NCBI GenBank assembly: GCA_951406725.2
Contig: OX597818.1
Location: forward strand, 77,128,001-77,192,000
From: Octopus vulgaris
Taxonomy: Eukaryota
DNA: 64,000 nt
Reading direction: 5' to 3'
Shown here: positions 1-64,000 of the stretch, one piece after another
How the letters are laid out: the number at the start of each line of letters is the position of its first letter
How positions within the stretch are numbered: position 1 is the stretch's first letter
The notes under the pieces: model-generated
Database searches by the model: none
The model's input: only the letters and a program-made list of their open reading frames with translations
What the model was told of the DNA's origin: nothing
Position numbers and translations under genes: made by a program

Positions 1-590
1 ACATTGACCCCAGTGCTCAACTGGTACTTATTTTATCAACTCTGAAAGGCAAAGTCAACCTTGGTGGGATTTGAATTCAGAATGTAAAGACTGTCAAAAT
101 ATCTCTAAGAATTTTGCCAGCTCACCACTTAAATAATAATAGTAATAATATTGTTATTCAATAGTTAAGTAAAGGCTTTAGTAAGAAGTTGGTCCTAATA
201 ATATATATTACATTGTAATAAAAGAAAGGATTTCAAAAGGAAACGAATTTCAATAATTAGTGTAATTAATATCATTATGAAAACTTAGCAAAAAAAAAAA
301 AAAGAAATTTTGGTAATGACATTTTGCAAAAAAAAAAACAAACAAACAAAAGACTGAATTAAATGTATCCACCCCTCCTGCCACTGTAGCAAAAACACCA
401 GATGGATATGCTTTAAATTTCTGAATCTTGACTTTCACTTTTGCATGTATTTTCATATCCACCTCTATAATTTAATTGGTCAGTCCTCTGATAATCTTCA
501 ACTGTCCTATATTTCTACAACAGCTTGAAATCAGAATCTTTCCTTACTAACATAGGACTTCAATGTGCTTAATAACTGTGCTATGGTTCC

Positions 591-822
591 TTAACCCTTT
601 TGATACCAACTCACTTATGACTGTGTCTAGTTCTGTCATACAAATTCATTATTTTAAAATGATCTAACTTAAAACCCTTTTCCAACAAAATTCCATGTTA
701 ATTTATGTTCCCAAAACTAGCTAAATAATGGCAAATTTATTTTACTAAATTTTTCATTATTTTCAAAACTAGTTGAAACAAAATCACTATATTCCAGTAG
801 AAATATGGTAACAGAAGGGTTA
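591..822. mobile_element. piggyBac-like MITE (related copies at 3190-3774, 6083-6311, 10132-10792)
   Basis: Ends TTAA-CCCTT ... AAGGG-TTAA. The internal sequence is shared among copies and has no ORF. Confidence 0.65.
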
Positions 823-1563
823 AGGCAAGTAATCCTCAAAGATTGGATTATTTAAATTCAATTGAATAATTTATGCCATGCTGAGTTGAAGCCTGTGTTC
901 TATGATAGTGCTGTGATACATGTGTGCATATATGTACATGTGTGCATGTATGTGTGTGTGTATTTGTGCATGTTTGTATGTGTGTGTATATGTATGTGTA
1001 TGTGTTTGTGCATGTATTTGCACATGTGTGTCTTTGTGTATGTATGTGTTTGTCTGTGTATCTCTTTGATTGGTTTCTTGGTTTCTACTGAGGCTTCAAT
1101 ACAATAAAGATGATCAAAGACTGGACTGTGCTAAACATAATAAGGTAGAACACAAGAATGTAAGGATTCTTTCAATATTAATTTGGATACTTTAAATTAT
1201 TCTAACAATAAATCATTTTAGGAATTTATCTACATAACTGGAAATTTAATTTTAAAGAGAAAAATGCTATAACTCTCAGTGTAACTATTTTGACTTTGAA
1301 TTTTATCATTTTATAATTCTATTCTTATTCCGTCCTCTAAAATTGTTGTTTGTTATATTTCATTATTGAGTTATCTAATTCTTTAATTAAAGGATTTAAA
1401 ACTAAAATATTAATTTAAGAAAAAAGTCCAGAGCATAGAAAGATTCTAATTTAAAACCTTATTCCTCCTCTCTCCCTGTGTATATATGTGTGTCTCTATA
1501 TATATTATACATTTATATAAACAGACACATACATATTTATACATACATACATACATATACATT

Positions 1564-1708
<145 letters not shown>

Positions 1709-2008
1709 ATATACATATATACAAGGTGTCTCATAAATAAAGCAGCATGGGAACATTAAAATGCTGTCTATGTTGCTCTTTTCCAATGGAACATCTAGTA
1801 TAGCTTATAAAGAACAGTTCTATGTCCTTTATAAATGACACATTGAAAGAACAGCTGGAAGAAAGTACAGAGGAGCTGACTGTTGTATAAGACTTTACAC
1901 CCACATACACAGGGGAGGGGTAAGTTGATTACATTGACCCTAGTACTTGACTGATACTTTACATATCTCTACATATTTGCTTACAAATGCACACACACAC
2001 ACATACAC

Positions 2009-2072
<64 letters not shown>

Positions 2073-2328
2073 GTGAGTGTGTGTGTGTGTGTGTAAAGAC
2101 TCATTAACTTTTATATGTAAGTATGCTAAAGGGGAATCATTGATATTTTAAAAACTAAACAGACATTTCAATTCAGTCTTTTGAATAAAGAGAATGAGGA
2201 GGATGTTTGAGGAGAACAAAGAAAAAAAAAATAGAAGTCATGTGCAGATTCATCAGAAGATGGCTGTAACTAGGTCCTACTTATGGAGAAAGTTGGATGG
2301 AGAAATTTGGATTGTCATTGCTTCACAT

Positions 2329-2513
2329 TCAAGTCTTCTCCCTGGAATGCATGGCAATGTGTTCTGTGAGGTGGCAATTGTGAGCAAAGGCTTTCGTACA
2401 ATATTCACATTTGAAAGGTCTGCTGAGATTGTGAATACGGCGAACATGTGCGTTGACATAACGCTGATGCAGGAATGTTTTACCACATTCCTCGCACTGG
2501 TAAGATCTCTCAC
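2329..2513 (-). CDS. C2H2 zinc-finger protein, last coding exon (fingers 3-4)
   Basis: Acceptor ccttcttgtttcAG at 2515-2514. The phase-1 junction rebuilds the linker HTGERSY, followed by YQCEECGKTFLHQRYVNAHVRRIH and FKCEYCTKAFAHNCHLTEHIAMH, with TGA at 2331-2329. The joined CDS is 495 nt (164 aa). Confidence 0.88.
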
Positions 2514-2639
2514 CTGAAACAAGAAGGAACAATAAAAGATAAATCCAGAGTTTTTAATTAAAACAATATATGTATATAAACAATATATATATATATATAT
2601 ATATAAACAAAACAAAAAATGGAGTGCACTGATTTTCAT

Positions 2640-2965
2640 TATCATCATCATCATTGTTTAATGTTCGTTTTCCATGCTAGCATGGGTTGGACGGTTCGAC
2701 CAGGGTCTGGGAAGCCAGGAGGCTGCACCAGGCTCCAGTACGATCTGGCAGTGTTTCTGCAGCTGGATGTCCTTCCTAATGCCAACCACTCTGTGAGTGT
2801 AGTGGGTGATTTTTACGTGCCATCGGCACAGGTGCCAGGGGAGGCTGGCAACGGCCATGATCAGTTGGTGCTTTTTACGTGCCACCGGCACAGAATCCAG
2901 TCAAGGCAGCGCTGGCATCGGCCACGTTCGGATGGGGCTTTTTATGTGCCACCGGCACAGGTATC
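2640..2965 (-). mobile_element. RTE LINE 3'-end fragment with (GAT)n tail; many copies (about 4490-4660, 6580-6750, 24690-24850, 34940-35100, 40490-40640, 48850-49100, 59450-59700)
   Basis: Motif ggttggcgttaggaagggcatccagctgtagaaac...gcatggaaaacggacgttaaacgatgatgat, which matches the 3' UTR of the RTE at 53810-56045. Confidence 0.75.
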
Positions 2966-3300
2966 ACAACTACAATTTCCACTTGATATTTATTTTGATG
3001 TTGATGTACTTGACTCAATAGGTATCCTCAAGCACAGCATTATGTATTTGTTAAAACAAAAAATATAACACACAAAGTACTAGTGTATCAAACATTACAA
3101 TGTCAATATTGTAGAAAAAAAGAAATTTAAGTGGTTGTCCCATGGCCTTCTTCTAGTTCTTGGAAGGATTTTAACTCAGCATTGTACATTAACCCTTTTA
3201 TAACCATATTTCTATTAAAATAAACTGCTTTCATTTCAGTTACTTTTGAAAATAATAAAGAATTAGGTAAAATAACTTTGTCATTATTAAGCTGGTGTTT

Positions 3301-3512
3301 GGCAGCAAGCTGGCAGAAACATTAGCATGTCGGGCGAAATGCTTAGTGGTATTTCATCTGCTGTGGCGTTCCGAGTTCAAATTCCGCCGAGGTCGACTTT
3401 GCCTTTCATCCTTCATCCTTTATGCACTGGGGTTGATATAATCGACTTAATCCCTTTGTCTGTCCTTGTTTGTCCCCTCTATGTTTAACCCATTGTGGGT
3501 AATAAAGAAATA
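3301..3512 (+). mobile_element. tRNA-derived SINE with MetaSINE-like central domain (other copies about 1-130(-), 5658-5870(+), 5890-6050(-), 30660-30762(-))
   Basis: A-box-like gctggcagaa, B-box gagttcaaattcc, then gtcgactttgcctttcatcc...ggggtcgat. Confidence 0.7.
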
Positions 3513-4055
3513 AAATTAGATGGTGTTTGGAACATAAATTAAGGTGAAATTTTGATAGTAAGTTTTAATTTAGATCACTTTAAACTTTTTGTAACCATAT
3601 TTCTGTTGGAATACGCTGCCTTTCATTCAATTAATTTTGAAAACAATAAAGATAGTGCAAAATAATTCCAGCATTACTAAGCTGGTGTTTGGAATATGAA
3701 TTAGCATGAATTTTTTATGGAAGTTTTTAATTAAAATTGCTCTAAAATAGAAAGATGGATTAATAAAAGGGTTAATATATTTGTTAGTTATACAGTGTCA
3801 TTGTTATTGAGAAGAGTAAACTACACTTTATTATGGCACCTATTTACAGCTAGGTGGACTATCAGAGTTAAGTATTTGTGAAAGGTGCACTCTAGCACTG
3901 GTCACAAAATACATAACTAAAAAATTCCAGCCATGGAACTTTTATATTTTTAAAAATAATTACATTTATCAATGATAAATTTAAATTAACACTTTTGAAT
4001 TTGGTCTGCAAGATTCTTGACGTGAACTTGAGTACTGAAACAGATTTTGTATTTT

Positions 4056-4392
4056 GGGAGGGTTATTATGCCAATAAGAAACACATACACTGATTCTAAT
4101 TCAATTCTTTCAGTATTATTATTAGTCAACTAGTTAACCATTTAACTAATCAATCATTTGATCTAACTGTTCAGTTGATTAATTAGGTTTTTCAGAGTAC
4201 TTTTAGTGCCATTCGCAATCTCATCAATGAAATGCTCATCAAAAGGACTCTGATAAACCTTGCTGACTGATTGACTAAAAATTTAGTTAAACAATTGATT
4301 AGCTAATTCACCAAATGTGTAGTTTGTTGACTAATAATAATCAGAGAAGTGAAATAGAAACAGTGTGTTTCTTATTGCAAAATTACCCTCCT
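4056..4392. mobile_element. Degenerate MITE/fold-back element (related copy about 10420-10650)
   Basis: Imperfect inverted arms ggagggttatt...aataagaaacac...attattagtcaac / gttgactaataat...gtgtttcttattg...accctcc. Confidence 0.55.
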
Positions 4393-6082
4393 AAGGTACA
4401 ACAAAATATTAAAATTTATGCTCAGATCAACTACTGAACATTGCCAGTGATATGTAAAAGCACCTGTGTTGGTGACACATAAGAGGCATCCACTACACTC
4501 TTGGAATGGTTGGTGTTAGGAAGGGCATCCAGTCATAGAAACCATGCCAAATCAGACTGGGACTTGGTGCAGCTCTCCAGCTTACCAGTTCCAGTCAAAC
4601 CATCTGACACATGCCAGCATGGTAAGTGGACATTAAATGATGACGATGATGATGATGATATATTACTTTCTCTTTCAATATGTATTCAATGTATGGAGTG
4701 TGTAACAGTCATGGGGATATATGTTGATATATTAGATGCAAGAAAATAGGAAACAAAAAGGAACTCAATCAATAAATGATCAAAACGGAGCACACACACA
4801 CACACAACGACATACACCATTCAATAATGGTGTCCAGTCCATGCCAGCATGGACAACTGATGTTAAATGATGATGATAATTATGATCACACCAAAGGAAA
4901 ATGTGTTACCCTTTAAAAAAATGTTGAAACATCCCCAAAATGCTAGACACATAGTATAGGGATTAGAGTGTTGCACTCATGTTTGCCAGATCATGGTTTT
5001 AATTCCTAGACCAGGTAGTGCATGTTGTTTTTGAGGAAACCATTTCATTTCATGTTGCTCTGGTCCACTCGGCTGTGAATGAGTAACCCTGCAATGCCAT
5101 GGAAACTGGATAACTGCCAATATGAGTCCTAGAACCCTAGACAGTAATGTCCAGCAGTTGATGACAATGAGGGTGATGATGATGATGATAGAAATACGCA
5201 ATGACACCACTGTGAGCGATTGTGAAGCTGAGGTGCAGGAACAACCAGGTACCCTTTCAAGCATCAATTTATACATCAATAAGGCAGGATGCTAAAATAG
5301 TCAAATTCTTCTTTGACAGTGGCCTTGTACACACCAGCATCTCAAAAGCCACAGCTTAAAAATATAATTTAGCAACAGATTATGGTATTTCAGTGCCTTA
5401 TTTCATCCAGCCTCCACCACTATGAACATATAATGGAGTGAGTGAGACACTAACGGTGATGTCCTATAAAGGGAACTGCCATAAGGTCTCTACTCCACTG
5501 TCTTAGCTAGATACTCCTATAAAACGAAGTAATCACCAAAAATTGATTTCATTGCTGATAAATAACAAAGCATTCATAATTTTATTGAAAAAGTTCAGTA
5601 AAATCCATAAAATACGTATTTAATGTTATCATTTTTTTAATATTAGTTTAATATTTAGGACAACGAGCTGGTAGAATTGTTAGCACGCCAGGCAAAATGC
5701 TTAGTGCATTTCATATATTCTGAGTTCAAATTCCACCTAGGTTGACTTTGCCTTTCATCCTCTCAGGGCTGATAAAATAAGTATTAGTTGAACACTGGGG
5801 TCGATGTAATTGACTTACTCCTTCCCCTGAAATTGTTGGCCTTGTGTCAAAATTGGAAACCAATATTTGAATTGATATTAGTTTTAAATTTTGGAGGAGA
5901 TATGCTGATTACACTGACCCTAGTATTCAACTTGTACTTATTTTACTGACCCTGAAAAGATGAATGGCAAAGTTGACCTTGGAGGAATTTGAACTCGGAC
6001 TGCAAAGACAGACGAAATGCTGTTAAGTGTTTTATTCGGCATGATACTGAGTTAATATTAAGTCACAGGTGTAGCAGTGTGG

Positions 6083-6311
6083 TTAACCCTTTCATTACCA
6101 ACCCGGCTGAAACTGGCTCAGGCTTTAAGTACAAAAGTCTTGTTTTCATAAGATTTGAATAAAAATCTTCCACCAAACCTTAGTCACAATTTATGCTCCT
6201 AACGCTAGCTTAATGATAACTAAGTTATTTTACTAAATTCTTTGTTATATTTAAAATTAATTGAAAGAAACACGGAGCATCTCAAAATAAATACAGTAAC
6301 AAAAGGGTTAA
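6083..6311. mobile_element. piggyBac-like MITE
   Basis: ttaaccctttcattacc ... gtaacaaaagggttaa; homologous to 591-822. Confidence 0.65.
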
Positions 6312-8675
6312 GTATTTTGTTTCCCAGCTACATAGATTCAGATTCAGTTCCACTGATGTCTTTTACCATTTCCCCTTCCCTCTACTCCTCTCTTGTCCTC
6401 TGTCTCCTTCTTTCCTTCTGGCGTAGTCTTGCATCTCTTTTACTGCCAGGTCTCTATTTCTGTCCCTCTATTCATACTCTAACTTCTCATCACTTGGCAC
6501 AAGCCACCTCCTGCAATAATACTCCTCACCTCAGTTGATGGGTCTTATTTTGTAAGTTATTTGGTGTCACATAAAATGCACCTAGTATACTCTGTGAAGT
6601 GGTTAGCTTTAGGAAGGGCATCCAGCCATAAAAACCATGCCAAAGCAGTCTGTAGAGCTTGGCACAGTCTTCTAACTTGCCACTTCTGGTCAAACCATTG
6701 AACCCATGCCAGCATGGAAAACAGACATTAGATGATGATGAAGATGATAATATATACATACAAACATACATATCCACACATGTTCATGTGTAGTCCCTTT
6801 GTTTTGACATTGTATGATAGTTGTAAATGAGTGTTACAATCATACAAGCAGTGTTGTTCTGCAAAATCATATTTGGTCATGGGGCAATATTACCTTACTT
6901 TGAAACAGATGAGGGTTGGAGGCAGGAAGAGCGTCCAGCCATAGTAATCTGCCTCAAAAAGACAAAAACTTTGTCCAACCCTTGCAAGTATGAAAAGTGA
7001 TGGCTATCACTATTGGAGTTTTATTCAGAGTTATTTTAATGGTAGATATTTATTCAATAGTATCAATGATCGATGTTTACTTCATTATATTTAATGTAAT
7101 TAATCACAGGTCCTTCTTGTTTCATTAAATCTAATGTAATTATCTAATTTTCGGTAATGTCATATTAACTTCATCTTCAAGTTCTGACTGCTGAATTGTT
7201 TCCAACATACATTATAAATAGTTACTTAATTCAACCTGGAATGATGAAAGTCAAAATAATTCTTGCCAAAATTCAAATCAATACCAGAGAAGTACCAAAC
7301 TAGATGCCTTCAAGCATTCTAATTATGTTTCCTCCAGACACAAGAAAATTATACTTTTTCAATGAAATTCCAGACACAAAACTTTTCCAATTTCCACTAA
7401 GAATAGAGAACAACTAGTAAACAGACTAATTGCAGAGCTTCTACATGGTTGATTAGCTTGCTAGAAATAACATCCAAATTACCTTCAAATAACACATTAG
7501 ATACTGCAGCCCTAAATACCTATATATGGTGTGATTGTGACTGGCAAGCTTTAGATCACAGATCTACTTGATCAGGGTTGACTAGGGTTAAACAAACAAC
7601 AATAGGTGGTAAAATAAATGATGTGAATTAGTTTGGCTATTTTGACCATTACTGAAGTTGAATCAGCCATGTTACTAAAGTCTAACATCTTTTTATTGTA
7701 ACTTGACAAATTCTATTACTTGGAACTGATAACAAGTGTTTTTGTTTTCTCTATAGCTCTAGGACTGATAGGGCTGGCTACCCAGTTTCCATGGCCTATA
7801 AATGATCAAGATAACAGCATTATCCCTGAATGGGATGCCAGTTTGATGTAGGGTTCAAGGCCAGCAATTTTTGAGGGGAGGGGTAAGTTGATTACATTGA
7901 CCCTAGTACTTGACTGATACTTTACTTAATCAACCCACAAAAGGATGAAAGGTAGAATTTGAACTCAGAACATAAAGAACTAGAAGAAAGTGTCACAAAG
8001 CATTTTGTGCTATTGATTCTGTCAGCTTGCTGCCTTAATCCATCCATCCACCCATCAGACACTTCCATAGCTGGATTCCCAAGTGTGGCCAACTGAGCTA
8101 ATAGACCTTATCCAACCATCTCGTCCTTAGTCTCTCCCTATGTCTTCTGCTAGTTGGTTCAGCTTGAAGAATCTATGTTGTGATTCCTTCCTGCAAAACT
8201 CTTCTAATCTCATGTCTGTAGTGCTGGAGATGTGACCACTCAATGCAGAGATGTAGAAGCTCATTCTGGAGAGATTCCTTGATCTCTAACCTATGCATCC
8301 TGTTGAATAACATTACTCAAGAAACCCATTGGAGGAACTCCATCTCAGCCACTTGCATTTGTTACCTAACATTCATGACTACAACTGAGGATAGGCATGA
8401 AAACCAAATTGAAGACTGTGAGTTTCGCCTTTTTACCAATCTCTCCTCTTCTGAGGAATGAATGTAAGAGCTGGGGTATTACTATACCAGCTTTCAAATC
8501 TAGCATCCAGTTTAGCCTCCTGCCTTCCATCACTTGTGAATGCAGCCCATAGTATCATACAAGCAGCACCTTCCATTTAAAATCTTCCAAGAAAACATGT
8601 TTGGCTATGGGGAAATATTGCCTACCCTGAGTAATTACTGATGACATGTGCCTGATATATATATATATATATATA

Positions 8676-9262
8676 TGGAAGTTGATAATGCTTTAAAGCA
8701 TTTTGATTTATATTTAAATGCAAGGTTATTAAAAATGATCTCATTACATGATGAATATTTCACATTTATTTTTTATATGTATGTTTGTGTGTATATGTGT
8801 GTATGCATGTGTGTGTGTGAGTGCATGTGTGTGTGCACGTGTGTGTGTATGTGTGTGTGTGCGCGTGTGTGTGTGTAATAATAATAGTAATAATAATCCA
8901 TGGTGGAATTTATAAATATTTTAATGCATTACTACATATGTTTCCACGAATCACATATTTCTTAAGATCATAGTCCATATTCCTGGGATGATTACAGTAC
9001 AATCCATTGACATCAAGTGGATACATTCATTTCATCAGGTGCATGTGATTTGTGGAAACACACATAACAATGCATTAAAATATTTATAAATTTCATCCAT
9101 GGATTATTATTATCATTACTATATTTATCCTACATTATATCAGCACAGCTTGGTACAACCCCATAAAACTGCTATTGCAAATTGATATCATTCGGTTGTA
9201 GCTGATATATTAAAATAGAGCTTTTATACACATACTCAAAAACGTTTTGCTGTAAACAAAGA

Positions 9263-9297
<35 letters not shown>

Positions 9298-9894
9298 TAT
9301 ATATATCCTCTTTGTTTACAGCAAAACGTTTTTGAGTATGTGTATAAAAGCTCCTATTTTAATATATCAGCTACAACCGAATGATATCAATTTGCAATAG
9401 CAGTTTTATGGGGTTGTACCAAGCTGTGCTGATATAATGTAGGATAAATATAGTAATGATAATAATAATCCATGGATGGAATTTATAAATATTTTAATGC
9501 ATTGTTATGTGTGTTTCCACAAATCACATGCACCTGATGAAATGAATGTATCCACTTGATGTCAATGGATTGTACTGTAATCATCCCAGGAATATGGACT
9601 ATGATCTTAAGAAATATGTGATTCGTGGAAACATATGTAGTAATGCATTAAAATATTTATAAATTCCACCATGGATTATTATTACTATTATTATTACACA
9701 CACACACGCACACACACACATACACACACACGTGCACACACACATGCACTCACACACACACATGCATACACACATATACACACAAACATACATATAAAAA
9801 ATAAATGTGAAATATTCATCATGTAATGAGATCATTTTTAATAACCTTGCATTTAAATATAAATCAAAATGCTTTAAAGCATTATCAACTTCCA
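8676..9894. repeat. 1.2-kb near-perfect palindrome (about 590-bp arms, (TA)n centre) in the zinc-finger intron
   Basis: 8676-9265 is the reverse complement of 9306-9894 with only a few substitutions/indels. The same spurious ORF appears on both strands (8648+ and 9895-). Confidence 0.95.
9532..9641 (+). ncRNA. Degenerate type-I hammerhead motif (mirror copy on the minus strand at 8931-9040)
   Basis: ac-CTGATGA-a-atgaat...attcgt-g-GAAA-catatg-TA-gt. Palindromic stem III, GUA site, weak stem I. Confidence 0.5.
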
Positions 9895-10827
9895 AAATTA
9901 AATAATTAAAATGTCATTAATATTCAGTTGTTAATAGCAATAATAATGGAATAATGATATAAGAAACTGTCATGGATTTATTATGATTTTGTTATCTCCA
10001 TAATTATTGACTGACTGAAATATCTACAAATATTAAATTACAAGACCACAAAAAACATAGAAATTGGTTCATAAAAACGCAAAAATAATTTTCTTATTAA
10101 ATGGTTGTTCATCATTTTACTTGTGCCAAATTTAACTCTTTTGATACTATATTTCTTTTGAAATACACTATCTAAAATAATGAAGAATTTAGTGGAATAA
10201 CTTTGTCATTATTAAGCTGATGCTTGGAACACAAATTAACATGAAATTTTGGTGGATGATATCAATTTCAATCAAATTATAATGGAAAGTTTGTGCCATA
10301 GAACCATGGATTGGTATCAAAAAGATGAACCCCTTTGATAGCATATTTCTGTTGAAATACATTGCAATTGTTTTAATTAATTATGATATTAAAAATGAAT
10401 TTAGAAAAAATAACATTATCATTTCATTTTTGCATTTGGGTTGCAAGATTCTTTATGTGAATTCATGTTTTGAGACAAATTTTGTTGTGTCTAAGGGAAG
10501 TCATTATGTTAACATATTGAATACACTCACAGGTTCAATTCCACTCATCTTTTAAATATCCAATTGGATATTTACTAAATGAGTAGAATTGAAGCAGTGA
10601 GTGTGCTCATTACATTGGTATAATGACTCTTCCTAGACACAACAAAACTTTACCATTATAAAACTGGTATCTGGAACGCAAATTAACATGAAAGGTTTTG
10701 GAAGAAGGTTTTTATTTAGACCCTTATAAAACAAGAAATTTGTATCATAGAACTAGGAATGGTCTCCGTTGGGTTGGCATCAAAAGAGTTAAAATGAAAT
10801 CAGAAATGAATTGTGGACACGTCTTAC

Positions 10828-11137
10828 CAGTGTGTATCATCTGATGGCGTTCTAAATGAGTGTTGAGAGAAAATCGTCTCCCACAGTCGCGGCACTCATA
10901 CGGCAAATCGGAACGATGCATCATCATTTCATGAGCCGTGAGGCTGCTGCTGTAGAGAAAAGCCTTCGAACAATGAGAACATTTGAAGGGTTTCTTGTCC
11001 AAAGGTGCAATTCCAGCAGTTGAAGGGGTTGTTGATGAAGTCGAAGCAGAAGTTGACGATTTGGGGTCAGGAAAGACACTGGGTGAGAAGGACTCGCTGC
11101 CTCTCATAAACATATAAGGATCGTCTGTCTGCATCAT
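10828..11137 (-). CDS. C2H2 zinc-finger protein, first coding exon (Ser/Thr-rich N-terminus plus fingers 1-2)
   Basis: ORF MMQTDD...FKCSHCSKAFLYSSSLTAHEMMMH...YECRDCGRRFSLNTHLERHQMIHTG. Donor G|GTAAGA after 10828 (phase 1). Acceptor ttccatttcAG at 11296-11295, so the exon is 11294..10828. There is an in-frame stop upstream of the ATG. Confidence 0.88.
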
Positions 11138-12661
11138 GCTGCTTTTTATGGGATACCTTTTTTTAAAAAAAGGCTGACTAAAGTTGAGGTTTTGTGAGGA
11201 AGTAATGGATGAAAGTTACAAAGCACTTCCTTATTTTCCAACAAAATGTCAATGACCACCAAATCTTTGTGGAATTTCAGAAGCAAACAAAGTCCTGAAA
11301 TGGAAATTATAATAGAATAAATAATTGGTTAGTAGATGTAAGTAATTTTAAAATGATCAAATTTTGATTAAAATAAAATGCTGAGAGAAAAAGTGAAGTG
11401 AGTTCAAAAAAGAGAAATATTGAGAAAAAGTACCAAGTTTACTTATAAACAATTCCAAATAAACTATCACTGGTCTATATTTATTTCAAATTGATATAGT
11501 ATCTTTTTCTAAGAGAGTAGAGTATAATTTGAGACAGACTTGACCTGTTATTTCTTGCAGGTTGAAGAACCCTGTACAAGCTCCCTCATTGGTTCATGTT
11601 AACATGTTTTTAAGTTTAGCAGGAAGCTAGTTTATATATGAACATAGTTTATATATATGAACATAGTTTATATATATGAACATAGTTTATATATCTTCCT
11701 GCTAAACCAAAATAGTTTATATATGAATGCTAAACATTTTGCTTTATAAATTAGTCAGAAGATGTAGAACACTGTAATATCAGACTGATGCGGTGATGTT
11801 TAGCATCGACATTAGAAGGTATCTGTAGGAAAAACACTGAATGGAGGAGCCCTGAGGGTCACTGCTCTAGGTCGAAAGATAGAATGAAGTATCTAGTATG
11901 GGTGTAAGGGGGATGAGACTCAGTAAGTGTAAGTGAAGAACTGATGTAATTTACATTATGTTTTTGAAATATGATAAGATATAGAGCTATTTATGAGAAA
12001 ACCTTATTTTAAAAAAAACAAAATCTACTGGTAAACTTTAAGTGTCCAGAATACTACTTTATTGTCCAGAATACTACAACGTTAGTGCCAACCAGTCTCA
12101 TCCTTTGTATTATACATAGTTTTGCAGTATAGAGAATTTCTTGAGATTCAGAGTTACCGAGCTAACAAAGGTTTTTCTGTTTCTGGAGAGAGTTTTGCAA
12201 AGGATAGATCTTTCCATTTGATGTTATAGGGTGTGTTGCTATCTTTTAGTGACAATATTTTACAGAGTGGTTCCTACTTTTTTATAGTGGTTACAGAATA
12301 AGTGTGTATGCTTGTAATATCTACTTTTCATGACATTAGTATTTAAACTTATACAAGACATGTTAATAGAGCTGGTGCGCACAAATATAAGTTCTGTTGC
12401 TAAATAATTTCATGTAAGTGAATAATAGCTGGGGTTAGCACAGTTACATGTTTGTGAAGGGAGCTGTAACATGCTCCATTTTCTGTTTGGCATGTCTTCT
12501 ACAGATGGATGCCCTTCCTAATACCAACCACTTTACAGAGTGTATTGGGTGCTTTTTATGTGTTCTACAATAGTTCCAGCCCAACCAAAACCTTGATTGA
12601 ATATAGTAGACAGAAACTGAACAAAATTAAATACAATGTGTGCTTGTCTGTCTGTCTGTAT

Positions 12662-12714
<53 letters not shown>

Positions 12715-13039
12715 GCAAATTAGTTAGAAAATCTCTATAAGGGATACAAACAGTAACTATATTGAGAAGTAATGTTTATCACCACAGCTACATGTTTGTT
12801 CCATAGGAACCGACGTTACTACCATTTTAACCCTAGGAGAATGCCTCCTCCAGCTGTTTAGTTGATGCAATCTGCAGCTGGTATATATTGCAAACAGGGG
12901 AACAAATCCCTACCATCTTCCAGCAACAGGACCACCAGACTGTCCAGCTTCAAGCTATTTGTGCTCATCCTCAGTGGTAGATACTCGTTTGCTAGAGATT
13001 AATTTTTTTCTTAGGATAATTAATATCGTACATAGAAGG

Positions 13040-15560
13040 GACAAAACAAGACAATTATTATGAGTTCGTATGATACTTAGTTTTTAAAAATATCGAATGA
13101 TATATAATTAAATTTGACTTTTGGGTGAGGGAATTAAACCTGATGGGTTGAAAATCCCAGCGACTATACCTTTTCCTATTCCCATGAGGATTAAGCAAGG
13201 TCACTTGCACCCACTTTTCTTACCACAGCCTTCCATCTTTTCTCGAACACACCTCGTGGTAGGCTCTCTTCTCCAGCCCTATCTTGCTCTTCAGATGGTA
13301 TCTGAAGTATGTCAGAAAACCAGGGCTAGAGATGAAAGATCGGGTCGTGAGTCCTTGCAGTCTGGTCTTCCACACACACTCTTTCAACACTGCCACTGAA
13401 CAGAGAAAACATGCCTCACCTTCCTTTGAGAGTCCAGTTGGCAGCACAATCTGCCTAGGTGTGACAACACTTGTTCAACGTAAATTACCAAGCCTGAAAG
13501 CTTCCAGCACTGTACAAAAGCATGCTGGACGGTTTCATCGTCCAGCCCACATCTTGGACATGCCATTGGCACTGACATCCCATGCCTGGATAACTTATCG
13601 CAAACAGGTAAAATATTCCTGTAGCACTGCCAGGTCGGAGATTTTTGGTAATTATCCAAATACCTTGGCCTGAAAGTTTTTTGCAACTGGTTGGGACGTT
13701 AGTTCTAGTTGAACCCCAGAGCCCCTCCTAGGACGTCATCATTTAACTCTACCAGCCCTTTATACAAAACCGAGATGGTATTCCCACTGCCAGCCTTGTC
13801 CGTCTTGTGGATTAGCATGAGTCGATACTCCTTTTGCCATTCTATCAGATTATGTCTTTTAATAAAACTGGATATGAATCTCTTCAAAGAGGCTGGTTGC
13901 GGAAAGAATTCCTCCACCAGTGGATTTCACACCTTGTTGCCCTCCAGGTAGCACCAGAGATGCCTCAGCCTCAACGCATGTCTGCGCATCATTAGCCAGG
14001 GTATCCCTAACCCACCCTTTAACAGTCCTGGCAGCAGATGGAGCGCCTCACAAGTGGCTTTCCTCCTTTCCACAATAAGTGGAAGAGGAGGCGCTCCAAC
14101 TTGTTTAGCCACAAGTCAAGGCAAGGGCAACAGTTATGCAGTAGGTGATTACAGATGCAATAAACACCTGTACCACCCCTGCCCTTCCTTTCAGGGACAG
14201 AGCCCGTCTGGACCAAGTGTGGACTGGGGCCTCCACCCTGTCTACCACCTTGCTCCAATTCTTCTCCATCTGGGAGTCCGGTCCAAACCAAACTCCAAGC
14301 AACTTAACAGGACCATCTGTCCAGTGACCCATGACACTCAACGATATTGACTTGCTCCTCCAGATGCTGAGGCACAAGCCGATGGACTTGTCCTTGTTGA
14401 TTTTTGCCCCTGCCACCCCCTTGAATCCTTTGATAGCATCCTCTACACAAGGCAGCTGAACCTCATTAGACACAATGATTTTGACGTCATCCACATAAGC
14501 AGAGACTGAATTACTGCATCCAATTTCATTGGGGGTGCACCCCAAATTCTCCAACTTCTGCAGTAATGGCTCAAGAGCCAACACATACAGAAGCGGAGAC
14601 AGGGGACACCCTTGATGAACTGAGCACTTGATTGAAAACAGCTCCGACAGGTAGCCATTTATCTGAATGGTGGATTTGATGCCACTATACATTGCAAAGA
14701 TCTACTGATGGAAGTCCGGGCCCAGCCCAACCGCTTTGAGGACTACTGCCAGGTACTAGTGGTCTATCCTATCAAATGCTTTACTTTGGTCTAAATGGAC
14801 CAGTGCCCCACCTTTGCTGGTTAATTTACCCAACCTGTCTAAGGCGTAGCGTATAAGGTGAAGAGTGTCCTGGATCGAGCTGCCTGGAATGGTGCATGTC
14901 TGTGCCTTACCTACAAGCTTCTCCACGACATGCGTCAACCTTCTTTGCTAACACCTTGGCCAAAATCTTTAACTCTATATTGTGTAGAGTTATGGGCCTG
15001 TAATTACTTATAATATCCCCTTGTGCGGGTTCTTCTGGATCAGTGTCACCACTCCCTAACTCACACAGCTGGGAATCCTCCCATTCTGTTGCCAGTTTGT
15101 GTAGACGCCTGCCAGCAGGTACCCGAACAAGTCCAGCATGCTATGATAAAACTCATAGAGTAGACCATCCAGCCCTGGCAACTCGTCCCTGGCGCACTTG
15201 GCCAACACCTCTTTGACCTCTGCAGGTGTAATTGGTCCTTCACAGCATTCCACCTCACATGCCAAGAGTCACAGCCCACCAGTGAGGAAGCCCTTTAGGA
15301 ACTCCCCATGCTCGAGTGCATTGCTGCCCCTAAAGAACCAGGCGAAATGCTGGTGAAAGGCCCTTTGCATCTTTTCCTGTCCTTAGATCTTGTGCACCTG
15401 TTCATCAAAGACGTTTGTTAAAGACTTTATAGAGGTTATTTTGCCCCTCTGACACTCCACACAACGGGCCCATCCGGCAATATTAATACCTTCTCATCTC
15501 ACTGCATGTAGCTTAGCTCTGACTCTGCAGCCTTCGTGTTTGGCTTTACACATGGAACAA
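13040..15560 (-). mobile_element. Degenerate L1/Tx1-like non-LTR retrotransposon (RT plus C-terminal zinc knuckle)
   Basis: Frameshifted fragments PGLDGL, LDQSKAFDRIDH, SVHQGCPLSPLLY, SAYVDDV, KGGLG and CPRCGLDDETVQHAFVQC. Confidence 0.85.
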
Positions 15561-16589
15561 ACTCCCATAACTTTGGTAACAGCAGATTATGACGTGAAAA
15601 ATCCAAGTCTGCTGGAGAGAATAGTAGTTTGCTCCAGCTCGCAATATATAGAAAAATAAGAGACAACCAGTCACTGATCTTGCAACAAGGAAATTAGTTA
15701 GTCACAAAATCTCTATAAGAGATGAAATCAGTAACTATACTGGGAAGTATTTTTTATCACCAGTTCAGTATAACTGTTCCATAAGAACCAACGTTACTAC
15801 CATTTTAACTTCCAGAGGATGCTGGTTAACCCCTCAATCACTTTTCATTTCGAGAGTGCACAGGTTGTTGGCTGACATGAGTACAGGAGGGGTGATGTCT
15901 TGTACAGATGACAATGTAGAAAGTAATCAGTGCTCAGACTGACAGGCAAGTGAGGAGAAACAGAGTGGTGCAAAGCTAGCAGTGAAGCTGGAAGTGGATG
16001 AGAGGGTAAGTGATGATAGTAAACAATAATGTAGATCATGTACATTTGCTCAGGTGGCCAAAGAGGGGAACAGAAAAAAAGAGCAATGACATCAGAAGGG
16101 CTTGGATGGCTGGTTGGAAGTGAGAAGCAGTTGTATGATTTAAGTGGTAAGATTATGTAGAACAGTAGAGGTGGATAAAAGTAAGGATGGGTGATGTGAT
16201 ATTCCTTAAGAGATTGGTGGTAATAGAAGTAACCCTAAGGAAGGGAGAGTGTAATGGCTGGTAGTAGAGAAGGGTATAAAGGGTAACAGAGATGCAATAG
16301 ATACAAAGATTTATAGAAGAATGAGGATGGCCTAATACATGAACGGTGAAGGAGTCAGAAGAATGGAGTGGACCAATGTAGTCTTTTTATTAGAAGAATG
16401 AAGTGAACTGGTGGTGATAGTGGTGGTAAGCAGTGAGAAACAAGGTGATGCTGGAAGTCAGGGAATTTGCAGTATGTAAGGTGGGGAGAAGCAGCAAATT
16501 ATATATTCTATGCTTGGCAGAGCACAGGGTAACTCAGAGACTCTAAACATTATCCTTATATCAGGGTATGTTTCTTTGTAGCACTGAAT

Positions 16590-17600
16590 ATCACCAATCA
16601 GTACTGCTTTTTCTCATTTCTTCTGTGAGGTGCAGCATCTTCATATCAACCTTCACCACTTCATCCCATGTCTTCCTTGATCTCTCTCTTCCAAGGGTTG
16701 GAATTTTTAGTACTTCTTTATGCAACAGTTATCCTCCATATGCATCAAATATCCATACCAAGACAGCCTTCTCTCTAGGATACTACATCTGATTCCTTAT
16801 ACCCAATTTTCTTTCAGGTCATTTGTACTCTGGCATTCATGTACATTACCATTACATATCCACTGGAGCATACTTGCTTTATTTTTTTCTCACCTTTACA
16901 GGTCTTCTGCATTCAACCCCCATGTTTCACTATCATGCAGCATCACAATTTTAACACAAGTCTCATACATTCTGCCCTTCACACTGAGGAAGAGAACCAT
17001 TGTTGCTAGCAGAGGCTTACTGACTCTTTTTTCCAACCTGTTCTTATCCTGGCAACTACTCTCTGAGAACATGAGTGGTTAGGGTGTTACACAAGTGACT
17101 ACAAGATAGTGGTTTCAATTCCTGGAACAGGCAGAGCATTGTGTTCTTGAGCAAAACACTTCATTTCAAGTTGCTCTGTAATTTCTTTGATGCCTGACAT
17201 GTAGCAATGTTGATTTGAAGGAAGGAAGAAGCTTATGTACAGACCAACATTTGACCACTATAAACAAATCGTCTGTCATATACATCAGGAGAATCCACAA
17301 TACTTTCAGAACAATCACCTTCACAACTAATTATGTAACCTAGGTAACAGAAATTATAGACCACTCTGAGCAAGCTAAGCATTTAAGAAAGTCTTTTTCT
17401 AGTGCATTCTTAGTGTGTATTGTTCCAGTGCATCTTCCACAGACAAAGCTTGTCATCTCTGATAGTCTGCCTGTGATTCTCCTACACGACTTGTATGTCC
17501 ATAGCCCACACTGAGTACAGTGTATGGAGTTTCTACCTACTCCTTTTCTACATATTGAGAGAGGCTTTTTCCCTGACGATATCAAGGGGCCCTTGTTTCT
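16590..17600 (-). mobile_element. Fragmented RTE LINE (same family as 53810-56045), interrupted by a SINE remnant
   Basis: ICRKGVGRNSIHCTQCGLWTYKSC...FVCGRC; DNA similarity to 54600-55330. Confidence 0.7.
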
Positions 17601-18060
17601 TTCCTTCTAACATCACCATCTTTACCAGCTTTGAGTTCACTCAATTCTTTCTAGGCTGCATGTATGTATCTGTGTGAATCAATCAATCAATAAACCAATC
17701 TGTCTGTCTGTCTATGTATGTGTGTATTTATATATATGTACCTGTTTCTTAGTCTTAAGAATGTGTGATAATTGTAAATGAGCATCACTGTCATAAAAGC
17801 AGAATCCTTTGTTTCCATCCCACTGTGAAAAATATGGCTGGCCATGGGGAAATATTACCTTGTTTGGAAATGGGTGAAGGTTGGAGAGAGGAAAGAAATC
17901 TGCCTTAAGAAACTCTAGCTGACCTGTACAAGCCTAGAAAAGTGGATGTTAAAATGATGATGATGATGGTGGTGGTGGTGGTGGCAATAACTCTTCTATG
18001 TCTTAGCTTGGCTTATTTATTTAAGTTGAAAATTCTTTTTTCTAATGAACAAATATTTTT

Positions 18061-18101
<41 letters not shown>

Positions 18102-19163
18102 TATTATATGCATGCATGGCGTTTTAAATAAATTGACAACTAAAGACAGGATTTAATCATATCACTAAGAATTTGTCACACTAAGAGGAATCAGGTGTAA
18201 ATATTTAAGTTCCCAAGTTCAATTTCAAGTGAATATTCTTATTCACAAGAATATGGAAGAAACAATACTAAAGAATATGTCTAATTTCTTATTACATAAC
18301 AATTAAGAGCAATATTTTGGGGTAATAGAGGTGAAAGACTGAAGAAGTGAGAATTTTATAAAAAAAAGTAATACAAAGTATATTCTTTTATATCCTTTTT
18401 CAGCACAAGATCCTGTAATATTTTTAATGAAATCATCGTCTGTCTCCTACCTATAGCTATTCTGTATATCACAGAAATCTTATTGCTCCTGCAGTGTTTC
18501 ATAAGCAAATGATATCAACATCTTACATAACCACAGTTATATCAGACAACAAGGAAGAAGATGAAAAGAAAAGCATCTATAATATATTTAAGCCTACTAT
18601 GTCTAGCATTTGCCACTACATTCTGACATTCTGCTGCTGTTCCTGCTTCTGCTGATGCTGCTGTTGCTGTTGTTCTGTCGGTACATAAACACCTCTGCAC
18701 TTAGCTTTCCAAGGCTGCAGTGCAAAATAAGATTTCAAGCAGTGAATTTCAAGAAAACTGTTTAGTCTTAACAATGATAGGTTTTAGCTATGAAAAGGTG
18801 AAGAGGTGAATGGAGTTCTGGTTTTACTGCTTCTTGAAGTAATTCATATGATTTTTAGTAAAGATTGTTGGTAATTTTGGATATATTAAACATTAGGTAA
18901 ATCTTTAAAATCTGTTTGGTATTGTAAAAAACAATCTGATTGAATAACTATGCAGTCATATATACCTATATTATATAATATTCACTCTTTCTCTCTTACA
19001 AATATATATAGACATATATACATATATATCTACCTACACACACATACATATATGCATATGTATATATAAATATAGGTATAATATGTGTATATATATACAC
19101 ACACACACATAAATGCATCTATATAGACATTTATTTAAAATTATTATATATATATATCTATGT

Positions 19164-19197
<34 letters not shown>

Positions 19198-19273
19198 ATA
19201 ATATTATTGCTCTTTCTTACAAAATATACAGAACTGCTAAAAAGAAGTGCTTGGGTCGAACCTGAGACAAAAG

Positions 19274-20045
19274 ATAAGAATTAAGATATAAACTCAAATT
19301 AGGCAATCATAATCATACATTTATAAATTTGGCTTAAAATGCGTATATATATATTAATACATATTGACACATGAATATTTTTAAAAAATATTTATAAAAT
19401 ATGAATATATATATATAAATACACATAAAAATACATGTAAATAAAACCCATATGTGATATGTATGGAAGGAAGTGTGAGAAAAAGAGGACTGAAAAAATT
19501 TTTTTTTCTACTGAAATTAAGAGCGGTTGAGAGCTTCAATTAAAATATCCAAAGGGTTTGGTGTGTTTTTTTTAAATATAAATGGTGTATAAGGTATGTA
19601 GAATGTGATTTTATGAGGATACCTTTCCTGATGAAGTGGATGTTGTCCACATGGTTTGTAAGATTTATTAATTTTTCTACCAGGACATGAGCTCTAGAAA
19701 AAGCTGTTGAAAGTGAACCTCCTCGAACTCTATTATGCACCTTATATACCATTTATAATTTTAAAAAAAACATACCGAACTCTATGGATCTTTTAATCAA
19801 AACTCTTAACCGCTCTTAATTTCAGTACAAAAAAGTTTTTTTCAGTCCTCTTTTTCTCACACATCCTTCCATACGTATCCCACATGGATTTTTATGTATA
19901 TTTATATACATATTTATATTTTATAGATATTTTAAAAAATAGTCATATGTGTCGATATGTATTAATATATGTATACGGATTTTAAGTCGAATTTATAAAT
20001 GTATGAGTATGATTGCCTAATTTGAGTTTATATCTTAATTCTTAT
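19274..20045. repeat. Inverted-repeat element (about 320-bp diverged arms) enclosing a hammerhead motif
   Basis: 19274-19595 is approximately the reverse complement of 19737-20045. Confidence 0.85.
19623..19713 (+). ncRNA. Degenerate type-I hammerhead motif
   Basis: ctttc-CTGATGA-long stem II-GAAA-aagctg-TT-gaaag. Stem I has 5 bp; stem III is one change from the palindrome cagctg. Confidence 0.55.
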
Positions 20046-20232
20046 ATATTTACATATACATATATATATATATAAATAATTTGGGAAAACAAATTTCCAA
20101 ATCAATCAAGTGCAACCCCTCAGCATTATATGCATCTACATATTGTATTTTGGGGTCTTATTTATCATATATTTATATATTTATCTATAAATATACAAAG
20201 CATCTGATAAAAATTGAATATCTATCTATCTA

Positions 20233-21057
<825 letters not shown>

Positions 21058-21893
21058 CTAACTGATGTACCTGGTAATTCCCAGAGAATCAAGGTTTATC
21101 CCTTGGTTCCGTTCTCATAATTGTTTCACTAATCCAATAAAAACAATACAAATTATGTAGCGCTTAGAATGTTTTTGTGCATTTACAGAGAATAGCAAAC
21201 TGTCTTACACAGGATCTTGTTTTTAGGAATTCCCAATAAGATATGAATACCCCAAATTGTTAAGTCAGTTATGTAATAACAATTAGAATTCATATAAAGT
21301 AGCCCCCAAAAGGGCTTTAATACATTCACAGAGTATATAGAACTTGAGAGGAAATACTAATAAGGTATGTATACTTAAATTGTGAAGCATGTTATGTAAT
21401 AACAGGCTAATTAGATATAAGATAATAACAATTCAAAGTAAATAACTCTGAAAAGGGCTTTCGTGTGTTCTCTGAGAATATTAACCTCAGCGGCACTAGT
21501 GTTGATATATTGGTGAATAAGTCATAAACCAAAATAAGTGGATCTATTGTTTAGGAAAATACTATTTACTTGTTTAAAGGTTGTACTGGATAAATTGTGA
21601 AAATAACTCTAGCAGTTCAAATACTAAGAAATAAGCATACTCAATTTGATTTATACCAAATGATTTAGGAAAAGGAATGGGTTATTTCCCTTGGCTGTTA
21701 AAATCTGTTAAAATGCAATATATTAGATATATATAAGGGTCCATTTCAACAATCTGAGTATGCCATGTGGCTTCCAAGCATGAGTTCTACTCACATGTCA
21801 AGTTTCATCAAAATTGATCAAATGATGTAGGAGGAGTTAGCTAACAACACCACAAACACACCCATAGACAGAATTTTCCACATATGTAGTAGA
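21058..21893 (-). mobile_element. Non-autonomous Helitron-like element
   Basis: On the minus strand it starts A|TCTACTAC and ends ...cagTTAG|T. Homologous to 41752-42641 and 51433-51983. Confidence 0.7.
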
Positions 21894-22027
21894 TATATAT
21901 GTGTGTGTGTGTGTGTGTGTGTACACATATATATATACATACATATATATATATATACATACATACATATGTGTGTGTATATATATATATATACATACAC
22001 ACACACATACATACATACATACATACA

Positions 22028-22060
<33 letters not shown>

Positions 22061-22473
22061 TGAACAATAGACTTCTTTCACTTTGGTCGGCCTGAGGCTA
22101 GAGTAAAAGACACTTGCCCAAGCTACCATACAGTGGAATTGAATCCAGAACCATGTGGCTGAGAAGTGAGCTTCTTACCACACAGCTATGCCTGTATACC
22201 TGTTATAATCATGTGACCATGCAGAGGCACTGCCTGAAAGGGTTTAATCAAACAAATCTAGCCCAGTAGTTATTTTTTTAAAAGTTTGGTGATTATTATA
22301 TCAGATTCTTTTTGCTAAACTGGTAAGTTACAAGGAAATAAAATAAACCAATACTAGTTGTGAAGTGGAGAGGGGACAAACACAAAGACACACACACACA
22401 CACACACACATGTATGCTTATGTATACATATATATGGAAAAATGGATACATAATACATATGTGCATACACACA

Positions 22474-22513
<40 letters not shown>

Positions 22514-22774
22514 CACACATGTATGCATACATATACACAATGAGCTTTTATATAGTTTTACCTATCAAACTCAGTTACAAGGCATTGGTCAGCCCACAGT
22601 TATAGTTGAAAACGCTTGTCCAACCTGAAAGCTTAACGGTTCAGCAAAGTATGAAGGAGTATGAAACATTAAAAAGAAACACGAGTACTGGGGGGGCAAA
22701 AACCATTCAAGGTGATACCCCACCACCACCACCATATGGCCATGGTTCAATGACTGAAACAAGGTAAAAGACAA

Positions 22775-23750
22775 AAGATTAAAGATGCTGATGACATAGT
22801 TCTTATAACTGAATCATCTGTAAATTTAGAGAAGAAATTCCCAAAATGAAAATTTAGTTTTTGTTAAGTTTACTTTGAGATCTCTTGATTCTAGAATAAA
22901 ACTTAATAAAGACTAAAGTAGCAGTAAGTAGGAGAAAAGACAGGACCCAGTTGCTTTTAGGGAAATGAGCAAATCTGATATATGTAAAAGGAGTAAATAG
23001 AGATCCCACATAGTGTACAAAATGTAAACTATGGACACACAAGAGATTTAGAGGGATAACAGGAAGGTTAACAGGTAAGGTAGCCATTATATGCAATAAA
23101 TGCATAAAGGCAATAAGCATTAAAAGCAGAAGTGAACAGACCCTCCCAAATGTCCAGCTGGGTCTCTAGAAGTAGCTAATAGCTTTTGTTGCCTAGTAGA
23201 CCTAATTAGCAGTTGGGCTTGGAGACTTCTGAAGGCAGAGTAACTAGAGTAACAGAGTAATAGGCACAGGAGTGGCTGTGTGGTATGTAGCTTGCTTACC
23301 AACCACATGGTTGTGTGGTAAGTAGCTTGCTTACCAACCACATGGTTCCGGGTTCAGTCCCACTGCGTGGCACCTTGGGCAAGTGTCTTCCACTATAGCC
23401 TTGGGCCGACCAAAGCCTTGTGAGTGGATTTGGTAGATGGAAACTGAAAGAAGCCTGTCGTATATATGTATATGTATATATATATATATGTGTGTGTGTG
23501 TTTGTGTTTGTCCCCCCACCCCAACATCACTTGACAACCGGTGCTGGTGTGTTTACGTCCCCGTAACTTAGCGGTCCAGCAAAAGAGACCAATTGAATAA
23601 GTACTAGGCATACAAAGAATAAGTCCTGGAGTCGATTTGCTCGACTAAAGGCGGTGCTCCGGCATGGCCAGTGTCAAATGACTGAAACAAGTAAAAGAGT
23701 AAAAAGAGAGTAAGAACAGGTTCGAAAAAGTTCAAGAAGTCTTTTTCTCA
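22775..23750 (+). mobile_element. Degenerate RTE fragment with an inserted SINE
   Basis: gatgctgatgac (YADD region) followed by remnants of the Cys-rich insert; the sequence resumes after the SINE at about 23713. Confidence 0.55.
23262..23712 (+). mobile_element. tRNA-derived CORE-type SINE (full copies also at 35227-35681(+), 56885-57290(-); partial copies at 22067-22196, 26090-26416, 34385-34750, 42710-43390)
   Basis: A-box tggctgtgtggt, B-box ggttcagtccc, CORE-like ccttgggcaagt, internal microsatellite and (AAAAGAGT)n tail. Confidence 0.8.
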
Positions 23751-24883
23751 TGAACGAATGGGAGGCAGGCTACCTCTTTTAACCCAGAATAATTGTAGAA
23801 ACCATTGATGAGAAACAAGATCATATTGATAAAATTTCGAAATAACGTGGTAAGGTTTTATCAAACTACTTCATTCTGTGAGTGTAACTTGCCAATGAAA
23901 GATGTTGTGGCTTGCTACTCGCAATCCCAAATATTTTAGAGGTTACTGTTTTTGTGTGGCTGTTCGAGTTAAATTTTAGCTCTCATTTCTAGCAATTGTA
24001 GGTGCTATTTTGCACCCTCATTTACTAATTTTACATTGTTGGTTTTAATTGCTATAGCCACCTATAATGTATTTAATATATCATAATACAATAACATATT
24101 ATTATAATATCTTATTGTATGTTACTATACATATATATAATAATATACATTTATATATAATATATATACATATGCATTATATATAATATATATACATATA
24201 CATTATATATATAATATATACATACATAATATATATACTTATCACTCCCTTGGTCTACTTTACCATCCCATTTACATTCTGTCTCTGTTCCTTGTGAGCA
24301 TGCCCTGGGACTTCACCACCATCTCTCTCCTGCTTTTTTGCATTGTTGCTCTCTTCCGCTCTCTCTCTTTCTCCTGCTCTCACTCTCTCTCTCTGAATGG
24401 TTAACCATGTAACCTCTCTACAGCAAGACACCTGTTCCTGGCCTTAGTCTTGATCACTCTTTTCTCTCTCTCCCTCTCTTTCTCTCTCACTCCCTCTCTC
24501 TCTCTATCTCTTTCTCTCTCTCTCTCTCTGACTGCATAACCATGTATCTCCTACAGTAAGACACCTGTTTCTATCTCCTTTCATCACCTCACACAAAATA
24601 ACCACCCCCAATGTTCCATCCCCTCTCAAAGGATCTCTGTCTTGGAAGTTACTTGGTGACTCTGCCAGTGCTGGTGCAAAGTAAAAGGCACTGAGTCCAC
24701 TCTTTTGAGTGGCTGGTGTTAGGAAGGGCATCAAGCCATAAAAACCATGCCAAAACAGACTGTTAAGCATTATGCAGTCTTCTGTCTAGCCAGCTCCTGT
24801 CAAACCGTCCAACCCATGTCAGCATGGAAAGCAAATGTTAAATGATGAGAGATAACATATATACATATACATAATATATATAT

Positions 24884-25940
24884 ATTGGGTCATCCTGTTA
24901 ATGCTGTTTTTTCAATTGCGTGAACTAAAAGTAGGAGGGGGATGGAATAAACTACTTGCATCAACTTGCTATAAAAACAGGAAGTAATTTTAACTTGTAC
25001 TTATTCTTAGTGAAAGTTCCGAAATGTGCAGTTTGATTTTAAGTTATTTTTTCAAAGCTATAATGGAAGTGACAAAGGAGCATATTCAGCATATTTTGCT
25101 TTATGAGTTCAATAAAAGCAACAATGCAATGGAAAGTGTGAGAAATATTTGGGGATATTTGCAGTATTTGGGGATTGGAGAACAAGTGTAAGCCAGTGCC
25201 AACAGTGGTTCCAGAAATTCCAAGCTGGAAACTACAGCCTCATCCTGGAAAATCTGTAGAGCTTGATGAAAACATCCCGCAAAACTTGATGGAACAAAAT
25301 CCCATCATAACTGTTGAGGAACTAGCAGAAAAACTTAGATTTTGTCACTCAATCATTCACCAACACCTGCGTGCCATTAGAAAAGTGAGCAAATTGGGTC
25401 AATGGGCTCCTCACAAGTCTAATTGCATGCAGAGAGTGAATGCATGCTCTTCTTTGCTGTCACGTCTCATGAATGTCAGGCACCAATGACCGTGGGTAAG
25501 TAAAGGAGAAACACCAGCACCCCAGGTTAAAGGTCTTCGCCCATATAAGGTGTTGATATCTGTTTGGTGGGATATCAAAGGTTTAGTCCACTTTGAACTT
25601 TTAAACTCAAACCAAACAATAACAAAAGAGATCTACTGTGAGCAGCTTAAGTCAGCACTAGAAGAAAAATGACCATATTTGGTTTCCAGACAAAAGGTGT
25701 TCTTCCATCAGGATAATGCTCAGCCACATACAGTGAGGATGATATTCCAAAGCCTAGAACAGTATGAATGGGAAATGATGCCTCACCTACTATATTCACC
25801 GGACATTGCCCCATCTGATAATCATTTATTCTGCAGACTTCAAAATCATTAGGACGGAAAAAATATGAATTCTGTAGATGAGGTCAGAACAGTAATGGAC
25901 AAGTGAATTTTGGAAGAATGGCCTTACAAGTCTACCAGAT
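24884..25940 (+). mobile_element. Degenerate mariner (DD34D) transposon
   Basis: Frameshifted MEVTKEHIQHILLYEF, ITVEELAEKL, KLGQWAPH, SVWWD, HQDNAQPH and YSPDIAPSD. Starts at TA-ttggg. Confidence 0.85.
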
Positions 25941-26051
25941 TCTATCAGCTTCTTTTGCTGAACTGCTGGGTTATGGGAATGTAAACACACCAACATCAGC
26001 TGTCAAGTAGTGATGGGGGGACAAAGACACACACACACATAGATTCATACA

Positions 26052-26092
<41 letters not shown>

Positions 26093-26414
26093 TCTTTTTA
26101 CTCTTTTACTCTTTTACTTGTTTCAGTCATTTGACTGGGGCCATGCTGGAGCACTGCCTTTAGTCGAGCAATTCTTTGTAAGCCCAGTACTTATTCTATC
26201 GGTCTCTTTTGCCGAACCGCGAAGTTACGGGGACGTAAATACACCAGCATCGGTTGTCAAGCGATGTTGGGGGGCCGGTGGGATTCTTTCAGTCTCTGTC
26301 TACTAAATTGGTTGGCCCAAGGCTATAGAAGACACTTGCCCCAAGTGCCACACAGTTGGACTGGACTTAGAACTGTGTGGTCAGGAAGCAAACTTTTTAC
26401 CACTCAGCCACGCT

Positions 26415-26454
<40 letters not shown>

Positions 26455-26539
26455 CACACACACACACACATACACACACACACACATACACATATATTAT
26501 ATATATGTATATATTATACATACATACATACATACATAC

Positions 26540-29200
26540 ATGATGGCCGTCCACTCGTGACCGAGGAAGACCATTGCCGACCTTCAGGAACATTGTGCGC
26601 TCTAGGACTAATTTATATTTTGCATTTGCGGCTCCGTTGGTGGCTAATGAGCTCTGCATACACAACAAGCATACACGACTGCAAACATTGCAGACCAAGC
26701 TTTCCCCATTCACTATACGAGCCGTGCGCTTTCGCGCCGCTCGCTTAAGTTCTTCATGCTGGATACGTGCTCTCTCAAAAGTGTCGATCCCCTCCTTAAC
26801 CTGCTTCCTCCATCTATGGCGATGACAGGCATTGTTCTCCCAGTCAGTGTCCTGTATATCAAAATGATCCGGACATCCAAGTTTGCCAAGTATTTTCCAT
26901 AGAAAGGCTCTATTTACAGTATCAAAGGCCTTAGTTAAATCAATGAATACTTGGACAAGATCCATATTCTGCTCATAGCACTTCTCCTGCATCTGTCTTG
27001 CTGTGAAAATCATATCCATTGTCCCTCTACCAGATCGGAAGCCACATTGAGATTCAGATAGGACATCATTTATGAGACACCCATTCAGACGGGTAAGAAG
27101 AATATTTGCCAGAACCTTGCCAGCAGCTGATAGCAGAGCAATACCTCTGTAGTTACCACACATTGTTCTGGCTCCTTTTCCTTTATATAGAGGAAGAATA
27201 ATTGCATCCTTCCAGTCCTTAGGGATTGCACCATCCCTTCAGACTGCACTAATAAGTTCATGAAGGGACTGTGTGATGCAATTACCACCAAATCGCAAAA
27301 CCTCAGCACAAATTCCTTCCTTTCCAGGTGCCCTACCAAGATTCAATTTACTTATTGATGTCATTACTTCATGTATTGATGGCGAGGAGTCTAAGGAGTC
27401 AATGAAAGGTCTTTGTTTCATAGTATCAATCACTGTTTCATCCACAACTGACTCATGGTTTAGGAGTTCAGAGAAGTGTTCGATCCAGCGACCTGTGATT
27501 TCTGTTGATTTAGTAAACAGAGTGGAAGACTCCTTGGAAAGCAAAGGAGCTCATGTGGAGCTCTTAGGTCCATAAGCTCGCTTCATAAGATGGTAAAGCT
27601 TCTTGCTGTCATTTGCATCAGCAGCAGCCTGAACATCACGAGCAAAATCCTCCCACCAAGTGTTCTGCATCTTCCAGAGAGATCGCTGCAGTAGTGATTT
27701 TACACTGTTATAGTGGGCAAGTGCTAGACTTCGCTGCACAGTAGACAGTTCTCTGTGCAGCAATACACTGTGGGCATGGCGCTTCATCACTAATAGTCAT
27801 TGAATTCCAGCATCATTCTCATCAAACCAGTCTCTATGTCTGGCTGTAACATACCCCAGTGTTTCGGCTGCACATTGAACAACCTGGTCTCGAAAATCTT
27901 CCCATGCTGCAGCAGTTTCAATGCTGGACAAGCGAGTCTGAAGCTCTTTCCTAACCACAACATCATATACCTTGTGGACATTTAGACGGCGAGGAATGCT
28001 GACTGGTCCTCTTCTCTCTTTCGCCCTAATCACCATTCGGAACTTTGCTCGCACCAGACTGTGGTCTGTCCAGCATTCTGATCCATGCAAGGACTTGATA
28101 TTACAAATGTCATAAATGTCGTGCGGATGATGACGTAATCCAGCAAGTGCCAAACTTTGGACCTTGGATGCATCCATGTTGTTGTGTGATCACCTTTGTG
28201 CACAAAATGAGTACTTGCAATGTAAAGTCCATGTTCTTCGCAAAGCTCCAACAGCATGAGACCATTGCTATTCATTTTCCCTACTCCAAAACGTACTAGA
28301 GAGTTCCATGTTTGCCAGTCTGTTCCAACTCTGGCATTAAAATCCCCCAGTAGAATGACTTTATCAGCATTGGGGATTTTTCTAAGTATGGCTCTCAGCT
28401 GGGTATAAAAGATTATTTTATCTTCATCAAAGTAGGTGCATAGGCACTTATTAGAGTAGCAAACCGCTTACTTTTCAAGTGCAACCGTAGGGTCATTATA
28501 CATTCATTTATAGGAACAGGGAGCTCTTCCAACTTCTTCAGGATATCAGATCGGACTGCAAAACCAACACCAGCCTCTCTGCGCTCCTCCTTCTGCCTTC
28601 CTTTCCAAAAAAAGGTGTATCCGCCTCCTACTTCCTCAAGCTGACCATCACCTTCTATACGAGTCTCTGAGAGTGCAGCTATATCAATTTTATAATGGTT
28701 CAGCTCATGAGCAACAAGTGCAGTGCGTCTTTCAGGCCTGCAATCATTCCTGTTGTCCAACAGAGTACGCACATTCCAACATGAAATGTTTAAGTTCCGT
28801 CCAGATTTTATCGATAAAAGACTCTTTATTTTTCAAGCGCAGGTTGGACATCCGTCAGTTGCGCTAAACTGACCAGATATGGAAAGACAGGCAATTTTTG
28901 GTTCACCTTTTCTAGAACCCCCCCCCGGTCTCCAGGTGAGCAGTGCCCTCTCCAAATAGAGCTGCTCAGACACCCATGCAGCAACCAAATCCTACCGCTG
29001 TCTTGGGCGACAAGGAGACGACTTTATATCTAGCATGGGCCGCCTACGTGCAGGTCGCTGACTACATGCTTCCAACCCGTCAGGTCTGCATGCTTCACCA
29101 CCTTCCCATCGCCGCAGGACTTCCGAAAAAACAAAAAAAGATAGATATATAAATAAAAAATAAAAAAAAGAGGAGGTCGGCAATGCTTGTGCAGAGTTTT
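26540..29200 (-). mobile_element. RTE-clade LINE with both ends retained and an internal deletion (APE plus RT N-half plus 3' end)
   Basis: RPERRTALVAHEL...ALSETR, SAYAPT, LGDFNA, TWMHPRSKVWHLLDY, TDH, NYRGIALL, QCGFRSGRGT, FIDLTKAFDTV, then a jump at about 26862 to DTDWE and CxxC. 3' stem-loop ctcggtcacgag. Confidence 0.9.
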
Positions 29201-29319
29201 AGGTCCAGTAAGGCTAGTAAGGTAGAAATTCCGGGTTCATGTGCAGAAATTTGTGTGTTATATATGAATAAATAAATAAATAAATGGAGTTGAATGAAGA
29301 TGTTAATAAAATTCCTTTA

Positions 29320-29401
29320 CTTTCGACATCTGTTTTGAAGACAACATGATTTTATTCCAAAGGAATAAACGGTATAAGATCCAATCTTCTCATCAGGAAA
29401 G
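29320..29401 (-). ncRNA. Type-I hammerhead motif with a G12-to-A lesion
   Basis: Minus strand: ctttc-CTGATGA-gaaga...tcttc-AAAA-cagatg-TC-gaaag (GUC site; 5-bp stems I and II). Confidence 0.65.
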
Positions 29402-31208
29402 AAAGGGAGCCTCTCTCAACAACAAGACAATATAATTACAATGACTGCCTACATGATAAACAAAACATTAATAAGTGTTATATATACATATATAAGTGTT
29501 ATATATACATATGCATACATATATATATTATTAATAGTTAGAGAATATAATAATTCCAAGCCAACAGGGAAAAAATTCAATTTAGCACACTAAATTAAAA
29601 ATTCACAATATATTAAATATATACAGAGAGACAAATGGCTATTTAGTTATGTATGCATATGCAACTTTTTCCAAGTTGTCCATGATTTTTCCAGGCATTG
29701 CTGTTATAAGATAATAAATAATGTGTCAATTAATAATTTAAGATTTTACCTTATAAAATACTGAAAGATAATATTTCAAATTTTCCATGTAAGTGATGAT
29801 ATTTCAGTTTTTTTTGTGTTTAATTTAATTATATGTTGTGATTGAATTATTTGATATTACACATCCACACCAAATGAATGGCAGGCATTTTTACCATGTA
29901 GTTGGTTGCATCATGGCTCACTAAAAGTTACAAACAACAGGACCCCAAAGCCATCAGTTACCAGACTCACCTTAAATAACCTAATTTTGCAATATTAGGA
30001 GGTCACAGGAATTCATTCAACAAAAGAAGAATTTCCAATGATTCCAGAATTGCCCTCCACCTCATTTTTTCCAAATCAAGAGAAGGGATTTGCAGCATAT
30101 TAGGGGGTCAGGGTACTTGATTCCACGCAAAAAATCAAATTTTTTTTCTTAGTGAAAATCGTGCAGGTGTTAATATAGAAATTGACCATAATGTTGTTAT
30201 TTAGCCTCAAATAAACCCTGATACTGCAAACATATCATCAAAGACATTCCAGCCTTCAGCAAACCGTCTTTTTAGGGATAATCTAGGACATTACATATAA
30301 TGGGCGTGTGATTTAGGTAGGGGGATACTTTGGCTGCTATTTTCAGCGTGTCAAGCGACCAGGTAGAGGCTCTTTCATTGGTTTGATTGCGTGATGAGAT
30401 TTTTTTACACATATATGTAATATGTATATATATCATCAGCAGAAGTTAGAGAGTAAGTCAAAAGCTGAGAGTTTTGTGTATTGGCACTTATCAAACACAG
30501 ATTTGTCCATTGTCACTCTGTAACTTCTGATGAAATAACTTCTAAAATACAAAATTTTGTCAAAAACGTTAGGAGTAAACCCTGTTCTATGTGACAAATT
30601 CTACCAGTATCAGAAGTTTGAAAGTGTTTAGAAAAAATCAATCAAATAATCTGTACATCAAAGTCGACCTCAGCGAAATTTGAATCCAAAAACGTAAAGA
30701 CAGATGAAATAGCATTAAGCATTTCACCTGGCACGCTAACTTTTCTGCCAGCTCGCCACCTTAGAAAGTAAACATTCATTTTAGAAATATATTGGTTATT
30801 CTTATTGCATAAGTGTTACTTCCTTACATCCTTACATGAAATTTCGTAACATTTTACCTCTTAACTCTTTTTCTACTAATTTTTGTTCAATGCGACTAGC
30901 GATTTTGAATTCCTCATGCATTTTTCTATCAGTTAAGCATAAGAAAGACATACTTTTAATTTAAAATTAAAATATTTATGTTAATTGAAGAGGAATATTT
31001 GTCTTACTGCCCTCCCTAAGGTTGCAGATATTTTGATGTAACTTTTTTCTACAGAACTAAATCTCAAACTATTCATGTCAAAGTGTAGCTGAGAAGGTAT
31101 CTTCTTTAAAACTATTAACAGTTTGCAATTTAGTTGAGAAGTGACTTAGTGGTGAAGCTTGGAAGCCACTGCGATTGACAAAATGGTGGACTTAAGCACA
31201 GTAGTGCT

Positions 31209-31250
<42 letters not shown>

Positions 31251-31253
<3 letters not shown>

Positions 31254-32513
31254 GGATTGGACAAAATTATGGAAATACCTTAAAATTTCAAACAAATATA
31301 ATTTAATATAGGGTAGGACTGCATTTGGCAGTAATTACAGCTTGAATTCTATGAGGTATGGACTTGTACAAAGTTTGAATTGTTTCCAAAGGAATTTTTG
31401 TCCATTCTTCAGCTAAAACAGTCCCCAATTCTTATAGAGATTATGGTGGAGGATATCGACTCCTTACATGTTTTTCTAAAATGCACCATAAATGTTCAAT
31501 AATATTGACATCTGGGGACTGTGGTGGCCAGTAAAGATGTTCAGCTTCACTAGAATGTTCTTCGTGCCATTCAGTAACAACTTTAGCTGTGTGAATCGGT
31601 GCATTATCATCCTGAAAGACTGCGTTTCCCTCCGGAAACAGTTCCACAACCATTGGATGAATTTGATCAGATAAAATACTTAAATAGTCTTGACTATTAA
31701 TCCTGCCATGAAGGGAAACCATTGGGCCAGCAGATTTCCAAGATATAGTCCCACAGATCATCACAGATCCTCCTCCATGTTTAACAGTTGGAAGAAGGCA
31801 GTCTGGGTCAAATGCTTCTTTTGGCTGTCTCCACACATATACTCAGCTGGTGGTCAGAAATAAGGTAAAGGATGACTCGTCCGAGAAAATAACATTCTTC
31901 CACTGCTCTAGGGACCAATTCTGTAAGTTTTTACTCCAATCTAAACAATTTGCAACATTTGTTTTTGAAACTAGTGGTTTTCTGATTGCAGCCCTCTCAT
32001 GAAATCCAGCTTTGTGCAGCTCCTGGTGAACAGTTTTTGTGGAAACTGGGTTCTTGAGGTGGTCATTAAACCCTGCGGTAATTTTGGAAGCTGTACTTTC
32101 GTGATCCTTTTGAACAATTCACATAAGGGTCCGATGGTCCCAATCTGAAACTTTTGTTTTTCTTCCCGAGTTTTGTTTCGACAAGGAGGTTTTTCCCTCT
32201 TTCACAAAGGCTGTCATTATTTTCGAGACAGTACTTCTTGATACACCAAACATTTTGGCTGTTTTCATTACACTAGCTCTTACCATACGAGCAACAACAA
32301 TTTGACCTCTTTGAAAGTCCGATAGATCTGTCAATTTCATGAATTTTAATTACCTTTTTCTGATGATATCTGAAAAGAAACAGCAATTTTAACAAAACGT
32401 ATTAAGCAACACTAATAATAAATCAAAAAACATAAAAATAACCAAGCTTTTGATGGTTTTATAGATATTTCAAAATTATGATGCTATGTTTCTATTATTT
32501 TGTCCAACCCCTA
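31251..32513 (-). mobile_element. Tc1-like (DD34E) transposon, full length but inactivated
   Basis: TIRs cagggattggacaaaattatggaaa / tttctattattttgtccaacccct, inserted in a TA tract. Protein fragments LSDFQRGQIV (HTH), FSDESSF, KHGGGSVM, FQDDNAPIH and WPPQSPDVNIIE. Confidence 0.92.
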
Positions 32514-33505
32514 TATATATATATCATCATTATCATCGTCATATATATATTATATATATATGTATGTATACATATATGCATATGCATATTTGTATTATAT
32601 AGACACAAAACATTGCAGTAGTTTGCTTCTCAACCGTGTATTTTCAGGTTTGGTCGACTGCCTGACAGTTTGATTAAGTGTCTTCCACTAAAGCTGCAAG
32701 CCAACCAAAGCCTTGTGGGTGGATTTGGTACCTGGAAACTAAAAGAAGCCTCTCATGTATACACATACGCATTACATACATACATACATACATATGCATA
32801 TAAATTTAATACACAACTGAAAGAGCTACTAATAGTTTCATGCTTTTATGATACTTTAACTAGGCATATTTATATAATATGCCATGTATTTTTGTTTATG
32901 CATAGAGTATATTTTTAAAAAACTAGGATGCTGGAAAGTGAGAAATTAAGAAAAATATGAGAAGAAAAATACAAATTAGGTTGATGCAAAAAATAGAATG
33001 AGAAGAAACAAAAAAAAAAAACAAGATCCCTGTCCTCCCTGATTACAGAAACCACAATTAATGCAGTTGGTATAGGACAAAATAATAGAACATATGTCAA
33101 AGTCTGCAAGATGGTGACTTAATCCAGAGAGGGTGATGTTCTCCAGTTCTTATCCATGTATTTGTTGAAGTCCAAGAAATCTAACACACTACCTAATTGC
33201 AGATGTGAAATTTTTAGCAGATGCAAACACATGGATAGGTATCTCACTGACCTTGACATATTTTATAAGTATGCCGAGTATCATAAAAACATGAAATTAT
33301 TAGTAGCTCTTTCAGTTGTGCATTAAATCAATATTTATCTCTCACTGGATGGAGTAATTATTTTTGTTGATTCTACCTATAATGGATCTACATATATATA
33401 TATGGATATGCGCACTTACACAATTACTATGACCATTTTTACTCCCTTACCCTTACTCCCTCCCCTTACTTAGCGGTCATTTTCATAGCATTTTTTTCGA
33501 TGGCC

Positions 33506-33568
33506 TGATAACTGAAGAGATGTCGGCGTGGGTTTCTGCCCCGACATCCGAAACTCAGAGTTTTATCA
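33506..33568 (+). ncRNA. Type-I hammerhead ribozyme motif
   Basis: tgataa-CTGAAGA-gatgtcgg...ccgacatc(c)-GAAA-ctcagag-TT-ttatca. Stem I 6 bp, stem II 8 bp, GUU site. Confidence 0.75.
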
Positions 33569-33738
33569 TGGCTACTGAAGAATTGTCACATATATTTACA
33601 AATAAATTCCTCTATTTACATAATATTGAGGTCGCTTTCATTCTTTTGTTGTCTTGTTATTTTATATCAATATGTCGCCATAATAGATCGGTAGCCACTG
33701 CACACATTTTTTTCTCTCCTTGTTTCTTTTCTATGTCC

Positions 33739-33774
33739 CTTTCTGTAGAAGAACGTAGGCTCGAAACGTAAAAG
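33739..33774 (+). ncRNA. Variant-core hammerhead-like motif
   Basis: cttt-CTGTAGA-A-gaac gtag gctc-GAAA-cg-TA-aaag. Homologous to 50990-51027(-). Confidence 0.45.
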
Positions 33775-34060
33775 ACTTTTTCAATTCCTGAGCGTTATAC
33801 TAATACATGTTTGTTTTGTACACCACCTGTCTTCGTCTTTTGTTTTTTCCATGAACTCTCCCCCTGTATATATATATATATAATAATAAATATTAGGGAA
33901 TAAATCCAAATTTACAGGGAAAAAATCAGATTTAGGATTAAATCCAATTTTATAGTAAAATATTATAAAATATTATTAGAGACAAAACCACTATTTTGCA
34001 AAACAAACAAGGAAAGACTTAATCAATACATAAAATTTTAATAAATAGTCAAAAAAACCG

Positions 34061-34103
34061 CCACTACAATTGTTTCTTGTCTTGATCGACAATCTTCAGG
34101 TGG
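34061..34103 (-). ncRNA. Intact minimal type-I hammerhead ribozyme (minus copy)
   Basis: Exact reverse complement of 34151-34193. Confidence 0.85.
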
Positions 34104-34150
34104 ACTTCCAATAAGTCAGTTTCAAATAATGAAACTGACTTATTGGAAGT

Positions 34151-34193
34151 CCACCTGAAGATTGTCGATCAAGACAAGAAACAATTGTAGTGG
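34151..34193 (+). ncRNA. Intact minimal type-I hammerhead ribozyme
   Basis: ccac-CTGAAGA-ttgtc gatcaa gacaa-GAAA-caattg-TA-gtgg. All core nucleotides present, palindromic stem III, GUA site. Confidence 0.85.
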
Positions 34194-34280
34194 CGGTTTT
34201 TTTGACTATTTATTAAAATTTTATGTATTGATTAAGTCTTTCCTTGTTTGTTTTGCAAAATAGTGGTTTTGTCTCTAATA

Positions 34281-34320
<40 letters not shown>

Positions 34321-35210
34321 CATACATATACATATATATGCATGTATGTATGTACACACACACACATACATACATATATACATTCATTCCAGTCACTGGA
34401 CTGCACCCATACCAGGGCGGTGCCTTGAAAGGTTTTACTTGAATGACTTGACTCCATTAAGTTATTTTCTGAAGCCTGAAACTCTGTCAGTTTCTTAAGG
34501 TGAACTGCTAAGTTATGGGGATGTAAACAAACCAGCACTAGTTGTCAATCAATGGGAGGACAAGCACAAACATACATAGTTATGTACATGTTGATATACA
34601 ATTGGCTTCTTTCAGTTGTTGTCCACCAAATCCACTCACAAGTTATTGGCTTCTACAGGCTATAAAAGGAGGCACTTTCCCAAGTTGCTATACAGTGGGA
34701 CTGAAACCGGAAGCATGTGGTTGGGAAACAAACTTCTTACCACACTGCTACACTTATATGCATCTTTATATATATAAATATATATATATATACTGAAGAC
34801 AATGACAAGTGACCAAGACCTTAGAGATATGCTGTAGTTGTGACCATTACCAGTGTCATGTAAATGGCAGTCGTGACATCATAGTCGGGGCTGTTACCTA
34901 TGTCACGTAAATGGCACCTGTGCTGGAGGCACATAGAAAGCACCCATTATATTGTTGGAGTGGTTGGCATTAGGAAGGGCATCCAGCTGTAGAAACCATG
35001 CCAAATCAGACTTGAACCTGGTGCAGCTCTCTGGCTTACCAGTTCCAGTCAAACCGTCTAACCCATGCCAGCATGGTAAGACGCTAAATGATGATGATAT
35101 ATATAATGTATATATGTACATATATACACACATATGTAAAAATTATATTGATAATATTATGTGGGTGTGTGTGTATATATAATATATATATGTAATATAT
35201 ATCCCTGTGT

Positions 35211-35249
<39 letters not shown>

Positions 35250-35416
35250 CGCAGGAGTGGCTGTGTGGTAAGTAGCTTGTTTACCAACCACATGGTTCCA
35301 GGTTCAGTTCCACTGCGTGGCACCTTGAGCAAGTGTCTGCTACTATAGCCTCCGGCCGACCAATGCCTTGTGAGTGGATTTGTTAGACGGAAACTGAAAG
35401 AAGCCCGTCGTATATA

Positions 35417-35460
<44 letters not shown>

Positions 35461-37515
35461 TGTGTGTGTTTGTGTGTCAGTGTTTGTCACCCTAGCATTG
35501 CTTGACAACCGATGCTGGTGTGTTTATGTCCCCGTTACTTAGCAGTTCGGCAAAAGAGACCGATAGAATAAGTATTGGGCTTACAAAAGAATAAGTCCCG
35601 GGGTCGATTTGCTCGATTAAAAAGGCGGTGCTCCAGCATGGCCTCAGTCAAATGACTGAAACAAGTAAAAGAGTAAAAGAGTATATACATTTACATATAT
35701 ATGTGTGTGTGTGTGTGTGCAACATAAACATACACTCACAGTTATAAATGTAATATATATTATATACATGTCTTTGTCAATATACATATATGTGTGTGTG
35801 CGCATGGGTGCGTGTAATAAATGTATCCATACATCTGTATCTGTCTATCTATTTACATATATATAATTTTATTTGTTCATGTAAATATATTTCTCATTAG
35901 CTTTAATTATTCAAAAGAAAAATAAAGCTTGCTCTGCTCTGCATACAATCCATAAACAAGAAAATTAAACAAAATCTTGAAACCAAAGCTTAGCTTGATA
36001 TTGGACTGGATTCCTCACTTGTCATGGAGAGAAGTGGTTGGTGTTGGGGAAAAGATTTACATAAGCTTAGCAGAGACGGAACCATTACATCATTTGTAGT
36101 AAGCATTAGCATAGCAAGAATGCTGATAATCTTGGCTTCAACAACCATAAAGAGATTAAACAAGATGTGAATGATTTGGTTTACTGGATTTACAATTATT
36201 TAAAAAAATAAATTTAGTTTTTATTTTTTTTTTCTGAAATATATTATCATTAAATAGTGATAAAACTATTTGGTTGAAAATAAATTTGTTGATTGAATAT
36301 TATTTCTCTTCAATGCAATGAGCTACAAATAAAGCTATTACATAATATTAAATATAGATGTGTAGCAATGAATATTTGTTTCAATTCTTAATACATTTTA
36401 TTAATATTTCTGTTTAAATTAAAATTTACTTTTGGAAATGAAAGGAGTGGGGGAGAAGCAAAAACTTTTTTTTTGGTGGTGGTAGTGATGGCAGAGTGTT
36501 GGAGTCTGAATGAATGTAGAGGAGTGTTTGCTGAAAGTCTATCATTAAATAAAGAAATATTTTAAAGAATAGCAACAGTATATTTGAGGAAAATGGGAGA
36601 TGGACTAACCCTAGGAAAGGAAGAAATCAGATAAGGAGATAAGCTATGAACAAAAACGAAAAATAATCAAAAACAAATCTAGATTAATGAAGATTAATTC
36701 TGCCACAATTTTAATTTTTATTTTTTTCATAAATTGCTAAAGCAGATACAGAAGAATATAAAACAAAAGAAAAAAAAAGGAAGGTAAAAATAGTAAAATC
36801 GTGTGTAAGTCGATCAGAAAATGAAAGAGAGAGAGAGAGAGAGAGAGAGGGAGAAAAGATTATTCAACGACATTTAGATGTAAGATATTAAACAAAAAGA
36901 TAAATGGGGAAAAAAAAGGCAAAAATGGAGTTTTTTTATTCTATACTAAGAGAGCTCACACCTCCTTCATTATCAGCAAATAAATAAATAAATAAACAGG
37001 CAGACATTGACTTGTTTTGATGAAGTAACAATGAAGCACAGACATCTTTGAGAGTCAGCCACACAGACAGAGGGATAGAGCACCTATGTGAACATTCAGG
37101 GTGCTAGAAATAACAGCTAAATTTGCCTGGTCTCACCTTGATTCTGAACAAGGACTCACTACAGGCAGATATTTATGATATAATAAAAGACTGGATAGCC
37201 ATGGCTGGAATATCTTTGGTTATTGGTTTGGTAGATAAGATCTAACATAATTTATAGAATTTTTACACTTGATACTGACATGCATATAATTCAAAGATAA
37301 TTAAGATAGAGCAATTGTACATAGGATAGAACAATGAAGTGTGTGGGTGTGTGTATGTGTGTGTGTGTGCATGTGAGTATGTGTGTGTATATGTAGATAT
37401 GTGTGTGTATACAGGTATATGTATGTGTGTGAGTGTGAATATAAATGTGTGTCATCATCATCATCATAGTTTAACGTCTGTTTTGCATGGTAGCAAGGGT
37501 TAAGTTCATATATAT

Positions 37516-37585
<70 letters not shown>

Positions 37586-38503
37586 GCGGTGCTCCAGCAT
37601 GGCCGTAGTCAAATGACTGAAACAAGTAAAAGAGAGTAAAGAGTATATATACATATATACATATACATATATACATATATATATATATATTATTATTATT
37701 ATTATTATTATTATCATTATTATTATCATCATTATTGTTATCAATGTTTTGCTGAAGTAACAGAGTGACTCAAAGTCTGAGAGTTTCATGTATTAACACT
37801 AATCAAATTAGTGCCAACACACAAAACTCTTGGGCCTTCTGCTAAATATTTATAAAACTGTACATATACATACTTTGAGTTCTATTTTTCCTATTTACAT
37901 TACCATACCTATATATATATAAATGGGTTCGAAATTTTGAAAATTAAGGCAAGATTTTTGAAGTTGAAAAAAATTTCTCATGTTAATGTATTTTTGCCTT
38001 TTATTTTTTATTGTTTACAGTTTTCATTTTTTCTGAAAGAAATTTACAGCTGCATGTAGCCCCTGTTTAGAGCTTTCATTTGCATGGTCAATCATCAAAA
38101 AATTCCCCAAATAAGTACTAAATTTAACAAAGAAATCCGTTTTCTCCTTATTTTTAATCGCTCAAATAGTAGCACGTACAAAAGGCAAGTGTGCTTTCCG
38201 TTGTCACTGCCTGATATTTATGAATGATCTTTCAAAATATTTTCTTTCTTAACTTACTCAAGATCCTTTATTTTTTTATAAATGGGAGAGAGATAGATAG
38301 AGAAAGATAGCGAGTAAGAGAAAGCGAGGGAGAGTCCGAGAGAAAGGAAGAGTAAGAGAGTGGGAAAGTGAGAGAGAAACAAAGTGGAAGAATGTGGTGA
38401 TAAGAAGCAACAGAAAGTAACAACCACACCCTCACCCGCGCGTAGAGTGGGTCACCTTTAGATAGTTATTTATATTATATATGTGTGTGTGTGTGTGTTT
38501 GTG

Positions 38504-38547
<44 letters not shown>

Positions 38548-38558
38548 CATATATACAT

Positions 38559-38589
<31 letters not shown>

Positions 38590-39129
38590 TACATATATAC
38601 AAATCAACATCATATTTCATTTAATGTTCTTCATTAATGCTAGCATGGGTTAGAGGATTTGATACGATCCAGTGTGCCAGAGGAATGTGTCAAAACCCCA
38701 ATGTCTGTGCTGGCATGGTTTCTACTGCTGAATGTCCTTTTTAATGTCAGTTACTTTACAGAGTGTATGGGGAATATTTTTCGTGATGCTGACTCCAGTG
38801 AGATTACCAGGAATCTCACAAGACAAAACAAAAAAACGAAAAAAAAACCCTAGCTGAGTGGAATTGTTGTAAAGTGAGATGTTGGTTTAAACCAGATGCC
38901 GAAAGGCATCTGGTATTCTGATATAGAACAGAGGTTCTCAACCATTTATTTTTTGGCCCAGGGACCCCTTTGATTCTTATTTTACTCTACAGAACCTCTA
39001 TAACCATTCCATGTATATAAAAAAATTCCACTGTATTTTTATGATTAAATATTATTAGGAATTGTATATATAAAATTAAAATATGTTGTATATCATAGAA
39101 GTATATGCAATTATTGCACATATATATAG

Positions 39130-39556
<427 letters not shown>

Positions 39557-39634
39557 TCAGTTAAATTTTCTTATAAAGTATATTTTTAACTTTACTTCAC
39601 AATTTATAGACTGTGTTAAGAAATGCTCATTGCA

Positions 39635-40393
39635 AAATTCACAGCCTAATTTTAAATACATAGCCAAATAAATATACATATAAATTTATAAATCAGTGAA
39701 CAAAATTACATGTAAAAACCATATGTGTAAACTATGCATCATGTACGTTGGGTTCAGGTACCAAACTGAGGAGTGACAAATAAAGAGATAAAAATTCGAG
39801 GTAAAAAATGTTTAAATTCAGGGGTAAATATTTAGATGAATAGGTAGATAAAATAAATATATACAGATTCGGGTGAATTCAAGTAAAGGATATCATCTAT
39901 AAAAAAACAAAAACAGTTCTCCTTCTTTAATCTATCACATTATTACCACGTATAATTTCACCACGAAGGAAACCATCCTGATGAGGGGGGCATTATGTTT
40001 CTGTATTGGAATACTTAATACACCATGTATACATTTATTGTAGCCCTGAAATGGCCATAGATGATAGCCTTTACCTGAATTCACCCGAATCTGTATATAT
40101 TTATTTTATCTACCTATTTATCTACATATTTACCCCTGAATTAAAAAATTTTTAAACTCTCATCCGACATTTTATATAAACATCAAATTCTTAAATGATT
40201 CGAACAGTTCCTTTTCAAAGCCCTTACCTCGAATTTTTATCTCTTTATTTGTCACTCCTCAATTTGGTACCTGAACCCCACATACATGATGTATAGTTTT
40301 CACCCGTGACTTTTACATGTAATTTTGTTCACTGATTTATAAATTTATATGTATATTTATTTGGTTATGTCTTTAAAATTATGCTGTGAATTT
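39635..40393. repeat. Inverted-repeat element enclosing a hammerhead
   Basis: 39635-39900 is approximately the reverse complement of 40057-40393; the right arm has an insertion of about 75 bp. Confidence 0.88.
39974..40063 (+). ncRNA. Type-I hammerhead ribozyme motif
   Basis: catc-CTGATGA-gggg...ccct-GAAA-tggcca-TA-gatg. Confidence 0.75.
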
Positions 40394-40739
40394 CTATTTG
40401 ATTGCCTGGATTTGTTCCTTCTAAAATTTCCTTTATCATTATACACACACACATTCATACATATATATATTATCATTATCATCTTCATTCAGTGTCCATT
40501 GCCCATGCTTGCATGGGTTGGACAGTTTAACCAGAGCAGGCACGCCAGGAAGCTGCACCAGGCTTCAATCTGATTTGGCATGGTTTCTACAGCTGGATGC
40601 CCTTCCTAATGCCAACCACTTTACAGAGCATGCTGTGTGCTTTTACATGGCACCACATGGACACTTTTATGTGACACTGCCATGAGTGCTTTCTACATGG
40701 CATTGGCACAGGACTCTAGCAATTCAATCTTCTCCACCA

Positions 40740-41350
40740 GGGAGACCTGACTTAACCCTTTTGCCATGAAGCACAGATCTTCTTGAGTACAGCAAAGTGT
40801 CAGGCATCCCGATCCTTTGTCATCTCAGTATCCAGAGACAATTCTTCAGTACTTTGTCTCATGTCTTCCTGTGTCTCCCACTTCTATGTATTCTATCTAC
40901 TTTGAGAACTTGGCATTTCTTTATGAAGCTGTTAGCATCCATCAACATCACATGACCAAACCAGCACAGTCTTCTGTCTTGCACACAGCATCTAATTCAT
41001 TTCATACCTAACTTTTCTCTCAATACACTAGCACTCTGCCAAACATGAACACTTACACTACACATTCAGCAGAGCTTACTAGCCTTTGCAAGTCCTCTGC
41101 ATTCAAGGCCCATGTCTCTTTACCAAGTAGAATTGCTGTCTGTATACACGCATCATACCATCTTCCTTTTGCTCGGAAAGTGAACAGCCAACAGCAGTAC
41201 CAGCTTTCTGAATTTCTTACATTCTATTCTTATTCTAGGTATTACACTCTCCATCCATCCTCCCTCCACTACTAATTTGGTGCTCTAGGTAGCAGAAACT
41301 ATCTACTACCTCTAATGAGCCACCAGGGCATTTGAGAGAATCAGTTTCCT
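40740..41350 (-). mobile_element. Degenerate RTE LINE fragment
   Basis: DNA similarity to 54500-55120. Confidence 0.55.
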
Positions 41351-41390
41351 GATTCTATATGTATACATAAATATATATAGAGCATATAGA

Positions 41391-41690
41391 GGCACAATGG
41401 CCCAGTGGTTAGGGCAGCAGACTCGCGGTTGTAGGATCGCGGTTTCGATTCCCAGACCGGGCGTTGTTAGTGTTTATTGAGCGAAAACACCTAAAGCTCC
41501 ACGAGGCTCCGGCAGTGGGTGGTAGCGAACCTTGCTGTACTCTTTCACTGCAACTTTCTCTCACTCTTTCTTCTGTTGGCCTGCTCGCTTAGCCAGCGGG
41601 GTGGTGTCATTTGAAGGCTAAAACAATGCGAAGTGCATTGTGACCAGCGATGTGTAGCAACATCTGATAGTCTGGTCGGTCACAGTGAGT
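41391..41690 (+). mobile_element. tRNA-derived SINE (second copy at 53507-53790 on the minus strand)
   Basis: ggcacaatggcccagtggttagggcagcagactcgcgg...ggtttcgattccc, with A and B boxes. Confidence 0.75.
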
Positions 41691-41751
41691 GATATATAGA
41701 GCATATATGTACAACTGTAAATATATATATATATATATATACATACACACA

Positions 41752-42641
41752 CTAACTGACGTACCCAGAAATTCCTGGAAAGTGGGGCTTATTCCTTGGT
41801 TCCATTCTCATAATTGTTTTGCTAATCCAATAACCACAATACAAAGTATGTAGCCCTTAAAACGGTTTTTGTGCATTAACAGAGAATACCAAACTGTCTT
41901 ACACAGGATCTTGTTTTTAGGAGTTCCCAATAAGTTTTGAATACCCAAATTGTGAAGTCAGTTATGCAATAACATGAAAGTAGTTACCTGGTAGTAAGAA
42001 TTCAAATAAAATAGCCCTGAAAAGGGCTTTAATGCATTCCCAGAGTATATAGAACATAGAAGGAAATACCAATAAGGTATGTATACTAAAATTGTGAAGC
42101 ATGTTACGTAATAACAGGTAATCAGATATGAAATAATAACAATCCAAACTAAATAACTCTGAAAAGGGCTTTTGTGCATTCCCTGAGACTATTACTCTCA
42201 GCAGCGTTAATGTTGGTATATTCATGAATAAGTTACTAACCGAAATAAGTGGATCTATTGTTTAGGAAAATATTATTTACTTGTTTAAAGGTTGTACTGG
42301 ATAAATTGTGAAAATAATTTTAACAGTTCTAATACTAAGAAATAAGCATACTCAATTTAATTTATACCAAATGATTTAGGAAAATGAATGGGTTATTTCC
42401 CTTGGCTGTTAAAATCTGGGCAAATGGGTTATTTTCCTTGGCTGTTAAAATGAAATATATTAGATATATATAAGGATTGCTTCCAGGGGCCCTATTATTG
42501 GGTTTTTTTCAACAATCTGAGTATGCCATGAGGTTTCCAGACATAATATCTACTCACATGTCAAATTTTATCAAAATCAATAAAACGATGTAGGAGGAGT
42601 TAGCTAACAACTCCACAAACAGAATTTCCCACATAGGTAGT
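41752..42641 (-). mobile_element. Non-autonomous Helitron-like element
   Basis: Homologous over its length to 21058-21893. Confidence 0.7.
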
Positions 42642-42657
42642 GTATATATATACACTA

Positions 42658-42704
<47 letters not shown>

Positions 42705-42935
42705 TTTCTTTTCTTTTATTCTTTTACTTGCTTTAGTGATTTGACTGATGCCATACTGGAGCACCGCCTTTAGTCAAGCAAATCGACCCCAGAGCATATT
42801 TTTTGTAAGCCTAGTACTTATTCTATCAGTCCATTTTGCCAAATTGCTAAGTCACGGGAACGTAAACACACCGGCATTGGTTGTCAAGCGATGTTGGGGG
42901 GGAGGACAAAGACACATTAATATATACACACACAC

Positions 42936-42970
<35 letters not shown>

Positions 42971-43082
42971 CATACACACCGGAGTAAACACATGAATGTG
43001 AAACAAGGTGGAAAAAAGAGTACTCAAATACCAGTGGTAGAGTAATATGCTTTATTTAAAGCAGCAGAAAATTCAACAAAAT

Positions 43083-43120
43083 CTGTTACTCTGAGTTTCT
43101 CGTTGCCGTTCATCAGACAG
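43083..43120 (-). ncRNA. Minimal type-I hammerhead motif (minus copy)
   Basis: ctgt-CTGATGA-a cg GCAA cg a-GAAA-ctcagag-TA-acag. Confidence 0.7.
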
Positions 43121-43133
43121 TTTCTAGCAAAAA

Positions 43134-43171
43134 CTGTCTGATGAACAGCAACGAGAAACTCAGAGTAACAG
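43134..43171 (+). ncRNA. Minimal type-I hammerhead motif (plus copy, stem II weakened)
   Basis: ctgt-CTGATGA-acagcaacga-GAAA-ctcagag-TA-acag. Confidence 0.6.
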
Positions 43172-43389
43172 ATTTTGTTGAATTTTCTGCTGCTTTAAAT
43201 AAAGTATATACATACACATATATACAGCGGGCTTCTTTCAGTTTCTGCCTACCAAATCCACTTACAAGGCTTTAGTATAGTCACGAGGCTATAGTAGAAG
43301 GCACTTGCCCAAGGTTCCATGCAGTGGGACAGAACCCGAAACCATATGGTTGGTAAGCAAGCTACTTACCACACAGCGACTCCTATGCC

Positions 43390-43428
<39 letters not shown>

Positions 43429-43469
43429 TCCAGGCCTGAAGGATGCCAAGAAGCAGACCAATCTAGAAA

Positions 43470-46050
43470 AGAAGGATTTGAAAGCTTAAGTATCCTTCAT
43501 ATGGTCAGAGATTTAGGGACATCCTAATTGAGAAATTTGATAAGAGCAAGGAGGAGCTACAAACTTGTGACATAGAGGGCAACTGGGAATTCCTGCAAGA
43601 CAGCTTGCTGAGTGCCACAGACCAGATCTGTGACTGATACAAAGTCTCTTCCAGACCTAGAGTAACATGGTGGTGGAACAATACTGTAGGCAAGGCTATT
43701 AGAGCAAAGAAACAGGCCTGGAAGAGTGGGGGAAGCAGGGAACTTTATCAAATAGCCAGAAGGGAAGCTTGGAGACAGGTATATGTAGCCAAGGGAGAAG
43801 CAGAAAAGAAGTTTGCCTATGTTCAGCGTTATGAGGACCAAAGAACTGAAGTCTTTCGGATTGCAAGAGAGTCTGTGAGAGAAAATTCCAATGTCATAGG
43901 AGAGAAATGTGTCTGCATGGATGATGAGGTACTTGCTTTTAATAAGTCTGGAAAGAAAGAAGCTTGGAGATGCCATTATGAAAGACTGCTGAATGTGGAG
44001 AATGAATCGGAAGAGAGTTTGCCAAATGTTGACCCAATTGAGGGACCAGCTACCCGAATCAACAGTACCCTGGTAGATTAAAGTAATTAAGGATATGAAG
44101 ACAGGGAAAGCTCATGGCCCATTAGGAATCACCACTGAGATGCTTAAAATACCTGGCGGTGTGGGTTATAGCCTGGTCACCTGTACTGTAAATCAGGTGG
44201 TTCATGAAGGAGTCATACCCAATGACTGGTGTAGCAGCACCATAGTTAACTGCTACAAAGGTAAAGATGATGCCTTAGAAATAATTACAGAGGTGTCAAA
44301 TTGTTGGATCAGGTGATGAAAATTCCAGAGAGAGTCATAACACAACTAATTAGGGAGAGATATAGTCTAGATGAGATGCAATTTGATTTTGTGCCAGGTA
44401 AAAGCACCACTGATGCTATATTTCTGGTAAGGCAACTGCTGGAGAAATACCTAGCCAAAGATAAACCCCTATACTTGACTTTTGTGAATTTGGAGAAAGC
44501 TTTTGACAGAGTACCACAATCCCTTATCTGGTGGTCAATGTGGAAACTAGGGATAGATGAGTGGTTAGTGAGAGCCATACAAGCCTTGTGCAGGGGCACT
44601 ACCAGTTAGGTGAGGGTGGGCAATGAGTATAGCAAAGAATTCAGGGTACAAGTAGGGATTCACCAAGGATTGGTGCTCAGACTCCTCTTATGCATCATAG
44701 TCCTCCCGTGAATAACAGAGGAATTCAGGCAGGCTGCCCCTGTGAGATCCTCTATGCTGATGTCCTTGCTCTTATAGCTGAATTACTATCTGAACTAAAG
44801 AAGAAGTTCCAAGGTCTAGAATCAAAGGGCCTAAGAGTTAACCTAGCCAAAACCAAAGTCATAGTAAGTAGGAAGGCAGACAAATCACAAATCCATTCAG
44901 GTAGTTGGCCCTGCTCAATCTGTAGAAAAGGTGTAGATAGAAACTCCATAAGATGCACCCAGTGTAAACTTTGGACACATAAAAGGTGCAGCAACATCAG
45001 AGGAAGGTTAACAGGGAAACTAACTTTTGTATGTGGAAGCTACACAGGTACAATAAATGCTGAAAATGCGCAGAAAATAGACTCCATCAACTGCCAGGAG
45101 GACAAGCTAGAGGTAGCAGATAGCTTCCATTATCAAGGTGACCAAGATAATAGAGGAGGACACTCGAAGAGCATAGCTGTGCGAATAAGACTTGGCTGGG
45201 CAAAGTTCAAAGAGCTCCTACCCCTGCTGGCAACAAAGGGCCTCTCTCTCAGAGTGAAAGGCAGATTGTCTGATGCCTGTGTATGAACAGCTATGCTGCA
45301 TGGCAGTGAAACATAGGCTGTGACTGCTGAGGACATGCATAGGCTTGAGAGAAATGAAGCCAGTATGTTTCACTGGGTGTGCAATGTCAGTGTGCATGTT
45401 TGACAAAGTGCAAGCATTTTGAGAGAAAAGTTAGGCATAAGAGGAATCATGAGGTGTGTAAGAAAGATGACTGCACTGGTATGGTCATGTTATGCATATG
45501 GACGAGGACAACAGTGTAAAGAAGAGCTGATCTCTAACTGTGAAGGAAGCCTGTGGTAGAGATAGATCTAAGAAGATATCGAATGAGGTGGTGAAGCATG
45601 ATCTTTGAACTTTGAGCCTCACAGAGGCAATTACTGATGACTGAGACCTTTGGAGATGTGCTGTGCTTGAGAGGACCTGTCAATCCAAGTGCACCCATGC
45701 TGGTGTCATGTAAAGAACATCTTTTGAATGTTGGACCTCATGGAGGCAAAGTGGTTGAGTTCCTTTCGAGCATTCGACCTCACAGAGGCAAAGTGGCTCA
45801 GTTTCTTTTGAACATTGGGCCTCGCAGAGGCAAAGTGCTGAGTTCTTTTCAAGTGTTGGGCTTCGCAGAGGCAAAGTGGCTGTGTTCCTTTCGAATGTTC
45901 AGCCTCACAGAGGCAATGATCAACACTTTTGGTGTTATGTCATGCTTGAGAAGATGACCCATCAAGCTGAACAAAATGGCAGTCAGGGCAGATACCACTG
46001 TCATGCAAATTGGCACCCATGCTGGTGGCATGTAAATGCACCCCGGTGTC
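43470..46050 (+). mobile_element. Degenerate RTE (BovB-like) LINE with a Cys/His-rich insert
   Basis: MKTGKAHGP, IPNDW, QFDFVPGKSTTDAIF, NLEKAFDRVP, LYADV and WPCSICRKGV...CTQCKLWTHKRC. Confidence 0.85.
45726..45915 (+). repeat. About 4.5 copies of a 42-bp minisatellite derived from the end of the RTE ORF
   Basis: Unit approximately gaatgttgggcctcacagaggcaaagtggctgagttcctttc; similar to 45607-45631. Confidence 0.75.
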
Positions 46051-46155
46051 AGGCAAACGGCACTCATGCCACCACCATAACCTCAGCTTTAACAAAGCCT
46101 CATAACTGGATTTGGTAAACAGAAACTGAAAAGAAGCCAGTCATATTATTATTAT

Positions 46156-47126
46156 GGGATGAGATGTGGAAGTGGACGACATCTCGGCTGAGTTTCCTGA
46201 TTCGTTCATCTTATGATGTTTTGCCATCACCTACGAATCTAGTAAGATGGAACGTCTTAGAGAATGACATCTGCAAATGTGGAAAGGTCGGTACATTAAA
46301 ACATATTCTTTCCAACTGTTCATTAGCATTGAACAGGTACACATGGAGGCACAACTTGGTCCTTAAGGTTATCTTCAATGCTATAAAGAACCAAATTCAT
46401 CTCAACAACACTGAGGAAAAATCGTTAAAAGTACCATCAAGAGAGTTCATTACCTTCGTGCGACCAGGTCAGCAGATCCGTTTCAAGAAGAAGACCAAGA
46501 AACTTCCTGAGAAAAATGAAAAGTGGAACGGCTATTGGGAGGTAACTGCAGATTTACCTGGGTGCCAGGTTTTCTTTCCCATCCCAGTTTCGAAAAAACC
46601 AGATATTTTGATGTGGTGTGAAAGAAAGTTGTAAATATAGTCGAGCTAACGGTTCCTCACGAAGATAATATGGATGCTGCTCGAGCTCGAAAATTAAACC
46701 GTTATGAAAACCTCCTCGAGGAATGTGAAGACGCAGGCTGGAAAGCGGAACATTTTCCTATCGAAGTCAGATGTAGAGGGTTTGTAGGACACAGCGTGAG
46801 ACGACTGTTGTTATCGTTAGGCCTAACTCATCGTAAAGTCAATACCACCATGACTGATATCCAATCTACAGTGGAGAGGGCTAGCCACTGGATTTGGTTA
46901 AAAAGAGACGATGAGCGATGGCTAGAAGTATACTGAGTTCTTGATAACCAGCTGATCTAGCAAGCGGGGCCTCACATCAGTGAGGGGGGCCGGTGCGCAT
47001 TGATGCCGTCGAGAGGTAGGCCCCGAAACGACGCGCATTCTCTCCTGATGACCCCATACACTTGCTAGCTTCTGATATACGGAGCTTTTAACTGGTAGCA
47101 CTTGCATGTGCAAGTTGTTTGCAAGA
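46156..47126 (+). mobile_element. 5'-truncated HERO-like (restriction-like endonuclease) non-LTR retrotransposon with a 14-bp TSD
   Basis: SFLIRSSYDVLPSPTNL, CKCG..GTLKHILSNC, RYTWRHN, KPDI, ELTVP, RKLNRYE and PIEVRCRGF. TSD catattattattat at 46142-46155 and 47127-47140. Confidence 0.88.
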
Positions 47127-47143
47127 CATATTATTATTATTGT

Positions 47144-47201
<58 letters not shown>

Positions 47202-47404
47202 TTAAATACTAAGGGTAAAAATTTGATATTAATTTGATTAATATCAATTTAAACCAGTGGCCTAACATATTGGAAAAATCTAATGATTCAGAAAAATATT
47301 ATATTACATTTATATATATATATTCCTGAGTGCTATACTAATACATTTGTTTGTTTGTACTCCACCTGCCATCGTCTTTTGTTTGTTTTCATAAACTTTG
47401 CCTT

Positions 47405-47435
<31 letters not shown>

Positions 47436-47929
47436 GTGCGCATCTCTGTGTCTGTGTTTGTTTCTCATCTGTCTGATAACTGGTGTTGGTGTGTTTACAT
47501 CCATAAAACTTAGTGGTTTGGCAAAAGAGACTTATAGAATAAGTCCCAGGCTTTAAAGGACAAAAAAAAAAGTAATGGGGTCAATTCATTTAACTAAAGT
47601 CCTTCATGAAGGGGCCTCAGTCTGATCACTGAAACAAGTAAAAGATAGAAGATAATTATATATGCTTCCCAACCACATGGTTCTGGATTCAGTGCCACTG
47701 CATGGAACCTTGAGCAAGTGTCTTCTACTGTGAGTCGATTTGGTAGACAGAAGCTGAAAGAAGACTGCTTTTCCCTGTTTGACAGGGTTGTACGGAACTT
47801 CTTGTGGCAGATTTGCCCTTTCTCTGGCCAAGGAAAAAAAAATTGCCAACAATCCACTTGTAGTTACATTTTCAGATGTATATATATACATACATACATA
47901 CATATATATATACATACATATATATATAC

Positions 47930-48262
47930 TCGCTCACAACATCATAAGCGGAAAGTGTAACCTCTTGAAAGAGCTGTTCTTCACTCCTGCTCCAAAGTGT
48001 CGGCTGCGGGGGCACTCTGAAAAGCTCTATCTGCAACGATTTCATCTCAATTGAAGGAGAGGGGCTTTCTCCGTCCGGGTTGCGGATCCGTGGAATAAGC
48101 TGCCAGATGAGATAGTGAAGATGCCGACGACTGCTCGGTTCAAAGTCTCTCTTGACCAGAAATGGCCTGAACTCTTTGCATGAACACCCTCCCTGTACAT
48201 AACTCCATGTCCCCCTACATGGCCTTGCTTTTTGCTTTTTGAGCCCAAAAACTAACTGAACT

Positions 48263-48265
<3 letters not shown>
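47930..48265 (+). mobile_element. CR1-like LINE 3' end
   Basis: LRGHSEKL...RRGAFSVRVADPWNKLPDEIV...FKVSLD. Confidence 0.75.
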
Positions 48266-48324
<59 letters not shown>

Positions 48325-48793
48325 CACATATAAATAGATGTCTACACACATACACATAATATATATATAAATACATATGCATATCAGTATGTATACACAA
48401 GTAATATATACATGTATACACACACACATACATGTATATATATATATATCATCGTTAAATGATGATGATGGTGATGATGTGTGTGTGTGTGTATGTATAT
48501 ATATATGTACATATATATATATTTATATACATACATATATATACAAATACATATGTATATCTATTTACATATACATATACATATATGTGTGTGTGTCTAT
48601 GTTTGTCACCCAACAATCACTTCACAACAGATGTTGGTGCATTTACATCCCTGTAACTTAGCACTTTGGCAAAGGACACAAATACAACACATACTAAGCT
48701 CACAAAGAATAGGTCCTGGAGTTCATTTGTTAAACTAAAGGCAGGCTCCAGCATGCCTGCAGTCAAATGACTGAAGCAAGTAAAAGAAAGAAA

Positions 48794-48841
<48 letters not shown>

Positions 48842-49329
48842 TACTGTGCAGGTGGCACATAAAAAGCACCATTTGAGCGTAGCTGTTGCCAGCACCACCT
48901 GACTGGCCCTCATGCTGGTGGGATATAAAAGCACCCACTACACTCTTGGAGTGGTTGGTGTTAGGAAGGGCATCCAGATGTAGAAACTCTGCCAGATCAG
49001 ATTGGAGACTGGTGCAGCCATCTGGTTTGCCAGACCTCAGTCAAATCGCCCAACCCATGCTAGCATGGAAGGTGGACGTTAAATGATGATGATGATGATG
49101 ATACATATATATATACATATATATGAAGATGGCACTGCATTTAAATTGATGTAATGATTGCATTGTTCAATTAAATGGAGTCGCTTGAAACGGTTGTACT
49201 GCATTACTACTTGATATCCTGTCACTTATTTTGATTTTATATGTGCATGTGTGTATATATATATATATATATATACATATATATTCATATATATATATAT
49301 ATACATAATTAAATATATATATATATATA

Positions 49330-50815
49330 ATTAATATATATATACATAGATGCATTCAAATATATGAGATATGATAAAATTTATAAGAATTTATAAACAC
49401 ATATACATACGAAGATTTATAAATATATAAAGATTCTTAAGTATATAAAAAATTTACAAATATATAAAAATTTACAACCACATAAAGATTCATAAATATA
49501 TAAACACATAAATATAAATACACAGATGTACATGTAAAGTCCGAATGTCCATATTAGAAACAATGATGAGGGTAAATAAGAAAGTTAGTATAAAATGATT
49601 CATGAGGAATCCTAAATAGGGAGAAAATCTTACAGCCGTTTCGAGAAGATATAGGTTGATATGAGCAAGCAACCTCCAACCATAGCAGTTATCTATACTT
49701 CTCTCATCAGAGTTAAGGGATTCAAAGAGTTAAAATTTTAAGAGGTATGAGAAATTTGAGAATTTTTTAAAAAGGAATGTTTAGTCGAACCATACTCTTC
49801 AAGCAGATGACATAATTAAAATTAAAACTACAGGTTAAGGTTCATTAAGAAGCTATATATAATAGTATTTTAAGAAGAGTCTATGATATTCCATTATTAT
49901 AGCCCAATCTAGACTGAATTCTTTATTGTGCAATTTTAATTTATTGATGTGGGTAGCTAGTGTGATTGAATTTTTAGTTTTGTGGTTAGTGAATGAGTTT
50001 GTATGCACCCTATATCTAATTTTAAAATCAGTTGTACTACCTATATAAATCTTTTTACGTTTGTTTAAGATTGAGACTTCAACCTTATCAACAACATTTC
50101 TTCTTAAACAGAAACCTTTTAAGGGACAAAGCTCCCTATTGCGACAATTACATGTTTTATTTGTTTTATTTCCAGGTTTAGTCTTTCTATTTTTAATATC
50201 AGTGTTCTTATTATTGTTCTTCATATTAAGGTCAGCTAAGTTATCTCTATTAGTGTTGTTATTTCTAAGTTTAATTCTATTGTTAGCCACGATAATAGAT
50301 CCCAGATTGGGTGTGGTTGAGTAAGATAATTTAAGGCAGTTCTATTAAACATAGAGTGATATTTATGACCTAGTGGGATGTTCCTATCAATAACGCTAAA
50401 AATAACTTGGGGAGGTTTCTTACCTGGAGGAAAAAGTGGAGTGTGAACCATATAATTTCTTGTCCCCTCCCTAAGTTGTTCTTATTGTGCTCAGTATGGT
50501 TATTGTTATAACTGAATAAGTTATAGCATCTTTTAAAGTGTCGTTGGTTTCTATATTCAGTAGGATTGTTCATGGGAGGTGTGTCAATGTTTGAATTCAC
50601 AATATTTGGGAACTGTTTGCCTAATTTGTTTTTAAATATTATGTTTTTGATATAATATATTTTCCTATTAAATCCGCTATCTTTTAGTGCTGCGTTATAA
50701 AGGGGTGCAAAATCATTGAAGATCTTTCCATTTGCAGATAAATTAGATATTCTTATTGACATACATTTGATTATCCCCTTAATGACACACTAGGGATGAT
50801 TTGATAAGGCGTGGA
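49330..50815 (-). mobile_element. Penelope-like element remnant (Naiad-type RT thumb, CxC...CP..G.C linker, GIY-YIG endonuclease) with a downstream pLTR-like region
   Basis: RISNLSAN.KIFN..APLYNAALKDSGF, IIWF, HSMFNR and TCNCRNRELCPLKGFCLRRNVV...IYIGSTTDFKIRYRVHTNSF...LATHI...WAII. Confidence 0.85.
49626..49714 (-). ncRNA. Type-I hammerhead motif just 3' of the Penelope GIY-YIG ORF
   Basis: aact-CTGATGA-gagaagtatag...ctatatcttctc-GAAA-cggctg-TA-agat. Confidence 0.75.
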
Positions 50816-50843
50816 TATATCTGTCTATCTATCTATCTATCTA

Positions 50844-50892
<49 letters not shown>

Positions 50893-50989
50893 CGGGAAGC
50901 TTTATGAAAATAGACAAAAGACGAAGGCAGGTGGAAAACAAACGAACAATTGTATTAGTATGGCGCTCAGGAAATATAAATAAAACAAG

Positions 50990-51027
50990 TCTTTAACGTT
51001 TCGAGCCTACGCTCTTCAACAGAAAGA
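50990..51027 (-). ncRNA. Variant-core hammerhead-like motif
   Basis: tcttt-CTGTTGA-A-gagc gtag gctc-GAAA-cg-TT-aaaga. Confidence 0.5.
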
Positions 51028-51274
51028 TACACAGAGAGAAAAAAAAACACAGAAAGAAGGAGAGAAAAAAAATGCGTGCAGTAGCTAACGAATCAACATG
51101 GCGATCTGATTTCGGCCAGAGGTCAAAGATCAAACATGAGACGCGAGAGCGAAATAAGGGGAGATAATAGGGTTGATAATAGGGTTGAAGGACCAGCTAA
51201 TAGTGCATAGGAGGGGTCTGGACGTGTGTATGTATAGGGTTGGTGTATGTATTAGTATGTATAAGGGTGTGTGC

Positions 51275-51312
<38 letters not shown>

Positions 51313-51319
51313 AAATGCG

Positions 51320-51352
<33 letters not shown>

Positions 51353-51358
51353 AAAGGC

Positions 51359-51399
<41 letters not shown>

Positions 51400-51432
51400 T
51401 TATATATATATATACACACACACATACATATA

Positions 51433-51983
51433 TCTACTACATATGTGGGAAATTCTGTCTGTGGGTGTGTTTGTGGAGTTGTTAGCTGACTCTTCCTACA
51501 TCGTTTCATTCATTTGGATGAAACTTGACACATTAGTAGAATTCATGTCTGGAAACTTCATGGCATATTCAGATAGTTGAAAAAAATCGATAATAGGGTC
51601 CCTGGAAGAGATACTCATTTCATGTTAACAGACAAGGAAAGTAACCCATACATTTTCCTAAATCATTTGGTATAAATCAAATTGAGTGTGCTTATTTCTT
51701 AGTATTTGAACAGTTAAAGTTATTTTTGCAATTTATCCAGTACAACCTTTAAACAAGTAAACAATATTTTCCTAAGCAATAGATCCACTTATTTTGGTTA
51801 GTGACTTATTCATGAATATACCAACACTAGTGCTGCTGAGGGTAATATTCTCTGGGAATACACAAAAACCGTTTTAAGGGCTACATACTTCGTATTGTGG
51901 TTATTGGATTAGCGAAACAATTATGAGAACAGAACCAAAAGATAAGCCCCACTTTCCCAGGAATTACCGGGTATGTCAGCTAG
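51433..51983 (+). mobile_element. Non-autonomous Helitron-like element (internally deleted copy)
   Basis: 5' A|TC and 3' CTAG|T, preceded by an imperfect hairpin cccaggaattaccggg. Confidence 0.75.
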
Positions 51984-51985
51984 TA

Positions 51986-52032
<47 letters not shown>

Positions 52033-52127
52033 CATATACATATACATATATACACATACATATATATGTATATGCATATATGTATATACATATATATATA
52101 TACATATATATATATAGATGTATATAC

Positions 52128-52158
<31 letters not shown>

Positions 52159-52344
52159 GATGTATATACATATATATATATACATATATATATAGATGTA
52201 TATACATATATATATATACATATATATATACAATATATATATATATATACATATGTATATATACATATATGCATATATATATATACATATGTATATATAC
52301 ATATATGCATATATATATATATATACAATATATATCTATATCTA

Positions 52345-52404
<60 letters not shown>

Positions 52405-52689
52405 TATGTATATATATGTGTGTGTGAGTGTATATATATATATACACACACACACACATCTATGTATATACATATATATGTATATGGAGCAAATAATTCA
52501 TGAGAAAAATCATTTGCGAAGGTTTCATTGACTCTATTATTATCTAGTGTAATCTAGATAATAATCTAGTGTAACAATCTAAAAATGATAATAACAGAAT
52601 CAATAATATAGGCAACTGCAGGCCCCAAAACAGTGCATTAAATTGTTGAACGATTAAAATTATTTGAAAGGCATACTAAGTATTTCTAC

Positions 52690-53350
52690 CTGCCGTCTAC
52701 AAGGGACCAGAAAACTATGCTGCTCCTATGGAGGACATTTGTCCTTAGTCGTCTGGATGACTGCTCTCAACTGTGGTCTCCTTACAGTGTAAGATTAACA
52801 GCAGAACATGAGGTGCTTCATCAATGCTACACGAGAAAGATTGGGTCAATGGAACAGCTGATCTACTGGGAAAGACTGAGAGAGCTACAACTCTACTCCC
52901 TGAAGTGCAGATGGGAGAAGTATACAGTGATATATGTGTGGAAGACACTGGAGAGGCTGGCACCAAACTTTGGAACTGAGAATTCTACCAGACCTCAAAC
53001 TGGACGTCACTACACTGTTCCAAAAGTCCCAGCTGTCTTATCTAAGGTGAGAACCATATACCACAATAGCTTGGGATTCACCTGCAGCTATTCGACACCT
53101 TGCCAAAGTATCTGAGGGATCTCCATGGGGTGGGGGTAGATGTTTTCAAGAAACAACTTGACCTCTTGCTATCCAAGATCCCAGATGAATGAATATCAAA
53201 GCACGAAACTCAAAACAGGGCAGTAGTATCAAACTCCCTCCTGCACCAGAAGATAATCACATAGAATTAGCCAATTAAAAGCTGATTACACTGTTGGTGC
53301 CCCAGCATGGTCAAGGCATCAGGGCTGAAAAATATAAAAGAACAAAAGAA
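52690..53350 (+). mobile_element. CR1-like LINE 3' fragment (second piece at 56808-56865 plus 57291-57480 on the minus strand)
   Basis: FVLSRLDDCSQLWSPY...YWERLRELQLYSL; tail ggtgccccagcatgg...ctgaaa. Confidence 0.75.
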
Positions 53351-53809
53351 TACATACATAAACCCGTGCTAGCGCGGAAAGCGGACGTTAAACGATGATG
53401 ATAATGATACATACATATACATACATATATACATATATTCATGCATACATACATACATACATATACATATCTGCTCCTGAATATATATGCATTATATATA
53501 TATATACACGTGATCGACCAGACCATCAGATGTTGTTACACATCGCTGGTCACAATGTGTTCGCATTGTTTTAGCCTTCGAATGACGCCACCCCGCTGGC
53601 TAAGTGAGCAGGCCAACAGAAGAAAGAGTGGTGAAAGAGTACAGCAGGAATCACCACCCCCTGCCGGAGCCTCGTGGAGCTTTTTAGGTGTTTTCGCTCA
53701 ATAAACACTCACAACGCCCGGTCTGGGAATCGAAACCACGATTCTACGACTGCGAGTCTGCTGCCCTAACCACTAGGCCATTGCACCTCCACACACACAT
53801 ATATATATC

Positions 53810-56044
53810 ATCATCATCATCATCATCATCGTTTAACGTCCGTTCTCCATGCTAGCATGGGTTGGACGGTTCGACCGGGGATCTGGGAAGCCAGAAGGCT
53901 GCACCAGGCTCCAGTCTAATCTGGCAATGTTTCTACAGCTGGATGCCCTTCCTAACGCCAACCACTCCGTGAGTGTAGTGGGTGCTTTTTACGTGCCACC
54001 TGCACAGGTGCCAGGCGAGGCTGGCAACGGCCACGGTCGGATTGGTGTATTTTATGTGCCACCGGCACGGAAGCCAGTCGAGGCGGTGCTGGCATCGGCC
54101 ACGAGTCGGATAGTGCTTTTTACGTACCACCAGACCAGGGATCCTGGCTGGTTCAATTCGATTTCGATTTCGATTTTGCTTGCCCCAACATGTCTTCACA
54201 AGCAAAGGGGGTTGGCATGGGTGCCTGTCGTATGGTCGGATTGGAGTATTTTACGTGCCACCGGCACGGAAGCCAGTGGAAGCGGCGCTGGCATCGGCCA
54301 CGAGTCGGATAGTGCTTTTTACGTACCACCAGACCAGGGATCCTGGCTGGTTCAATTCGGTTTCGATTTCGATTTCGCTTGCCCCAACATGTCTTCGCAA
54401 GCAGAGGGGGTTGGCATTGGTGCCTGTCGTCGGATGAGGTTCTATATCGACTTTGCTTGCCTCAACAGGTCTTTGTGTCCAAGGGAGGAAAGGCATTCAT
54501 AAGTGGGCTGGGCTCACTTGTCCTGCCTGGTCTTCTCATGTACAGAATATTTCCAAAGGTTTCGGTCGCTGGTCATTTCCTCAGTGAGGCCTAAATTTCG
54601 AAGGTCGTGCTTCACCACCTCGTCCCAGGTTTTCCTGGGTCTACCTCTTCCACGGGTTCCCTCAACTGCTAGGGATTGGCACTTTCTCACACACCTATCT
54701 TCATCCATTCTCGCCACATGACCATACCAGCGCAATTGTCTCTCTTGCACACCACAACTGATGCTTCTTAGGTACAACATTTCTCTCAAGGTGCTAACGC
54801 TCTGTCGAGTATGTACACTGACATTACACATCCATCGGAGCATATTAGCTTCATTCCTCACGAGCTTACGCATGTCCTCAGCAGTCACAGCCCATGTTTA
54901 GCTGCCATGTAGCATGGCTGTTCGTACACACGCATCATACAGTCTGCCTTTTACTCTGAGCGAGAGGCCTTTAGTCACCAGCAGAGGTAAGAGATCCCTA
55001 AACTTTGCCCAGGCTATTCTTATTCTAGCAGTTACACTTTCAGCGCACCCACCCCCACTACTGACTTGGTCACCTAGATAACGGAAGCTATCAACTACTT
55101 CTAGTTTTTCCCCCTGGAAAGTGACGGAAGTTGTTTTCTGCAGATTTTCGGAGGTTAATGCTCCCGAGCATCTGCCACATACAAAAACTATCTTCCCAGT
55201 TAGCCTACCTTTGACATTGCTGCACCTCTTATGTGTCCATAGCTTACACTGGGTACATCTTATAGACTATCTACCTACACCTTTTCTACAGATCGAGCAG
55301 GGCCATCTTCCTGAAGACATTTGTGGATTGTCTACCTTCCTACTTATTAGTACTTTGGTTTTAGCTAGGTTGACTCTAAGGCCCCTCGATTCTAAACCCT
55401 CCTTCCACACCTGGAACTTCTCCTCCAGTTCTGATAGTGACTCAGCAATAAGAGCAAGGTCGTCAGCGTAGAGGAGCTCCCAGGGACAACCTGTCTTGAA
55501 TTCCTCCGTAATTGCCTGGAGTACTATGATAAATAGGAGGGGGCTGAGTACTGAACCTTGGTGGACCCCAACCTCTACTTTGAATTCTTCTGTGTACATG
55601 TTGCCAACCCTAACCTTACTTACGGCATCTCTGTACATGGCTTGCACAGTCCTCACCAGCCATTCATCTATCCCTAGTTTCCTCATTGACTACCAGATAA
55701 GGGATCGGGGGACCCTATCAAAGGCTTTCTCCATGTCAACGAAAGCCAGGTACAGGGGCTTATCTTTGGCTAGGTATTTCTCCTGCAGCTGCCTTACCAG
55801 GAATATAGCATCAGTGGTACTTTTCCCTGGCACGAACCCAAACTGCATCTCATCTAAACTAACTCTCTCTCTAATTAGTTGGGCTATGACCCTCTCCGTA
55901 ACCTTCATTACTTGATCCAACAGCTTGATACCTCTGTAATTATTTGTATCTAGGGCATCACCTTTACCTTTGTAGCAGTTGACTAGTATGCTGCTGCACC
56001 AGTCATTGGGTATGACTCCTTCGTGTATCACCTGGTTGACTATA

Positions 56045-56045
<1 letters not shown>
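53810..56045 (-). mobile_element. Young 5'-truncated RTE (BovB-like) LINE
   Basis: NYRGIKLL, QFGFVPGKSTTDAIF, DMEKAFDRVPR, GVHQGSVLSPLLF, LYADD, Cys-rich insert, RLRWYGHV, RGRPRKTW and a (GAT)n tail. About 198-bp tandem duplication in the 3' UTR (54036-54430). Confidence 0.93.
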
Positions 56046-56084
<39 letters not shown>

Positions 56085-56093
56085 ACTATACGG

Positions 56094-56131
<38 letters not shown>

Positions 56132-56477
56132 TACACAACAAACTAGAAAAAATTGTCTTACCTCCAGGGAGAACATCTGAAAGATGAAATACCTGGAAAA
56201 GGATAATGTGGGACCTGCAGGTTTCAGATTTTACAAGATATGTCTGCCACCCATAATCTTGTTCCAGTAAATATCGGTACTTTGTTGTGCCATATATTTA
56301 CTACTTTGTGTATTTTTCCCTCGCGGGCTATTCTTTACTGGAAAGCAATACTCTAGTATTGCATTACTAATTTATTGAAGCTTCTTCACCGTTTTCGTGC
56401 TGTTGGCGTTTCAGCATTTCAGTCGAGTGTAATGACTTTAATGTGGTAACATCTGAGATTTTGTCATGGTATATGCT

Positions 56478-56548
56478 TGGCTGATGAAGATAGAACAAGA
56501 TTATGGGTGGCAGACATATCTTGTAAAATCTGAAACCTGCAGGTCCCA
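56478..56548 (+). ncRNA. Intact type-I hammerhead ribozyme motif
   Basis: tgg-CTGATGA-agat..acaagat...atcttgt..atct-GAAA-cctgcagg-TC-cca. GUC site; 10-nt palindrome acctgcaggt. Confidence 0.82.
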
Positions 56549-56737
56549 CATTATCCTTTTCCAGGTATTTCATCTTTCAGATGTTCTCCCTGGAGGTAAG
56601 ACAATTTTTCTAGTTTGTTGCACACACGCATTTTTGCTAATACATACGCGGTGAAGCTATACATTAGCGTCGTATTATTACGTTCGCTATTTCCAGTAAA
56701 TATCGGTACTTCGTTGCGCCATATATTTACTACATAT

Positions 56738-56799
<62 letters not shown>

Positions 56800-57479
56800 T
56801 TATTTTATCTAGTTTCAGCTCACGAACTGTGGCCATGCTGGGGCACCGCCATTTGGTGTTGCTACTCTCTCTCTCTCTCTCTCTCTTTTACTCTTTTACT
56901 TGTTTCAGTCTTTTGACTGCGGCCATGCTGGAGCACCGCCTTTAGTCGAGCAACTCGACCCCGGGACTTATTCTTGTTGTAAACCCAGTACTTATTCTAT
57001 CGGTCTCTTTTGCCGAACCGCTAAGTGACGGGGACGTAAACACACCAGCATCAGTTGTCAAGCAATGCTACAGGAACAAACACAGACACACAAACACACA
57101 CACATACATATATATATATATACATATATACGACAGGCTTCTTTCAGTTTCCGTCTACCAAATGCACTCACAAGGCATTGGTCGGCCCGGGGCTATAGCA
57201 GAAGACACTTGCCGAAGATGCCACGCAGTGGGACTGAACCCGGAACCATGTGGCTGGTTAGCAAGCTACTTACCACACAGCCACTCCTGCTACGTGATTT
57301 TACTTCACGAATGCTTTTTAGCAACTGCCATTTGGTGCATGAGAGAGTTCGATGCAGCTGCCCTCATCTGCACCTCCTGCCGTGAAGTTGGTTCATCCGG
57401 GACACCTGACAGGAAGAGATCCAGTCCTACTTTAAAGACATCCGCATCCACCCCATGCAGGTCCCTCAGGTTCTTCGGG

Positions 57480-57582
<103 letters not shown>

Positions 57583-57617
57583 ATATGTATGTATGTTATA
57601 CATATGTATTTATGTAT

Positions 57618-57668
<51 letters not shown>

Positions 57669-57845
57669 TATATATGTATATACATATAGAAAACCTACTA
57701 TAACAGTGACTCCTTTATTTCCTAACAATATCTCAAGAAGGAATTTTTATATTCCAAAATATTATACTAGGCTATAAATAATTAAATTATTTATAACAGT
57801 TATTATAGTCCACTCTGCATTGTTGTGTCATTCCAGACATGTTAC

Positions 57846-57879
<34 letters not shown>

Positions 57880-57922
57880 TCTTTTCAGGTAAGTTCTAGT
57901 GTTTACTTAATTGTCAGGTAAG

Positions 57923-57954
<32 letters not shown>

Positions 57955-58677
57955 CTTCTTTCTAGCTCTTTTTCTTAGTTAGAGATAATATTCCTGAGAC
58001 CTCATGGTGTGGATTAAGATCATCTACCTACTTTACTATATCCTTTGTAATTCTCTCCTCCACATCATTTTTATCATCATCATCATTTTTATCATCATCC
58101 TCGTTACCCTGACCCCTTATTGTCACTACCATAACATCAAGATCATCATCATCACAATCATCTCCTTGATTGTAACTACTGTCACCGCTAGCATCCTAAT
58201 TCTTATTAATATCATTATCATTGTGACCATCACCAACATACCAGTACTACCATCATAATTATCACAGCTACCACCACCACTATCATCATCATCATTTTCA
58301 CCACCACAACCACATCAGCATTCAACTGCAGTACTAGAGAACCACACTTTTCCTCCATCTATAACAACTTTCATAATTTATTACGGTCCCATAATCAGAT
58401 AATTAACCTTAAAAAAAGGCTTCATGTGGCCTGCAGACTTTTATCTTGTGACTCACTTGATACTTTCTTGAAATGGGTTTATTTAAACAAACATTTTTAA
58501 AATTTTATCAAAAATTAAAGATTGTAATGAAAAGTAAAGAAGAAAGATACCACTGTTTTTGCAATGATATTTCATGTTGACACAACAATCATTCATTCAT
58601 TATTGTAATAATACCATGAGAAAACAAAAATGCTTTCACTTCTGTCAATACACAAGTGGCTCTCAAAAAACTTTCCG

Positions 58678-58969
58678 TTTTTTTCAATGGCGGCCCATTT
58701 TCGCGGGGTTCCACTATTCCCTTCTCTCTCTCCCTCTTTTACGTTGTCTGCCATCCCCCTCTTCCTTTCCCCCCTTCCATTGCTAAGAGCATTTTTAAGC
58801 CAGCCCGTCAAGTTCAACCTTCGCATATTCCCGTGTCAGGCCGAAGAACGAAATGTTCCCAAGATAAGAGTCTTTCTAATCTAATGTTGTGGTTGAGCTG
58901 TTTATTATTTATTATTATTACTATTATTAGTATTAGTATTGTCCCTTTGATCCTCGGTCGAAAGTTTGC

Positions 58970-59000
<31 letters not shown>

Positions 59001-59201
59001 TTTCAGCTTCGCCTCGTATTGCATATTATTTCTCCATACAGGGTTTTTTTTCAATGGCGGCCCATTTTCGCGGGGTTCCACTATTCCCTTCTCTCTCTCC
59101 CTCTTTTACGTTGTCTGCCATCCCCCCTCTTCCTTTCCCCCCTTCCATTGCTAAGAGCATTTTTAAGCCAGCCCGTCAAGTTCAACCTTCGAATATTCCC
59201 G
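58678..59201 (+). repeat. About 155-bp direct repeat (58678-58833 / 59046-59201)
   Basis: Near-identical ttttcaatggcggcccattttcgcgggg...atattcccg. Confidence 0.9.
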
Positions 59202-60309
59202 GTGCACCTGCCCTTGCCCACCCCCACCACCAATACCGGATATCTCTATATTTTTGCTCCATCTATACCGGATGTCACTTCTCCCACCACCATTATAGGT
59301 GTCTACTCTTCGAACCCCCCTCTTCAATACGCTATTTCACCATGCATTACCCCTCTCTTGATATCCTACGTTCTACTTGCCTAGAACCTGTCATCATTTC
59401 TCTGAACCACCCCTCCCCACTGGTGCTCCCCTATATTTCTGCACCCCCCCCACATAAAAAGCACCATCCGAACGTGGCCGATGCCCGACCCCTCTGGCAC
59501 CTGTGCAGGTGGCACGTAAAAAACACCCACTACACTCGCGGAGTGGTTGGCGTTAGGAAGGGCATCCAGTTGTAGAAACACTGCCAGACTAGACTGGAGC
59601 CTGGGGCAGTCCCTAGCTCCCCAGACCCCGGTCGAAACCGTCCAACCCGTGCTAGCGCGGAAAACGGACGTTAAACGATGATGATGATGATGATGATGAT
59701 GATATCTGTACGAGTGAAACGTCCTGAATCATATCTGCTGAATAAAAAGCAATCAGTGTTTTATTTTCATTAAAACATAATTAAGCAAGCCTTTATTTCA
59801 ATAAAATTTTTGGTTTTGTTAAACGAAGTTAAGGCAAAAAAAAAACCTTCTTGAGAAACCAAATAGTCTTTCCTTCCTTCATGCCAAGTTTGAAGAAAAT
59901 ATCTCTTTTGCATCTTACATTTTTGGTCTCTTAAATATACTGCATTTTATGGCATTATTTCAAGCCAGCCGGCTTTTTTTGCGCAAACTGCATGTGCATT
60001 TTTCTCGCGTATGTGTAGTATCAATCGCTACAGCTGATGTACTTGCACATACAAATGCACGTTCCCACGACTTCACCTATCACATTCTCACTAGAATAAA
60101 TTTTTGTAATTTTTCAAAACTTATACACACCCTGATACCGTCGGTATCTACATATCAAATTTGAGCACAATCAGATGGAGGATGCCCGAGATCCTAGAAG
60201 ACACACACACAGACAGACAGAATGGATTTTATATAATAGATATAAAACATATGCACACACATATATAATATACACATTGGAAGTAATTTTTTATTTGTTA
60301 TGTAATATT

Positions 60310-60542
60310 TATTTCTTTATTGCCCACAAGGGGCTAAACATAGAGAGGACAAACAAGGACAGACAAAGGGATTAAGTCGATTACATCGACCCCAGTGTGA
60401 AACTGGTACTTTTATTTATCGACCCCGAAAGGATGAAAGGCAAAGTTGACCTCGGCGGAATTTGAACTCAGAACGTAATGACAGATGAAATACCGCTAAG
60501 CATTCCGCCCGGTGCGCTAACGTGTCTGCCAGCTCGTCACCT
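60310..60542 (-). mobile_element. tRNA-derived MetaSINE-like SINE, near-intact
   Basis: Reverse complement of the 3301-3512 family. Confidence 0.75.
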
Positions 60543-61168
60543 ATTGCATCTAAGTAAATATTCTTAATAATAATAGAAACTTTGGTAAATTCTATAAATG
60601 AGTGAAATATTAAATCTATACATAAATTGAATTAATTATATAAGTTGAACTAATTTGTGTGTATATATTTGAACCATTTTCTATTTTTAATTCTTGTAGT
60701 TATAGTTTGTAGTAGTATTATGTATATAAGTTAGCATGAAGTTTCTTCGTAAATATTACATAATTTGAATAAGATTAAACTTAGATGTTTATTAAATATA
60801 TTGTTTTAAATATTTTGTTTTAATTACTTGTATTTTAATTTTCCAGTAATGATATACTATAGTTTGTTATTTTTTACTTCTATAAGCTAAAATATATTTT
60901 TATAGATTATTTCTATCTATTTATTCTAGTTTTATTTACACCACGTTTTTAATGATATAAATTTATTATAAACAGTAAGTCCTACTTATTAAGTTTAAAG
61001 ATTTAGTTAACAGAATATATTCAATAAGATATTTCATGCTTTTATTTTAAGATATATTGTTGAATTTTGTTTTTTTTTTATTATAAAATTATGTATTTTT
61101 ATATATATTCATATTTTCTTATAAGATAATATACGTACATTTATTTAATTCTCTTATTGTTTTTATCT

Positions 61169-61253
61169 TAGATCTGATGAGTGACTATATTTAAATTGGA
61201 TTGAATTTATTGTCATCAATTTGAAAATATAGCCACAAAACACGTGTAGTCTA
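61169..61253 (+). ncRNA. Type-I hammerhead motif with a G12-to-A lesion
   Basis: tagat-CTGATGA-gtgactatatt...aatatagccac-AAAA-cacgtg-TA-gtcta. Confidence 0.65.
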
Positions 61254-61454
61254 TTTACTAATCATACACTATTTATTTATTATTTCATACTTTATCTAGT
61301 TCTAGGAAAATGTTTTATTGTATCTTTAATTTTTCTATATGGTATGATTTAAGTATATCATTGTTGAATTGCTACATGGTGGTTCTTCTCAAATTTATGC
61401 ACACACACACACACATATATACAGATACATATATATACATACATATATACATAC

Positions 61455-61496
<42 letters not shown>

Positions 61497-61968
61497 ACAC
61501 ATACATACATATATATATGTATGTATATATATATATATATATACGCACACACATATATATATACATATACACACATATATATACACATACATATATATAC
61601 ATGCGTACACACATATATATATATATACACATACATTTATATTTATATATATATATATACATACATATATATATATACATATATATATATATAAACATGC
61701 ATATATATACATATATACATAAATACATATATATATATACATGCATATATATACATATATACATAATTACATATATATATATACATAAATACATATATAT
61801 ATATATATATACATGCATATATATACATATATACATAAATACATATATATATATACATAAATACATATATATATATATACATACATAAATACATATATAT
61901 ATATATATATACATAAATACATATATATATATACATAAATACATATATATATATACATACATATATAT

Positions 61969-62015
<47 letters not shown>

Positions 62016-62036
62016 AATACATATATATATATATAT

Positions 62037-62113
<77 letters not shown>

Positions 62114-62362
62114 CATACATATATATATACATACATACATACATACATATATATATATATACATACATATATATAAATATATATACATACATATATATAT
62201 ATATACATACATACATACATATATATACATACATACATATATATACATACATACATATATATATATACATACATATATATATATACATACATATATATAT
62301 ATACATACATACATATATATATATACATACATACATATATATATATATACATACATATATAT

Positions 62363-62427
<65 letters not shown>

Positions 62428-62455
62428 CATACATACACACATATATATATATATA

Positions 62456-64000
<1,545 letters not shown>

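What the first reader, a model, noticed from the sequence alone, without database searches (positions are those of the whole stretch)
43050..43204. Second, unrelated two-ribozyme palindrome inserted inside a SINE
Seen: 74-bp arms (1 mismatch) around a 7-nt loop, with 38-nt HHR motifs on both strands only 13 nt apart. The minus copy keeps a GCAA-capped stem II. The unit sits in the internal microsatellite of a CORE-type SINE (42710-43390), so it is younger than the SINE. It shares its architecture but not its sequence with 33964-34290, which suggests a recurrent mechanism such as fold-back priming just upstream of the ribozyme during reverse transcription (inference).
Basis: partly seen in the sequence, partly recalled or inferred. 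Interest (0 to 1): 0.75.

Follow-up and report, generated by a model that had tools for sequence, protein, structure and literature searches.

The report
Head-to-head Penelope retrotransposon stub with hammerheads
This DNA palindrome is a cut-short, head-to-head insertion of a common Penelope-type jumping gene whose end carries a predicted self-cutting RNA motif; the kind is known, but its many copies suggest that the two halves were likely copied separately from the element's RNA, one from each strand of a TA repeat, not by fold-back.

Summary
In detail: 74-bp arms, one mismatch, a 7-nt loop and a 38-nt minimal hammerhead on each strand. The unit is really 42979-43204: the 3' repeat (pLTR) of a young Hydra-clade Penelope-like retrotransposon (3.35-kb unit, intact 711-aa ORF, 5,814 exact hits of its 22-nt end), inserted head-to-head. 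One arm has a 71-nt tail; a 14-bp target duplication is likely. The SINE is an incidental (TA)n target. Opposite-strand hammerhead pairs and inverted 5' copies are already described for these elements. Simple fold-back cannot make this copy: each arm holds sequence the other lacks, and the short arm usually ends in a base fitting the target. Twin priming from two fixed RNA sites fits better. Arms pile up at a wall 17 nt before the ribozyme core (55 of 100 stop there, 2 of 45 in the next 12 nt), likely the transcription start; arms rarely stop at the predicted cut site. Transcription start, cleavage and one-versus-two RNAs are unshown. Earlier notes of this scan reached a similar reading for other Penelope families in this genome.

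The parts
42979..43123 (-). Long arm: last 145 nt of the element's pLTR (positions 0 to -144, counted from the tail end)
   Evidence: 98.6% identical to the 3' end of the intact unit in L171; 2 differences
42979..43049 (-). 71-nt tail, present on one arm only; in tandem copies it lies just before the ORF
43083..43120 (-). Minimal type I hammerhead (helix I CUGU/ACAG, helix II CG-GCAA-CG, helix III ACUC-A-GAGU); predicted cut between 43087 and 43086
   Evidence: same layout as Hydra-2_aMil in the supplement of PMC8557442
43122..43204 (+). Short inverted arm: pLTR positions -153 to -71, ending one base after AATAAA
43122..43123 (.). Junction of the two arms, 2-nt TT overlap; this exact junction occurs 11 times in the genome, in both orientations relative to the tail
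43134..43171 (+). Second hammerhead; G>A at 43147 (a CpG site) breaks helix II
42965..42978 (+). Left copy of a likely 14-bp target site duplication (1 mismatch)
43205..43218 (+). Right copy of the likely duplication; T at 43205 stands where the element has C, read as the target-derived primer end
42710..43390 (-). Host tRNA-headed SINE whose internal microsatellite was the target
   Evidence: empty copies about 80-87% identical; tRNA head and CORE likeness judged by eye from recalled motifs
33890..34295 (.). Palindrome of a second, unrelated family with the same long-arm/short-arm layout and a tail of about 70 nt

Best explanation
The palindrome is a 5'-truncated, head-to-head insertion of the pLTR of a Hydra-clade Penelope-like retrotransposon, likely made when both nicked strands of a (TA)n target primed reverse transcription at two fixed sites on the element's RNA. 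Shown: family, parent element, two fixed outer ends (0 and -71), variable inner ends with a wall at -151 to -155. Inferred: the GIY-YIG nuclease makes staggered nicks about 14 bp apart; each 3' end ...TATA primes a cDNA, one at the tail end and one at -71; both run towards the RNA's 5' end, probably a capped start at -154 inside the upstream pLTR; the two cDNAs join by 0-6 nt of overlap or short filler. Because both priming sites also lie in the 5' leader, before the ORF, priming there can only give stubs of up to 154 nt; long copies need priming at the downstream pLTR. The template is mostly uncut by the hammerhead. Once inserted, either strand's transcript is predicted to fold into one long hairpin that masks both ribozymes. 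My odds: PLE identity 0.97, twin priming 0.8, wall = transcription start 0.65.
For: Parent: pLTR-ORF-pLTR units of 3,354 bp with partial tandems and kb-long inverted copies; 13 intact 727-codon frames; model (pLDDT 93) has TERT as best PDB match, E 9e-10. Sample of the first 82 tail hits on contig C1: 73 have a long arm under 270 nt, 54 an inverted partner ending at -64..-80. Priming marks: T instead of the element's C after AATAAAG in 45 of 54 short arms, C in 3, 6 unread; TATA instead of the element's TCTA after the tail in 69 of 82, TCTA in 8. Duplications of 14, 14, 14, 16 and 20 bp exact in 5 of 13 informative loci, plus 14 bp with one mismatch here; 7 show none. Short arm reaches further upstream than the long arm in 31 of 54, less far in 15, equal in 8; no overlap at all in 6. 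Wall: 13 of 24 long and 18 of 22 nearby short arms reaching -151 stop by -155; (hand count of 100 listed of 3,448) 55 stop at -151..-156 and 2 of the other 45 in the next 12 nt (Fisher p 8e-10). -154 is the A of CC/CT-ATTCT, an initiator-like site (motif recalled). Next to (TA)n an extra G precedes -154 in 7 of 13 hits, C in 4, A in 2. Stops near the cut site: 2 of 62 long, 0 of 50 short arms. Helix I pairing probability about 0 in the palindrome, 0.98 for three of four pairs in the leader. Two RT start sites flanking the tail, nicking of both strands and use of uncut RNA were shown in vitro for another PLE (PMC11167929).
Against: No RNA 5' end was seen. The extra-G excess is small (7 G vs 2 A, p 0.09) and TAGA repeats can supply a G. 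The wall is also the foot of the extended helix I and holds the self-complementary CTAG, so structure or microhomology may add to it. 18 of 54 junctions hold filler and 4 long overlaps, so repair is mixed. In L1 twin priming the two pieces do not overlap (PMC2837659), whereas here 48 of 54 do, which needs strand displacement, repeated copying or two RNAs. Pfam finds no family on the protein; the nuclease is assigned by motifs. The sample is one end of one contig and needs an exact 22-nt tail, so it favours younger copies.
Confidence: 0.75

Rival explanations
1. Fold-back (self-priming): one cDNA, or an antisense template, folds on itself near the ribozyme and is copied back.
For: Published for rotifer PLEs from junction palindromes (passages). 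15 of 54 loci have the long arm reaching further, as fold-back allows. L110 has the junction expected if a cDNA ending at -154 folds on helix I. L042 has a short 17-bp inversion at its 5' end. Arms of one locus agree at 338 of 356 subfamily sites.
Against: Here the short arm has 9 nt (-153..-145) missing from the long arm and the long arm has the tail, so neither is a copy of the other. 31 of 54 loci are like this, 6 without any overlap; 5 have a perfect centre with no loop (4 at CTAG, plus L095). The fixed short-arm end with a T in place of C fits a primer, not a stop. The antisense-template form of the published idea was not tested as such.
Confidence: 0.12
2. Dual priming: two RNAs, possibly paired through the near-palindromic helix III of their hammerheads, each template one arm.
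For: Helix III self-duplex -7.4 kcal/mol; minimal PLE hammerheads are thought to act as dimers (PMC4209133); a dimer is predicted for the Anolis protein; overlapping arms are simply explained; L012 differs at 3 of 6 subfamily sites between arms.
Against: 46 of 59 loci agree at all scored sites; 95% agreement within loci against 57% between, so two RNAs would nearly always have to come from the same source. Long arms stopping at -51..-56 (6) with none at -57..-65 fit a collision on one RNA (small numbers). This rival is a sub-case of the best explanation, not exclusive of it.
Confidence: 0.3
3. The palindrome is an autonomous-looking unit that spreads as such (a MITE-like or retrozyme-like element, or a passenger of the SINE).
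For: The top 40 genome hits are all full palindromes of near-equal size.
Against: That is query bias: junctions vary widely in unbiased copies; this junction occurs 11 times among thousands, in both orientations and on both alleles at -79; ends are not inverted repeats; no head-to-tail monomer arrays in the sample; 1 of 82 lies inside the SINE.
Confidence: 0.03
4. The wall at -154 is a pause or cut caused by RNA structure rather than a transcription start.
For: The extended helix I is predicted to close at about -153; CTAG at -151 favours joining.
Against: A polymerase meets a hairpin at its 3' side (about -92), where no stops were seen at -82..-92; non-inverted copies also end at -154 against (TA)n.
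Confidence: 0.25

Closest known systems
Hydra clade of C-terminal EN+ Penelope-like elements (Craig et al. 2021, PMC8557442), e.g. Hydra-2_aMil, Hydra-1_Obim, Penelope-13_HM
   Same: RWK, DKT, CxCX5C-type linker, CxxC and CxH motifs, no CCHH, (TA)n target, hammerhead in the 3' repeat; Hydra-2_aMil has the same helix I and an actc-N-gagt helix III; Penelope-13_HM is listed with an inverted 5'-truncated copy and a hammerhead on each strand
   Different: Different hammerhead from Hydra-1_Obim, so another family; unit 3.35 kb (clade usually under 3 kb); tail 71 nt against 30-40 nt given for PLEs; linker reads CNFK in 9 of 13 intact copies; thousands of copies
Poseidon of Anolis carolinensis (PAc; Frangieh et al. 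2024, PMC11167929)
   Same: Two fixed RT start sites that define the tail; AT-rich target; uncut RNA as template
   Different: In PAc the sites lie inside the ORF (111-118 bp in); here both lie before it. The sections read do not treat inverted insertions or a 5' run-off wall
Minimal type I hammerheads of metazoan PLEs (Cervera and de la Pena 2014, PMC4209133)
   Same: Core, 4-bp helix I, palindromic helix III; the paper notes pairs 100-700 bp apart on opposite strands in Schistosoma
   Different: Pair only 13 nt apart; helix II of 2-3 bp without the G10.1-C11.1 pair; U4C core variant in 32 of 74 arms
L1 twin and dual priming (described in PMC2837659)
   Same: Both target strands prime; inversion inside a target duplication
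   Different: In L1 it is occasional, the internal site varies and the pieces do not overlap; here it is the majority outcome, the second site is fixed and the arms usually overlap
Animal non-LTR retrozymes (bioRxiv 10.64898/2026.07.22.740005)
   Same: Non-coding, type I hammerhead, PLE-derived
   Different: Defined as head-to-tail tandems; this is head-to-head and collinear with a coding element

Membership tests
EN+ Penelope-like element | Single ORF with telomerase-like RT | tested here: met
   711-aa ORF, YRDD invariant in 117 of 117 rows; best fold match TERT; Pfam and PDB sequence searches blank
EN+ Penelope-like element | C-terminal GIY-YIG endonuclease | tested here: met
   By motif only: GVVY...YTG, FKTR..H, E and N conserved; no Pfam hit on this protein; a homologue has PF01541
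EN+ Penelope-like element | pLTRs from partial tandems, inverted 5'-truncated copy, tail at one end | tested here: met
   features as in PMC8557442 fig. 2 legend
EN+ Penelope-like element | Target site duplication | tested here: inconclusive
   5 exact and 1 near of 13 informative loci
Hydra clade | RWK and DKT motifs | tested here: met
   13 of 13 intact copies
Hydra clade | CxCX5C linker | tested here: met
   CNCKNESSC in 4 of 13 copies, CNFKNESSC in 9; second C in 116 of 117 alignment rows
Hydra clade | No CCHH; CxxC and CxH around the conserved E and N | tested here: met
   no cysteine between VVY and YTG; CRLC/CKLC and CRH present
Hydra clade | Insertion into (TA)n | tested here: met
   TATA follows the tail in 69 of 82
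Hydra clade | Placement in the RT phylogeny with named members | not tested
   no tree built
Minimal type I hammerhead | Core CUGANGA/GAAA, helix I, palindromic helix III, NUH | tested here: met
Minimal type I hammerhead | Helix II closed by G10.1-C11.1 | tested here: not met
   commonest form A-CG-GCAA-CG-A; A-U closure in 20 of 95 arms
Minimal type I hammerhead | Self-cleavage | not testable with these tools
   few arm ends at the cut site
Non-LTR retrozyme | Head-to-tail tandem of hammerhead monomers | tested here: not met
MITE | Terminal inverted repeats, fixed internal structure | tested here: not met
   asymmetric ends, variable centre; definition recalled
CORE-SINE (host element) | About 60-bp CORE domain | not tested

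The most novel reading that the evidence does not exclude
Hydra-clade elements integrate by programmed two-strand priming: one complex primes both strands of a TA repeat at two hard-wired sites in the capped 5' leader, so most events are strong-stop-like run-off copies of the leader joined head to head, and the hammerhead serves less as a knife than as a clasp whose palindromic helix III pairs two RNAs for this step.
Probability: 0.25. Interest if true: 0.72.

Novelty: new member of a known kind. Interest (0 to 1): 0.42.

Why it matters
How Penelope-like elements make their inverted repeats is called undefined in PMC8557442, and self-priming is the hypothesis in PMC3846280. A young family with intact ORFs and thousands of insertions records the priming sites, nick spacing and 5' stops, argues against simple fold-back, and names the RNA leader, protein and target for a direct test. 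It also explains the many two-hammerhead palindromes in this genome as insertion by-products that are predicted to be silent as ribozymes but to form long double-stranded RNA if transcribed.

Tried and rejected
Rfam scan: only microsatellite- and hairpin-driven miRNA matches among those shown. Pfam on the fragment and the ORF, and PDB sequence searches: nothing usable. Sequencing runs: no RNA holder listed; contigs laid on the leader showed no splice joint and cannot show a start; contigs laid on the locus could not show an empty allele because paralogues swamp it. Empty orthologous sites: no related genome is held. A parent ORF for the 33890-34295 family was not found: the ORF piece in L218 is followed by a hammerhead like the one at 33512. 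Cut-site truncation as source of the stubs: rejected. Cap G: of 100 listed arms, 33 run on upstream and 67 end at -154, of which 31 are preceded by G, but 16 of these are explained by the partner arm's own GCTAG, so it is not decisive (hand count). Rows dropped: 4 of 58 flagged inversions (L063, L076, L129, L135) for ends outside -64..-80; inverted partners of long copies (L061, L070, L128, L135) are outside the 54; L022 and L024 are duplicates. Literature: Penelope + twin priming + inverted + retrotransposon gave 2 papers, neither on PLEs by title or abstract; octopus + Penelope + hammerhead gave no description of this family in the listing; further searches. Subscription papers and Repbase are outside the library, so absence from print is not shown. 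A look-up of this sequence in earlier scan notes was blank.

Full report
Observation. The arms, mismatch, loop and two 38-nt hammerhead motifs are as described. Five motifs fit my type I descriptor in the window (33512 +, 34155 +, 34099 -, 43138 +, 43116 -) against 0.07 per shuffle over 30 shuffles. Rfam showed no hammerhead model among the 150 of 262 matches listed.

The unit. A genome search gave 460 candidates, 40 scored. In 28 distinct loci the shared sequence runs from CCGGAG (window 42979) to AATAAAG (43204), mostly between (TA)n runs. One arm is longer by a 71-nt tail. A 22-nt piece of the tail has 5,814 exact matches and its reversed control none. The SINE halves are contiguous in empty copies, so the insertion is younger than this SINE copy; 13 of 82 sampled copies have some SINE piece nearby and 1 has both halves around it.

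The parent. Longer copies run upstream into a 3' UTR and a reading frame. Its C-terminal 77 residues gave 7,903 candidates, 150 scored, many as opposite-strand pairs a few kb apart. Twenty regions chosen for long frames show pLTR-ORF-pLTR units of about 3.35 kb, partial tandems and inverted copies with arms 98-99.9% identical. Thirteen intact 727-codon frames differ from L171 by 2-17 residues. The protein has 1,043 homologues at E 1e-10 or better; a model from 117 sequences (pLDDT 93.4) matches telomerase RT best. Its motifs are those that PMC8557442 gives for the Hydra clade (passages; supplement part 2; test). No tree was built. Earlier scan notes call the host an octopus; I did not test this.

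What is known. PMC8557442 (passages and part of one supplement) shows the inverted 5'-truncated copy and one-sided tail as typical and lists Penelope-13_HM with a hammerhead on each strand. PMC4209133 (parts 1-2 of 4) reports minimal hammerheads in pLTRs, pairs on opposite strands 100-700 bp apart and low activity as dimers. PMC11167929 (parts 1-2 of 4) shows two RT start sites bounding the tail, cutting of both strands and uncut RNA as the main template. PMC3846280 (passages) proposes self-priming for the inversions. PMC2377424 (passages) shows an internal promoter with an initiator in Drosophila Penelope. PMC2837659 (passages) describes L1 twin and dual priming; PMC9341517 (passages) links an untemplated 5' G to the cap. 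The retrozyme preprint was read in part 1 of 5 (its supplements are closed); PMC4824008 in passages. So the two-ribozyme palindrome is a known product of a known kind of element.

How it was made. I took the first 82 of the 100 listed tail hits, all on the first 35 Mb of contig C1, and mapped arm ends to one natural copy, counting from the tail end as 0 (core C -137, cut -108/-107). Outer ends are fixed: 0 and -71. At both, the next base usually fits the target rather than the element: T for C after AATAAAG in 45 of 54 short arms (3 C, 6 unread) and TATA for TCTA in 69 of 82 tails (8 TCTA). This is what two ...TATA primers with a few bases of imperfect pairing would leave (inference). Duplications of 14-20 bp appear in 6 of 13 informative loci, this one included. 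Inner ends vary. The short arm goes further upstream in 31 of 54, the long arm in 15, neither in 8; in 6 they do not overlap. In this copy the long arm ends at -144 and the short arm at -153, so neither is contained in the other and one folded cDNA cannot give both. Junctions: 23 overlaps of 1-6 nt, 9 blunt, 18 with filler, 4 longer overlaps.

The wall. Of arms reaching -151, 13 of 24 long and 18 of 22 nearby short arms stop by -155 (long inverted partners are not in the short-arm count). Of the first 100 of 3,448 pattern hits, by my hand count 55 stop at -151..-156 and only 2 of the remaining 45 within the next 12 nt; 2,045 hits reach -158 genome-wide (a different pattern, so not a strict ratio). 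Position -154 is an A in a pyrimidine context resembling an initiator (recalled) and also the foot of an extended helix I. An extra G before it next to (TA)n occurs in 7 of 13 hits, suggestive only. In tandem copies both priming sites lie between -154 and the ORF, so priming on the leader of a transcript starting at -154 would give exactly these stubs. The second family (33890-34295) has the same layout; among its first 100 of 290 pattern hits I saw none sharing sequence upstream of ACTTCAT (by eye), which agrees with a wall, but its parent was not found.

The ribozyme. Stops near the cut site are 2 of 62 long and 0 of 50 short arms, so the template was mostly uncut. Helix II is only 2-3 bp and varies: position -121 is A 51, G 21, T 20, C 3; the core has U4C in 32 of 74. 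In the palindrome both strands fold into one hairpin of about -126 kcal/mol and helix I has probability near 0. Activity is unshown.

One RNA or two. Arms of a locus agree at 338 of 356 subfamily sites against 57% between loci; 46 of 59 loci agree fully, 11 differ at one site, L080 at two and L012 at three (includes query-selected loci). One RNA copied twice, two RNAs from one source, or later conversion between arms all fit. Six long arms stop at -51..-56 and none at -57..-65, which would fit collision with the second primer, but the numbers are small.

Verdict. A new family of a known clade; the feature itself is an ordinary PLE insertion product. Its value lies in the junction record, which favours two-strand priming and 5' run-off over the fold-back idea and makes the question testable. 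Earlier notes of this scan, read after my own reading was formed, describe the same pattern for other families in this genome; they are unchecked and are not counted as support.

Noticed in passing
window 33508-33568 (+): A third type I hammerhead with helix III ACTC-A-GAGT and a long helix II; a similar motif follows a Hydra-type nuclease C-terminus in L218, so probably the pLTR of another family.
   Followed up: partly
window 33890-34295: Second family: long arm with a tail of about 70 nt, 1,152 candidates, near-identical copies, arms stop at ACTTCAT; no parent found.
   Followed up: partly
window 49895-50804 (-): Decayed remnant of a related PLE reading frame, tblastn E 4e-10 and 3e-7.
   Followed up: no
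window 8771-9801: 448-nt inverted repeat, 94% complementary, 135-nt spacer.
   Followed up: no
L171-L186 reading frames: Intact copies split at a linker cysteine that is otherwise nearly invariant: CNFK in 9, CNCK in 4 of 13.
   Followed up: no
L047:562-733 (reverse strand): A short arm is joined to an unrelated palindrome of about 127 bp.
   Followed up: no
L183:8372-9068: A 349-bp head-to-tail duplication of the pLTR without tail, carrying two hammerheads in tandem.
   Followed up: no
family position -136: Core variant CCGA (U4C) marks a subfamily, 32 of 74 arms; the motif in L218 has it too.
   Followed up: partly
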